A DNA stretch of 64,000 nt from Sporopachydermia quercuum (GCA_001599295.1 BCGN01000009.1:372001-436000); one strand, 5' to 3'. Numbered from the stretch's first letter, positions 1-64,000 are shown. Numbers and translations are program-made. Notes: generated by a model from the sequence alone, not told the origin.

Positions 1-1018
1 CCTATCCCTCAACATGTTGCTTTGGTTATGGATGGCAATAGGACATACGCAAAAAAGAACAATCTCCCATTAAAAGGAGGACATTCTGCTGGGGCAGATT
101 CTCTTTCTTATATACTGGAGATTAGTTTCCGACTGGGTATAGAATGCATTACTGTTTATGCTTTCTCCATTGAGAACTTCAATAGATCTAAGCTTGAGGT
201 TGATACGTTGTTTGATCTGCTGAGATCTAAGATTATTACATTAGCTGATGAGGAGTAAGTACTATTAGACATCAAGTATTTGCATGAGCAACCAAAGGTA
301 GGCATTCCCTTTAGGTTACTGAAGAACTAAAATAACGACGTGTTCTAACATTTCCTTTGTAGCCAAGTACTAAAACAGTTTAATGTCAAACTCCAAGTCT
401 TAGGCGATCGGTCCCTTCTGCCTACTGATATTTTTGAAGCCGTTGAAAGAGCTGAAAGAATAACAGCATCAAATACAGGGTAAGCACTCCAAGAGAACAA
501 TTAGTACTTTGAATTCTTTTCTTACTAACCACTTATATAGGCACACTCTCAATATCTGCTTCCCTTATACCTCTAGAGAAGAAATAACAAGAGCCATCAG
601 AACTACTCTAGAGGATGTAGATAAAGGTGTTATCGAGAAAGATGATATCGATATGAGTACCTTGAACAACCATATGTACACGAAAGGATCGCCACCATTA
701 GATATAATGGTCAGAACAAGCGGACACACAAGATTCAGTGATTTNATGCTTTGGCAAAGCGATGAAGATTGCACAATTGAATTTGTCAATACCTTATGGC
801 CAGAGTTTAGATTTTGGAGCTATTCCAAGATTCTTATCAAATGGGGTTATTATAGAACCCTAGAGTTACTGTAAGCCCTTTTGTCATTGAGAATCTATTT
901 TGTTTTCAACTTACACGATTTATTGTACTGACTATGAATGCTAACGATTAATAGTGAAGCTGAAAAGATGCAAATAAAGAGGCCTGATTTACCCCAAAAC
1001 ATGAAAGCCGAGTCATAG
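1..1018 (+). CDS. RER2: cis-prenyltransferase (dehydrodolichyl diphosphate synthase, RER2/SRT1 family), 5' end outside the window; exons <1-254, 363-479, 541-870, 955-1018
   Basis: Motifs PQHVALVMDGNR, TVYAFSIENFNR, LNICFPYTSREEI and DIMVRTSGHTRFSDxMLWQ. Three GT(AAG)-CTAAC-AG introns (255-362, 480-540, 871-954) join the pieces in frame. RER2 versus SRT1 paralog is not resolved, and the last exon is less certain. Confidence 0.88.
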
Positions 1019-1074
1019 GATTAACTGATCATTAATATATACTTAATTTGATCTATGATTGAATTCTATTGTGT

Positions 1075-1920
1075 TCATTCAATTTTCTCTGATGCTCGCT
1101 TTATTGGCTTTCGTTTAAACTCTGTTGTGGAAATGACTTTCTTCTTTTCCTTCTTTGTCCTTTCTTTTACCTTCGCTTCGTCGATTCTTCTTAGATAGCC
1201 GCTGAATACAACAACTTCTGCTATTACTACNAATATAGTAGAAAATAAAACTAATAATACTCGAGCTGCAGGTGACCAGTTACCTGCACTTGAAGCGCTC
1301 CAGTACCATACGGCATACGCAACAGATCCCGCTGAAACTAAAATATTCACAATAGTTGTTAACTGGTGCCGTAGTTCTTTGGCCATTTGAGACGGCGTCA
1401 ATTCCTCTTCCGGCGTCATTGTGTCATAATTAAATCCATTTCCATTTACCATAAATTTAGACACATTGGGAATAGGTGTATCTTTGATCATTTCTTCGTA
1501 TTGTCTTTCTAAATCTGCATTACGCAGTTTCTTCATTAGTTTTTCAAACTCGGGGGTTTTCTTTTGTTTCTGTACTTTTTCCTTTTGCTTGTATTGAAGA
1601 TATGTTTCCATAATAATTTCTGCGCCTTTTAGCAGTTGCTTCAAAGAGTACTTTTCCGCACTATCGAGATCACCAGTACGAAGAACTTTTGATATTGTAG
1701 TTAGTTGAGGTATCGATAAAATCTGTTTCGATATCTCAGACACTGACTTCTCGGCTTCTTCTGAAAAGGAATCAAACTCATCCCCTTTTTCAGTTCGATT
1801 TTCTTGAATAATTATAGTTCTAACGATTATTTCATCACCAAGCCGAGGACTAGCTTTGACAATACTGTTGTAAAGCTCAAGAGCTGACTGTATTCTCTTC
1901 TTCACTACTATGTTGACCAT
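1075..1920 (-). CDS. VPH2: ER V-ATPase assembly factor Vma12/Vph2 (TMEM199 family)
   Basis: 281 aa; LERQYEEMI followed by two C-terminal TM segments (QLTTIVNILVSAGSVAYAVWYW; RVLLVLFSTIxVVIAEVVVFSGY) and a basic tail. Confidence 0.8.
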   Translation of the reverse strand: MVNIVVKKRIQSALELYNSIVKASPRLGDEIIVRTIIIQENRTEKGDEFDSFSEEAEKSVSEISKQILSIPQLTTISKVLRTGDLDSAEKYSLKQLLKGAEIIMETYLQYKQKEKVQKQKKTPEFEKLMKKLRNADLERQYEEMIKDTPIPNVSKFMVNGNGFNYDTMTPEEELTPSQMAKELRHQLTTIVNILVSAGSVAYAVWYWSASSAGNWSPAARVLLVLFSTIXVVIAEVVVFSGYLRRIDEAKVKERTKKEKKKVISTTEFKRKPIKRASEKIE

Positions 1921-2910
1921 GTTTGTAGGATACTAGCTTTATTTCAGGGTTATGTTCGATCAGATAGATGGCAATTGCTTCATTGAAAATCAGCCATCAT
2001 AATAATATTTTGTTGTACAGGCAGAATTTAATATTTTTGAATGGCTTCTGGAGAGGACAATTAATAACTTTTGAATCACATATTCTGACAATTGAACAGT
2101 TTGGAAATACAAATAAAGTTCTGATGCTGCAGCAAACATGCATAAAATCCAACTTCAAGTGGTAATGGGGAATAAAGAGAAGAGGGTATACGATTATGTC
2201 GCTATATTTTACTCATTATATAGAGCATGAACTAGGTCTTTGAAAGGACTAATTACGAGATACGTTATAATTATTGAGGTACTGTCTAATAGGGCAAGAT
2301 GATAATACTTTGAGCCACAAATCCTCCATTCTCATTAGGCTTATACTCCGAATGACTGAGCAACATTGAGTATCGTTTGTTCTTGTTCCAGATTTCCAAA
2401 CCATTTAAAGTGCAGGTAATGAATGCATGGTGGTGCATAAAAAGATCCAGTGGTAGAATTGAATCAGGTAAACCAGATTAGCATGCAAAGCAGATTAAAT
2501 ACCAAAGTAGAGATCAAAATGACAATTGATTCTTAAATGATTATATACCTTTCTCTTAATCCTTAAAATATAGTTTACAATCTGTATTTATCCTACTATT
2601 CGACTTACATAATATTCTTCATATTCATGCATCTTCTACATTTACCAGCATATCACATTAAACTGTCTAAAGCAGGGTAACTTTCTTCTCTGTTTGGATT
2701 TTTCAGACTGTCAGAAGAAACTACAGTTTTTCGACCACATTACAAATAAAATCAATCATTCTCACCGCCTTTCGAAGTGTTGATACTAATTTAGTCTCTG
2801 CTTCCTGCCGAAAGTCCAATATTGAATCCCTTTTCATCGACTAAAACCCTATTCAAGGCGTTAATCAATAAGAGCCTTGTTTGACACTGCTTTAGAGCAC
2901 TTTCTCAACA

Positions 2911-3738
2911 ATGTTTCTCAGAAGTGTCTCCAGAACGCAAGTTCGACTGACTAGCCAGAAGTCAGTAGTTTCAACTCTTTCCAAAACTTCAACTTACAAG
3001 ATCGTCAGTGTTAGATACTTCAATCAATCACAAAAGATAGAGGACTTCAGGTCATGGTTTAAACAGCTTTCAAGCTTGAAAAAAGCCAAAGAAGAATCTG
3101 CAGCAGAACCAGAAGTATCCAGTAGAGAACTTATGCATAAACTTGAAGGTACATCATCAAAAGACGAAGAAGCTTTAGATCTCGTGAAGAGTTCTTCGTC
3201 GGAAATCAAGAATGGTCAAGTTACTCAATTACCTATCATAGGACATGTTCCGAAACCCAAAAAGCGTACTATTGCTGACATAGATTTTGATATCAGGAGT
3301 TGGAAGAATGATACGCCTGTAGATAGCATGGCTCAAGTGGATATTATACTATATAGTGCTTATCAGCAAATAATCAGAGGGGTTCCCGAGACAGAAATAC
3401 AATCAGGGACTCAATCAACCGAAAATGAACAATTGGTTTCTCCTGAAGAGTTAGACTATACTTTTGAAAATTTTGACACATTCTTCAACCTTGTTAAGGA
3501 GGTTCAAAAAGCATCAGGTGTAACTATCCCTGATTTGGAAATAACTAAGATGAAAAAGTTTAAAGACTTGAGAAATTACTTTCTTTACAAGGTTATTCGC
3601 GGACCTCATTTCGATGAAAGACAACCTGATGCTGTTTATCTTGACCCTAGTGAATTCGAAGGAACAAATGTTTGTATAGTTCCAGAGAGGAAGAAGGGTG
3701 CTTTCAGAAAGTTGTATAAAGAAGCTCTAAATGCTTGA
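2911..3738 (+). CDS. MRPL13: probable mitochondrial large-subunit ribosomal protein mL50
   Basis: Ser/Arg/Thr-rich, acid-free N-terminal presequence; C-terminal FNLVKEVQKASGVTIPDLEITKMKKFKDLRNYF resembles the mL50 domain. Confidence 0.6.
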   Translation: MFLRSVSRTQVRLTSQKSVVSTLSKTSTYKIVSVRYFNQSQKIEDFRSWFKQLSSLKKAKEESAAEPEVSSRELMHKLEGTSSKDEEALDLVKSSSSEIKNGQVTQLPIIGHVPKPKKRTIADIDFDIRSWKNDTPVDSMAQVDIILYSAYQQIIRGVPETEIQSGTQSTENEQLVSPEELDYTFENFDTFFNLVKEVQKASGVTIPDLEITKMKKFKDLRNYFLYKVIRGPHFDERQPDAVYLDPSEFEGTNVCIVPERKKGAFRKLYKEALNA

Positions 3739-4052
3739 ATTGGGTTTTGGTAGATTTTCTAGCATGATTCCATACTAACTTGTATATATAAATATATAAA
3801 ACTCATGAAGACATTTATAACTAACCTAGTTTTACAGATTAACTTANTATCAAAAACTTAAGCATTTCCATTTAATTTATGTGTAGTAAATATTGAGTCC
3901 ATTACATCAATCCAAATTATCATTTTTAGCCAGTTGTTTATATAGGGGAATTGAGAGGGATATTTACTCTTTGAAAGTTTGATTTTGTGATCAAACTTGT
4001 TTCAAACATCTATCTATCCTCTGCCTCATGATCTCTAACAATCATGACTTCC

Positions 4053-6284
4053 TTACAAAAGCTTGGTAATCTTACCAATAGCAATCGTTTGACCTTGATC
4101 TCTTAAAGTAAATCTACCCAATTGAGGATAATCTTCATATCTTTCAACACAAACAGGAGAATTTGTTTCCAAAACAGCAATAATCTTCATACCCTTCTTT
4201 GCAAATGCAGGAGGTTTCTTAGATTTTCTATTAGTACCTTTTTCTAATTTATGTAATAAAGAGACAAACTGAACTTCTTCGATGGCTGTGTGGACGTGCA
4301 TAACACAAGAAAAACCAGTTGATAAAATGGACTTTAATTCAACGATAGCAACTTGGGCCTCAAATTTTGTGACAGTATTAACAGGATGAGAAATACTTGA
4401 CAGAACAAAACCATTGGAAATATCTTCCTCTTCAATACCTTTCAGTTTCATTCTAACTTGTTCACCACTAAATGCCTGATTAACCTCAGCTTCCGTTTCG
4501 TTGAAAAGTTGTAGTACTTCAACGTTGACTCTGTTAGGCATACATAAAAGACTATTACCTTTCTTTACATGGCCAGATTCGATCTTTCCTTCAACAATAG
4601 TACCCATATCACGCATTTTACCACTAATAGGAAGCATGAAAGGAGCATTGATTTTTCTATCTTCAGGCTTGAGGTTATCAAGGTATTCCAATAAAGAAGG
4701 TCCNTGATACCAGGGGCAAACATTCTCTGGAACTCTGTCTTTCAAACCAGCACCAGTATAACCAGATACAGGCATGAAAGTAACATCAGTCTTCAAGTTA
4801 TAACCAGTAGCTTTCAAGTAATTAGCTAACTTCGAAGTACANTCATCATATCTTTCCTTTGACCATTCAACAGTAGGATCATCCATTTTATTAACCACCA
4901 CAATTAATTTATTCACACCTTGAGTCTTTGCTAACAAAGCATGTTCACGAGTTTGACCACCCTTTTCAAACCCAGTTTCGTATTCACCCTTCCTTGCAGA
5001 TATGACTAAAATACCGACATCAGCTTGGGAAGCACCACCAATCATTTCAGAAACGTACATTTTATGTCCAGGAGCGTCCAAAATTGTGTACCTTCTCTTT
5101 TCAGTTTCAAAATATGCTTTACCGACTTCAATTGTTTTACCGTCGTTACGTTCTTCTTTGTTAGTATCCATAACCCATGAAAGATACCAACCTTGTCTAC
5201 CAGCATCTTTGGCTTCTCTCTCATACTTATCAACAGTACGCTTATCGACAGCACCAGTTAAGTAAAGAATGTTACCTCCCATAGTTGATTTACCGGCATC
5301 TACGTGGCCCATGAAGATGATAGAAATGTGATCTTTTCCTCCAAACATATCGTTGACAACTTCTTCGTCAATTTCTTCTTCTTGTTCTTTTACCAAAGCA
5401 TCAGAAGTTTGTTTGACAAGCTCAGAAGTTCCACTATTTCCACTTGCTTTGGACGAAGCAGGCTCTGCCGGTTTTATTTCTTCTTTACCTGGAACAGCAG
5501 GAACGGCAGGAGTCGGGGTAGATTCTGATCCGTCTTCAGTTTCAGGTTTGCTCTCCCCAGCAGCAGGGGCCTCAACAGGACTTTCTTTTTCTTCCTTAGC
5601 AGTCTCTAGTACTGGCTCCTCTTTCTTTGTTTCTTCCTTCGCTTCTTCCTTTGTTTCAGCGGGCTTCTTAGCGTTACCAATCTTAATGCCAGAACTACTT
5701 CCAATCTTTATGCCGGAACTATTACCAATCTTGATGCCAGAAGAGCTTGCAATCTTTAAAGCAGGCTTAGGTTGAGCTGATGTTGAAGCACTCTTCTTGT
5801 AATCTTCCAAAGTCATAGCTTTTCCCTCTGGTTGATTGTCTTGGGAATCATTGTTGTAACTGTTATAATCATTGTATCCTTTGTTATTGTTGTTCCTATA
5901 ACCACCGCGGTTATTGCTATAGTTGCCTCTATAATTACCTCTGTTATTGTAGTTGTTGTTATAGTTGTTGTTGTTGCTGTTGTAGTTGTTATATCCAGTC
6001 TGCTGCCCTTGTTGGTAGCCACCGGCAGCATATTGGTTGTATTGATTATTATTGTATCCACCTTGTTGACCTTGGTATCCTCCAGCAGTATACTGATTGT
6101 ACTGGCCTTGATTATTATATTGCGCTTGGTATCCACCAGTATTATAACCTGCTCCACCTGGAACAAATGGTTGGGCATTACCAACATTCCATTGTCGCTG
6201 ATCTCTTTGATCACCAGAGCTAATATTAGCTTGGTTCTTCAAATCATCTGCCAATTGGTTGGGGTTGTACTGATTGCTAGACAT
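4053..6284 (-). CDS. SUP35: translation termination factor eRF3 (Sup35) with Q/N-rich N domain, charged M domain and GTPase C domain
   Basis: GHVDAGKST, DAPGHKMYV, NKMDD, RFTLRDQGQTIAIGKI; ATG at 6284 (MSSNQYN). Confidence 0.98.
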   Translation of the reverse strand: MSSNQYNPNQLADDLKNQANISSGDQRDQRQWNVGNAQPFVPGGAGYNTGGYQAQYNNQGQYNQYTAGGYQGQQGGYNNNQYNQYAAGGYQQGQQTGYNNYNSNNNNYNNNYNNRGNYRGNYSNNRGGYRNNNNKGYNDYNSYNNDSQDNQPEGKAMTLEDYKKSASTSAQPKPALKIASSSGIKIGNSSGIKIGSSSGIKIGNAKKPAETKEEAKEETKKEEPVLETAKEEKESPVEAPAAGESKPETEDGSESTPTPAVPAVPGKEEIKPAEPASSKASGNSGTSELVKQTSDALVKEQEEEIDEEVVNDMFGGKDHISIIFMGHVDAGKSTMGGNILYLTGAVDKRTVDKYEREAKDAGRQGWYLSWVMDTNKEERNDGKTIEVGKAYFETEKRRYTILDAPGHKMYVSEMIGGASQADVGILVISARKGEYETGFEKGGQTREHALLAKTQGVNKLIVVVNKMDDPTVEWSKERYDXCTSKLANYLKATGYNLKTDVTFMPVSGYTGAGLKDRVPENVCPWYXGPSLLEYLDNLKPEDRKINAPFMLPISGKMRDMGTIVEGKIESGHVKKGNSLLCMPNRVNVEVLQLFNETEAEVNQAFSGEQVRMKLKGIEEEDISNGFVLSSISHPVNTVTKFEAQVAIVELKSILSTGFSCVMHVHTAIEEVQFVSLLHKLEKGTNRKSKKPPAFAKKGMKIIAVLETNSPVCVERYEDYPQLGRFTLRDQGQTIAIGKITKLL

Positions 6285-6500
6285 GATGTATTTCAATGGT
6301 ACTACCAACTGATTTACTTACTATTCCAAAAATTCCTTGATGTCTCTATTAGCAATACTAATAGTTCAATACCAAATACAATATTACAGACGAAATTTAC
6401 TACAGAAGTAAATACTAGAGAGTTGTCAACTGTAAAAATTACCCAGGTACAGATGTTCTTCTTTCCTCATATTTGATCACCATAAAAGTTTTTCTTTCTC

Positions 6501-6509
6501 AATTTTTCA
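6501..6509 (-). promoter_or_regulatory. RRPE-like element (TGAAAAATT) upstream of SUP35
   Basis: AATTTTTCA on the + strand about 220 bp upstream of the SUP35 ATG; short AT-rich motif that could arise by chance. Confidence 0.35.
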
Positions 6510-7606
6510 AGTAACCTAGAGTCTCCATTCATCACAACTTAAATATGTAAGGGTGTTAGGCTTTTTGCTTATGTAATCTAATATAATTTACCAATTATGA
6601 TTATGTAATATTTAATTTCGGTCTGGCTCCGCCTTTCGTGCGTCGAATGATGATTCAATTGGGGGTGGGGCTAGCAATGCTGGAACAGCAAATAATGCTA
6701 TGTTCCCTGTTTATCTTTTGGCTTCCCCATTAAAAAGTAAGTTTATGGAATGGTACTTGTCTTGAGTAGTTGAGATGCAATATAAAGCAACAGTTTCTGC
6801 TTTCCAGTTTGATTTCCATCAGGGCATCAGTAAAGATTAGGAGGATCGTTTTATTTATATAACTGACGTCCCAAAAGATCATGNATATTGTTCATTGATT
6901 ACTTTTTATATAAGTGAGGATATTTATTATGACAAGTAGTTATCGAATTGGCTTGATTAAACAGATAGTTGGATATTAGACGATGTTATGGGAACGAAAT
7001 GACACGAATGTCACAGTTTCCGCTTATCCGAGTCTTGATATAGGTCGCAACGGTTACTTCATGACATGACAACTTGACAATAGGAAGCGTCTTCATTGAC
7101 CATAGAAAGATATCAGAGATTGAGACCTATTTATTAAAGTATTCAATTGTATGATATTAGAAAAGAGCAGATTGTTTAGGTAAATATATTGATATTGAGG
7201 AGCAATAAGGAGGGCATAATAATATTGGTTTATCATGTTGAAATTAAAAACATCCTTTTTGGAAGTTCTCTTAAGTAGTAGTATGATTCAACAGTTTTGT
7301 TGTGTATATATTGTAGATTAAATTTCCATAGTATTGATCATGAATCCATATTCTCGATGACTTATTCCCTTATCAAAAAGAACACATATATGAGCTATAG
7401 TGATCTGTACCGGATTATCAGTTGCTTGGTAAGCTACCAGTCATCCGAAAGCCAAGCTCAGGTATCTAAGCTGTCTTTACTGCTTTGTAAGAATCCATCC
7501 ATACTGCTTAATAAGAAATGAGATATGAAATGAAAGTTGTCTTCCACCCTCACAACTTGATCAAACCAACCCAATGAATATATTTAACATCAATAAACAA
7601 TAAATC

Positions 7607-7636
7607 AGAAAGAGAAAGAGAAAGAGAAAGAGAAAG
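7607..7636. repeat. (AGAAAG)5 microsatellite
   Basis: Five perfect hexamer copies in the SUP35-YAT1 divergent intergenic region. Confidence 0.9.
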
Positions 7637-7686
7637 AATGATAGCTCTTTTCATTCAAATGTAACAGGGATTGATTCACACATTTT

Positions 7687-7785
7687 CTCCAGATTTTTTC
7701 TCAAGTGCATTTCAGGAAGAAAGAATAAATTATGCATTACTGACAAACTTTTGTCAGCTCCGTTCCTAAAGTTCCCCAGATTTTT
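7687..7785 (-). promoter_or_regulatory. two Mig1/CreA-type glucose-repression sites upstream of YAT1
   Basis: CTCCAGATTTTT (7687-7698) and CCCCAGATTTTT (7774-7785), i.e. AT-box plus SYGGRG on the minus strand. Confidence 0.5.
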
Positions 7786-8183
7786 GTCACACTTATCTCC
7801 GACTGACTTCGAATCACAAAGTTTATTGCTTCCATCTATCCATTATTCGACTTTTCTGTAGATGACTGAAGCTAATTGGTGACATTCTTGTGTCTTTTCC
7901 TTCTACCCATATAATGGAATGAAGAAGGAAAATGTCTATATAAGAATGAATGTATCCTTAGTTGATAGCTTGTTGATATTAAGTTGAAGAAAGGAAAGTC
8001 CTTGGGTTTATTCTGATCTTGGTTTCTCTCTCTTCTGTTCTTTCATATATAAATTATATCAGTCATATTTTGCTACCGAGTGATCACTGAGACTATTTAC
8101 CAAGTTATTCAGTTCTAGGATAAAAGATATAGAAGATCAAGCATTATTTTNACAAGTAGGACTAGATCGTCACACATAACACA

Positions 8184-10526
8184 ATGACAGGTATCACATT
8201 TCAATACCAGGATCAAATTCCTAAACTTCCTATTCCACCATTAGAAGATACCTGCAAGAATTATCTCAGTGTCTTGAAACCGCTGCAAACAGAGGCTGAA
8301 TATGCTGAGACAGAAGAAGCAGTAAAGAAATTCTTAGAAACATCGGGACCTGTGCTACATAAAGAGTTGATCAAGTATGCGGAAACAAGATCAAGCTACA
8401 TTGAACAATTTTGGTATGATTCCTATCTCAATTACGATTCACCAGTGGTGCTCAACTTGAATCCTTTCTTCTTGTTAGAAGATGATCCAACACCAGCCCA
8501 AGCATCTCAAGTAAAGAGAGCTGCTGCTTTGACTACTTCTTCTTTGAGATTTATTAGGGCTTTAAGAAGAGAGGAATTGCCTCCTGACATGATTAGGGGC
8601 AAACCCTTATGTATGTACCAATACTCAAGATTGTTTGGTAGTTCCAGAATTCCCACAAGTACAGGATGTGTGATGCAGTCAGATACTACTGCTAGACATA
8701 TTGTCGTCTTGTGTCATTCTCAATTTTACTGGTTTGATGTTTTGGATGATAATAATGATTTAATCATGACGGAAAAGGACTTGGCATTAAACTTCCAAAC
8801 GATTATTGATGATGCTATTAAGACACCAATTTCCGAAGCTGCTAAAAATGCTTTTGGAGTACTTACAACTGAAAACAGAAGAGTCTGGGCCTCTATCAGA
8901 GACAACTTAACTAAAGAAGAGGATACCATTAACTGTGAAAATGTTAAGGTGATTGATTCTGCTTTATTTGTAGTGTGTCTTGATCATATTAGTCTTGAAT
9001 CATTACCTGAATTAGCAAGAAACATGCTTTGCGGAAGCTCTGATTTACTACAAGGTGTGCAAGTAGGTACTTGTACCAATAGATGGTACGACAAACTTCA
9101 AATTATTGTAACAAAGAATGCTAGAGCTGGTATCAATTTCGAACATACTGGTGTTGACGGTCATACTGTGTTAAGATATGTCTCTGATGTGTATACAGAT
9201 TCGATTCTGAGATTTGCCAAAGCTATTAATGGTAAATCACCTTCTTTATGGGCATCTGTTTCACCAGATCCATCCAAAAGAGATCCTAACTCTTTTGGTG
9301 ATGTTTCAACTACTCCTAGGAAATTGGAATTTGATATGACTTCGGAACTTTTATTGACTCTTCGTTTTGCTGAAACTAGATTGGCAGATTTGATTCAACA
9401 GAATGAATTTGAATGCTTGGAATTTCAATCTTACGGTATGAATTACATCAAGCAAATGGGTTTCTCTCCTGATGCTTTTGTTCAAATGGGGTTCCAAGCA
9501 GCTTATTATGCTTTGTATGGTAAAGTTGAATCTACATACGAACCTGCTATGACAAAGGCTTTTCTTCATGGTAGAACTGAAGCTATTAGATCAGTTTCCG
9601 AAGAATCTTTGGCATTTGTTCGTAAATTCTGTGAAGACGCACCTGCTTCTGATAAGATGGAGTTTTTGAAGAAAGCATGTGAAAAGCATACCGAGCGTAC
9701 TAGAAAATGTTCTGCTGGTTTAGGACAAGATAGACATCTCTATGCTTTATTTTGTATTTGGAAGCGATACTTGGACCTAGGAAGTGAGGATGTTTCTAGT
9801 GGAGTAAGCTCTGATACTGATACTGATTCGGAAGATGAATCTGGTTCAGGATCAAAGAGTGCTACTGGGGCCAATGGAAATGCTAATGGTAAGCAGTTGA
9901 TTTCCCCTGATATTATACCACCTATTTTTGATGATCCTGGTTGGGACAAAATAAATAATACGATGCTTTCTACCTCTAACTGTGGTAATCCTTCATTAAG
10001 GCTATTTGGGTTTGGTCCTACTTCTTCTGAAGGTTTTGGGTTAGGATATATCATCAAAGAAGACTCAATCACTGTATGTGCATCTTCTAAGCATAGACAA
10101 ACTAAGAGATATTTGGATACCTTGAGTAACTATTACGTATCTATTAGGCAAATGTATCGTGAATCACAACCAAAGAAACCTTCACTTGGTACTACTAGAG
10201 CCAGATCTCATGAGAGATCTATTCCTCAGTATGCTCCATCCAGTAATGGTGCTGCAAGTCCTAGTAGTATTCCATTGACGCCAAGTGTTACCCGAGTTCA
10301 TGGTGAAAGATTGGGTAGAACTGTCAGTGCAGTTGAAACTAATAACTCTTCTCAGAAAAAGGAAGAAAAGGATGCTTTGAACTACCTACTTGGTGGTTAT
10401 GGTTACTTTGATGTTGGTGATAGTGAAATCAGATCTAGAGGTCCATCTCCAGATCCACCTTATGGTAGACGTGCAAGCCTTTCTAGAAAAGAGATTGGTC
10501 GTAAATTACGTCTTGCGGAATATTAG
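8184..10526 (+). CDS. YAT1: carnitine O-acetyltransferase, Yat1 type
   Basis: LPKLPIPPLEDTC-like N-terminus, NRWYDKLQIIV, catalytic FEHTGVDGH, TYEPAMTKAFLHGRTE, LSTSNCGNPSLRLFGFGP. Confidence 0.93.
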   Translation: MTGITFQYQDQIPKLPIPPLEDTCKNYLSVLKPLQTEAEYAETEEAVKKFLETSGPVLHKELIKYAETRSSYIEQFWYDSYLNYDSPVVLNLNPFFLLEDDPTPAQASQVKRAAALTTSSLRFIRALRREELPPDMIRGKPLCMYQYSRLFGSSRIPTSTGCVMQSDTTARHIVVLCHSQFYWFDVLDDNNDLIMTEKDLALNFQTIIDDAIKTPISEAAKNAFGVLTTENRRVWASIRDNLTKEEDTINCENVKVIDSALFVVCLDHISLESLPELARNMLCGSSDLLQGVQVGTCTNRWYDKLQIIVTKNARAGINFEHTGVDGHTVLRYVSDVYTDSILRFAKAINGKSPSLWASVSPDPSKRDPNSFGDVSTTPRKLEFDMTSELLLTLRFAETRLADLIQQNEFECLEFQSYGMNYIKQMGFSPDAFVQMGFQAAYYALYGKVESTYEPAMTKAFLHGRTEAIRSVSEESLAFVRKFCEDAPASDKMEFLKKACEKHTERTRKCSAGLGQDRHLYALFCIWKRYLDLGSEDVSSGVSSDTDTDSEDESGSGSKSATGANGNANGKQLISPDIIPPIFDDPGWDKINNTMLSTSNCGNPSLRLFGFGPTSSEGFGLGYIIKEDSITVCASSKHRQTKRYLDTLSNYYVSIRQMYRESQPKKPSLGTTRARSHERSIPQYAPSSNGAASPSSIPLTPSVTRVHGERLGRTVSAVETNNSSQKKEEKDALNYLLGGYGYFDVGDSEIRSRGPSPDPPYGRRASLSRKEIGRKLRLAEY

Positions 10527-10712
10527 GTATATTATATTATAGTGTCATATAAAGGAAATTCGCAATAGATTTTGTGTAGACTGTTCATTTGCTTAGCCAA
10601 TGAATGTAGATACGAGAATATTGATGAGCTTGATAATATTTGCGGATAACGTAATCGACCACGAATATGTATGTTCTTATTGATTAAGTTTGTCTGAACT
10701 TTAATTATTTTC

Positions 10713-10728
10713 TTACCCCTTCGGGTAA
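10713..10728. promoter_or_regulatory. Reb1-type site (CGGGTAA) within a short inverted repeat TTACCC-cttc-GGGTAA
   Basis: Exact TTACCCG on the minus strand at 10722-10728, between the YAT1 3' end and the EFM2 start. Confidence 0.35.
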
Positions 10729-10949
10729 ACCTACCTACCTAAGTTTAAGTTTCAACCGTTTTTTCGCTAGGTTCGAGAACGATTTGCTCACGGTTCTGAT
10801 TGATGTACTATTGTATAAAATTATATTAGGAGGTAGCTAGGAAGATAGCTTTTACTTCATCCCTCAAGGTGCCCAAGCATCTGACTCAATGTACGATTTC
10901 AAGTTCTCCAGTGTCAAAACTATTGNTACTGGGCTTATCTGATAGCACT

Positions 10950-12290
10950 ATGAACGACCAATCACTACTTGGTACTACAGTAGTTCCTACTCCTACAAAA
11001 GGAAATGAAATATTGAATCCTGATCCAAAAGATGTTTCGGAAAAGCTAAGCAACTTGATTTTGAATAATTTGGATAGGAATATCAACAGCTCGCTTGCAA
11101 ACTCGTATGATGATACTGCAGATGAAGTTTTACACTTCTTCGATCTGCCACATCTGGGCAGCAAACCAACTGCAAGTACTTTAATAGTATTACTGACACT
11201 TCTTGCAAAATCCAGGCCCAAGAATTTTGGAGAGGAAGTTGATGATGATTTCTTAGATGGTAAACTTGAAGAGTACACAGAATATATGAATAGATCGCTG
11301 GATGAACGTCAGATGCGAAATCTGCAGAGAAAGCTAAAATCATTGCGTGATGATGATGTATTTGGTTATGTCACCAAAGTAGTTAGTAGCCCTTTGGCAT
11401 GGATATCGGAAGAAGAACAGAGTATAATTTGGGATTTGGCAAGTTTACGGCTTGCTGAAAGATGTGGCAGAACAGCTGTACCAGATATTCTACGGGAGAT
11501 TGATATTACAGAGCTTCATGATCAGATTAAATCTGCATGGGTCAATCAAGAGAAGAACTTTCGGGGCAATGATGTAATAAATTTTTTTGAACGTTATAGA
11601 CAGGAACTTGATGATCTGATCCCGAGAGCAATCCAATTGAACGAACCCTCTCTTACATCTGATAACCTTGGACTAAAAACCTGGGGATCCTCATTTATTC
11701 TTTCACGTTATTTACTCCGGAATCCCAGTAAAATTCGAGGGGAAGTATTAGAACTAGGTGCTGGAACGGGCTTAGTCGGACTTGTGTGTTCTTTAATGCT
11801 TCATAAAGTTGTACTTACAGATTTACCAGAAATTATAGATAACCTTCGATATAATGTTGAGATGAACAGCATCGACGTCAGTTTCATTCCTCCAGGGAGT
11901 TCCGACAGTCCTTTTTGTCTGAGGTCTAGAGGTGATGTTTTGGCACTTGACTGGACAAATCCTCAGTCATTCATTGAAAATTATTTCTTGGAAGAGTTCC
12001 CACCGGTCACAAATGCATTTGATACAATAATTCTCTCAGATCCTGTTTATTCTGAAAATCATCCTCCATGGATTGTTGATATGATCAGTCTTTTTCTGAA
12101 GAAGTCTAGTGACTCTACAGCTATTATCCAGCTACCTCTAAGGCAGAAGTTTGCTGATGTTAGAGAGCAGCTATGGCAGCTTTTAGAGGAAAGATTCGAA
12201 AAACTTGAAGGAGATACTGAACTAGGTTTTGATGATTTTGGGGAAACAACGTTCTATAGATCNTTTTGGAAATGGAAGTCCATCGATTAG
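10950..12290 (+). CDS. EFM2: protein-lysine N-methyltransferase Efm2 (Methyltransf_16 family)
   Basis: WDLASLRLAERCGRTA, LNEPSLTSDNLGLKTWGSS, SAM motif VLELGAGTGLVG, LTDLPEI, SDPVY; first ATG at 10950. Confidence 0.88.
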   Translation: MNDQSLLGTTVVPTPTKGNEILNPDPKDVSEKLSNLILNNLDRNINSSLANSYDDTADEVLHFFDLPHLGSKPTASTLIVLLTLLAKSRPKNFGEEVDDDFLDGKLEEYTEYMNRSLDERQMRNLQRKLKSLRDDDVFGYVTKVVSSPLAWISEEEQSIIWDLASLRLAERCGRTAVPDILREIDITELHDQIKSAWVNQEKNFRGNDVINFFERYRQELDDLIPRAIQLNEPSLTSDNLGLKTWGSSFILSRYLLRNPSKIRGEVLELGAGTGLVGLVCSLMLHKVVLTDLPEIIDNLRYNVEMNSIDVSFIPPGSSDSPFCLRSRGDVLALDWTNPQSFIENYFLEEFPPVTNAFDTIILSDPVYSENHPPWIVDMISLFLKKSSDSTAIIQLPLRQKFADVREQLWQLLEERFEKLEGDTELGFDDFGETTFYRXFWKWKSID

Positions 12291-13285
12291 AAGAAGTTAT
12301 ATAGAGAAGCATATACAAGTATTAGGAAAAAGGTAGTATTGCATAAATGTTGGTATAGATTAATCAAAGCAAAAGCTTATCAAACATTGTACAGACCGTG
12401 AATTCCTGCTTGTCAGAAGGTGTAAGTGCAATAGAATATGTCAGCAGAAATTAAATCTTCTGTTTTCGATCCAATTTACGAGTTTTCAGTGGCAAAAAAG
12501 TTATAAAGCTGAATATTTCGTTTCTATCTTTATAACTTTCATTCTTACAGCAATACAGTGGTAGGAATATTACACACACCGAGAGATACATATGGCCAAA
12601 TATCTATTAATACAAAGAGTAATGTATGGTTGTTCTGTCTTACGTTCCTTCGTACATTTGCGCACTAATTACTGGAAAAGTAGTACTTTCATCAACTAAA
12701 TTGATCAATCGAGAGCCTCTTTCCAGGTTTGCTCTTCTGAATTGTCAATGGGCATGTGAGCTCCTTGAATTTATACATCCTTCTTGTTCCTAAGTTTTTC
12801 CTTCCTTCCAATATTTCACTATATTGTTTTTCATTAGAACATTTATTTCGTTAAAAAATATTCTAATCTATATATTAATAAGCATGTAGTAAACAAAAAT
12901 CAATCGCTCAAATGGATTAAGGGTTGATCAAAATTATACATATCTTTGTTAGGTTAGTTCAGACTAATTGTCCCCTAACAAAGTTTTTCGGAAGAGCAAA
13001 ACATGCACTGCATATGAAATTTGTTTTCTTTGAGATGTTTAATTGAGACTCGTAAGACAAATAATTAATTCTCAATCATGCTTTATTTGTTTTCTATCAT
13101 TATCCGTGATCTAAATTTTAGAGTATACTCGTCCTATAAAAGCTTATGTATTTATTCATTTATTATTCTTTTTTTCTGATGCTGTTGTCAGTCGGATATA
13201 TGAACATTCGAAGTTCATTAAACAACAAACCTTAGTCACTAATTCATCAACCACACTGAACAGATATTCTAAACGATTGCTCATA

Positions 13286-14128
13286 ATGTCAGAAAGTGCT
13301 CCACCGTTAGGAACAATTGAAAAAGACTTGATAAGTCTTTCACATGATTCTGCAAGTGCAGAGAAATTGACTTCAGAGAGGTACTCTGTATCCAAAGACA
13401 GCAGACCGTATCTAAATCTACTACCAGCAACTACGGAAAGCAAACCTATAGAGAATAAAGGAACATCTATAACACATAGCAAACAAGTAAAGGAGAGGAA
13501 ACAAAATACTAGGACATCATTAAGGAAATTTATTAAAGAAGGATTAATAGCTACAAGAGCAAATAAGAACGATAAAGAATCAAAACTTGCCCAACTACCC
13601 CAGTATACAGATTATCTTCCTATGCTGTCTTTATGGGAACAGTACATGTCAACCATGTTATTTCCAAGTGGTCATAATGGTGTTATTTCTAATAATTTAT
13701 TAGGGAAACTTGCAAGTGCTGATTATCATGGTGCAGAATTGACAGTTATAAGCAGCAGGAATCCTTCACAAGTTGGTATTAGAGGTATAGTATTGGTTGA
13801 TGGAAGGTCAAGTTTTGTTCTAGCTGTCGAAAAAGATGTATGGAGGAAAGATGTCAAATGGTATAAAGATGGTAAGAATAGAGAAGAAGAAAACAAGATA
13901 GAACCAGGAGGTATCAAAGTGATTGAGAAGAAAGGAGCCCAGTTCAAGTTTTCGGTACCCGTTTCCAATCTTAGCAAGAAAGNTATACCCGAAAATGGCA
14001 TTGACGATCTTGATGTTGAGATACAGGAGAAGAGCGTTTCATTTTGTATAATGGGCGCTAGATTTAGATATAGGACAGCCGATAGAAGTGGCCGGAAATT
14101 TAAGAGNCATTCTGTTGACGATTTATAA
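13286..14128 (+). CDS. POP4: RNase P/MRP subunit Pop4 (Rpp29)
   Basis: LWEQYM, KLASADYHGAELTVISSRNPSQVGIRGIV, GARFRYRTADRSGRKFK. Confidence 0.92.
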   Translation: MSESAPPLGTIEKDLISLSHDSASAEKLTSERYSVSKDSRPYLNLLPATTESKPIENKGTSITHSKQVKERKQNTRTSLRKFIKEGLIATRANKNDKESKLAQLPQYTDYLPMLSLWEQYMSTMLFPSGHNGVISNNLLGKLASADYHGAELTVISSRNPSQVGIRGIVLVDGRSSFVLAVEKDVWRKDVKWYKDGKNREEENKIEPGGIKVIEKKGAQFKFSVPVSNLSKKXIPENGIDDLDVEIQEKSVSFCIMGARFRYRTADRSGRKFKXHSVDDL

Positions 14129-14570
14129 TGAATGAATCACTGGATGGTGCCGAGCAAATTGACAGCAACCACTGTATCGAAGTACTGCTTACATATCTTT
14201 ATTGACTACTGGTGAACTAGAGCTTTCCAACNGTAACATATAAATCAAACTCATTAAAACATCATCTTCTCACTGATTATACATTAGAAAGGGATAAATA
14301 AAGAAGCAAACATCAAGGAAACATGAAACAAACAAACAGATCTAACGAGAACGTTTAATCAGATTTTCTGAAAGGTATGTCAATGGACTCTCACTAGAAG
14401 ATATTCCACACNATAAATTGACACCAGTTAGACAAACAAACAAATTAGTAATCCGCCAAAATAGAGAATTCAAATTTTGCCTGCTTCTGAAGTGCCAATT
14501 CAAAACAACTAGGATTATATTAGAATTATACATTTTTCCCTTTTATGCGAAAGACTCATGGTAAACCATA

Positions 14571-15179
14571 TCAAGCATCTCGTTTTTTCTTTTGCATGTT
14601 TTTATTTTTCTTTTTATTTCTTTGGGTTTTGAGAAACTCATGTTCGTCCGCGTAGTCCAAGAATTCAGAGTCCAAAATATCAAGTAGTTTATCGTTTTGT
14701 CTTTTCTGGTTCATGCCAAGAGTGTTTGCCATCTCCAAATCCATCAATTCTGACTCACTAAGATCTTTAGCCTTAGATGAATCAACACGAAGCCTTTGTT
14801 TGGGTTGCGGCTTAGTAATCTTGGAAGAGGTTTGTTGTTGACTTTTACCAAGGGATGCAGCTTCTGCGTAGCTAAGAGATCTAACAGCTACATCTGCAAA
14901 ACCCTCCTTCTCCAGATCAGTGACAACTATGACTTTTCTGGTTGTTTCTTGACTGCCAACAAGAGCGGCCGAGTCATTATTCTCCTCCACAATGTTCTCT
15001 TTTGGCTTTGAGAATGGGGATAGGAAAAATGAACTCCAGCTTCTGTTAGGAGTATTCTTGACAGGATTGTTGAAAACCCTCATAGCATCTGCCTCGGCTG
15101 ATTCAAGTTTTCTTAGTTCTACCACCTTGTTTACTACCTGAGCTGCAGTAACAGCAGTAGAAAGTGAAGCCATGTTCAT
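14571..15179 (-). CDS. uncharacterised 202 aa protein, probably largely disordered
   Basis: Clean 609 nt ATG-initiated ORF with typical coding composition; basic C-terminus; no family recognised. Confidence 0.7.
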   Translation of the reverse strand: MNMASLSTAVTAAQVVNKVVELRKLESAEADAMRVFNNPVKNTPNRSWSSFFLSPFSKPKENIVEENNDSAALVGSQETTRKVIVVTDLEKEGFADVAVRSLSYAEAASLGKSQQQTSSKITKPQPKQRLRVDSSKAKDLSESELMDLEMANTLGMNQKRQNDKLLDILDSEFLDYADEHEFLKTQRNKKKNKNMQKKKRDA

Positions 15180-17336
15180 AAATAATAGCTAGTGATATAG
15201 AATGTGATACTCTTAGATAAGCCAAGTACTTATGCTAAATGCAGTTGTAGGAGGTATTGTAGTCGCGTTGTCAGCAGAATTTAAAGCTAATCACCCAGTG
15301 AGAAAACCAAGCAGGATTGAATAAAGTCAACTACCAGAATGAACTTAATCTTAATTCTCTTGAACTAGCAGGAAAAAATAGGTAATAAGTGTTTATAAAG
15401 TTCTCAGAAGAATCGAGTAAACAAAACAATCAATGCCTTCTTTGACAGTTACCTCGCTAACTCGACAAGCTTTTATCGTCACTTTGCTTTTCAGATAGAA
15501 GACCTTATAACGAGTATCTCCAATGCAACGAGAATACGTAATTTGAAGTTCGCCAATTAGAATTCTTATCGTCTTTCAATTGAATAGCCTGAAAGACCCA
15601 ATACTTATATATACCCACTTTCAATACAATACAATACAAGGAAAGAATGATTTAATCTGTAGATGAATGCTCAATAACAAAGTTTCTTAGTATCTTAGTT
15701 TTTGATAATACATTATTATTTTCCAACTGGAAAGCCAGCGATGTTGTTACCAACCTCTACATCAATTGTAAACAAGAGTAAGAAGGAATCCACGAAAGAA
15801 ACAAAGCAAAACAAAGAGGCGATAGGAGATGGTTACAATTATTAGTAACAAAAATGGACTCGAAAATGGTAGAAACAGACACAAAAAAGGTAATCGTGAT
15901 AAGGAATGGCTGCAGTCGTTTTGCATATTCATACATGAGAAGAAGCCCAATTGGGAACAAAAGTTACTGATAAGATAAGTATGATTAATATGAGTGGGTA
16001 CTTTTAGGTAAATTCTCGAATCGGTTATTATTGTTTGCATGATGATTGNTCTATCAAATAGATATTTGAATTGATAAATAAAAAATCTCATTGAATTTCT
16101 CATATTAACCTGCCGAATCTTGTTCTTGGGCGTATATTGTTTATGATACTGGATCCAATTACGCCCACGAGGAAATTTTGTTTTGATGCCCAGAAGCAAT
16201 GATACCGAAACATACATACTGATTACGCGTTTTAGGCAAGGGAAATGAGTCAGAGAAAAGCAGCCAACTGTTTCGTAATTGGTTAGACATGTATTGGCTA
16301 TGACAATATTGGGTAAATCTCGAATATTTTATAATGGTAAAAATCTTAAATGTAAATAATTGTAAACAATGCTAAGTATGACGAAACAATGCATCAACGA
16401 AAACAGTCTAATTCATGTTTTCCTGCTCCTGCTCCTCCTCGTGGGCTGGCAAAGGCAGAAGAGCAGGTTCTGGTTAATCCATAATGTTAAAGAATCATAC
16501 TAATTGGAGAAATAGCATTCCGACTATCTTGAAACAGTATCAGTTAGCATATTATGTTCTTATTGCTTTGATGGCTCTCAGTTCAATTATTTCATGAATG
16601 CTATAGTTCCTCATGATATTGATGTTTCCTGCGGCCCGAGATGGACTAGCATCAGGCTTTTCTGCAACATACGTACTCTTACAAACGCTCAGTTATTGAT
16701 CATACTCAAATACGGAATGTACTGTTAAGGTTATTCTTAATAAGCTCATCTATGTCCAGTATGCTGGTAATTATACTACAATCATTATTTGATAGTAGTA
16801 CTTCCTGTCTTTTACTTGTCAGTATCATCAATCTGAATGACTATAAATTGATTGTAAGGTTCGTACGGAAAGAGTAAACAAAATAGGCTTCGATGCCACC
16901 AAGATGTACCTGCGCAGTATCTTCGTTGGAGGCATACTTTCTGAGAGATTGTTAAACATTGAAAGCTACTTTAAAATTCTATTTTATATTATCTCTTGTA
17001 AAATAATGGAGTAGATTTTGAAAGTCAATTCATATTTTAAGAATAACCTGAATTAAGCAAGGCCTTGTCAATTGAATGCTTATCTGATCATACTATATTT
17101 AGTTCACCACTATCATGCAGAGTTCTGCAGTTATATGTGGGATTCACCTTTAGCTCTTACTTTCTCCGAAGGAATAAGTCGGTCAGAGAAACTAACTGAA
17201 GTTCTTTACTGAAATGGTAAAATATTGTCATTTTATTGATATTATTATTTAACATTATAGTACATGCTGTGGATCATTATAAGTATAATGTTAGAACCAA
17301 GAGCCCTTCCACCAAGTCAGGAATCAGGTGACTTTA

Positions 17337-18239
17337 CTACTCCATTCCACTATCATCGCTGGAGTCATCATCTTCTCCAAGATCACGCATCTTTTCACCN
17401 GTATTGATGGAACCTGGTTTGACAATATTACTATTGAGATAACCATCATTCTCGTATTCATCGTTATTTTCGTCCAGTTCTATTGGTTCGCCTTCACCAT
17501 TTTCTTCGGGCACTTCTACTGCCTCTTCTATTCTCCTTAGTTCATCCATTACTAAGGAAATGAAAGGTCTCATTTCGTTCATTTCCAACAGGCCTAAATT
17601 ATCAAATCTCAAATGAGATTCATTAACTTCCTTGATGCCGGCTCTGACTTTCGTTTGCCGGATTTCGTGTATATCTTTGATCAATGATCTTNTTATATCT
17701 GTCGAATCACGTAGGTCATCGGCAGCTCTACAATGCCCAGTTAGTATGCATTCCAACCAATGCCAGAAACATTCAAAACGAATTCATTATCACCGTCTTG
17801 TTTTAAATAATTGTCCTAATACATACCCTTCCAATAATATATGTGAAATCTCAAGCCAGTGCCATGGCAATGGAGCAAAATGATACATGTCGTTTATCTC
17901 TAAATCTTTCACTTTCAGTAGGTTATCTTTTGAAAGCCAATCTGGCGGTATTATATTACATCTTCCTTGTTTCTTTAATATAAGTGCTAACCATATAGGT
18001 AGTTTCACTCTGCTCATTGCCCGTAATTTGGAGATTCTTGTCTATCGCATGTTAATCTGTCAGCTCTCAATTGTCCATCATGGTCCTGTCTATATTCAAA
18101 GGATTGAAAAAAAACATACACTTATCAAATTCATGCTATCAAACGACTGCCGTAGAATCACTGTAATTTCTTCATTTTCGCCTAGAAAGTAGACCTCTGA
18201 CGGAGTCAGAGCATGCAGTAGTTTGCTTGGTAGCGCCAT
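17337..18239 (-). CDS. PSF2: GINS complex subunit Psf2; exons 18239-18120, 18041-17827, 17727-17337
   Basis: MALP..LTPSEVYFLGENEEI, LPIWLALILKKQGRCNIIPPDWL, LPWHWLEIS, LIKDIHEIRQTK, NLGLLEMNEMRPF. GTATGT introns 18119-18042 and 17826-17728 keep the frame. Confidence 0.93.
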
Positions 18240-18861
18240 TTCTCTCTATATGCAAACTCAACTACTTTTCTCTCCAACTAACACCCGACCTTTTCACNAC
18301 TTCAACAAAAACGCCCTATAAAATATCACTTTCTATCTTCAATTTACCATTCGCTAATAAAAAGTCTTTACNGCAAAATACTCAACTAATTCAAGTTTTT
18401 TAACAACCTTACTTCGTCTCGATCCCCAGATTTCTCTTCTTTCATGTTGAACACATTTTTTTGGCGGGTTTGGGTACAGACACGTCCAAGGAAAGATTAA
18501 TTTCAGTCTCCTGTGAACCTCCCTTCGTTCTTTTTCTTTTCGTCACCTGCCTAATTGGGGACACTCTATTTCTGATAAGACTCACGAAATGCAAAAGAGT
18601 TCAATATACTAAACCAGAATATTGAAAAGAGTGATATCCTGTACATACTAGCGGANTATCAACTGTTCCACTGAACAAGAAAAGTATAAAAATTATTGCT
18701 TTTTTAGATAACAATAATTGCATTTATTTGCATTTGATGGATTTTTGTTTTGGAGAGTTTTGTTTTCACAAGCTTTGCAATTTTGAAGCTTGGAAGGAAG
18801 CTGGAAACAAGTTTTGTACTGAATCGTCTGATCAGCCAAGTGAGGGGTTGGACAGAGGATA

Positions 18862-20792
18862 ATGATAGGTTCATCATTGAGTAAACAATATGCTAAAAGA
18901 GCTGTCTATTGTAAATATGGCAGACGGGGAGTTCGTTGGTTGAGCTCTATCAAGCCGTTTAGAGACATACATGATCTTCGTGTACCTGCATCTGAGAAAA
19001 GAGTATGTATCGATTACTTCCAGTTATTGCTTGCTCTATTATGTGATGATGTATAACTACAACGAAAAGTAGTATATATTGAACTAACAACATACTTAAA
19101 CAGCATGTTGTTATTTGGATGCCAGCTTATTAACCCTATTAGGATTTAATACTATCAATATTACGAGCAAGTGCAACCAAGAGAGATGCTCGTCAATACA
19201 TAAGTCGTTATGGCGCCCCAAGAATGATCCGAGAATCAAGCGAGAAGTTTGTTAGAGATCTCTTAAGAGATTCAACATCTGAAGAAAAGTTGGTTGACGC
19301 GGATGAGAAAACAGTGAGAATGGCAATAGTAAAAGTTAGAGATACCAAGAGATCATTAGTCGGCTCAGAGGAAACTCTGAAAGGCATATGCTCAGTTCTA
19401 TGCAAATTGATGAGATTCGGTATAGCCCCAGTTGTGGTATTTGATAGTCCTGATTTTCAGCCTAGAGAAGAATACATCCGCATACAAACGCAAACTGAGA
19501 AATATCGAGGCGGAAATATTTCATTTGCTGATGCGGAAAAATCATTATTAGAGCAGTTTAATATATTTGCTGATAGATTAGAAAGATCTCGTAAAGGAAG
19601 GGACCATGGTCTTCAGGTTTTACCAATTAGAGGTCTGTTTGAATTTGAAGGATTTAGTGTTATGAACAACTCACAAACTATACAAACAAAGGATCTGAAA
19701 ATGTCTTTACCTGTCTTGTTGACTACAAGTCTTACCAGAAGTAACTCTTTGCCAGTCATTTTACCGTTNGCATATAATAATCTGATCAGCGAGGAGACCA
19801 TAATATCAGCAGATGATATAGTGATAGCTCTATGTAAGCATTTCAGTAAAGATCCTGGTAGCAAGATGGAAAAAGAAGTTTCTAATGGTGTATCATGTTC
19901 TATTGAAAAAATCATATTCGTTGATCCATTGGGCGGTATTCCTAGTATTGAACGATCATCAACTGCTCATGTATATGTCAATTTGTTACAAGAGTATAAT
20001 GACATACTATCTGAATTGCATATTGGCTTTATCCAACCAGAGGAACGTGATATTCACTTGGATAATCTTCAAACAATGAATGAATGTTTATCAATACTTC
20101 CATCCTCAGCATCAGGTATTATCACTACACCTTCATTGGCCGCAATAACTAATTCTTCCAACCCTATCATTTACAATCTACTAACTGATAGACCAGTGAT
20201 ATCGAGTAGTCTACCGGTGGAATTAAAAAGAACCGCTAAGGTATCTACAACAATTGTAAGATATGGCATGCCAGTTGATGTTCTTATGAGCGAAGAAGGA
20301 TTAGATCTTCTCGAAACCGAAAAAAAAGGTGAAATAAATTTACGGAAACTATGGCAAGTGATCGAAGATTCCTTTGGCAGAAAACTTGATGTTGAAGGTT
20401 ATTTGAGGCGAGTAAATGGTAAAGTTGCTGCTATTATCATTGCTGGTGAATATGATGGTGCTGCAATTATCACATGGGAAGAAATGAACTCGAGAAAAGT
20501 AGCATATCTTGATAAAATAGCAGTGTCACAGAAAAGTCAAGGCTCTTTAGGTGTTGCTGATATTATTTTCAAAGTGATGGTTATGCAGTTGTTTAAAGAT
20601 GAGCTCATATGGAGATCTCGTAAGAGCAATCCAGTTAATAAATGGTACTTTGAACGATCAAAAGGTTCATTTGCTATTCCTGATAGTAGCTGGAGAATGT
20701 TCTGGTGGGGTTCTAAAAGTAGAACGAGTAAGCAAGATTTTATTGGGTATGCTGGTGTGTGCGGTAGAATTGTTCCGTCATGGAAGACTTAA
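18862..20792 (+). CDS. ARG2: mitochondrial amino-acid (glutamate) N-acetyltransferase; exons 18862-19002, 19143-20792
   Basis: Splicing gives KR|DLILSILRASATKRDARQY; also IEKIIFVDPLGGIPS, NPIIYNLLTDRP, YLDKIAV, LIWRSRKSNPVNKWYFERSKG; basic presequence in exon 1. Confidence 0.9.
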
Positions 20793-21134
20793 TCGTGATG
20801 GTTGATATAATGATGATGATCATATTGAGAAGAAAAATTGATTTGAAGCAAACGGGAATTGACACAGTGAGGTACTAAATTTATTGGAAGCAGAACTGTT
20901 CACCAAACGAAGTCATAAGTCAGCTTAGTCCTGTTATTGATGTGCTTCTACCTTATGATTATCATGAATATCCTGTTTCAAATGGTCCCTTGCTGCAACT
21001 TCAGGTTATGTAGTTAATTACACCTTTAATTCAAATAATTCTAAGATTCCTACGATCCCTACTTGAGATATCATTACTATCTATATTTATTATGCTGAAT
21101 AGATTATTCATTACTATTCGTACAATTATTTTAT

Positions 21135-22791
21135 TCATTTCTCTAGCCATGTGTCCAAATATATTGGATCCTCTTCGTTGACCTCCTCATTGATTCCCCC
21201 AAAAATTGGACCTACTAACACTTTCTCGTCTTCATTAACTTTAGAGTACAGCAGTCCAGCATTTCCTAAAGCACCTCCACCTCCCATAGAAACAATACTC
21301 TTCCAAGTTGCTTTATACATATGTCCAGAATCCAGCCTTTCAAGCCTTTCATCATATACCAATACTTCACAGAGCGAACGTATATCTCCGACAGCTAAAT
21401 CAACCGCTGTGATTTTACTTTCCATAACAAATGCTTGTATTTCCTCTACCGTTGGATATCCACCGAAATTAGCAGGAAAATTTTGCTGTAGTAATGATGG
21501 ATGTATATCTTGCTCATCTAGTTTCCTGATCTGATCATTATCACCGGAACCGAATGCCTTTGGATATGATTTCATAGCAACATATCTCCATACAACTGTT
21601 AATAACGTATCAATGAAATCAACATCTAATTCTGAATCAGTNAACCATGGACCACCTGTTACTTCAACTGATGGTTGTAGATTCCATAGCATATAAATCT
21701 TTCTAGTAGGATGTTTAACTGATTTGATGCATTTTATGTATTGTTGAGACTCCAAACTTTTCAAACAGCGCAGCACAACATGTTGATGAAGATTTGTCTT
21801 CATTTTTAATGTCTTCGTCCAAATGCCTTCTCTACCTGATGATTCCACGTACGAATAGACCAATGCTTCGTCTTTGGTCATATTTTTCACCCTGAAGAAA
21901 TATATTAGTATGACTATTTTCCCATGCTTATGGATTTGAAGTAGGTTGTCGTTGATGAAGAAAAAGACAAATAGGGCAGGCTAGGCATGAAATAAGGTGC
22001 CTATGATAATATGATTACGCCGATCCAGAAATTCATCAGGTTGAGAGAGGAGTAGTAAACGATCTTAAACTGTTTTGCAGTTCTGCTTTTACCATTTTTC
22101 TTTTTTAACTCATTTTTATTCACTAGTGCTAGATGTTCAGGTTGTTCTCATTGTTTGGTTCATCAGCTGAATTGGATTCAATGTTTATTCGGTTTCACAC
22201 AAATTGAATAATGATACTTCACTCTCATTTAATTCGTTGTTATCAGTTATATTAGTTTGCCCGTAAAGTTATCATTGATTCTTCAATTGCGGACATCATT
22301 ATAATACTCTGCAATGATAAAAAAAACGGTTCACCTCGGTAAAAGGCTGTAGGATCAATCCTGAGATCAACTTAATATTAACTAAATTTATCTGCTGACT
22401 GTATAATTCCGTCATAAGTAACCTATTTCCCATTTCATACATCATAAAAGCAATTAGAAAAAAAGATATGACTTACTTTGCAGCTTCATCTGACGAAACA
22501 GACTGGAAATAAAGCGTTGAGCCTTGTTTAACCAGTTTGACATATTTCTAGTTCGCTTGTGAGTACTCTGACTAGAAAGCAGTGATAGGTAATAAGGGTT
22601 AACGCCCTTTGAAGTGCTCAAAGACTACTTACATGATTAATCAACTCCTGGATAACTTCTGCTAGCTGTTGTGGAGTTTTGCAGTCAATAAACTGTTCTA
22701 ATTCTGTCTGAAGAAATAAAGAGCCAGAAGCTTTGCTGCTGCCCATTTGCCTATGAAGCTCTCGAGCTTTCTCTGATAGTTCAAACGACAT
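21135..22791 (-). CDS. RPC34: RNA polymerase III subunit C34; exons 22791-22633, 22547-22477, 21891-21135
   Basis: EALVYSYVESSGREGIWTKT, NLHQHVVLRCLKSLESQ, PTRKIYML, PSVEVTGGPW. GTAAGT introns 22632-22548 and 22476-21892 splice in frame. Confidence 0.93.
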
Positions 22792-23740
22792 TATAGAAAC
22801 AAGACTTTCTACCGAGCTGAATCTGATAACACAACTAAGAAATATGTTCAAATACACAGTCAACCGTTCCCCTGGAGCCTTTTTGTATTGAATCCAATTT
22901 TTTCAGACCCGCGATCAAAATATCATTCAACTACGAGTCACTTGAGATGATGAGGGTTGACAAGTATCAATCGAAACAGTGAAAAACGAGCAAACAACCT
23001 GTCTTTTTATTGTACATATCCTCAACAAGCCATCATTCTGTAAGAACCACATATCTGATATTCTAAGCAATTCAACCTAGAAACATCTCTATCTCTTTCT
23101 CTTTAATTGTATGTTCAGCTGATGATTTGATCCTTTGGCTTTATTATCACAAAATTTTTCGAAATAATGAGATGTATGTACATGTAAAGATAGACAAAAT
23201 AGAAAAGGTTATTTCTGCAATCGGACGTCCAACTGCAGTTTACAGATAAAGTTGTGACATGTCACCGAGAAGGGTATATTGTGGCTGATGATAATGTAAC
23301 TTTAAAGTGAGCTTTAAGCTAGTTTGTTGTGGCTTTACATTTCCAAATTTTATGTTCATCTTAGCAACCAGAGTTGTGAGGAGCCAGTAAAGGAAGAAAG
23401 TATTGAGAGAGAAATGGTTCATAAATAAATTAGGCAATACAAGCACTTGCAGAAATAAATCAAACAGGATACTGGGTGCTGCATGTTTAATAAGACACCA
23501 AGGGAAGGGATTCACGACTACATGGAAAGAAAGGCGAATGAATCAAAGACGAAAGTGCTGTCAACTGAATCTTCATAGAACAACGCTATATCAATATCAG
23601 TGCAAAGTGGAGGATATAAGATTTGCTATATTTGATCATCTACTATTCTTATTTATCAGAAGATATTAGCTTACATTATGATGATGTGATTACTGCGGAA
23701 AGGAAAGCTAGGACGAAATAGTTGTTTAAGTACACTGGAA

Positions 23741-25639
23741 ATGTCTTCATTTAGGAAGAAGAAGGCCAAAGTTGTTCTTTCNTTGTTTGATCAGGATAGA
23801 GATGGTGATAAAGTCAAAGAGCCCGATAGCAATATTGTTACTGAAGATCAAACCAATATCGAAGAAAAAGGTAAGTCTAGATTTGAATATTCTGTTGATA
23901 ATGATATTGTGATGNTATAAAAGTGAATGTTTGCTGATAGACACTTCATGTGATAGAGAGATAAGTGGAAGTCAGATAAGGATTATTTGTTTGGCCAATN
24001 CTGCTATAACATCTTTTCTTTTAGTTCTATGAACTGGATTATTAAAGAACGTGAATTGTATTTTACGCTCATCATTTAAATCGGCATATCATACTGCAAT
24101 TACATTGATTTTTGTCATATATGAATTATCAGAAGGGAACATCTGCCTCAAGATTGGAAACTAACAACAATTCATAGGGAAGCCTGTAAAATCAAAATTC
24201 AAACAAAGGAAGAAACTTCCTACAACAACTGTCAACTCTGATAGTAAAAGATCTGTATGTATAATATTACCTGTGCTACTTCTACCGTTAATATTTCCAC
24301 TTGACTGTNACCAATATATTTCTATACTAACATGTATTAGCTAATCGGAACATTAAACGATTCAGAAGAAGAGAATGAATTAGTCATTAAACCTTTGAAA
24401 CTGAAAACGCAACGGAAAGGACTCTTTATCTCAAATGGAACGTCTAAAGAGAGAAGTAGTATAGGTAAGGCTCCCAATTCTAGTTTCAATGTTGACGACG
24501 ATGAATTAGTGCTGAGCAAAACGCAAGCTCAAAAGGATATAATTGAGCTAAACAAACAGGGAGAAAGACTTGATACAGTACTTGACGATAGAGATAATAA
24601 TNCTTATACAGATAGTATAAAGACACTGAGAGACCAAACAGAATCCTTCTCAATTGAGCCGTCTGAGATCCAAGGACGAGAAGTCAGATTTGCAAGTAAT
24701 GATGATTTACATGTTTATGATGCTGATGCAGAATCTTCTATGCNAAATAATGAACACAGCGACGTGGCGGATGGTAGTATTGATGCTAGTCATGTTAACG
24801 ACAGTGGCGATGAGTCCAATACAATTGTTTCAAAGATCGACATAACGATCCCTGACGAAGAAACAATCCAACGAGTAAAGCTACTGCGAAATGCAAAGAT
24901 GAAGCAGCAGGTCAGGATTCTTTTGAGTGACACTGATACTAGTAGTGACANTGACAATGGCAATAATAACGGAAATGAAGAACAGTTCGTCTCAATTGAC
25001 GATGAAAGTGATAACAACAGTAATAGAACCAGCAGCAACCTCTTTAATGCTAATTCTAGTAACCCTTCTAAAAGTTCAAACATTTATGACGATTTTGAAT
25101 TAGAAGGATTTGAATTCCAAGACGAAGATCTGGTACTAGGAAAAGAATCCTATAAAAATGCTCAAGAACTGAAAAGAAAACATATAGAAGAGTTAATAAA
25201 CGAAGCAGAAAGCGAGAATTCTGGTACTAGAATCACTTCTGACAACGACCACACCCATAGACTACCATCCATTCCCACCTCCTGGGAACATGATCAGNTA
25301 ATGAATGGTATGAATAACATGAATAATAATAGGAGTACAATGAAACAGAAAGTCTCTGGCAATATTGGAAACTGTGATAGTATTCAGACCAATGCTTCAA
25401 ACTTACGTCNAATTCCTGATATAAAATTCACATTAAGCAGACTACAAGCTACTTTGAAAAGATTTGAAAGTAAGAAGCAAATAGCTGAAGAGCATCTTGG
25501 AAGTGTAAGGAAAGAATTAGAAGACAATTTGCTGAAACAAGGCTCTGTTAAGAATAGACTCAGTGAAATTAGTAAGAAGTATGAAACTGCTGATGAACTT
25601 GGTACCTTGGTACTGGATGATTGTTATGACTTGTTATAA
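23741..25639 (+). CDS. NTR2: NTR2-family spliceosome-disassembly factor (probable); exons 23741-23870, 24178-24254, 24341-25639
   Basis: IPDEETIQRVK, DEDLVLGKE..KRKHIEELI, WEHDQ and IPDIKFTLSRLQATL plus a C-terminal coiled coil match the fungal Ntr2 pattern. GTAAGT and GTATGT introns with ACTAAC branch points give one frame starting MSSFRKKKAK. Confidence 0.65.
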
Positions 25640-26160
25640 AATGTGAAAGGATAGGATAAATATGAATTGGCTTGTATGATTTATTTTGAAAAGTGAAGAT
25701 AAGAATGATAACAAGAAAAGGTAGGCAAGGAACTGGCAGAATGATAAAGCTGTATATTATATTATTTGTTGTTACAATGCTGCCGTGAATAACAGAATTA
25801 TCTTGGAATAAGAGCAATCATATCTTGAACTCATTGAAGATGAGAGATTGATCCGTCTCTAATATAATTGGATTCCAATATTATGATATACCATACCGTA
25901 CCTACACAGTCAATTACGCATGACAGAAGATTCTAACGGTGACAGCAATGCCTAATTTACATAGCAACTCATAAGCAAATGTATTATATTTATTATAAGA
26001 TAGATAAAAAGTATACATACAAATGAAAGTACGTCAGTAAATTGTAGTAAGTGAGAACGAATTCAAACCATGAAACATGACATGATCCTAGTTTAACGAG
26101 ACCCGAACATTTTCTAACTGCTCATATCAACTANCAAACACTATTTCCTATCATTCATAA

Positions 26161-26811
26161 TCACAATTCATCCTTTACAACTTTTTCCTTTGTCTCCTCT
26201 TTGGCTTCCCCTGCTTCTCCTTCATCTTCTAACTCGCCAGCATCAACAATAGTAATCTCAGTCTTTGGAACACTTCCCTTGACTGGAGTATTTTCAATTG
26301 CACGTAGAACATCCATGCCTTCAATAACCTGACCAAAGACAACATGTCGTCCATCCAACCAGTCAGTGACGACAGTAGTAATAAAGAACTGACTACCATT
26401 AGTGTCTCTACCAGCATTAGCCATACTTAATCTACCAGGTCTATCATGCTTCAATTGAAAGTTTTCGTCCTTGAATCTAGCACCGTAAATTGACTTTCCT
26501 CCTCTTCCGTTTCTCAACTCAAAATCACCTCCTTGAACCATAAAATCCTTGATAACTCTATGGAAAATCGAATTATGGTAACCCTTTGATGGATCTTCTT
26601 CAATAGCNAGTTGTCGGAAATTTTCGACAGTCTTGGGAACAACAGTGCCGAAAAGACCAAATATAATTCTACCCAAGTATTCATCGCCACGATTAATATC
26701 AAAGTATACTTTGTTGGTGATTTCTGGATCCTCTGGTAAGGATTTGGCTGAAATCGTGAGTGAGCCAATAGCAAGAGCTAAGAGCAATGGCAAAAATGAT
26801 AGCAGTTTCAT
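26161..26811 (-). CDS. CPR5: ER cyclophilin (cyclophilin B type peptidyl-prolyl isomerase) with signal peptide and KDEL
   Basis: Signal peptide [60 protein letters not shown]; ends KDEL. Confidence 0.9.
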
Positions 26812-27579
26812 AGTTGTAATTCGTGTTACGAAAAGATAGAAAAGGCAAAATAAGCAAAACAATAAAATCTTAACTAAATCACTCGAGGGTTTGATTGATC
26901 GACAAAGAAAAGATAGTTAAAATTACGATTATATGTTGCAACTGATCACTTATATACGTATATATCTGTTTGATGACGGTAACAGAGGAGAGTTGCCAAT
27001 TGAAAGGACAAATGGTAGAAAATGAGAGGAGATGTTGTGTATGAGACGAGACTTAAAGCCCGAAAGGGTATGATATGACGAGTACTTGGTGCTTCGAATA
27101 GCAACTTATTGAGCAGAAATAATAACTTTGAGACGGGGTACTTAAAAGAAGTATTACATGTGTCCGGAAACCAGAACTCGTTTACATTTGTATACTATCT
27201 TCTTGGAAACTATCATGTATTAAAAGCTGTCAATCACACAGGCAGTGAGAAGCATAATTAAGGTTCAACAGATATGCAAGATCATGCAGANATATGAACC
27301 TTAATTTGTATTCTAAATGTTATTCTAGCACTTCTGTTCGAATTATTTCAATCAATAATATACAATATCTTAACAGTGAATGCTACAATTATTCAACTCC
27401 AATGTTTCTACACAAACTCATATTCTAATAATAATTACATCTATTATACAAAATAGGACACGAAATCTAGAACAGTACCCTCCGACGAAGAACTTATGAA
27501 TACTATCCTCCAGCATCCCCTAGTATACTCTGAAGTCATACTCTCAAGCTACCCTTTCAAATCCCGACTAATTCCTATT

Positions 27580-30500
27580 CTACCAGAATGAACTACTATT
27601 AGGAAACATCTCACTGAAACTGCTACGGCTCATACCGTTAAAGTAATTCCTTGAATCAATAAACTCTAACGAGTCTCCATATTCTGATGTGGATAACATT
27701 GGATCTTGTGTTTGAATCTCTCCAGAAATATTAGTAGCACTATTGCTATTACTATTGGAAATAGCCATTGGATTATAACTATTGCCAATGCCCTGATCAT
27801 CGCCTTCGAGTCCCTGATCAGTCATGTACTGGAACACATCAGCATCCATTTCGTTAAATATTTCTCTCAATGAACGTTCAAAGTTACCATCAGATAGACG
27901 TTGCGCATTGGTTGATGGAATTTCTTGTTGACCATCATTAGTAGCAGTAGTAGCAGCGTTGGGAGTAATAGAAGGTATGGCAGCTGCAGTACCAGGAGTA
28001 TTAGGATCTAATATTGTAGATGTTGGTGTAAGCTGGTTGTTTGGCTGAATCGAANCACTATTGATGCTATTCATTCGATGCATCGATGGTACATGAGGAA
28101 CTTGTGGAGAATACAATTCTTGCTGCGGTTGTCCTTGAGTCTGCCCCTGCATCGTGGGTTGCTGACCTACTCCTCCAATTTCAAACATGTTCATGCTTGG
28201 AATAGTAGAATACATCAACTGCGGTCTTGCCATGCTATAATCACCAAGAANCATCTGATTATTCATTTGAAAATTTCCTTGTGAATGCATAGGAGGTTGC
28301 GTTGCAGAATGTAAAGGTGTCACTGACCGTGAAGAATGTAATGAATGACTGGAGGGTGCTGGATATTGATTATTCATTGAAGGATGCTGATACATAGCTT
28401 GGGCCATAAACTGCTGTTGCATTTGTTGTTGTTGTTGTTGTTGTTGTTGTTGCTGTTGTTGGTGAACCTGGGAAAGGTTTACTCGTTGTGAATGCTCTTG
28501 TTGGCTATATTTACTACTTTGTTGATGCTGTTTTACACTGGGTCCTTGTTTATTTTCTGTCTTTTCCTGCTCTTTAACTTTTTCCTTATCAGTAGCATGT
28601 TTCGGTAGAGTCATATTCTCAACAGCCCTTTCATTCCCAAGTTCATCCAACAATTTCACTAAAGAAACATTCTCACCGTCAGATGAAAAACTACTAGAAG
28701 CTTTCATCCATTTCTCAACTCTTTTCAATATAGAATACATCTTCTGGGCTACTATTGATTTCTTCAGCTCATTACTCATAGCCTGGTTGACTCTTTCATA
28801 TTCTCTCTCGGCATTTATTTCTATATCCATTCTTTGAGACCTTACTATCAACCTCGCCCTAATAAGGGCAACTAATGCATGCATAGGTCTATAATAGAAA
28901 AAGGTTGGATATTTAAATGTTTGCTCTGATAGATTAANATAGGCATCAATTACTTTCTCAGCACCAGCAATCAATTTAACCAATGATCCAGTAAAAAAAT
29001 GTGTAATACTAGCATTGGTATTACTCCCGGACTGTTGAGGATTGCTGCATAACAGCCGATATACCGTATAATCATACATACTCATAAGCAGCTGATAATA
29101 TATTATCTCATATAAATATCTTGGTTTTGAGTCAACTGTAAGGATATCCGACTGATTTGACAGCTGTTGCATTCTTCTTTCATAGTTAACAGTAATAGTA
29201 CTCAATTGACCAACCGTCAGACCTATATTGTTTCCCCCATTATTACTATTACTATTGTTTCCATCACTAGGACATAAAACATCAAACATCTCTTGCCCAA
29301 TAGCTATTAGCCTACCAAATTGCACCAGGAACTTATCGCCAGGTTCCACTTGGCCTTTCAGCAAAGCGTCACATGCATTTTCATGGCTTTTGCTCCATGA
29401 CACAAGCTTGAACCTTGGCAAACTTAATCCCAAAGAACCACAACAACAATAAACTTCCATAAACGCCCTGATGGCTTTGCGATCATCCGAGTTCGTGGAT
29501 AAATAATTATTTGATAGTTTGTATCTCTCGTTGCCAACATCTAANCACAAAGACAGATTTAAAGCAATTAGCAAATGCATTTGGTGTTTGTAACTTCCCC
29601 AATGTTTTGGAGGTGTGCTCCATAATGATAGAACGATGTATATTTGGATAAGATCAACAGTTAAATCACCAGTAATATTTACCCTCTGAGCAAGATTTCT
29701 TTCTAAATAATAAACGAGCGTATCATGTAACTCCGGTGAGTTCAAGGCTGTGACTGATAGAAAAGATAGAAGCACTAATGGTTTTTCTTCAATCAAATAC
29801 TCAAAAGACCAGCTTGAAGGAATTGGTACACAGGGCCAATAGCAAATCATTTGATCAAGAAATATCTTATACATCTTAGATGCCACTGATTTAGTGATTA
29901 TGTTTAATCTGAATAATTCTTTCATAACATTTCTTTCGTAAGGGATAGCAGGTAATCTAGAAATCATTCTCACAGGGCCATCTTTGATTGAATTGATAGT
30001 TGAAGCGAGTTGTGTATGATTGAGTTGTGATTGACGAGATTGCTGTTTTATTAGTTGATCCATCAGTAGTTGAAGTTCATTTATTTGATATTGAAGTTGT
30101 AGAAGTTTATCATTCGAAGGAATAACTATAGATGATGTAGCGTTGGTAGATTCAGTAGCATCGGTTTTAGTATCTTTATTATTGACGCTACTGCCGGGAA
30201 TGTTATTGGTATAATTTGCTGTATTGTTATCGTTGTTGGTTTGCTTACCTCCAATCAATTCATTGGAATCATTTATCTGTGTATCAACGTTTTCAGGATT
30301 TGAATTTCCGTTAGAGTCACTGCTGTGATTTGTCTTTTGCACATTTCTCTCATTCGGCCCCATCAAATTGCTTATAATACTGTACATATCATAGATGCAT
30401 TGTTCTAGCTCTTCGGCTGGATCATTATTACCAAATCCCCTTTTACGACTACTCCTTTTCCTAGCAGAATTAGATGTTGAAGATGAAGATTTGGATATTT

Positions 30501-30897
30501 TCGAAGGTGTGTTCATAGGATGATTCATGTCATTTTTACTGTTGACCAACGAGCACTGGACTCCAGCCGAAAAACATCTTCTACAAGCTGCATATGAAGG
30601 ATCATCATAGGCGCAGCGAACCTTCAACCTTCTACATCTTTCGCACGCATGTTGCTGTCTCCATTTTGCAGAAAAATTTACTGCAGTCACTTTTGGTGCT
30701 GAAGAGGATGATGTCGTTGTTGATGTTGTAGTTGCATTTATTGTATTAGTCAAAGTATTATTAGAAGGAAAACTGGCGGGATTAGAGGCATCGGTTGCTG
30801 CAGTACCTGAAGAACTAGCTACTGGCTCACTGGAAATACCATATGATGAAGAACTTGATTCAGATTTCCTTATTGGAGCTCCACTTGAGTTGTCCAT
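27580..30897 (-). CDS. WAR1: Zn2Cys6 transcription factor, War1-like (weak-acid response)
   Basis: ACERCRRLKVRC..CRRC..C cluster; middle region VYCCCGSLGLSLPRF and YPTFFYYRPMHALVALIR resembles War1; Q-rich C-terminus. Confidence 0.72.
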   Translation of the reverse strand: MDNSSGAPIRKSESSSSSYGISSEPVASSSGTAATDASNPASFPSNNTLTNTINATTTSTTTSSSSAPKVTAVNFSAKWRQQHACERCRRLKVRCAYDDPSYAACRRCFSAGVQCSLVNSKNDMNHPMNTPSKISKSSSSTSNSARKRSSRKRGFGNNDPAEELEQCIYDMYSIISNLMGPNERNVQKTNHSSDSNGNSNPENVDTQINDSNELIGGKQTNNDNNTANYTNNIPGSSVNNKDTKTDATESTNATSSIVIPSNDKLLQLQYQINELQLLMDQLIKQQSRQSQLNHTQLASTINSIKDGPVRMISRLPAIPYERNVMKELFRLNIITKSVASKMYKIFLDQMICYWPCVPIPSSWSFEYLIEEKPLVLLSFLSVTALNSPELHDTLVYYLERNLAQRVNITGDLTVDLIQIYIVLSLWSTPPKHWGSYKHQMHLLIALNLSLXLDVGNERYKLSNNYLSTNSDDRKAIRAFMEVYCCCGSLGLSLPRFKLVSWSKSHENACDALLKGQVEPGDKFLVQFGRLIAIGQEMFDVLCPSDGNNSNSNNGGNNIGLTVGQLSTITVNYERRMQQLSNQSDILTVDSKPRYLYEIIYYQLLMSMYDYTVYRLLCSNPQQSGSNTNASITHFFTGSLVKLIAGAEKVIDAYXNLSEQTFKYPTFFYYRPMHALVALIRARLIVRSQRMDIEINAEREYERVNQAMSNELKKSIVAQKMYSILKRVEKWMKASSSFSSDGENVSLVKLLDELGNERAVENMTLPKHATDKEKVKEQEKTENKQGPSVKQHQQSSKYSQQEHSQRVNLSQVHQQQQQQQQQQQQQMQQQFMAQAMYQHPSMNNQYPAPSSHSLHSSRSVTPLHSATQPPMHSQGNFQMNNQMXLGDYSMARPQLMYSTIPSMNMFEIGGVGQQPTMQGQTQGQPQQELYSPQVPHVPSMHRMNSINSXSIQPNNQLTPTSTILDPNTPGTAAAIPSITPNAATTATNDGQQEIPSTNAQRLSDGNFERSLREIFNEMDADVFQYMTDQGLEGDDQGIGNSYNPMAISNSNSNSATNISGEIQTQDPMLSTSEYGDSLEFIDSRNYFNGMSRSSFSEMFPNSSSFW
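28411..28461 (-). repeat. polyglutamine (CAA/CAG) tract in the War1-like factor
   Basis: (TTG)n run on the + strand encoding Q13-M-Q3. Confidence 0.9.
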
Positions 30898-32202
30898 TTT
30901 CCACTAGCTGTATTGATTTCAAACAATCAGACTATCAGACTATCAGCTTAAAATACGATACCTTCTATTGAGGGTTGGTAGACAGATATGAGTTGAACAA
31001 ATGTGTGTAAATCAAGTTACCGCTACCGAAACTAAGAAATGAAAAAGTAGAAGAGTAGAAACAACTATGGATGTATCTTGACAGTAGATACTATCTATTT
31101 CTATGAGGTGCCTGTTTACTTGTAGCTCCTGATAATGTTCTCAGAGAAAACCATCTACCTCTTGCAAGAGATCTTCAAATCAAAACCGCAATCAAANTGA
31201 TACAAGCAGTAAGCCAAAGATGTTCTACTTCACTTGTTTCTTTTTCACCTTCTAGATCCAATTCTATACAATCTTGTGATGTTGATGGTGAGTCGTCGCT
31301 AGCTATCAGCTTGTCTCCCATAAGATCAATTGATAAGAATGAGGTACACTTTCAACAAGAAGAATACTAAATTCATAAAAACTAGTAAATGTGTGACAAA
31401 CAATTTGTTACAATATTGTACTGAAGAAGTAATAAAAGCAAATATTAGGAAGTGTGAATTATTGATAATAGAAAGAAAAAGGTTCTCATAGTAAAGAAAA
31501 ATGTGAAGGTGAAGCAGCAAGTAAACTCTAATATTTAAGTTCAACTAAGTGGTAAAACTTTAATCTAATCTACGAACAAAATGTACATTTCAATTATCTG
31601 CCGGAGGTATGAGATTGGATAGATATGATAAGAACAGAGAGAACTGCGCTAAACTGATAGATGATGGATATTAAATAGATGACTGTAAAATAATTACTGA
31701 TCGGGGGAAAACATTAATTAAAAAGCAGCTCTAAGAGAATTCTTTTCTCCTAACAATAAGCAGCCATGGAAACAAATCAACTTTAATACTCAATTGGGCG
31801 AAAAACTCAAGTTATCTATCTAATTTTCGAAGTTTAATCATCAACTTCAAAGCCAAACAGATAATTACAAAACAAGATGTAGCATAGGTCCAATTTATTC
31901 ATATTTTATACATATCAACAAACCATGATAATATATTGTAGAAATCAGATTAAAGAATGAATATATACAAAACCTGGTATGACACAGTAGTGTACTTTGA
32001 ACACTGCATACCAGGCACAAACTGAATTGAAATTCGTGTACTAAACACAGGAGATCCTACATTCATTCGGAGATCTCCGATAATGCTCTGTCCGAAAACA
32101 GGATGAGAAAGAATAAACCTTAGTCACATGACTATTATTAATTCGACATCACATAATTGTCTTGTACTTGCGCTGTCTGACAGTTATCTTTTTTTTTTTT
32201 GC

Positions 32203-35200
32203 TTATTTAACATTAAACAGACTGTCAGGATTAAATAGATCATTTGCAGTCTTGTTGGTTCCGTACTTATTAACGGTTCCCAGAGCACTGGTTGAATCAA
32301 TACTGAATGTTGCTCCATANTCATAACTGTATTCACCATTTGAATCTAGAAAGTTTGCCCAATAATTCTCATCTTCAAATATATCCTTATAAGGAGTCAG
32401 TTCATCGCCCAAAACAGACATATCTATCTCTGGGAAACTTATGGTTCCAGAGGCGCTTGAGGCTTTACTGTCTTGATACAAATTGGTGATCGAACTAGTT
32501 GGAGTTTCTCCAATGTATGATTGACTCTCAATGGTGTTATTGTTTGCTGCCTCAGCTTCTTGTAGAAACAACTTATANGAACTTGAGGTTTTAACTCCAA
32601 TATGTGCGCTTTCCATAAGCTTGTCGACATCTACTATAACATTATTGACTGGCACGCCTTTGCCAGAAGTTGAGACAACTGACCTATGACCCGATGACTC
32701 AGTAAACTTACTATGAAAATAATTCAAGAAAAATCGAACCAGTTGCGAAATCTTCCACGATCTGTATCTCAAACTTGACTGTGACTTACATTCTCTATAG
32801 AAACTGTTCACGTAAGTTAACAATGTATCAGAAGCTTTAACCTCAGATTCAGCTATGGCTGCATACCAATCCGATAAAAGCATTGAGTCGATACTTTTGA
32901 ATTTAGGCTCTGTAGCTCTGAAACTAAACATGCCTAATTTGTTTCTAATACAAACAGAAGAGATCAACTGCAAGCCTCTTTGAGTGGCAAAATAAATACT
33001 GGAATAAATAAAATTCTCAAACTCACCATCAAAGCAAACGTCAGCGTATTTGGTAAAATCTAGGGAAGCTTTGAACAGAATGACACAGTACTGCAGACTT
33101 GAACTAGAATATCTCTGTTGCAATACAACTTCACCTGAATCACAAGACAAATAAAGAATATAATAAATGAGATAGACCACAGTAGTAGTGATCATTCTTA
33201 AGCACATAAGAGAAGCCAGATGACTCAGCTCAGATGTGCTCTTATTTTGACCATTCTGTCTAGTCAATTCATAGAAAGAAGGNATTTCTTCGTTAAGAAT
33301 ATATTCAAGCTTTATCACATCAGATTCTAAGTCTGAACGTTTGGGCGGATTAATAATATTGGTACACTTGTTCATCATGTTGCGTAAAGTTCTGGTGAGA
33401 GAGTATTGTATTTTCATATAATCAACTACTTTCTTCTCAACAGGATTGTTCTCATGAATAGGCAACAAAAATGGTAGCTGGATATCAAATATTTCATCAC
33501 TAGGAATGCATAGAGGTGCACCAAAATTCATAGATGATAAAGAATCAAGATAAAGCAATTGATACCATACTTTGCGCCATAAATGTTGGATTCTTTCGTC
33601 TTCAACATATACAAACTGTGAAGGATCTCTATGCAAACCAACACATAATGCCATTCTAATAGCAATAGACAATATAGCATTAGAGTCATAGCCTTCATCG
33701 CCATCTTCGGGAGCGTGAATTCTATACATTCTTAAGAACAATAGACATTGAACCAACTTAAAGGACACTTTTCTCAACAACGAGCAATGTGATAAACATA
33801 GCTTGGCCAAATCAACAAACATTGGAGATATCTCAATACCTTCTCTGCATAGCATATTCAATTTCTCATTTCTGACACTAGTAAAACAAATATGAGGATT
33901 TGGTTTACCCGTTAGATTACCATGAACTTCCATTTGCAAAGATGTGTTTAAATAAGCTATTCTTAATACTATCAAATACAATACCAAGAAAGCGAATGGA
34001 TCTTCACGATCCTTGATAATCATTCTATCAGTCGTTGGATTAAATACGAACGTATAATCAATTTCCTGACGAAATAATTCTTCGTCCAAGAAAGGATAGA
34101 TTGGATAGCAAGCTTCAAAGAACTGATCAACTAATAGACTNCAAACTTCTTTCCTGGGTAGTACAGCCTCAATAGTACTCAATAGATCATGCCGGGTACC
34201 TGCCCTAGCAAACAAGGCATCATTAACACCTTTATCTTCCTCTTCAGTCGGGCAATGTGAGAATTCCTCAGGCTTGGAGTCCGTTGTCTTGAATGTCTGT
34301 TTATCATAATGTGTTTTAAGACATTTCATAAAAGGAACAAGCATATCACTTAAGAAAGGATCATTATTTGACATCGCCATCCACGATGTAGCACCGAAAT
34401 GTACTAATCTGTTATACTTGATAAACAAGGAATCAAACTTCTGAGCAAGATCTAATACTAGATCATCAGCATTCGATAGTATAGATGATTGAGGAGTCAA
34501 GATTTGACTGTGATAANTATCAGATTGACGTAGTAATGACATCGGTGAAGTGTTGTCGGATCCTGTGCTGGGGTCAGTAGGAGAAGACCCTGAGGAATAA
34601 GAAGTTCCACTAGAACTTATTGATTCGCCAGTATGACTACTGGCGCTAGTTGTGGAACGTCTAGCCCCTTCTGGGCTGTAATCTTTATTGTTAATGGAAT
34701 AGGTACTAGAGCCAGCAATAGAAGCACCAGAAGCTGAACCAGACTGAACTGAAGCGTTAGAAGACATTGTTCCTTCCAGTTTCTTGATCCTGTTTTTCAA
34801 TTCGGACAATTCTGCAACCAGTTTTCTGTTCTGGGATTCCAAGGCACCATTTTGCTGTTGGGATGAAGGGCCCATACCCATAGTTTCCCACGGTTGTTCA
34901 TCATAGACGCATAGATGTGTAGTTTTGTTCTGAACACAGCTTTCACAGAATGGTCTTCCTCTGTCACACTATCAAATTGTTAGTATCTAGATACTGAAGT
35001 GTCACGACAATGTGATAAGAATTGAGNGTAACATTGCACCTGATGAGATGCAGCATTATCAAGAAAAGACAATACTATTCAAAACCAATGCAAGTCTGTA
35101 CAAATAGTGCTAACAATTGAAGCTGAGATAAAAANGCTCCCAATCAAAATAAAGCTCATTCTTCGACAGTATCTGACANTAGCACAATGGAATCCTGTTG

Positions 35201-35556
35201 ATATTCTTCAAGTATCAAAGTAATGTCTGTACACGGACATAAGGGACTTAACGAGATGAAACTATAGCAGGCAAAACATCATTACTATCTAGTACTAATA
35301 CTTGTCGTTTTCATGAATATATTCATTCGAATTTAAATAATGCATAATGCATTTCGTTCTCGTTGTAGAATTCCATTGTACTATCATTACAGTGACATGC
35401 TACTTACACCATGTACCACCCCTCGAGTCCTATCACATCATTTCATACTAGAGAATGAGATCCACATAAACATACCTTGATCTTCCTTTTTCTGCACACN
35501 CTACAAGAGATTGGGATCCTCTTTCTGGGCTTCTTGACCTTTTGAGTTGAATCCAT
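32203..35556 (-). CDS. Zn2Cys6 transcription factor, Hap1/Mrr1-like (paralog A); exons 35556-35476, 34968-32203
   Basis: Splicing a 507 nt GTATGT..TACTAAC..TAG intron (35475-34969) restores RKRIPISCxVCRKRKIK|CDRGRPFCESCVQNKTTHLCVY; Fungal_trans region GLHRDP..HLWRKVW. Confidence 0.9.
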
Positions 35557-37585
35557 AATAAATGTAAAACAATTCTTGAGTTTTTCTTCCTTTGAGGATG
35601 TAAATTGCTTATCGCAAGGGAGAAAGGTCACTGAAGTGATGTTCCAAGCACAATAAGGAACTTGTCTCAATAAATACAATTAGTTCCAAATTTATATGCT
35701 AGAACTAATGGATATAGATAAAACAAAAAAATATTGAGAAATAAGATCAATAGTTTGTATAAATAACAGAAAAACAGTGAAGAAGTTGATGAAGNTTCAC
35801 GGGTTTCTCTTGTGTCTTTGAATGAATCCGAAAAAGTATTATCTTCCACTGGTTGCTAATATGAGTATAATTCATGAATCACTGATAGATTCAACAGTAG
35901 TAACACACAGCAGAAAGAATAATGAANATCAAATTTTTTTCAAAGCAACAAAGAAGGAAAATGAACTCAATTCATCCAATATTCATTTGCTGTGTTGATA
36001 AGGAAGAGTAAAGGAACTGAAGTTAAAATAGAATGTAATATACTCGAGTGTGAATATTGAGTGCCTCATCACTAGTAATAAAAATAATATTGATGGGGGG
36101 AAGATATGCATGAGGTGCATATAACAGTGAGACTAGCACGTAGGGATGCATGAAATAATTATATAGTTTAGTAAGGTGGCAAAAGTTTAATACATCAAAT
36201 TTNCGTACTAATTTAATGANAATTCTTAATTGGGGGTTAAGGTTATGGTTACGGAGAAACTGAGGATAATAGGAAGAAACATGCACAGGGACGAAAAGCT
36301 GTGAGAATTGTATATTGAGCCAGAATATTAATGGGATTGATAGTTATAGTAGCAGTTGGTACCATTTCATCAACAGAAATTCAGTATACCGCAAAACCTA
36401 AGCTGGGTTTTAAAAATACATTTTGTTCCCAATATAATGAGAAGAGAAGAAAAGACTTAACGTGAACATTTAGTAAAACAGTGNCAGAGTTTGAAACTTA
36501 AACCAGATGTAGCGAAAACCTTAGTTCCCATTGGGAATAATCAGTCTTTCTTCGACTTATTAACAGTTGGGAGATATTAGAATGTTGATAGAGATAAGTG
36601 AGAACTAATACTTGCTACAGTTCAACATATTTTCTCCTTTTTCGATCTTGTCAACATAATCTCTGCTTAATTTTCCTCTGCAATACACNTAGTATAGTAA
36701 TTCTTAAATTACACCTGGTTGTCTGGTTTCAATTGTAATTGGGTTCAGTCTCGACGTTCTGTTGAACTCTAGTATAATCTACCNCGTAGATAAAGCTTAG
36801 CTGCAAAGAATTGAAAAACTTGTCTTCTTCTAATATCCAATTGTATTGACATAGATTTCTTAAGTTAGAAAGAGTAAATGGATCTTGGAGAACAGGTATA
36901 ACGAAAATTTGAGGTGTTAATGCAAGTAACTAGTTATTTTCTACCTTATGGGGTATATTCCTATCTGTTAGTGGGCCTACTTAACAGAAAACTAAGTTAC
37001 GAGTTTTCAAAGAGAAAGAAAATGAACCAGGAACTAGATGACAGTTTCAACTCGCAGCAAATAGTGAATCATCCATCCATCTGTGAAGTATAATTAGGTT
37101 GAACNGTATTCTCAGACTAAATGGCAATCAGTTATTGCGCAAGGCACTAATTCCAGAGAAATGTAGTTAGAGGATGATAGCAGATTCATGTTAACAAGGG
37201 TTTAAGTATGTCTGCTATTTGGGCCAGAGCTCTTGAAAAACAAAGCCAATTAGGACGTAGTTGAGTTCACTATTCACCAGTAGAACAGAACATTCTGCCA
37301 AGATCCGACAATCATAATTTTTGATGACATAACAAAAATTTACTCCAGAGATAAACTTCCATAAGCTTCACATATCTGAAGAGACAGCATTGAATTGATA
37401 ATGATGTTATATTCAACAAGAAAAAAACTAACATATCTTTGTATATCTTGAAGAAGAAAAGGGGTATTGCATTGTAGGTAGAATCTCAAAATAAGATGAG
37501 AACAATAGCTATATATTTCTTCAGATTTTCTACATTCTTGTTAAATTGAACCTCAATCTCATCATCAATTGTCTTGTCTACTCAC

Positions 37586-37726
37586 TCGGAGTTTAGGATT
37601 GAGTTCAGACAAGAAAGCTTATTACTATGAAGACATTTCGGACTTAAGAGACTCTAGGTCCCAGCGACCATAACTTAGTCGGAATTCAACCCCTTTCTGG
37701 AGTTTTTTCGGAGGACTGTTCTCGGA
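37586..37726 (+). promoter_or_regulatory. cluster of five same-strand TCGGA motifs (putative Zn2Cys6 half-sites)
   Basis: TCGGA at 37586, 37638, 37679, 37708 and 37722 in an otherwise CG-poor divergent promoter. Confidence 0.5.
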
Positions 37727-38491
37727 ATGATATTTACTTATTAGTGATTTATACATTCCTTTTATGAGATTATCCTACATAATTTCATCTTCGCCTTCCT
37801 CTTCTTCCATTATGATGGGTCACTGAAATTCAAATAAACTTCACCTCAACTCCAGACTACTTCTCGTTTAGGACATATATGTTTTTCTGCCTAACACTAC
37901 TTTTGGGAGTTAGAACTTTAGTTTAAAGCTTCATCATCCATCAAGCAGCAGTTTTTACTCATTTTCAAGGTTAAAATTAAATAGGAGTATTATAACTAAC
38001 GGTATTGAAAAGGCATTCAAGTGCTCTATAAATTGTAATTAAGTCCTGATATTCATCTGATTTACATTTTTTATATTAAAGGAATAACTGCCAAATCGTT
38101 ATAAGAAACAGTCGTGGGTAAATCAGAGAGAAAGAAAACTGTCAACTGGTAGCAGGCTCCATTATTCCGGATCATTAAAGGAAATCTACTATTCTACGAG
38201 ATTATTTACAAAGTATGAGACTATCTACTAGATCAGTTGTCGGAATTGAAATTTTATCAAAAACTTGAAACCTTTTGTAGAACTGAATCTTTGGTCTGTT
38301 TGTTCTATGGGTGAGAATTGTTATTTGTATTATAAATCAATATTGCATTGGTTCATATAATACGGGCAAGAGAGTACATAGATAACAATACTTGCTTACC
38401 CAAATGGTGTTCTTGAACATATTTATGTCCTTCATATAGACTATGATTTTTCTATACTAGTTAGTTGCAACATTGGATTTCTCATATTATC

Positions 38492-41400
38492 ATGATGACG
38501 AATGAATTTACAGCTGAAGGTCAATCCTTCATTACTTCGATTTCTGATGAGATCAGTACTGTCTTTACAAGTATGGACTCGTTTATTCCAAGGGCTACAG
38601 CGACAGATACATCGACAGAAGCATTATTGACTTCAGTCGAGAAACAAAAGAAAACTAGAAACAGAATACCAGTTTCCTGTTCTATGTGCAGAAAACGAAA
38701 AATTAAATGTGACAGGTTAAAACCTGTATGTTCCAGCTGTATAAGAAATGATAGCTCTGATTTGTGTGTTTATGTTGAAAAGACTACCAAGAAGCGTCAA
38801 ACGAGATCAAAATCAGGCTCAGGTGCTGGTTCAGGATCTAAATCTTACAAGGAAACTAAACAGCAAAGCTATTCACCTGACAGATCAATTCCTGATGGTA
38901 CAGGCTTTCAATATAGTGATAACGCTGCATCAGGTTTGGAAATGAACGAAAGCGAAGAATTCTCATCTGAATCTGATGAGCTGAANGATAAGTCTTATAA
39001 GGTGGATATGGCTAATAGTAATGATCTCTCCAAAGCAAATGTAACATCTGGTTGTAATGCAGTATCAATAAAGTCGGAAGCTGATACTGTCCAAAGTCTT
39101 AAAGAAGAGATTGACAGATTGAAGAAAATAATAGCCTCCTCTAGAAAGGAATCAACTAGCAACTCCTACGGTTATGATATAAATGTTGGTGATACTGAAA
39201 ACCATACTGCAGTTACTTCTAAGCACAAGGGTAGCAGAAAACGACAGCCCAATAAAAGAAAGAAGCCTGATGCAAAGGACAGTGATTCTGATGAAGGTAT
39301 CATCAATCTAGCCAATAATTTTGACTCACTATTCATTCGCGAGAATAGAACCATCCACCTTGGATTCACGTCAAGTGTAGGTTTGATCAAACATGATATA
39401 TTCATGGGCTTTATTGGGAGAGACCTGCATAAGCGTAAACACCAGAGCTTGAGACTCTTGGGATCCAAAGGTTTATTTAGATTATGTCATGACACTAATC
39501 TCTCTATGCAAGATTTTCTTAATCTGGATTCCTCAGATAGTGATCCTTTCCCACAGCGATTCGTTGAATCATATAAAGCAAGTTTTGCTGATCGAGATCT
39601 TTTCAAATTCAAATTCAACTCACCTATGCAGTCTTTCAATTTGAATTACATTTTGAATGAATTGGAAGCCTTCCTACCGCCGAAATATGCTTGTGATTTA
39701 CTTTTAGAATATTTTTTCCAAGAGATCTACTTCTCAGTACCTTTTGTTGATGAAGTGATGTTACGAAACGATCTTGATACATTACTAATCGTTGATGAAA
39801 GTGTGAGTCCTCATCGATACAAATTTCGTATTGCTAGGAAGAACGATGCTATGTGCGCAATGGTTTTCACTACATTACTAAGATTCACATACATTTTACT
39901 ACCCGGAAACTTGCCAAATCAAGATAAGGTGAAGAAAACAAAAGATGTATCTCCTCTATTGCGGACGATTAATAATAGTCCCNATGTTGAAATACCGTCA
40001 GCTGTTATTCAACTAGTATCTACAAGTTTACACCATTTGAATGTTAATTCCAAAGTGTCGTTTCTTAGTCTTCAAACGTTGTTATTAGTTGAACTACATC
40101 ATAAATACATTAACAATGATGTTGATAATCCTTCAGGACAATTTGGTGGACAACTATCTGGTTTGTTGAGTCGTACAGTCTTGAAACTTGGATTATACAG
40201 AGATCCTGAGAATTTTCCTCAAATTCAATCAGGTAGATTGAAACATCTATGGAGAAAGCTGTGGTATTTCATTAAATATTTAGATGCTAGAACAGCATTT
40301 AGTGTTGGCTCACCATGCACGTTATCTACAGAAGAGTTTTATGACACTAAAGAACCATATGAAGTTCTAGAAGATGAGTTTATTGATGATGACCGTGAGA
40401 AGGCAATTATGTTTTATTTGAAGAATATCAATAAACTTACAACGCTATTAAGAGAGGTAATTTCGTTATCGCTAAGAGCTAAAAAGCCACCAAAAAGGTC
40501 GGAATTAATCTCATTCTTGGACCAATCACTTTACTTCTATCATCATGATTTGATGCCTTTCCAATCATGTCTTTCACTTGAAAGAGATCCATCCTTTGAC
40601 TTTCTCAACCTAAGCGATTCACTATATGAAAAGTTCAGACTGATAAATCTACTAACTGCTACTGAGACATTCAATATGATCACAGTTTTAGCATTTGGAA
40701 TTTTGATTGATAACGACTTATCCAGAATTGGCGAATCTATTTTCACAGTGGATCATCCAGAGCCAATGGCTTCTAAGTATAGAGAACCGGAGTACGATTA
40801 CGGTAGAAGTAAGAATGTAATATTTCAAAGATACTTCTCATTAGCACTCCATCATTCGATAACGCTTTGTGGAGCTATTTGTAAAGCATACGATGAAGGA
40901 ATAGAACTATTTGGTATGGTGAATTATTATCAAGTAGTACCAATGCTCCATTCGTTTTATAACTGTGTTTTATTTATTGCAAGTTTGCTATTTCGCATAT
41001 CGGATGGATTGCCTTGTGATAAGTATTTAATCCAGTTGAATACAAACAATACTTTTTTACTTGATGCTAGAAGACATATGAAAGAGTATATGGATTTCGA
41101 AGGATTGGAGGATGCAGATTTGTATACTATGTCTTACAAAATGATTCAAATGATTGTTGACGCCCAAGAAGACCTGTCGCGTAATTTATATAGAACATGG
41201 AGAGCAAGATTTATTCTTGTGCTAATACTTTTCCATGAAAAATCGCCTGTTGAAGGTGACGGTGATAATGCTGGTGCAGCACCTAGTTTACCTGGCTTGT
41301 CTAACAAATCTTCACCAATTATGTATTCTGGAGCAAGGTCTCCTGAGGAAGTGGATTCAATTTTATCTACCTTGCTTCTGCAGTATGGAGCGCCAGAAAC

Positions 41401-41683
41401 ATCAAGAAACATCACGGTTGAAAATACAGATGGCGACATCAATATCGGGAGTGGAATGGGTTATGGGAATAATATTAGTATGCCAGGTTTCGTGGCTCAA
41501 GGAGAAGATATGATGAAAACACCAGTTGCTGATCCCAGAGGCATTGGGATTAAAAGTTGGGCAGAGGAGAAGCCGATTGATGATTTCAGCGAGTGGCTGC
41601 AAGACTTTTGTCCAACTTCTACCAATAATGATTTCTTTGATATAAACAGTGATACTGATATGCTCAAACTATTATTCAATTGA
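38492..41683 (+). CDS. Zn2Cys6 transcription factor, Hap1/Mrr1-like (paralog B)
   Basis: RNRIPVSCSMCRKRKIKCDRLKPVCSSC..C; GLYRDP..HLWRKLW; start could be 38492, 38495 or 38573. Confidence 0.9.
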   Translation: MMTNEFTAEGQSFITSISDEISTVFTSMDSFIPRATATDTSTEALLTSVEKQKKTRNRIPVSCSMCRKRKIKCDRLKPVCSSCIRNDSSDLCVYVEKTTKKRQTRSKSGSGAGSGSKSYKETKQQSYSPDRSIPDGTGFQYSDNAASGLEMNESEEFSSESDELXDKSYKVDMANSNDLSKANVTSGCNAVSIKSEADTVQSLKEEIDRLKKIIASSRKESTSNSYGYDINVGDTENHTAVTSKHKGSRKRQPNKRKKPDAKDSDSDEGIINLANNFDSLFIRENRTIHLGFTSSVGLIKHDIFMGFIGRDLHKRKHQSLRLLGSKGLFRLCHDTNLSMQDFLNLDSSDSDPFPQRFVESYKASFADRDLFKFKFNSPMQSFNLNYILNELEAFLPPKYACDLLLEYFFQEIYFSVPFVDEVMLRNDLDTLLIVDESVSPHRYKFRIARKNDAMCAMVFTTLLRFTYILLPGNLPNQDKVKKTKDVSPLLRTINNSPXVEIPSAVIQLVSTSLHHLNVNSKVSFLSLQTLLLVELHHKYINNDVDNPSGQFGGQLSGLLSRTVLKLGLYRDPENFPQIQSGRLKHLWRKLWYFIKYLDARTAFSVGSPCTLSTEEFYDTKEPYEVLEDEFIDDDREKAIMFYLKNINKLTTLLREVISLSLRAKKPPKRSELISFLDQSLYFYHHDLMPFQSCLSLERDPSFDFLNLSDSLYEKFRLINLLTATETFNMITVLAFGILIDNDLSRIGESIFTVDHPEPMASKYREPEYDYGRSKNVIFQRYFSLALHHSITLCGAICKAYDEGIELFGMVNYYQVVPMLHSFYNCVLFIASLLFRISDGLPCDKYLIQLNTNNTFLLDARRHMKEYMDFEGLEDADLYTMSYKMIQMIVDAQEDLSRNLYRTWRARFILVLILFHEKSPVEGDGDNAGAAPSLPGLSNKSSPIMYSGARSPEEVDSILSTLLLQYGAPETSRNITVENTDGDINIGSGMGYGNNISMPGFVAQGEDMMKTPVADPRGIGIKSWAEEKPIDDFSEWLQDFCPTSTNNDFFDINSDTDMLKLLFN

Positions 41684-42583
41684 GTTGAGCACATGAAACG
41701 GTGATGGTTAGTAGGGGGTTTTAAATTTGATTTTAGGTTTGCAGCTGAAAGCTTGTGTAAATATAGTTGAGATTTAATAGTGTTTTAGTTAGAGAGAATC
41801 TTATTTTGAACTGTAACTTAATCTAATCAGCAACATAAACCTGCATATTTGTTACACGACCTCGCATCATTCTTTTTCCATTCTTTCCGGACACATTTTC
41901 GGTTGTTCAAGGGCTATCTATGCTTATTGCATGTTGTCTACTACACTCAATTGTGCTCCTGTTCTTCTTTATGTAACTTTTTATATATTACGACTATGTC
42001 TAGAACACAACAGTAGCTTCATCAATATATAATTTTATCCCATTTATACAGAAGTTGTCTTCGATAGTTATACTTTCAAACTCTATTGTATTGCCACTTC
42101 AAAGAAGTTTTTCTTCAACCGCAGCCGGACATCGTTTAATATGTTTAATATGGTGGGAGAGTACAAGTGGTGATTTCAATTGATTGATGGTAGTTAAAAT
42201 CAGCTGAATATAAGGCACTGGATGTTAAGGCTGCTGAATAACGTTGATAATAGTATCAATAGTTCTATTGCTGAAATTGTACTTTTTGGTTTCAGTTAGC
42301 TGATCGGTTAATCCGGATTGACTTTGGCAAAACCAGGTTAAGGAAACTATTGTGGTAGAATACTGTTCGCAGTACAAGAGCATACAATTTCACCAGCAGC
42401 ATAATACTAACTTCAGACGGTCAATACCAAAGATAATAACTTGTCTTCATTATCGATACAAGAAACTATTTCAACAAACTATCTCAAATTTCAACTTAAC
42501 CAAATTAATATATCTTGTAACTTAAAGTCCCCTCTCACTCTCCTCATCTCCAACGTCATATCCCAACTTGACATTGCTAGAAA

Positions 42584-45565
42584 ATGGTCCAAAGTCATTC
42601 TAATTCAAACCTGTTGAAACCTGATGGAACCCCACGGCTGAGAAACAGAATTGGAACTTCCTGTTTCCAGTGCAGGAAGAGAAAAGTGAAGTGCGATAGA
42701 GAAAAACCAGTCTGCAGTAATTGTATTAGATTAGGATACCCTGAAAAATGCCTGTATCAAGAACCGGAATGGACAACACCAGAGGAGCTGGAACAACTGA
42801 AGAAGGACAATACACAACTAAAGGAAGAACTACGTCTTCTACAGGAATCGCTATCCTGCCTCAATGACGATATTAAGAACTCTTCTAGCTGCTCTGGTAC
42901 TTCCGTAACCGCTGGTGCTTCTGCTACAAGTTCTCCTAGATCAGTACTTCTTAGTCCTGCAAATTCAGGGCATGAAATCAATATTGACGATTTATTATCA
43001 CCAAACGGTTCACTGAACCCAAAAAAGTTCTTTGAACCAATAAAACATCAAAATAGCGGCTCGAATTTGAACCGTTACGATTTTAATAGATTCAATCATC
43101 CGCTACCTTCCACATATGACCTAACAGCTTATAACAATTACTATGGACATGGTAGCAATAGTAACATGGCATCTAGTCTCAGCAATGTAACTATTGCTGA
43201 CAGTCTTGGATACCCATTCGCTAATTATGATTCAACACAAGGTATAGTACCAACAGCAACGTCCATAGAGCACACGTTTGATGGCGATAGGAATACCCAA
43301 GATAAAGTGCTTGATCCAGTGCTTGATCTAACGGAGAAGTTTCACGTTTTAGAAATATCTAAAAACCAAGTGCATCATTTTGGAGCAACCAGTGGGTTAT
43401 CAGCAGTTGCAAACGATATTGGCTTTGTAGGCATTTTCCAAGCAATTAAAAGAGCCGTTAATGATATCGAAAACGATAAGGATAATAGTAATGTAGTTGC
43501 TCGAAGAAGAAAAGTATTATCTCAAACAAATTACATGCGCTTACTACATTTGAATGGTGCCAACTTATTGGGCGGAGGTTCTCTTCTAAATGCCAAGAAA
43601 GAAGATCTAATAAAGCAAATGACAAAGCCTGAAGATTATATCTATGATGATGGTAGTATTCTTGGCTATCTTGAAAGAAAACTACCCACTAGAGACGTTG
43701 TTATGAAGCTTATAGACTACTATCTAAAGCTCTGTAATCATTTTCTATTCAGTTTTGAATTGAATACTTTTAAACAAGACGTTGAACGTTTATTCCCAGA
43801 AACTACTGCTGATGGTATTCCTATCATAAGTTTGAAGATAGTAGTAACCCGTGAGACTGATTATACTATTATATCATTATTATTAGTATTGTTACGACTT
43901 GCATATATTTCATTGCCATGGAGAGAAATCAAGCATGGCTTTCAAACACCAATTAAACCAGAATACCAAGAATGGAAGATCTTAGGCTATGAGGTAGGAC
44001 TGGAGTTATTAAGACAAGATATTACTATAGGAGAAGATTATATTGAAGATTCTAAGGCGGTAATTGCAATGACTGATCCTATTTTTCTAGGATCCTTATA
44101 TCAAATACAACTTGTTTGCGCTATTAAGACGTTATCGATAATTGGAATCCAGCAAAGAGTTGTTTTGGATTATGCTGAGAATCCAGTACTAAGTGGAATG
44201 GCAATGCATGGCTCTATGGCGTATGGACTACATCGCGATCCACAAGTGTTTTCAGGGGTAAACGATGCAAACGTAATATTTGCTTGGAGATCCACTTGGC
44301 TCCAAGTCGTTGTTGCTGATGCCATTGAATCCATGTTTCTTGGTAGATTGAACCTTCTCTCTGATGAGTATTATGATACTAAAGTGCCAGAAGTTAGGCC
44401 AGGAAAAGAGAATGATCGCCAGGAGGTTGAGCTAGTAGCATTCTTCCGCATTGAAGTGGAGTTTTGTGCGTTAGTTACTAAACTTGTTAAATGGTGTAAT
44501 CAAGTAGACACCGAGCCTAGAAGAAGTGATTTGGAGAATTTCTCCAGGGACTTGGAAGATTATCTGAACACTAAAATTGAACCGTTTGCATTTTTATTAA
44601 CTACGCCAGCAGATTTTCTGGCTGGTGTGCGTGCTATTAGACATTTGGCTATGAGAACTATTGGATCCATGCTTCAATGCGTTGTTTTAAGACTTCTATT
44701 TCTTACTTGTGGAAATAGTGCATCGGATAAAGCTTTGTGTAGGAGATATATGAAAGAATGTACTGTTAAGTCGACTGAAATGGTTGTAGCGATGAAAACA
44801 TGGCTTGAAAGGTTTGAAGTTAATTTCCCCTATGAAATCAAATTCACAACTTATCCTTTGCTGTTAAGTCTTGTTATGCATAATCTTCACTTTGCCATAA
44901 CGTTATTGCTTAGGTACATGACACCAGAAATGTCAGATACAGTGAATTTAATATTTATTGATGAGCGAGGAGTTACTTTTCCAGCCCCAGCAGTCTTCGA
45001 TTATCGTCCCGAGCTGAAAGATGAATATACAAGTAAGACAGATATTAATGGTTTCTTGAGAGCAATTGATGGATTTTTTGCGCTGGAGCCTGATAGAAAT
45101 CAGTTCTCATACAACCTATGGCATAGAGTTAATATTGTTTATATGCTATTGAATCTTATCAGAGTTGCTATTATCAATAGTTCAAAAGGTAATTCACCAT
45201 TGAGTCCACCACCAATAAATAATGTTCGAGCGTTGAATCAATTGAGAGCTGTGCAATCTGCTAATTTGTTCAGTATTGTTGGCGATAATAAGAGCAGTAG
45301 CAGAAAAAATGTTTTCTATGAACCAGCCTTTTGGGAAGGACTATTAAAGCAAGCGGACGAAATAAAAGAAGAATTGTATGTCATTAGAGATTATTTCAAT
45401 AATACAAATGAGTCTGAAGGAGAAATTTTAGGTAACCCCGAATATGATGTTAGGTTGTTATTGGCTGTGTTGTATTTCGATGATATTAATGTATTTGATG
45501 TTGGTGATGGTGTTTTACTTGGTGTTGCCCGTGGAGTGAGCAAAAAGAATGAAGGTGACGAATAA
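42584..45565 (+). CDS. Zn2Cys6 transcription factor, Hap1/Mrr1-like (paralog C)
   Basis: RNRIGTSCFQCRKRKVKCDREKPVCSNC..CLY followed by a coiled coil; HHFGATS; GLHRDP..AWRSTW. Confidence 0.9.
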   Translation: MVQSHSNSNLLKPDGTPRLRNRIGTSCFQCRKRKVKCDREKPVCSNCIRLGYPEKCLYQEPEWTTPEELEQLKKDNTQLKEELRLLQESLSCLNDDIKNSSSCSGTSVTAGASATSSPRSVLLSPANSGHEINIDDLLSPNGSLNPKKFFEPIKHQNSGSNLNRYDFNRFNHPLPSTYDLTAYNNYYGHGSNSNMASSLSNVTIADSLGYPFANYDSTQGIVPTATSIEHTFDGDRNTQDKVLDPVLDLTEKFHVLEISKNQVHHFGATSGLSAVANDIGFVGIFQAIKRAVNDIENDKDNSNVVARRRKVLSQTNYMRLLHLNGANLLGGGSLLNAKKEDLIKQMTKPEDYIYDDGSILGYLERKLPTRDVVMKLIDYYLKLCNHFLFSFELNTFKQDVERLFPETTADGIPIISLKIVVTRETDYTIISLLLVLLRLAYISLPWREIKHGFQTPIKPEYQEWKILGYEVGLELLRQDITIGEDYIEDSKAVIAMTDPIFLGSLYQIQLVCAIKTLSIIGIQQRVVLDYAENPVLSGMAMHGSMAYGLHRDPQVFSGVNDANVIFAWRSTWLQVVVADAIESMFLGRLNLLSDEYYDTKVPEVRPGKENDRQEVELVAFFRIEVEFCALVTKLVKWCNQVDTEPRRSDLENFSRDLEDYLNTKIEPFAFLLTTPADFLAGVRAIRHLAMRTIGSMLQCVVLRLLFLTCGNSASDKALCRRYMKECTVKSTEMVVAMKTWLERFEVNFPYEIKFTTYPLLLSLVMHNLHFAITLLLRYMTPEMSDTVNLIFIDERGVTFPAPAVFDYRPELKDEYTSKTDINGFLRAIDGFFALEPDRNQFSYNLWHRVNIVYMLLNLIRVAIINSSKGNSPLSPPPINNVRALNQLRAVQSANLFSIVGDNKSSSRKNVFYEPAFWEGLLKQADEIKEELYVIRDYFNNTNESEGEILGNPEYDVRLLLAVLYFDDINVFDVGDGVLLGVARGVSKKNEGDE

Positions 45566-46280
45566 TGAAAGTTTGATTAGTAGATAGGTCCTGTGAATGT
45601 ATGCTACGAATGAACACTTGCTAATATGGGTAATAGGTATATTGAAACAAGTGTTAGGAGATACATACGTATACGAATGATGTGTAGAATATGTATATTA
45701 TGTGCAATGTCAATAATGATTTTAATGATTTGCCTAGATTGTTAGATAGAATAAGATATATGAGATAAACAGAGGATATTGGTTCGACTGCTAACGACCT
45801 GTAACTTGGTAGGCATTGGATAATATACTATATATTATTTGAAGAGGACAAAAGAGAAAGTTAATATCATAACCTACTTCATAATTTTTGCTCTCAAGAA
45901 CTCTCCACATATTTTCAACTACGGAACCCATATTTCAATTATAATAATTCTAGTGGTCGACTATTTTCTTTCATATGCTGATGGTTTCTGGTGCATCTTA
46001 GGCTGTTAGGTGAGAGTTTTCTAATCTTGCAGGATAGTTTGTTGTTAGGTTAGGAGAAATTATTGTCCCTTTTAGGTATCTGTGTACGATTCATAATCAA
46101 TTGTATTCAGTATTTACTCTTTTTCTCTGCTATTTATTTGGTATGATTTGATTTTACTGAAAGCTTTCAAGACTACAAATATAATAATTTCTAATATCTA
46201 TTTGATGATTTCCCCTGTTTTCAGGTGGTTGATTGTTGGATGTCATCTCGTTGTTAGCAGAAACTCTGTACCTCACCAGA

Positions 46281-48719
46281 ATGTCACGAACTACTAGCTA
46301 TATTAGATCACAGTACCTATCACCATATAAGATAGTAGTGCTAATAGTAACAGCTATCTATTGTAATAGTCTAATAAGAGTATCTCACACTAGAAGGAAA
46401 ACACTACAGCATATCCTCAAGTACGTGGGAAACCTAGACTCGACTACAATCAATGTTCCGTTGAATAAATTCATATTTGATCTCCATGAATCAATCCTAC
46501 AGGACTCATCAACCACCAAGATTACCGGTAGTACCAGAATGCTCATAGCGAACATCTTACAAATGGTTAACAGCTTTCAGTCAATTGACCATATGCATAC
46601 GTTTTTCCTCAACATTTCGAAATATGTGTTTCAACCATCGTCAAAAGATAATCAACAGGATGATCTAAAAGCAGAATTAGTTAATCAAGGAATCGTACTA
46701 CATTCCAATGCTACTGTTGAGGATATTAGGCTATTATCAACTTTCAATATCTTAGGGTCATTTGTTAGGAACTGTAAGATGGCATTTGAAGTACTTGAAT
46801 TTGATGCTATGGTTCAACTATGGGAATCTTTTGTTTCTTATAGAAATATTGGTATGAATGATGGAAAAGTGATTACATTGAACCATTCATTAAGTAGTAT
46901 AACAGGTGATTCACCATTAAGTCTAGTAAATACCCCTTTTGTTCTAGGATCTAAGAAGCCGATCTCTATCAAACACTTATTACAATCGCCATTAATGAAT
47001 CACCCTGCTCTAATCGAACAGCGTGAACGTGTTGATGGTCCAATTATAATGACATCAGCAAATGATACAGAGGAACTACTGAATTATCATATTAGACTGT
47101 TTGAAGACAATGGTGTAACTCCATCAGTTGAAACTCGTGATATGCTTGTCAAACTAATCCAAGGAAGTAAAAACGACTTAGCATCGTATCATTACATTGA
47201 ATATCTTATTGCTCTGAAAGCAGGAGACTTTGAGAATAGCTTTGATTTACTGCACAGGTATTTTGATTATATGATGAGTAGTAATAATACCACGTTTTAT
47301 CATTATGCATTGATGAATTTAGCTAATTTACAAGCTGCTTATGGAAATGAGATTGAAACAGTAAGATCAATTGAAGAAGCAATTTCCGTTGCAAGGGAAA
47401 ATAAAGATTTCAATTGCTTGAATTATTTGCTCTCTTGGCTATATAATTACTTGAAAATGCACCCTCATTTGAAACATCACTTTCAGGTGACAGAAGATCA
47501 ACTACTGTTGTTTTTCAAAGTGAAATCTGGTGATTCATCCCCAATGCTGCAATCGATAGCTTTCCAATTAGAAGCAAACCAAGCTTTGGCTGAAGGTGCT
47601 CCTGTTTCTAAAGTATTAGGTGATGTAGTGAAAAGTGGCTATATTGGAGTAACTAATAATGATCACTCAATTCTCTGTAGACAGTCGCAAGTGCAATCAG
47701 CTGTTTGGAGCAGAATTGGCATTCCTAGACTTGCTGGTGTTTATATACACGTAACTTATGACATACTAGTTGAATCAAATATGATGTCGCAACAAGTGAG
47801 TGGCGAGGAAGCAGCAGGATTAATTATACGACAAGCAAGGCTTTCTTTTGAAGAGGGTAAAGTTGAAGAAGCTTTTCAGTTTATCAATGAGATAGGAAGT
47901 ATTGAGAGTTCTGATAGCGAGTCATTAAGAAAGCTTAGCTATCCTCATAAGCTAATACTTGAGGTTGCCTTAGGTATACGGAAAGGAAGATTAATATGGT
48001 GTAGAAACAGGATAAATGAACTATCAAGACTTAAGAATTGTGAATACAGCATTAAATTAGATGTTCTATATTTGAAAGCTGAGTTGGACTGTCAGTTTGG
48101 CGATAGATCTAAGGCACTGAAGCTAGTTGGCAATACTATTGAGGAGATCATCGAAGATGAACAAGATATCTATTATAGACTTAAATTCATGATTAAGTAT
48201 GCTGAAATTCTAGGAGACCAAAACCCTGGGAAGGTCATATCGTTGATTCTCAAGTGTATTTCATTAGCTCATAAGATACAATGCGTTCCATTATTATTGT
48301 CAGCGTTACTATGCTTTAGTAGAATTCTACTTAGCCTAAATGAAGTTGATGATGCCTTAATGATTCTTCACAGTTCGATGCCCAGAGTTATGGAATTGGG
48401 ATATAAAGGACAAATCGCTGAGGGAAACTTTTTACTAAGCGTTGCATGTTTCAAGAAGCTACTGGAAAATTCCGAAAAAACCTCAAACAAGTCCTTTAAC
48501 AAAGCTAGAGAATTAGAAAGAAGTTTAATCGATTATATGGCTAATGCTGTTGAAGTATACAAAGACCTTAGCGATAATTTGAAACTGATAGAATGCTATG
48601 AATTGGAAGAGAAATATTTTGATGTTCTTGATGTCAATGAAGGTNTCGAGAATATTAAAATTATGCAGAAAGAATTGAAAGATTTAATTTTACAAGAAAA
48701 TTCATATTCTCTTGTATAA
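46281..48719 (+). CDS. APC5: anaphase-promoting complex subunit 5
   Basis: YLSPYKI N-terminus; HYIEYL..FDLLHRYFDY and HYALMNLANLQ..IEEAISVARENKD (ANAPC5 domain); TPR-like C-terminal half. Confidence 0.9.
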   Translation: MSRTTSYIRSQYLSPYKIVVLIVTAIYCNSLIRVSHTRRKTLQHILKYVGNLDSTTINVPLNKFIFDLHESILQDSSTTKITGSTRMLIANILQMVNSFQSIDHMHTFFLNISKYVFQPSSKDNQQDDLKAELVNQGIVLHSNATVEDIRLLSTFNILGSFVRNCKMAFEVLEFDAMVQLWESFVSYRNIGMNDGKVITLNHSLSSITGDSPLSLVNTPFVLGSKKPISIKHLLQSPLMNHPALIEQRERVDGPIIMTSANDTEELLNYHIRLFEDNGVTPSVETRDMLVKLIQGSKNDLASYHYIEYLIALKAGDFENSFDLLHRYFDYMMSSNNTTFYHYALMNLANLQAAYGNEIETVRSIEEAISVARENKDFNCLNYLLSWLYNYLKMHPHLKHHFQVTEDQLLLFFKVKSGDSSPMLQSIAFQLEANQALAEGAPVSKVLGDVVKSGYIGVTNNDHSILCRQSQVQSAVWSRIGIPRLAGVYIHVTYDILVESNMMSQQVSGEEAAGLIIRQARLSFEEGKVEEAFQFINEIGSIESSDSESLRKLSYPHKLILEVALGIRKGRLIWCRNRINELSRLKNCEYSIKLDVLYLKAELDCQFGDRSKALKLVGNTIEEIIEDEQDIYYRLKFMIKYAEILGDQNPGKVISLILKCISLAHKIQCVPLLLSALLCFSRILLSLNEVDDALMILHSSMPRVMELGYKGQIAEGNFLLSVACFKKLLENSEKTSNKSFNKARELERSLIDYMANAVEVYKDLSDNLKLIECYELEEKYFDVLDVNEGXENIKIMQKELKDLILQENSYSLV

Positions 48720-48997
48720 GATGGATACTAATAATCGATATCTATATATATCATTAGGTATAATAATGAAAAATAAGACGCTTTAGTGAATGAACATTAG
48801 ATTCATAATTTAATTTAATATAATAAAGCAATGTGTGATTTTAGTAGAATTGTTAAACTCACAATTGAATTTAACCGCCTAACAGATCCCAATCAGATGC
48901 AAGATGTAAAATAGATTATCCCAAAGATGATTATTGTACCTAACACTTAGTAGAGATGGTCAACCTAACCTAACATAAANGTTGCTTGAATGAAATT

Positions 48998-49003
48998 ACG
49001 CGT
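48998..49003. promoter_or_regulatory. MCB element (ACGCGT) upstream of the Fpg gene
   Basis: Exact match about 155 bp upstream of the ATG at 49158; single copy. Confidence 0.3.
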
Positions 49004-49157
49004 CTCAAACATTATTATAGCTTCCATCGTTTTTATCATATTACTTTACTTTATAAATCTCAAATGTTTTATGAATATACTTGTATAGTACAATTTATAT
49101 TCCTATTTTTGGTAGAAAGAAAGGATTCACGAATAACTATTATAAGATCGTCTAAGA

Positions 49158-50367
49158 ATGCCAGAACTTGGTGAGGTATGAATCACTTTTATTCACTGCA
49201 TGTTTTACTGTATTGATTGGTTCCTTACATGTAGCGTGATATCTATCCAATCAATTTATCATTAATCTCTTATTCTAACTGTCGAAATAGGTTGCCCATG
49301 CTTCAGCGCTATTGTCAAGATTCCTGAAAGACCATGTGATAAGATCGGTTGCAGTTGCTGATGATCCTATTGTTTTCCAGAAAGAACCTGCTGATAAAAT
49401 CCAAAATGCGTTGTCAAATGCATTCGTAGAATCAGTAGGTACTCAGGGAAAATATTTCTGGTTCAGATATAGAAAACAGTTTGATGGTCCGTCTACCAAA
49501 CGAAAGAAACCTAACAAGAAATTCTTGTCTTCTTCTTCAAAGTCAAAATCAGAAGGTACATTGAAAACAGATAGTGTTGTGTTAATGCATTTTGGTATGA
49601 CAGGCTGGATCAAAGTCAAAGGGGTCAGAACACATATGTTAGTTATGGAAAATGGTGGAGATAAGAAAGCACAAGAATTATTGAATGCAAAAATTGAACC
49701 AGAAAATGAAGATCTAAAAGTAGCAGATGAGAAGAAAGATGCATTAGGTGAATTAGAGTTTGTTGAAGAAGAGGAGTGGCCACCTAGATTTGAGAAAATG
49801 ATGCTTACAACTGAAAAAGATGATGAAATATGTTTTGTAGATGCCAGAAGACTAGGAAGAATCAGAATCTATGAAGATTTACTGAAAGAGGAAGATGGAG
49901 AAGATGAATTGATTGCTTCAATTCCTTACCTATCAGCATTAGGTCCTGACTTCTCAAAAGATAATAAACGTAGATGGGATTTTGATCAGTTTAAAGAAAA
50001 AGTATCTAAAAAGAAGGTTCCTATTAAATCATTATTGCTTGACCAAACTTTCTTTTCGGGGGTCGGAAATTGGATGGGTGATGAAATCTTATATCATTCA
50101 AGAATTCATCCTCAGACTTATGCTAATGTTTTATCAGATGATGAATTGAAAGTGCTATACAAAAATTTGATCATGGTATGTGAGACAAGTGCGCAATATG
50201 GTGGAAATGTGTTGAAACTACCAGAAAATTGGTTGATGCCATATAGATGGGGAAAAAGAAAGAAGAATGAGAAGTCATATACAAAAGATGGGTTAGAGAT
50301 AAGTCATGTTTCTGTTGGAGGTCGTACTAGTTCTTTTGTTCCTAAGTTGCAAAAGGTTAAGAAATAG
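49158..50367 (+). CDS. FPG1: Fpg/Nei-family DNA glycosylase (fungal/plant zincless-finger type); exons 49158-49175, 49291-50367
   Basis: Splicing gives MPELGE|VAHA (catalytic Pro2-Glu3); GKYFW, MHFGMTG, DARRLGR, H2TH IKSLLLDQTFFSGVGNWMGDEILY, VGGRTSSFVPKLQK. Confidence 0.93.
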
Positions 50368-51055
50368 AATAATGACGTTAAAAATGAGAAATGAGAGAAA
50401 TATCAATGACGGTGACGGCAAAGCAATTGTAACATAATTGCGCGAATTGAGCGAAATGTTAGGTTGTCTTATTTTCACCTGGTAAATTAGGTTAGGACGT
50501 TTTTTAGTTTGCTAAGCAGGGTGGTACTTTTACCAATTCTGTAAAATGAAGCTGTGAAAAATATTGTGATAGTGATTTTATTCCTACTACCAACCACCAG
50601 CAATCCATTACGATATTTATTTACCCATGAGTTATTGTTATAGAAAAGTGAAATATCAAATGTAGTTAGTAGGATATCCACTGTCGTAATATTTCATCGG
50701 TAATAGACTTCATTGACAATCAGCAAGACTTCCTCATATATGGTATTGTTTCTTTATATTCTGTTACACAACAATTATAACCGTCATGGTCATTATTCAG
50801 TCAAAGGGTAAGATAACCTAATGTTATATCATAGAAACATTCTTTTACTAAGAGAGCAATTGGCTCTACTTTATAAATGTAAAACATTATATGTCAACAT
50901 ATAAAGTATACCATCTATAATTCATTCATTTCTTCGATATCAATAACTTAAATCATTCAGAAAAGCAAAGAACCTGTGATTCAGTTTCAGATATAAGTTA
51001 ATCTAATTTTCTTAAACCTATTCCATTTATTTCTCACAAAGTATACTCAGCTCGA

Positions 51056-53017
51056 TCATATAAATGCCAGCGGTACCATTGAAGGTCTTCCATGGGCACA
51101 TTGGAAAGGTAGTTGACATAAACCAAGTCCTCGGATCAAATCAGAGCATTCATCTTTTGTTAATTCATCACCAAATTTAATAGCATATCTACAAGCTTTC
51201 ATATTTATTAGATTCAATATTCCTCTAGGACATGATTTCAATGCTTTGATCCAATTTAGTTCAGCATTCTCATCATTATGGAAAACACTAAGTTTAATAC
51301 TAATCTTGACTTTATTAGCTAGATCCTCAATATAGTCAACGACCAGAGTTTCTATGAATTTTTCATCAGCAATATTTCTTTCATAGATAAAATAAGGAAC
51401 AGTAAAAATTGTTAATATATATGTGTCATTGATTCCTAACGGCGAACGTATATGATTAGTTGTGAAGAAAATACCCCATTGTCTGAAAAGTTCATTATAA
51501 GACCGGGCTAATAAAAATTGTGACGATGATAAGGAAATAAGAGTTGGCTCCTTTAAACTTGTTAGAGTTATGTTGAATATGTTAGATATATTTGAGTTCG
51601 GTTGTGGACTATCAAAATCAGTACTATTATCCAGTCTACTCAGATTCTCAAAATTCGCAGCACAGGATTTAATATAGTGCTGATAGTACTTTTCTACTTT
51701 AATCCGCTCATCGGAGGCATGTTGATCAAAACATACAATTACTTTCTCATGTTNTCCCTTGTCAATGGTATTAGATGTTCTCGTTACTTTTACTAGTATG
51801 AATTTCTTATCGAATTGTTGTAATATCTGAACACTTTGTAAATCATTCTTCGTGATAAATTGTTTATCCACAAAAAAATGAGGATTTGAATAATATTGAG
51901 AAAGCTCGTATTTGGCACTAGTAAAGTGATTTAGTGATTGTGAACTCAATTCATTGGCCGAATTAGCATTCATATTTAATCTCCGTTTCTTCTTAGAACT
52001 CGATTTATTAGGTGATGTATCCTGTAGAACAGCTTTAAAAGCAGCTGACAGTAATTCTGTAATTATTGGTGCAAGAGACGTCTCGTAAATCGTCTTGAAA
52101 TTATCTTGAAACATCTCATCCTCTAGCACTTGTCCATTTATAAGAATCAAATATGAGCATTTGGAGATGTCCGTAGAACTTTCTATCATCTTTTCAATTG
52201 CCACATTAACTAGACGATTATCTAAAAGTCTGTTATTGAGAAAGACACTATGGATTCCTGTCAGACCATCTATTATCATTCCATGAGCTTTGATATTTTT
52301 CAAGCTAGCATCCACTTCTTTGAAACAGTGCCCATGTTGCTCCAAACTTGGGAATAAACTTCTAACTACCGTCATAAATCTATTTTTACTTAAAGGGTTA
52401 ACTAAAATGTTCTCTGGTATACAGAATTGCTGAGTTTTATTTTTGAATGCCAGTTTAAAATCAATACTGAGATCTGCCTTCCAGGCCATGAAGATGAGCC
52501 AGTTCTTCAAGTAATTCAAATCATCAGAAGATAACAACCCTCTCTCTAAAATTTCTTGTTTTCGAACAGGATAGTTTTCGAATAGAGCTCTGATTTTTAC
52601 CTCAGTGCCAGAAGGAAAAGGAAACCATTTTATCTCGCGAATAGCTTTGGTTCCTTGTTTGAAATATGTACGAGCAGCACTTCCCTCACTGCATCTGTCC
52701 CATTTACTAGTGATTTCTAATCTTGCAAGTTCANGTATGCTCCATAGCGTTTCACCACGATACCCATATGTTTCTAGGTTCAATTTTTTGGATGTGAAGT
52801 TCCTTTTACCAACTTTAGACAGCTCATCTTTGGATATACCAGTCCCGTTGTCTATAACTTGGATTTCAGTATCAGATACTTGAATACCAATAAAAGAAGC
52901 ATTGGCATCAACAGAATTTTGAACTAATTCGACAAGCAGAACCGCAATACTAAAAATCCTGGTTTGAGCCCTTAATATTGATATTACAGAATCATTCAAT
53001 GCTCTAATACCGGACAT
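51056..53017 (-). CDS. MLH3: MutL homolog Mlh3 (MutL-gamma endonuclease subunit)
   Basis: GHKL motifs ELVQNSVDA, DNGTGI, TSK, YGYRGET; C-terminal QFDKKFI, DQHASDERIKVE, ACRYAIKFGD, PFQCAHGRPS. Confidence 0.92.
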   Translation of the reverse strand: MSGIRALNDSVISILRAQTRIFSIAVLLVELVQNSVDANASFIGIQVSDTEIQVIDNGTGISKDELSKVGKRNFTSKKLNLETYGYRGETLWSIXELARLEITSKWDRCSEGSAARTYFKQGTKAIREIKWFPFPSGTEVKIRALFENYPVRKQEILERGLLSSDDLNYLKNWLIFMAWKADLSIDFKLAFKNKTQQFCIPENILVNPLSKNRFMTVVRSLFPSLEQHGHCFKEVDASLKNIKAHGMIIDGLTGIHSVFLNNRLLDNRLVNVAIEKMIESSTDISKCSYLILINGQVLEDEMFQDNFKTIYETSLAPIITELLSAAFKAVLQDTSPNKSSSKKKRRLNMNANSANELSSQSLNHFTSAKYELSQYYSNPHFFVDKQFITKNDLQSVQILQQFDKKFILVKVTRTSNTIDKGXHEKVIVCFDQHASDERIKVEKYYQHYIKSCAANFENLSRLDNSTDFDSPQPNSNISNIFNITLTSLKEPTLISLSSSQFLLARSYNELFRQWGIFFTTNHIRSPLGINDTYILTIFTVPYFIYERNIADEKFIETLVVDYIEDLANKVKISIKLSVFHNDENAELNWIKALKSCPRGILNLINMKACRYAIKFGDELTKDECSDLIRGLGLCQLPFQCAHGRPSMVPLAFI

Positions 53018-53495
53018 TCCAGAATCTAGTTACAATTGGTTGTGTGAATAGTGGGATGGTATTGATAGATGTAGCATTTCAGTCAACTGATGATCAAAAC
53101 AATCGGTATATATAGCTAAAGTAAAAAATAAGTGGAAAATATTGCCTCTTACTCAGTAAAGATATTTTATAAAGTAATATCAATGTCTTCTCCAATCAAT
53201 ATCATCAAATGCTTATATTCNAGAGGTAACCAGTTATAAAAATTAAACTGAAGATAGTGAATGGTTTCTCATAATCGATAAGAATTGTGTTAGGTTATAT
53301 TTAAAAGGGAAAATAATGAAACAAAACCTAAACATCGTTTGGAAACAAACTTTCTTATCCNTCCAGTTCGAGCATTTTACTTCTGTTCGATTCATCTTCT
53401 TCACAATAGAGTAAAATCAAACACCGTTCGAATAAAAATTAAACGCANTGTCCTTTTGAGTCTTTCCTCTGATTTCGAAATATATTATATGTTTC

Positions 53496-54839
53496 ATGGT
53501 GGAAATTATCTATCAAAATGGTTACCGGTTGGTACTACCACATTTCTATTCTGCTGCCACACACTGTAAGCATAGATGGGTAGGTAAGTCAGTTATGGAT
53601 ATCCTTACCAGTGAATTCGCATCAATTCCTGAAGAATTTCATAGAAGTAGTATTGAAAATGGTACAGTTACTTTGATAAAAAATAGGAACAGAGGAAAAA
53701 AGTATAAAGAAGAGGTTCTAACCGGCCTTACTCTCCTGAGAACCAATGTTTTAATGGGGGATATCCTGATTTGTGAAGTTCACAAGCACGAGAGAGCCAT
53801 AAAAGCTATTCCAGTGAATGGCAAATATCCAATTCAATTTATTCATAATGCTGATGAAATTTTGGTTGTCAATAAACCATCTGGAATTCCAACTCATCCT
53901 ACTGGTTGGTATCATCATAATAGTCTACTAAATGTGCTCGAGGAGGAGTACAAGTTGGAAAAGCTCCATCCCGTTCATAGATTAGACAAGGGAACTAGTG
54001 GTGTTCAAATTTTTGCAAAAAATCAGGAGAAGGCAGAAGAATTGGCCAAACTGATTTGCGATAGAAAAGTTCAGAAGTTCTATGTTGCCAGAGTTTCCGG
54101 CCTGGTACCTTCTTGTGTTAAAGTGATGAATAGCCCCTTAGTTTCAATCAGAAATTTTGTCAGCCCTATTGGTTCTGTTTCTGTTATAGATGCATCGACT
54201 GAATTCTATCCCTTATGGTACGATTATGTTAACAATGAGAGTATCCTATTAGTTAAGCCGTTGACAGGGCGGTATCATCAAATAAGAATTCATTTACGTG
54301 ACTGGGGGTTTCCAATAATTAATGATACTTTATACAGTGAAGATTCTATATTTTCCAAGAAGAACACCAGAGAGATCATTAGAACAGCAAATAAGTTTTT
54401 CCAGTCAATTCAAGACGAAAAGGGTTCTATTTCAACGGCTGGTTTGAAGAAGAGTAACGATCCCATAATTCAACAGTATCTAGCAGAATTCTATAAACTT
54501 GAGCAACTTCAGAAGACAAAGGAAAACCAATTAAGAAGACATTCAAATGATAAAAGGTGCTCAGAATGTGGACATCTTTTGCTTGATGAAGAAATTTGGA
54601 ATGAAAACGATAAAGATGAAATGTGCTTACATTCTGTTCGGTATCGTTATATACCATCAGACGATCATTCAGATACTCAAAAATTTTCTTTCAGAAAGAC
54701 TGGTAGCAAGCCAAAACCGTGGGATTTTCTTACACCACTACCTTCGTGGGCCATTGTTGGTGATAATAAAACTATTGATTGGGATAAAGCTTTGAATGGT
54801 ATGACAAATGCATCACTACTATCAAATGAGATAATATAA
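53496..54839 (+). CDS. PUS6: RluA-family tRNA pseudouridine synthase, Pus6-like
   Basis: N-terminus IIYQNGYRLVLP..RWVGKSVMDILTSEF resembles Pus6; NKPSGIPTHP, HRLDKGTSG, TGRYHQIRIHL, GFPIINDTLY. Confidence 0.8.
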   Translation: MVEIIYQNGYRLVLPHFYSAATHCKHRWVGKSVMDILTSEFASIPEEFHRSSIENGTVTLIKNRNRGKKYKEEVLTGLTLLRTNVLMGDILICEVHKHERAIKAIPVNGKYPIQFIHNADEILVVNKPSGIPTHPTGWYHHNSLLNVLEEEYKLEKLHPVHRLDKGTSGVQIFAKNQEKAEELAKLICDRKVQKFYVARVSGLVPSCVKVMNSPLVSIRNFVSPIGSVSVIDASTEFYPLWYDYVNNESILLVKPLTGRYHQIRIHLRDWGFPIINDTLYSEDSIFSKKNTREIIRTANKFFQSIQDEKGSISTAGLKKSNDPIIQQYLAEFYKLEQLQKTKENQLRRHSNDKRCSECGHLLLDEEIWNENDKDEMCLHSVRYRYIPSDDHSDTQKFSFRKTGSKPKPWDFLTPLPSWAIVGDNKTIDWDKALNGMTNASLLSNEII

Positions 54840-55107
54840 AGTCTCCTATAAGCTTAACTATAAATAGATTTAATTATTGAAATGCATCATACTTGTATAT
54901 ATAGATTTTATCAATCTTTTCAGCTATATCATATGTTTTAATAACTTTTCTTTTTTCTATATCCTGCTCTTATCGACCTATGTAGCATCCAAACGATTCC
55001 CTAATTCGACCAACTAAAAGCAAATAAAGATGCAGATCACCTAATTTCATGCAATATCACACTATCCTTTCTTCGTGGTAAGTCATATAAATTATAATAC
55101 AATCAAT

Positions 55108-55998
55108 TCACACTTTTGTTGGAGCGAAATCTTTACTGTAGTTGTTAGTACCAGGCAACTCACGACTTGCTCTTCCCCAATCAAACTTCCTGTTAGAATT
55201 CTCCACCCAAGAAGAATTATTAAATGGCCTCTCCATATTAATTTTAAACAAACGCCGCACTGCTTTATCCATTGACATTTGGAATTCATCATAATCCTCT
55301 TTGCTATAAGGGACATGATCAGCTCTAATTAAATACACACCTCTTAATGTATAAGCTCTACCTTTTTCTTTCTGCTCAAGCTTCTCTAATGATGCTGATA
55401 ATGTTTCCAGAATAATTCTCTTCAAGGTTCTTCTGCCGGCTGCGTATTTCATAGGATTTCGAGATCTCTTGCCGGATGCTTTTTCGGTTGATCCCCTCTT
55501 CTGTTTCTCCTTTACCCCACTCCCTCTGAAATTACCTTCAGTGCCTTCACCATATTGGACTAGTAAGCCAAAGGGTGATTTCCGGAAAAGTGATAAGAAA
55601 TGTGCAGTAGGACAGAATTGAAAACGAATATTCCGATCACGATACAACACATCAACCAAACCAGCAGCTCCAAATCGATAGAGATATTCAACACCAGCAG
55701 TTCGAACACCTTTAATGTTTTCATACAAATTAGAGCTTATAGGATGATCAGCGTCATTATAACTTTCTATGGGTTTATAATAGTCATCATTTTCCCTGTC
55801 AATATTCAGATGATTTATTAAAGGTTCAGTGATAAGCAAATCTCTTTCTTGATGTGAATTTAACCGATTTTTCCTTGCGTCTTCATCTGTTCTAACTATT
55901 GAAACAAGAGACCTATAGTAAGCTGTTGATTTGGGCGAAAATAACAATCCTTTTCGTGTCTTCCATAACCTGGGAATCTTTTGTTGAAATACTGACAT
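55108..55998 (-). CDS. uncharacterised basic protein, probably mitochondrial, with an RnpA-like motif
   Basis: 296 aa ORF from the ATG at 55998; Arg/Lys/Ser-rich acid-free N-terminus; KYAAGRRTLKRIILE (see findings). Confidence refers to its being a gene. Confidence 0.8.
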   Translation of the reverse strand: MSVFQQKIPRLWKTRKGLLFSPKSTAYYRSLVSIVRTDEDARKNRLNSHQERDLLITEPLINHLNIDRENDDYYKPIESYNDADHPISSNLYENIKGVRTAGVEYLYRFGAAGLVDVLYRDRNIRFQFCPTAHFLSLFRKSPFGLLVQYGEGTEGNFRGSGVKEKQKRGSTEKASGKRSRNPMKYAAGRRTLKRIILETLSASLEKLEQKEKGRAYTLRGVYLIRADHVPYSKEDYDEFQMSMDKAVRRLFKINMERPFNNSSWVENSNRKFDWGRASRELPGTNNYSKDFAPTKV

Positions 55999-57494
55999 TA
56001 TTATCAAATAGACTAGAGACGAAATACAATGCGATGAGAAGAGTTAAGATGACAATGATGATAATGGGCTTTTGACCCATCCACTAAAGGAATTCAAGGA
56101 AAAATACAATACTAGTCTGACATTCACAAGAAATATAATGGAATATTCAATAAAACTAAGATATCAGCGTCATTCAAGTATTCAAGTACAACAATATAAT
56201 TATGAACAATTTACTACACATAATAAGTGAATTTCATTCTAGATCTATTCTATTATATCTAACAACCAATTTTCACTGAATTTGCCTGTGCCAAAAGAAA
56301 AGAAAAAAAGATGAGTTAGGATACTTCCTTATTTGGTAACTTTCTCCTCCACCTACTTAAGATCCATGCTTTATGCCATGAGGCAATTGATTAGGAAGTA
56401 TCTTGGAGCATCTCGAGATCTCGGAAGAATGTTGTGATAGAAGATAAATTACGGAAACATTGGGTAGTAAACTGCATTTTTATCCATTTAGCGATAATTC
56501 GTTACTGAAATACAATTAATCTCATTATATCAGTGCTTAAGTGATGACTTCCTATTTTTTCTTAAAGGGATGCATAATTATGCAAGTACAACCTTAATCA
56601 CGTGTACTTATTGTATCATGGTACCTTAAAATGATATGACTAATGCAGTAACTGAACAGTAGTTAAAATTATAGATTATACCTACAAGATATTTGAAATT
56701 TATCAACTTACTGAGAATGCTGTAAGTCAATAATCATTTAAATAAGAATAATACTCCCTTCTGATGTGACTATCTATTAAACTTATGATAGACCATATTG
56801 ATTCGGTGCAACACTTCACATATGGCTCTGAATTTGGACATGATTATTGGTATTACTGAAATCCAATTGATATATTTGCCTATATTTTTAAAGTTTATTC
56901 AAGCTCTTATATTTCATTTCTGATATCATAGTCTCATTACACTTCCCCATATTGCCGTAAACCTGACATTGCAATCTGACAATCCTTTTTTGTTGGGCTT
57001 GAATAAAATATCAAATAACAGCTCTCTACTACCAGAAAAGTTTTAAGCATAGCACAGCAGTTAATCAAACACCTTCCCATCACATATCAGGTTATGAAAA
57101 CCTTAATCTATTACTTACAATATCTAAAACCTTATATCTCAACACTTCACATGTAAGAGCTTTATATGCATACACAAATTAAAATTTCCTTCATTATGAG
57201 GCCTGAAAAGTAAAAAGATTTTTTTATAGGTAGGGCAAGTGAGAAAGATCAATTATGTTGATTGATACAGCTTTTAACAACAGCATTAGACAATAAGAAC
57301 TAAAATATTAAACCATTTAACTAGTGAAATAGACTATAGAAGATCTGAGGACCACAATTTGACTCAAATTGCAGGTTTTTTTATGATTCGATCGTTGTCA
57401 GAAAAGCTATTCATACATCGTTTAGAGCTGCTTACTGCAACAATACAAAACGTTGTTAAACCACATCACAGACTAGTCTATTTTCAGTTGGTAG

Positions 57495-57571
57495 GTATGT
57501 TTTTGTTATTTTTTGATAAGGAAGAAGAGTTTGATTCTTGTAGTAGTAGAAAATTCCGTCTAACTGTATAG
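57495..57571 (+). other. predicted 5'-UTR intron of SFP1
   Basis: GTATGT at 57495, GTCTAAC at 57558-57564, TAG at 57569-57571; same size and geometry as the coding introns in the window. Confidence 0.6.
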
Positions 57572-57771
57572 TCAGAAAGAAGGAAGCTATATTGACAGCA
57601 TAGGGTGTTTGTGCGATTTCTTCAACAGCGAGAGAGCATTCGATTAATTATCATAGAATAGACTAAGTGAAGAGATAAACAATTTTGGAAGCACTGAAGA
57701 TTGAAAAGGGCGATAGNTAATTTAAGTCGGAAGTAGNTAATCAAGCATTCAATCTTCAGAAATCAATCAAA

Positions 57772-59193
57772 ATGGCGAGCTCGAATGCTTCATCGGCTCC
57801 CATTGATATAACAACTGGAAGCTCATTATACAGTAATAGTAATAGCATTGGGTTCAACCAGTATAGCACGGGCAATTCAGATAACTCATTATTATCAACG
57901 TCACAAATCGACCAACACCAACTTCAACAATCCAGCATACCCAACAGCACACAGTCGAAAGCTGCTGCAATTCCAAACCGAATACGTAGAGAATCATTTG
58001 CTCATTCGCAAGGTGTAGGTGGTGTGTCATGGGGAACTATGTCTGTTGGATCATGGCTTAGAGATGAAGTTATGACATTACATCAAATGAATCAGCATAC
58101 CAGTAGTTCAGCGAATCCTCAAAGGATGCTTTCTGGCTCCTTTTCTTATGCAAGTGGAAGTGGTATAGGTAGTTTTTCTGGCCCAGCAGGCGATATAGAT
58201 ATTAACATGAACTCTCCACCTGCTTTTCCATCTGCATATCTACCCAACTTAGAAGCTAATTATTGTAAAGATTATAGCTGTTGCGGACAGCTTCTATCGA
58301 ATTTGCATGAATTATTACGACATTATGAAGAAGCTCATGTTCAAACAGCATTGGATGTGAATGTGAACAGTAATAACACTACGAAGAAACGTTATGGCGT
58401 ACTAGATGCTGTTTCCACAAATGATGTTTTTCTCAGCATAGCCCCAACAACAGGATTTGGTCTTCCCAATAATGTGAATAACAACAGAAACGTTAGAACA
58501 ACTTCAGGAAGTAGCGTAAGAAGTATTAAGACGGGAAATAATCAAAGACAGAGAAATTCTAAGGATTTGGGCTCAAATGGTCGTTCAGTCAACAATATCG
58601 CAAGTAATCCTTCATCGAATATTGTTGTGAACAAAAATAATAAGGACTCTGTGATAATTGATGAAGACGAGGGTAGTGAGGACGAACGTGATGATGACGA
58701 CGATGACGATGAAACAATGACTGATGGGCATTGGGATATAAACAATTCTAGTTCCCGTCAAATGAATTCACATGCTACTAATTCCAGAAATCAAATATCA
58801 AACTTCTCAATGATATCCAATGGTAATTCTTTATCAGGAACCAAAATTTCAAGAAANACTACAAATGGTGATGGTAGNGATGATGAACTTTACGTGAATG
58901 ACCCATCACGACAGCTNTTCGTGGGTCAAGAAGGTGCAGTCGGAAGACCATTCAAGTGTCCTGTGAGAGGATGTGATAAGAGTTATAAAAATCAAAACGG
59001 ATTGAAGTATCATAGACTACATGGTCATCGTAACCAAATGCTGCATTTAAATGCGGACGGTACATATTCTGTGGTCGATCCTGATAGTGAAGAAATGCTA
59101 GAAAGAGATAAACCTTATAGATGTGAGGTATGTGGTAGAAGATATAAGAATCTTAATGGGTTAAAGTATCATCGTGGGCATTCTACTCACTAA
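57772..59193 (+). CDS. SFP1: split zinc-finger transcription factor Sfp1
   Basis: RRESFAHSQGVGGVSWG, YLPNLEANYCKDYSCCG..LHELLRHYEEAH, PFKCPVRGCDKSYKNQNGLKYH, KPYRCEVCGRRYKNLNGLKYHRGH. Confidence 0.96.
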   Translation: MASSNASSAPIDITTGSSLYSNSNSIGFNQYSTGNSDNSLLSTSQIDQHQLQQSSIPNSTQSKAAAIPNRIRRESFAHSQGVGGVSWGTMSVGSWLRDEVMTLHQMNQHTSSSANPQRMLSGSFSYASGSGIGSFSGPAGDIDINMNSPPAFPSAYLPNLEANYCKDYSCCGQLLSNLHELLRHYEEAHVQTALDVNVNSNNTTKKRYGVLDAVSTNDVFLSIAPTTGFGLPNNVNNNRNVRTTSGSSVRSIKTGNNQRQRNSKDLGSNGRSVNNIASNPSSNIVVNKNNKDSVIIDEDEGSEDERDDDDDDDETMTDGHWDINNSSSRQMNSHATNSRNQISNFSMISNGNSLSGTKISRXTTNGDGXDDELYVNDPSRQXFVGQEGAVGRPFKCPVRGCDKSYKNQNGLKYHRLHGHRNQMLHLNADGTYSVVDPDSEEMLERDKPYRCEVCGRRYKNLNGLKYHRGHSTH

Positions 59194-59783
59194 AATGTAA
59201 ATTTGTTTTAAACTGATTGTATTTTCTTTTGGTTAGTTTTAATATTTCTTCAACAAGTATTCAAATAATGACGGCAGGCGGTCTTTGCTATGCTCATCGT
59301 CTTGTACTACTGGAGATTAATGATGTGGTTATGGCTATTTTTGGGGTTCTCTTTATATGGGTTGGTTTATCTACAATTGGATCTTTCTTGTTACTTTTCC
59401 TTTTTCTTTTTCTCATTGTAAATTTTGTTTTACTTCTTCTGTTCATCTTTACTTCTAGATTTTATGTGCCATCATGATCTTTTCTTTTCATACATACATA
59501 AAATCAGTAATACATAGAGTTAATTATACATGCTATGATTGATATACTAAGCTTTTAATGATCATTCCAAATCGTATCTGAAGTATATATTAGTTCTGCT
59601 TGTTTGTTTAGTTATCAAATGTAACATAGAAGTTGCAATGTTGCAATATGTTGCTTTATTTTTAGAAAGTATTCCTTTCGGTCCAACTTTTCAGTTACGC
59701 ACAATTCTTTTATTATTAGTCATCTCTATCATAGTATACACAATTCACCGATTGATTATAAAACTTGCTAAGAATGAGATTCA

Positions 59784-60243
59784 TCAGACAGGTGAGATAT
59801 ACAAAACTAATCAAACAGCTTGGTTAGTAAGGATCATACAATAATAAAAAAAATCCATGGTTTGCAGAAAACCCCGACAGAATCCAAAAATAAATAGAAA
59901 AATGAAGCCTCAATAGAGGAACAAGGAACCTAAATTCCTGTTACTTGTTGATCCTTATCACTATTCTCAATCAGACAATCGCAAATAGTATGGACTTACT
60001 ATTGTTCCCTCTTACAAATGCATCTCCCCAGCTTCTGACAACAATGGAGCTTCCTTCAGGTGGCACAACAACTTCTTCTGTATCTTCCAATACCACATTC
60101 ATGAACCCATCAACTGACTGCAGTTTTCCATGAAATTCTAATCCTGATAACAACTTCACTATCACTTTACTTCCTTTAATAGCACTTAGGAATGTAGAAG
60201 GATCTGTCAGTGATGAATTTGGGGCATTTGTAGTCTCGGACAT
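59784..60243 (-). CDS. LSM6: Sm-like protein Lsm6; exons 60243-60000, 59806-59784
   Basis: PSTFLSAIKGSKVIVKL..GKLQSVDGFMNVVLE..GDAFVRGNN|ILYISPV*; intron 59999-59807 GTAAGT..TACTAAC..TAG. Confidence 0.9.
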
Positions 60244-60546
60244 CTTATGGTTCGCTCTTTATCCTTTTATTTCCACTTCGATCACCATGTATCTGTACAT
60301 AAACCTTCCAAAATTTGACTTGCCGTTCAATACCTAATATGCCTAGCTTAGCCATTCATTTCCTTACAATCCTCTATTTTCTTATCTGCCATCCTGTTCT
60401 TCCCTATTATTTATTCCTTTCTGCTGAGTCACAGAAAAAAGTAGTTTATCTTCAAGGAAGAACCTTCCGAATATAATTGGAATCTCCAGAATTACCTCTN
60501 CATTATGTCCAATATCAGGGGCGTATCATACAGATTAGAGCGTGGT

Positions 60547-60601
60547 CATGTGATCAATAGTTACTGAGGGCGGAAACCTTCTTCACATGGAAGTCCACAT
60601 G
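60547..60601. promoter_or_regulatory. three CATGTG E-boxes including a full UASINO/ICRE (TCTTCACATG) upstream of SLC1
   Basis: CATGTG at 60547, TCTTCACATG at 60580-60589, CACATG at 60596. Confidence 0.45.
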
Positions 60602-61274
60602 CATAATAACAGAAATGACGGGAAAACAGGAGTGAGAAACTCTTGGAGATTCTGGTGCAACAGTGAAAAATAAAGAAAGCAAGTTAGGAAAGCATTTTTC
60701 AACGCTTAAATCAACAGTTAATAGACAACAAACTAACTGTTGGTTTATCTGATGAATTGGTTGAGTTTACAGGAGGCAGTCTTTCATATGGTAAAACGTA
60801 AGTTTAAATAGATGGTTAATGGTTGATTGTTGGTTGAGCGAGTTTGTCTTATTAATCTTTCGTACGTCCAGTTTTTTGANTGATGATATTGCTCAACATT
60901 TGTNGAGGAGAAACAGTCCTGGAAATGAAGGAGTATTGTGAGTTACATTGCTACAGCTCGTAGAAATGTCAAATCAACCTGATCAAGTTCATACTAACTG
61001 ATTAGTGTAATATAGGATTATTGATTGGCTGTCAGTGATAATTGTCAATTGATCTGGCCTCTGTTCTGGTATCAAACTTGAGATTCTCGTATTGTTAGCG
61101 TAATATTGTTTAGATCCTTGTAACAACAACTCGATCTCATTGTAATAAAGCCAGAAGATAAGCATCACTGTCGTTCTCCGCATTGCATATAAAACGCTTA
61201 GGTAAAAAGCATATCAAATTGTAAACAGCATACGTCGATTGTCTCAACATATCCTCTCACAAGAATTATCTCTA

Positions 61275-62187
61275 ATGCTTCTATATATTGCGTTAGCTAT
61301 TCTGTTCATAGCAGCATTCCAAGGGTTCATAGGATCTGCATCTCAATTTTATGCTAGGTCACTCACTTATGCTATTCTGCTTATCATTGGAGCAACATAT
61401 GGTGCACTGGCATCAATTGCTTTATCAATCATTGGTAGGAAAGGCTTGTCTCAGTATGCATGTGCTAGATTTTTCTATAATTTACAAAAGCCGATTCTTG
61501 GAATTGATATTGAAATTCTAAATGACAATGGTAACGCTCATTTATTGGATGATGTCAGGCCAGCAATCTTTTTGTCGAATCATCAATCAGAGCTTGATAT
61601 TTGCGTATTGGCGAAAACATTCCCTAAATACTGTTCTGTTACAGCAAAGAAATCTCTCAAACATTATCCTTTCCTGGGTTGGTTCAGTAAGTATAACTAA
61701 ATTGATTTACTTGTTCATCATTCGTTACTTTTACCAACGGTCTTACTAACTATATTATCTAGTGACTTTGAGTGGTTCTATTTTNCTTGATAGAAAAAAC
61801 CGTACAGACGCTTTAAAGACTGTTGATGGAGCTTCTAAACAAATGTTGGAAGAAAATCAAAGCGTATTTATGTTCCCTGAAGGAACGCGGTCGTATTCAG
61901 CAACCCCAACATTATTACCTTTCAAGAAAGGTGCTTTTCACTTAGCAGTCAATACTCAGTTACCGATTATTCCATATGTATCTTCATCATATTTTGGTCC
62001 TGACAGAATTTTATCTTTCTACCCGAAACACTTTTCGTCGGGAAAAATTTTAATCGGTGTTTTAGATCCAATAGAAACAAAAGGTTTAACTAAGGATGAT
62101 GTGAATGATTTAGTAAAAAGGACTGAAGAGGCTATGAAGAAGAAGCTCCTAGAATTGAATGAAATCTTGAAGAAGAAGGAGAATTAG
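61275..62187 (+). CDS. SLC1: 1-acyl-sn-glycerol-3-phosphate acyltransferase; exons 61275-61686, 61763-62187
   Basis: NHQSELD, AKKSLKHYPFLGWF|MTLSGS, LDRKNR, FPEGTRS, PFKKGAFHLA; 76 nt GTAAGT..TACTAAC..TAG intron. Confidence 0.95.
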
Positions 62188-64000
62188 ATAAAGGGTTTAT
62201 TATACCTTTGTATGATAACAGAAAACAAAAAACTAAAAAAGCTAGCATGAATTTAGAAGAAATGGGACAATAGTTATGTATTCAAAGATAGGTTTAGTGG
62301 TNGCAATTGGGCAGTACAAGTACTCTTCTCTTATGGAACGGACCTGTCGTTCTTTTGGGTGCGACTTTGATGACCTAAATGCATTTCCGGATATCATGAA
62401 CAAAATTAAAACCAGATTAATGTATCGTGATGGAATTATATTACAGACTGTTTGTCGCTCTGTATGGGTATCGTCTGATCTAGGATCCATTTGATAACGC
62501 ATATACATCGTATGAGCTAGGGATTGTTATGTTTAGGAGGACATCNGATATAGAACCGATTTTATGGAATCAGCTCTGGTTTTCTGAACTGTAAATGTTG
62601 GAACCCATTTCATTTTGTAACAAAGGAGATCTTTAGAACATTTCAATCAAATACCCCCAGCGTATAAATATATAAACAGAAAACTCACTACTTTCCATTA
62701 AAAGGCTTCTCTCCTAACTTCATATCTGTCATAAGAAAGGGCCTGTCCTTCTAGATCTTAAACTGATGAACTCCACNTAGGTTACTAGATTTTATCTTGA
62801 AAATAAGAACTTAGTCTACATTTCCAACTTTTTCTTGTCATCAGAGAACAGTCCTTCATAACACCATAGTAATATTAGTAGCAGTAGTGAAATACAATTG
62901 TCTATTCAACAATACAATTCTGTCATGCCGGTAGAACGAGTACCAATTAACTAAAAATTATCCATTCAATCTACAGTGTAACATTTCACAAACATTGGAA
63001 TTAGTTTTTACATTTTAATGCAAACAAATAACCAAAAATAATAATAACCCTTTTCTCAACACATCAACACTCCTTTCTATTGTCCCTTATCGCATTGTTC
63101 TCCAAATAGAAGTAAACCGTTTGTTAGTGACAACTATTCAAGGGTATTAAAATAGAGTTTCATAGATGCTTTAAAAGTTTATCCATTGGGAAATAGCTTA
63201 CTTTATTCGTAAGATTAATCCGTTTACGGTTTACCAATACTTAAGCAAGGAATGAATGGCTCGCTGGTTGATAGTTTGAATGAAGATCGGAGTCAAACAT
63301 ATGATGCAAATGACCAGGGTTTAGAAATCCAATGGAAATATATACTCCGAATTTAGCAGTTTAATTAATTGGTACACGAAGACAAATGTGAACTTGGTTT
63401 ANCTTCTTCAACTGCTTTGCGCGCTTGACTGGGTCGTTATATCTCAGCAGACGTTCCTCTATCATTCATATTTGGATCAGATTCTACTTCCCATTAACTG
63501 AACTCACTCTGTCTAGTCAATTTTTAGTGATTGTTCCATCTTAGAGTAATTGAACATTCTAATTCTGAAGCCATCGTTTCTTCTCTACAATATCTGCTGA
63601 AATCTGTCAATATTCAATCAATCTTGCATGAATTTGCATATTTCAAACTCTATTTTCATTGCGAAGCGACTATAATTACTGTATTTGTCACTCCATACGA
63701 ATCAATGATCAACTATTCAATTCCAACATGTACCATCAAAGCATTTTAAAACAAATGAATTAGAAGCAGATCGTACTCAACTCTCACTAAATAATGTCAA
63801 TCTCCCCTTCATTTGCTCCCAACAATATCAGGAAATCTCAATTACGACCTCTCTATTACCAAATCATTAACTCGTTTGTTCTTCGTTTTTTCTTCGTTTT
63901 CGTCCTGTCATAACTCTTGAAATTCTGATTACGAAACCAAAATTAAATTTTCCACTATCCATTCCGTACATATAGAGCCAAAGAGCGAAAATATGTCCCG

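What the first reader, a model, noticed from the sequence alone, without database searches (positions are those of the whole stretch)
55108..55998. Orphan ORF resembling a bacterial-type RNase P protein (RnpA): candidate partner of mitochondrial RNase P RNA
Seen: KYAAGRRTLKRIILE (about 55405-55449) aligns without gaps to the RnpA RNR motif K-x-A-x-x-R-N-x-x-K-R-x-x-R-E, keeping K, A, R, K-R and E, with N and the last R substituted. It is followed by a short hydrophobic strand (GVYLIR) and an amphipathic helix (EDYDEFQMSMDKAVRRL). It is preceded by a helix-Gly-strand segment (VEYLYRFG..VLYRDRNIRFQF). This is the element order of RnpA. The N-terminus looks like a mitochondrial presequence. Known: many yeast mtDNAs encode an RNase P RNA (rnpB/RPM1), and the S. 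cerevisiae partner Rpm2 is unrelated to RnpA. Inference: this may be a diverged endosymbiont-type RnpA serving mitochondrial tRNA 5' processing.
Basis: partly seen in the sequence, partly recalled or inferred. Interest (0 to 1): 0.75.

Follow-up and report, generated by a model that had tools for sequence, protein, structure and literature searches.

The report
Diverged bacterial-type RNase P protein in yeast

Summary
The ORF at 55108-55998 (-) is real. It encodes 296 aa with an acid-free, basic N-terminus and has 12 remote relatives (E 1e-8 to 8e-4). The named ones come from early-branching budding yeasts (Blastobotrys, Geotrichum), so it is not an orphan.

Pfam does not recognise the protein. 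Three independent kinds of test still point to bacterial RnpA:
[quoted passage not shown] In each, the three best of 48,161 PDB representatives are RNase P proteins (Z 6.3-7.3). On re-alignment the top 8 rows are all RnpA (best Z 8.2, 109 of 114 residues), then a drop to 5.5.
- Profile: a profile-profile comparison with 30 proteobacterial RnpA domains scores 32.1 (P about 9e-5). None of 253 shuffled controls exceeded 22.9.
- Language-model neighbours: 29 of 30 named clusters carry PF00825, all listed ones fungal.

In the family the RNR helix keeps only A-x-x-R (16 of 16) and two later arginines.

RnpA-type ancestry is well supported. Mitochondrial location and service to the mtDNA-encoded RNase P RNA are inferred, not shown. 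My paper searches found no report of a fungal RnpA.

The parts
55108..55998 (-). Whole ORF, 296 codons plus a TGA stop. It starts at the first ATG of the open frame. It is a nuclear gene among ordinary yeast nuclear genes.
   Evidence: neighbours; 12 remote homologs
55888..55998 (-). Residues 1-37: basic, Ser/Thr-rich and free of acidic residues. Looks like a mitochondrial presequence (inferred).
   Evidence: 8 K/R and 0 D/E. In 10 of 16 family members the first acidic residue lies at position 25 or later. pLDDT is below 50 here. No targeting predictor was available.
55744..55887 (-). Residues 38-85: poorly conserved linker of low confidence between the presequence and the core.
   Evidence: pLDDT below 50 over 46-79; gappy alignment
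55234..55731 (-). [quoted passage not shown]
   Evidence: secondary structure.: top 3 of 48,161 chains are RnpA, Z 7.2, 6.5 and 6.3.: top 8 rows are RnpA; the best is 4jg4 with Z 8.2, rmsd 3.2 and 109 of 114 residues over model 90-255.
55672..55701 (-). Residues 100-109: helix alpha1. In RnpA this helix forms one wall of the 5'-leader cleft. A V-x-x-x-Y pair is conserved in the family.
   Evidence: (Y107 position Y or F in 15 of 16, V103 position V in 9 of 16). The cleft role is inferred from the RnpA topology described in PMC4919922.
55552..55650 (-). Residues 117-149: strands beta1 to beta3, with the family-invariant R139-K140 between beta2 and beta3.
   Evidence: (R and K each in 16 of 16)
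55462..55545 (-). Residues 152-179: Gly/Lys/Arg/Glu-rich disordered insertion between beta3 and alpha2. Bacterial RnpA has no equivalent.
   Evidence: pLDDT below 50 over 152-179; this stretch is the gap in the hhalign alignment
55366..55449 (-).
   Evidence: A186 aligns with E. coli A59 and R189 with R62; both are invariant in 16 of 16. K193-R194 align with K66-R67, L197 sits at the R70 position and E198 at E71.
55324..55341 (-). Residues 220-225: strand beta4. It aligns to the RnpA D-x-V-h-h-x-(K/R) strand.
   Evidence: (G220 invariant; D84-equivalent position D/E in 12 of 16; K/R90-equivalent position in 12 of 16)
55231..55302 (-). Residues 233-256: amphipathic helix alpha3, the last element of the RnpA core.
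55111..55230 (-). Residues 257-296: family-specific C-terminal extension with short helices and a conserved W-V-x-x-x-N-x-K patch. Bacterial RnpA has no counterpart.

Best explanation
The gene encodes a nuclear-encoded, probably mitochondrion-targeted, strongly diverged relative of the bacterial RNase P protein RnpA. It belongs to a family found so far in early-branching budding yeasts.

Proposed mechanism, by analogy with RnpA and inferred:
- After import and removal of the basic presequence, the core domain (residues about 90-255) binds the mtDNA-encoded RNase P RNA through the arginine-bearing face of helix alpha2. The family motif there is A-x-x-R-x4-(R/K/Q)-x2-R.
- The cleft formed by helix alpha1 and the sheet holds the 5' leader of mitochondrial pre-tRNAs.
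- This raises substrate and metal affinity of a much reduced ribozyme.
- The additions that bacteria lack are the basic disordered loop 152-179 and the N- and C-terminal extensions. They would supply extra RNA contacts that compensate for lost RNA elements.

Shown: the ORF, its family, the fold prediction, the profile similarity and the motif register.

Inferred: homology by descent from the endosymbiont's rnpA, mitochondrial location, binding to the RNase P RNA, and a role in tRNA 5' processing.
For: 1. Fold.
- In a Foldseek-independent search of 48,161 PDB representatives, the three best chains are all RNase P proteins: 1nz0 Z 7.2, rmsd 3.1, 106 of 109 residues; 2ljp Z 6.5; 6ov1 Z 6.3. The next is 5.4.
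- Re-alignment of Foldseek's 465 candidates puts 8 RnpA entries on top. The best is 4jg4 with Z 8.2, rmsd 3.2 and 109 of 114 residues; the holoenzyme chain 3q1q_A scores 7.3. The next row is 5.5.
- A second model, of relative P0009 (21% identical), gives the same top three: Z 7.3, 7.2 and 6.9, next 5.6.

2. Sequence.
- hhalign of the family against 30 Pseudomonadota RnpA domains gives score 32.8, P 1.7e-4 for the whole alignment.
- For the realigned domain it gives score 32.1, P 8.9e-5.
- Controls: reversed target 13.5; 118 column shuffles with a maximum of 17.4; 135 block shuffles with a maximum of 22.9. None of the 253 reaches the real score.

3. Weak direct hits, only to this family.
- PF00825: E 0.062, 13.8 bits, in 1 of 16 members scanned. 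Residues 165-222 match profile positions 52-108.
- TIGR00188 rnpA: 2 of 16 members, best E 0.035. It is the only NCBIfam family hit by more than one member.

4. ESM Atlas.
- 16 of 30 nearest clusters carry PF00825 for the whole protein.
- 29 of 30 named clusters do for residues 86-290. These include fungal clusters of 254 aa (Zoopagomycota, PF00825 on 82% of members, score 0.85) and 286 aa (Basidiomycota, 18%, score 0.90).

5. Conservation.
- The A59- and R62-equivalent positions are invariant in 16 of 16.
- The R70-equivalent is basic in 14 of 16, the R67-equivalent in 11 of 16, and the D84-equivalent is acidic in 12 of 16.

6. Targeting.
- The N-terminus is acid-free and basic here and in most relatives.

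7. Partner.
- Blastobotrys adeninivorans holds a family member (P0005). Its mtDNA encodes the RNase P RNA (PMC4022394, passage read).
- Reviews state that fungal mt RNase P proteins other than Rpm2 are unidentified and that Rpm2 is confined to close relatives of S. cerevisiae (PMC3790967, passages; PMC6097661, passage).
Against: - Pfam gives no PF00825 match for this protein at E up to 10. The best family member stays below the 22.3-bit cut-off.
- Foldseek E-values are not significant: the best RnpA rows have E 0.13-0.4, although probability reaches 0.97 for 4jg4 with the second model.
- Z scores of 7-8 lie in the range the tool calls middling.
- The N-terminal half of the domain (86-152) has no sequence signal against RnpA on its own (P 0.13). 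The sequence evidence therefore rests on alpha2-beta4-alpha3.
- The canonical N and second R of 'RNR' are present in only 2 and 3 of 16 members. This protein lacks the R70-equivalent arginine.
- Both models use shallow, overlapping alignments (13 and 16 sequences), so they are not fully independent.
- The two Atlas calls carry no E-values.
- Nothing here shows mitochondrial import, RNA binding or expression.
- The organism's mtDNA could not be examined.
- Co-occurrence with rnpB is documented for one species only.
Confidence: 0.6

Rival explanations
1. The protein descends from RnpA, or at least has its fold, but has been put to another mitochondrial RNA task and no longer works with RNase P RNA. 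Examples would be ribosome assembly, transcript stabilisation or mRNA-specific activation.
For: - The canonical RNR residues are mostly lost.
- Large family-specific additions are present: loop 152-179 and a C-terminal extension with a conserved W-V...N-K patch.
- Budding yeasts are known to use the unrelated Rpm2 (PMC3790967), so an RnpA relic could be free to change function.
Against: - The two invariant motif residues (A, R) and the later arginines are exactly the ones aligned to RnpA's RNA-binding helix.
- At least one carrier species has a mitochondrial RNase P RNA.
- No other function has any positive evidence here.
Confidence: 0.2
2. The resemblance is analogy. The protein would be an unrelated member of the large S5-domain-2-like fold class, like domains of EF-G, Lon, GHMP kinases, GyrB or MutL. 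It would carry a basic helix that mimics the RNR motif by composition.
For: - Other S5-domain-2-like proteins follow at Z 4-5.6.
- GyrB rows head the Foldseek lists.
- Z of 7-8 is middling by the tool's own note.
- Basic helices are common in mitochondrial RNA-binding proteins.
Against: - RnpA chains take every top place in three searches, cover 93-97% of the RnpA chain, and stand 1.3-2.7 Z units above the next fold.
- Shuffles that preserve composition never approach the real profile score: 0 of 253, maximum 22.9 against 32.1.
- The only curated families hit at all in the motif region are PF00825 and TIGR00188.
- Atlas neighbours are PF00825 clusters.
Confidence: 0.13
3. The protein is not mitochondrial. 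For example, it could be a lineage-specific accessory factor of nuclear RNase P/MRP or another nuclear or cytosolic RNA-binding protein.
For: - Basic N-termini also occur in nucleolar proteins.
- No targeting predictor or localisation data were available.
- The protein is basic overall: 54 K/R against 36 D/E.
Against: - The first 37 residues have no acidic residue, and this holds for most relatives.
- Nuclear RNase P/MRP subunits such as Pop5/Rpp14 are not among the listed structural matches.
- The bacterial-type fold fits an organellar origin.
Confidence: 0.05

Closest known systems
Bacterial RNase P protein RnpA (C5 protein; PF00825, TIGR00188; structures 1a6f, 4jg4, 1nz0, 3q1q_A, 2ljp, 6d1r)
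   Same: [quoted passage not shown]
- A basic helix alpha2 with the A-x-x-R...R...R pattern in the RNR register.
- A beta4 signature of D-x-V-h-h-x-(K/R).
- A terminal amphipathic helix.
   Different: - 296 aa rather than about 115-130.
- Has a presequence-like N-terminus, a linker of about 50 residues, a 28-residue disordered basic insertion before alpha2 and a 40-residue C-terminal extension.
- The Asn and second Arg of RNR are lost.
- Falls below Pfam and NCBIfam cut-offs.
- Encoded in a eukaryotic nucleus.
Nuclear-encoded bacterial-type RnpA of prasinophyte algae (Ostreococcus tauri) and of the jakobid Andalucia godoyi
   Same: A eukaryotic nuclear gene for a diverged RnpA, proposed or shown to serve an organelle-encoded bacterial-type RNase P RNA (PMC4919922, passage; PMC7050145, passages).
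   Different: - Those proteins are reported to keep the recognisable RnpA domain (COG0594) and most functional residues; this one does not reach family thresholds.
- The lineage differs: this is fungal, where only Rpm2 is described.
Rpm2, the 105-kDa protein subunit of S. cerevisiae mitochondrial RNase P
   Same: The proposed role: a nuclear-encoded protein partner of the mtDNA-encoded RNase P RNA in a budding yeast.
   Different: Rpm2 is an unrelated large PPR protein. It is reported only from close relatives of S. cerevisiae (PMC3790967; PMC6097661). The present protein has no PPR or other Pfam match.
Uncharacterised fungal proteins of about 250-290 aa that carry PF00825 (ESM Atlas clusters from Zoopagomycota and Basidiomycota)
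   Same: Similar length, fungal origin, and nearest neighbours by language-model features with scores 0.85-0.93. They are probably the better-conserved end of the same family.
   Different: Those clusters are recognised by Pfam (82% and 18% of members); the budding-yeast family is not. No alignment between the two groups could be made because the Atlas returns no sequences.

Membership tests
RnpA (bacterial RNase P protein, PF00825 / TIGR00188) | [quoted passage not shown] | tested here: met
   On predicted models only. RnpA chains rank 1-3 of 48,161 for two family members and 1-8 on re-alignment, with the best at Z 8.2, rmsd 3.2 and 109 of 114 residues.
RnpA (bacterial RNase P protein, PF00825 / TIGR00188) | RNR motif at the start of helix alpha2. 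E. coli numbering A59, R62, N63, R64, K66, R67, R70, E71 is read from the alignment. | tested here: inconclusive
   This protein matches 6 of 8 template positions. Family counts in 16 sequences: A in 16, R62-equivalent in 16, N63-equivalent in 2, R64-equivalent in 3, K66-equivalent basic in 5, R67-equivalent basic in 11, R70-equivalent basic in 14, E71-equivalent acidic in 4. A reduced A-x-x-R...R..R core is kept; the eponymous N and second R are not.
RnpA (bacterial RNase P protein, PF00825 / TIGR00188) | Score above the curated family cut-off (PF00825 22.3 bits; TIGR00188) | tested here: not met
   No PF00825 hit for this protein at E up to 10. The best member, P0004, scores 13.8 bits at E 0.062. 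TIGR00188 hits 2 of 16 members, best E 0.035. I therefore call it RnpA-like, a remote relative, and not a database-recognised member.
RnpA (bacterial RNase P protein, PF00825 / TIGR00188) | Profile-level sequence similarity to RnpA beyond composition | tested here: met
   hhalign score 32.1-32.8, P 0.9-1.7e-4, probability 50-60%. None of 253 shuffled or block-shuffled targets reaches it (maximum 22.9); the reversed target scores 13.5. The signal is confined to alpha2-beta4-alpha3.
RnpA (bacterial RNase P protein, PF00825 / TIGR00188) | Central cleft with conserved aromatic residues that hold the pre-tRNA 5' leader | tested here: inconclusive
   Helix alpha1 carries a conserved V-x-x-x-Y pair, and beta1 and beta2 are rich in conserved aromatics. 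No residue-level superposition was available, and the N-terminal half gives no profile signal.
RnpA (bacterial RNase P protein, PF00825 / TIGR00188) | Binds RNase P RNA and stimulates pre-tRNA 5' cleavage; a partner P RNA gene is present in the same compartment | not testable with these tools
   The genome of the window's organism is not held. [quoted passage not shown]
Rpm2 (yeast mitochondrial RNase P protein) | Large (about 105 kDa) PPR-containing protein | tested here: not met
   296 aa with no PPR or other Pfam domain.
Eukaryotic/archaeal RNase P/MRP subunits (Pop5/Rpp14, Pop4/Rpp29 and others) | Match to the corresponding Pfam families or structures | tested here: inconclusive
   No Pfam match. 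None appears in the rows listed. The window's own Pop4/p29 gene lies elsewhere, at 13286-14128.

The most novel reading that the evidence does not exclude
Fungi never lost the endosymbiont's rnpA. A nuclear, mitochondrion-targeted RnpA descendant would be the general protein subunit of fungal mitochondrial RNase P. It would still be recognisable in zygomycete-grade fungi and some basidiomycetes, and diverged beyond database thresholds in early-branching budding yeasts. It would have co-evolved with the shrinking mtDNA-encoded RNase P RNA by gaining basic extensions. Rpm2 would then be a late addition or replacement restricted to the Saccharomyces lineage.
Probability: 0.4. Interest if true: 0.8.

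Novelty: new variant of a known kind. Interest (0 to 1): 0.66.

Why it matters
RNase P is the textbook ribozyme. Its mitochondrial form in fungi has an RNA that in yeasts is reduced to little more than the P1 and P4 helices, and these RNAs are inactive alone.

Apart from Rpm2 of S. cerevisiae and its close relatives, no fungal mitochondrial RNase P protein has been identified. This is stated in PMC3790967 (2012, passages read). My full-text searches found nothing newer, including reviews up to 2024.

Bacterial-type RnpA in eukaryotes is so far reported only from prasinophyte algae and a jakobid.

A fungal RnpA descendant would:
- give a concrete gene to delete, tag and reconstitute;
- show how a protein cofactor changes as its ribozyme shrinks;
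- revise the account of which endosymbiont RNA-processing components opisthokonts retained.

Tried and rejected
- Word-indexed homolog search with the protein: no hit. With the family alignment it returned only the member P0011.
- Sequence search of PDB chains: only a chance-level SYF2 row at E 0.05. The family profile gave nothing.
- Foldseek against PDB: no row with E up to 0.001 for either model. The decisive information came from the VIA-align searches.
- hhalign of the N-terminal half (86-152) alone: no signal, P 0.13. The low-stringency extension aligned the H-F-L-S-L segment to RnpA helix alpha1, which disagrees with the structural superposition, so I disregard it.
- Own-genome search: no genome is held for this window. 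Neither rnpB in the mtDNA nor RPM2 could be sought.
- Expression: no RNA holder listed. Only 3 DNA runs from 2 studies hold the stretch, and they may be its source.
- Metagenome scan for more family members: the 13-sequence alignment was too divergent to seed patterns. A 5-sequence alignment matched 378 stretches, none confirmed.
- Earlier findings of this scan: nothing on this sequence or genome. A word search returned two unrelated notes on mitochondrial rnpB candidates in other genomes.
- CTG-as-Ser decoding would change residues 64 and 197. The 96 CTG codons in 21 ORFs sit largely in hydrophobic, leucine-like contexts, so I kept the standard reading. This is an inference, not a test.
- Complex prediction was not used. 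The proposed partner is an RNA, which the tool does not take.
- Papers not held: Lechner et al. 2015, Jovanovic et al. 2002 and Seif et al. 2003. Any statement in them on fungal RnpA homologs or on rnpB distribution was not seen.

Full report
**The observation**

The minus-strand ORF runs from the ATG at 55998 to the TGA at 55108-55110 and encodes 296 residues. No other ORF above 75 aa overlaps it.

The window is ordinary budding-yeast nuclear DNA of 32-38% G+C. Its genes include:
- a MutL-type ATPase, a pseudouridine synthase, an Fpg-type glycosylase, APC5 and Zn2Cys6 factors;
- Vma12, mL50, an eRF3/Hbs1-type GTPase, carnitine acyltransferase, Pop4/p29, Rpc34 and cyclophilin.

It matches 6 of 8 fixed positions of the RNR template. 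It is the only match of 6 or more among 14,425 positions in the window's 45 six-frame ORFs of at least 100 aa. In 20,000 composition-preserving shuffles of the protein, 29 reach 6. The motif is real and mildly unlikely by chance, but it would not carry the claim alone.

**Not an orphan, and not in any curated family**

- Pfam gives nothing relevant at E up to 10.
- PDB sequences give nothing.
- The word-indexed search gives nothing.
- A full HMMER scan of 1.84 billion representatives finds 12 relatives at E 1.1e-8 to 8.1e-4, 24-34% identical over the C-terminal two thirds.

Two of the relatives' clusters carry names: Blastobotrys adeninivorans ARAD1D16104p and a Geotrichum/Galactomyces reessii hypothetical protein. 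The rest are unnamed contigs.

The alignment shows a divergent N-terminus and a conserved body. Invariant residues are P86, G97, R139, K140, P182, A186, R189 and G220.

**Fold**

The AF2 model built from the 13-sequence alignment has a confident core, with pLDDT mostly 80-96 over residues 86-287. The elements in order are helix 100-109; strands 117-120, 124-130 and 143-149; a disordered loop 152-179; helix 186-211; strand 220-226; helix 233-256; and short C-terminal helices. [quoted passage not shown]

Foldseek finds nothing with E up to 0.001. Its weak rows are GyrB transducer domains and RNase P proteins.

The Foldseek-independent search of 48,161 PDB representatives ranks three RNase P proteins first:
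- T. maritima 1nz0: Z 7.2, rmsd 3.1, 106 of 109 residues;
- E. coli 2ljp: Z 6.5;
- S. aureus 6ov1: Z 6.3.

Other S5-domain-2-like proteins follow at 5.4 and below.

Re-aligning Foldseek's 465 candidates puts eight RnpA entries on top. These include B. subtilis 4jg4 (Z 8.2, rmsd 3.2, 109 of 114 residues), 1a6f (Z 8.0) and the holoenzyme chain 3q1q_A (Z 7.3). The next row scores 5.5.

A second model, of relative P0009 (21% identical, 16-sequence alignment, mean pLDDT 74), gives the same top three at Z 7.3, 7.2 and 6.9, with the next at 5.6. Its Foldseek row for 4jg4 has probability 0.97 and target TM 0.69 but E 0.18.

Caveats. The Z values lie in the range the tool calls middling. The two models share most of their alignment. 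These are predictions, not structures.

**Sequence relationship**

I collected 30 RnpA domains from a PF00825 search of 61 Pseudomonadota genomes; all 61 had a match. I aligned them.
- hhalign of the family against this alignment: probability 49.8%, P 1.7e-4, score 32.8.
- With the realigned domain: probability 59.7%, P 8.9e-5, score 32.1.
- Controls: reversed target 13.5; 118 column shuffles with mean 11.3, sd 2.0, maximum 17.4; 135 six-column block shuffles with mean 13.6, sd 2.6, maximum 22.9. None of the 253 reaches the real score.

A186 aligns with E. coli A59, R189 with R62, K193-R194 with K66-R67 and E198 with E71. E. coli numbering is read.

The N-terminal half alone shows no signal (P 0.13).

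Direct profile hits are weak, but they point only to this family:
- PF00825 in P0004 at E 0.062, with residues 165-222 matching profile positions 52-108;
- TIGR00188 in 2 of 16 members, best E 0.035, the only NCBIfam family hit by more than one member.

**Motif conservation** (16 sequences, three of them near-duplicates of others)

| E. coli position | Kept in family |
|---|---|
| A59-equivalent | A in 16 of 16 |
| R62-equivalent | R in 16 of 16 |
| N63-equivalent | N in 2 of 16 |
| R64-equivalent | R in 3 of 16 |
| K66-equivalent | basic in 5 of 16 |
| R67-equivalent | basic in 11 of 16 |
| R70-equivalent | basic in 14 of 16 (this protein has Leu) |
| E71-equivalent | acidic in 4 of 16 |
| D84-equivalent | acidic in 12 of 16 |
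| K/R90-equivalent | basic in 12 of 16 |

The family keeps a reduced A-x-x-R-x4-(R/K/Q)-x2-R helix face and the beta4 signature. It does not keep the full RNR motif.

**Language-model neighbours**

For the whole protein, 16 of the 30 nearest Atlas clusters carry PF00825. The top cluster is a 286-aa Basidiomycota cluster (score 0.93, PF00825 on 18% of members), followed by unnamed Ascomycota clusters.

For residues 86-290 among named clusters, 29 of 30 carry PF00825. These include a 254-aa Zoopagomycota cluster with PF00825 on 82% of members (score 0.85).

These are leads without E-values. They suggest a fungal family of extended RnpA proteins, of which the present one is a diverged end.

**Location and partner (inferred)**

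The first 37 residues have 8 K/R and no acidic residue. In 10 of 16 family members the first acidic residue lies at position 25 or later. No targeting predictor was available.

The organism's genome is not held, so its mtDNA could not be searched for rnpB.

Reviews say the following (passages read):
- rnpB is patchy in ascomycetes and present in all zygomycete mtDNAs sequenced by 2012 (PMC3790967).
- Rpm2 is confined to close relatives of S. cerevisiae.
- Knowledge of other fungal mt RNase P proteins "remains scarce".

**What is known**

Eukaryotic bacterial-type RnpA is reported from prasinophytes and from Andalucia godoyi (PMC7050145; PMC4919922).

Five full-text searches found no paper describing a fungal RnpA homolog. 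The reviews opened, from 2012, 2016, 2018, 2021, 2022 and 2024 (passages only), do not mention one.

Lechner 2015, Seif 2003 and Jovanovic 2002 are not held, so this is not proof of absence from print. Public domain annotation evidently already flags some fungal proteins with PF00825.

**Verdict**

The RnpA-type reading of the fold and ancestry is well supported, at about 0.85. It rests on concordant structural, profile and neighbour evidence, with no rival family.

The functional reading, a mitochondrial RNase P protein subunit, is the most economical inference but is untested. Overall confidence is about 0.6.

Because curated thresholds are not met and the RNR motif is reduced, I file it as an RnpA-like remote relative: a new variant of a known kind. 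I do not file it as a recognised family member.

Noticed in passing
window 13286-14128 (+): A 280-aa ORF with the RNase P/MRP p29 (Pop4/Rpp29) domain (E 7.7e-19). This is the nuclear RNase P/MRP subunit. It lies 41 kb from the RnpA-like gene, which I take as coincidence.
   Followed up: no
window 49585-50367 (+): A 260-aa ORF with the Fpg/Nei H2TH domain. Only the last 44 positions of the N-terminal Fapy glycosylase domain match (profile 74-117 of 117). The annotated start may be too far downstream, or an upstream exon or frame break may exist.
   Followed up: no
window, whole (77 N in all); for example ORFs 51056-53017 (-) and 57772-59193 (+): The window holds 77 N bases. They appear as X in several translations, including the MutL-like and Zn-finger-like proteins. 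None lies in the ORF studied.
   Followed up: partly
window, 21 ORFs of at least 200 aa: CTG makes up 96 of 11,307 codons. It sits largely in hydrophobic, leucine-like contexts, which suggests standard Leu decoding rather than the CTG-Ser code. Residues 64 and 197 of the studied protein are CTG codons.
   Followed up: partly
window 57772-59193 (+): A 473-aa Ser/Asn-rich protein whose C-terminus looks like paired C2H2 zinc fingers (C-x2-C...H-x4-H). It has no Pfam match at E up to 1e-5.
   Followed up: no
window 14571-15179 (-): A 202-aa ORF with no Pfam family at E up to 1e-5. Not examined further.
   Followed up: no
window 2911-3738 (+): A 275-aa ORF with the mitochondrial ribosomal protein L50 domain (E 1.2e-11). 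This is another nuclear gene for a mitochondrial gene-expression component in the same window.
   Followed up: no
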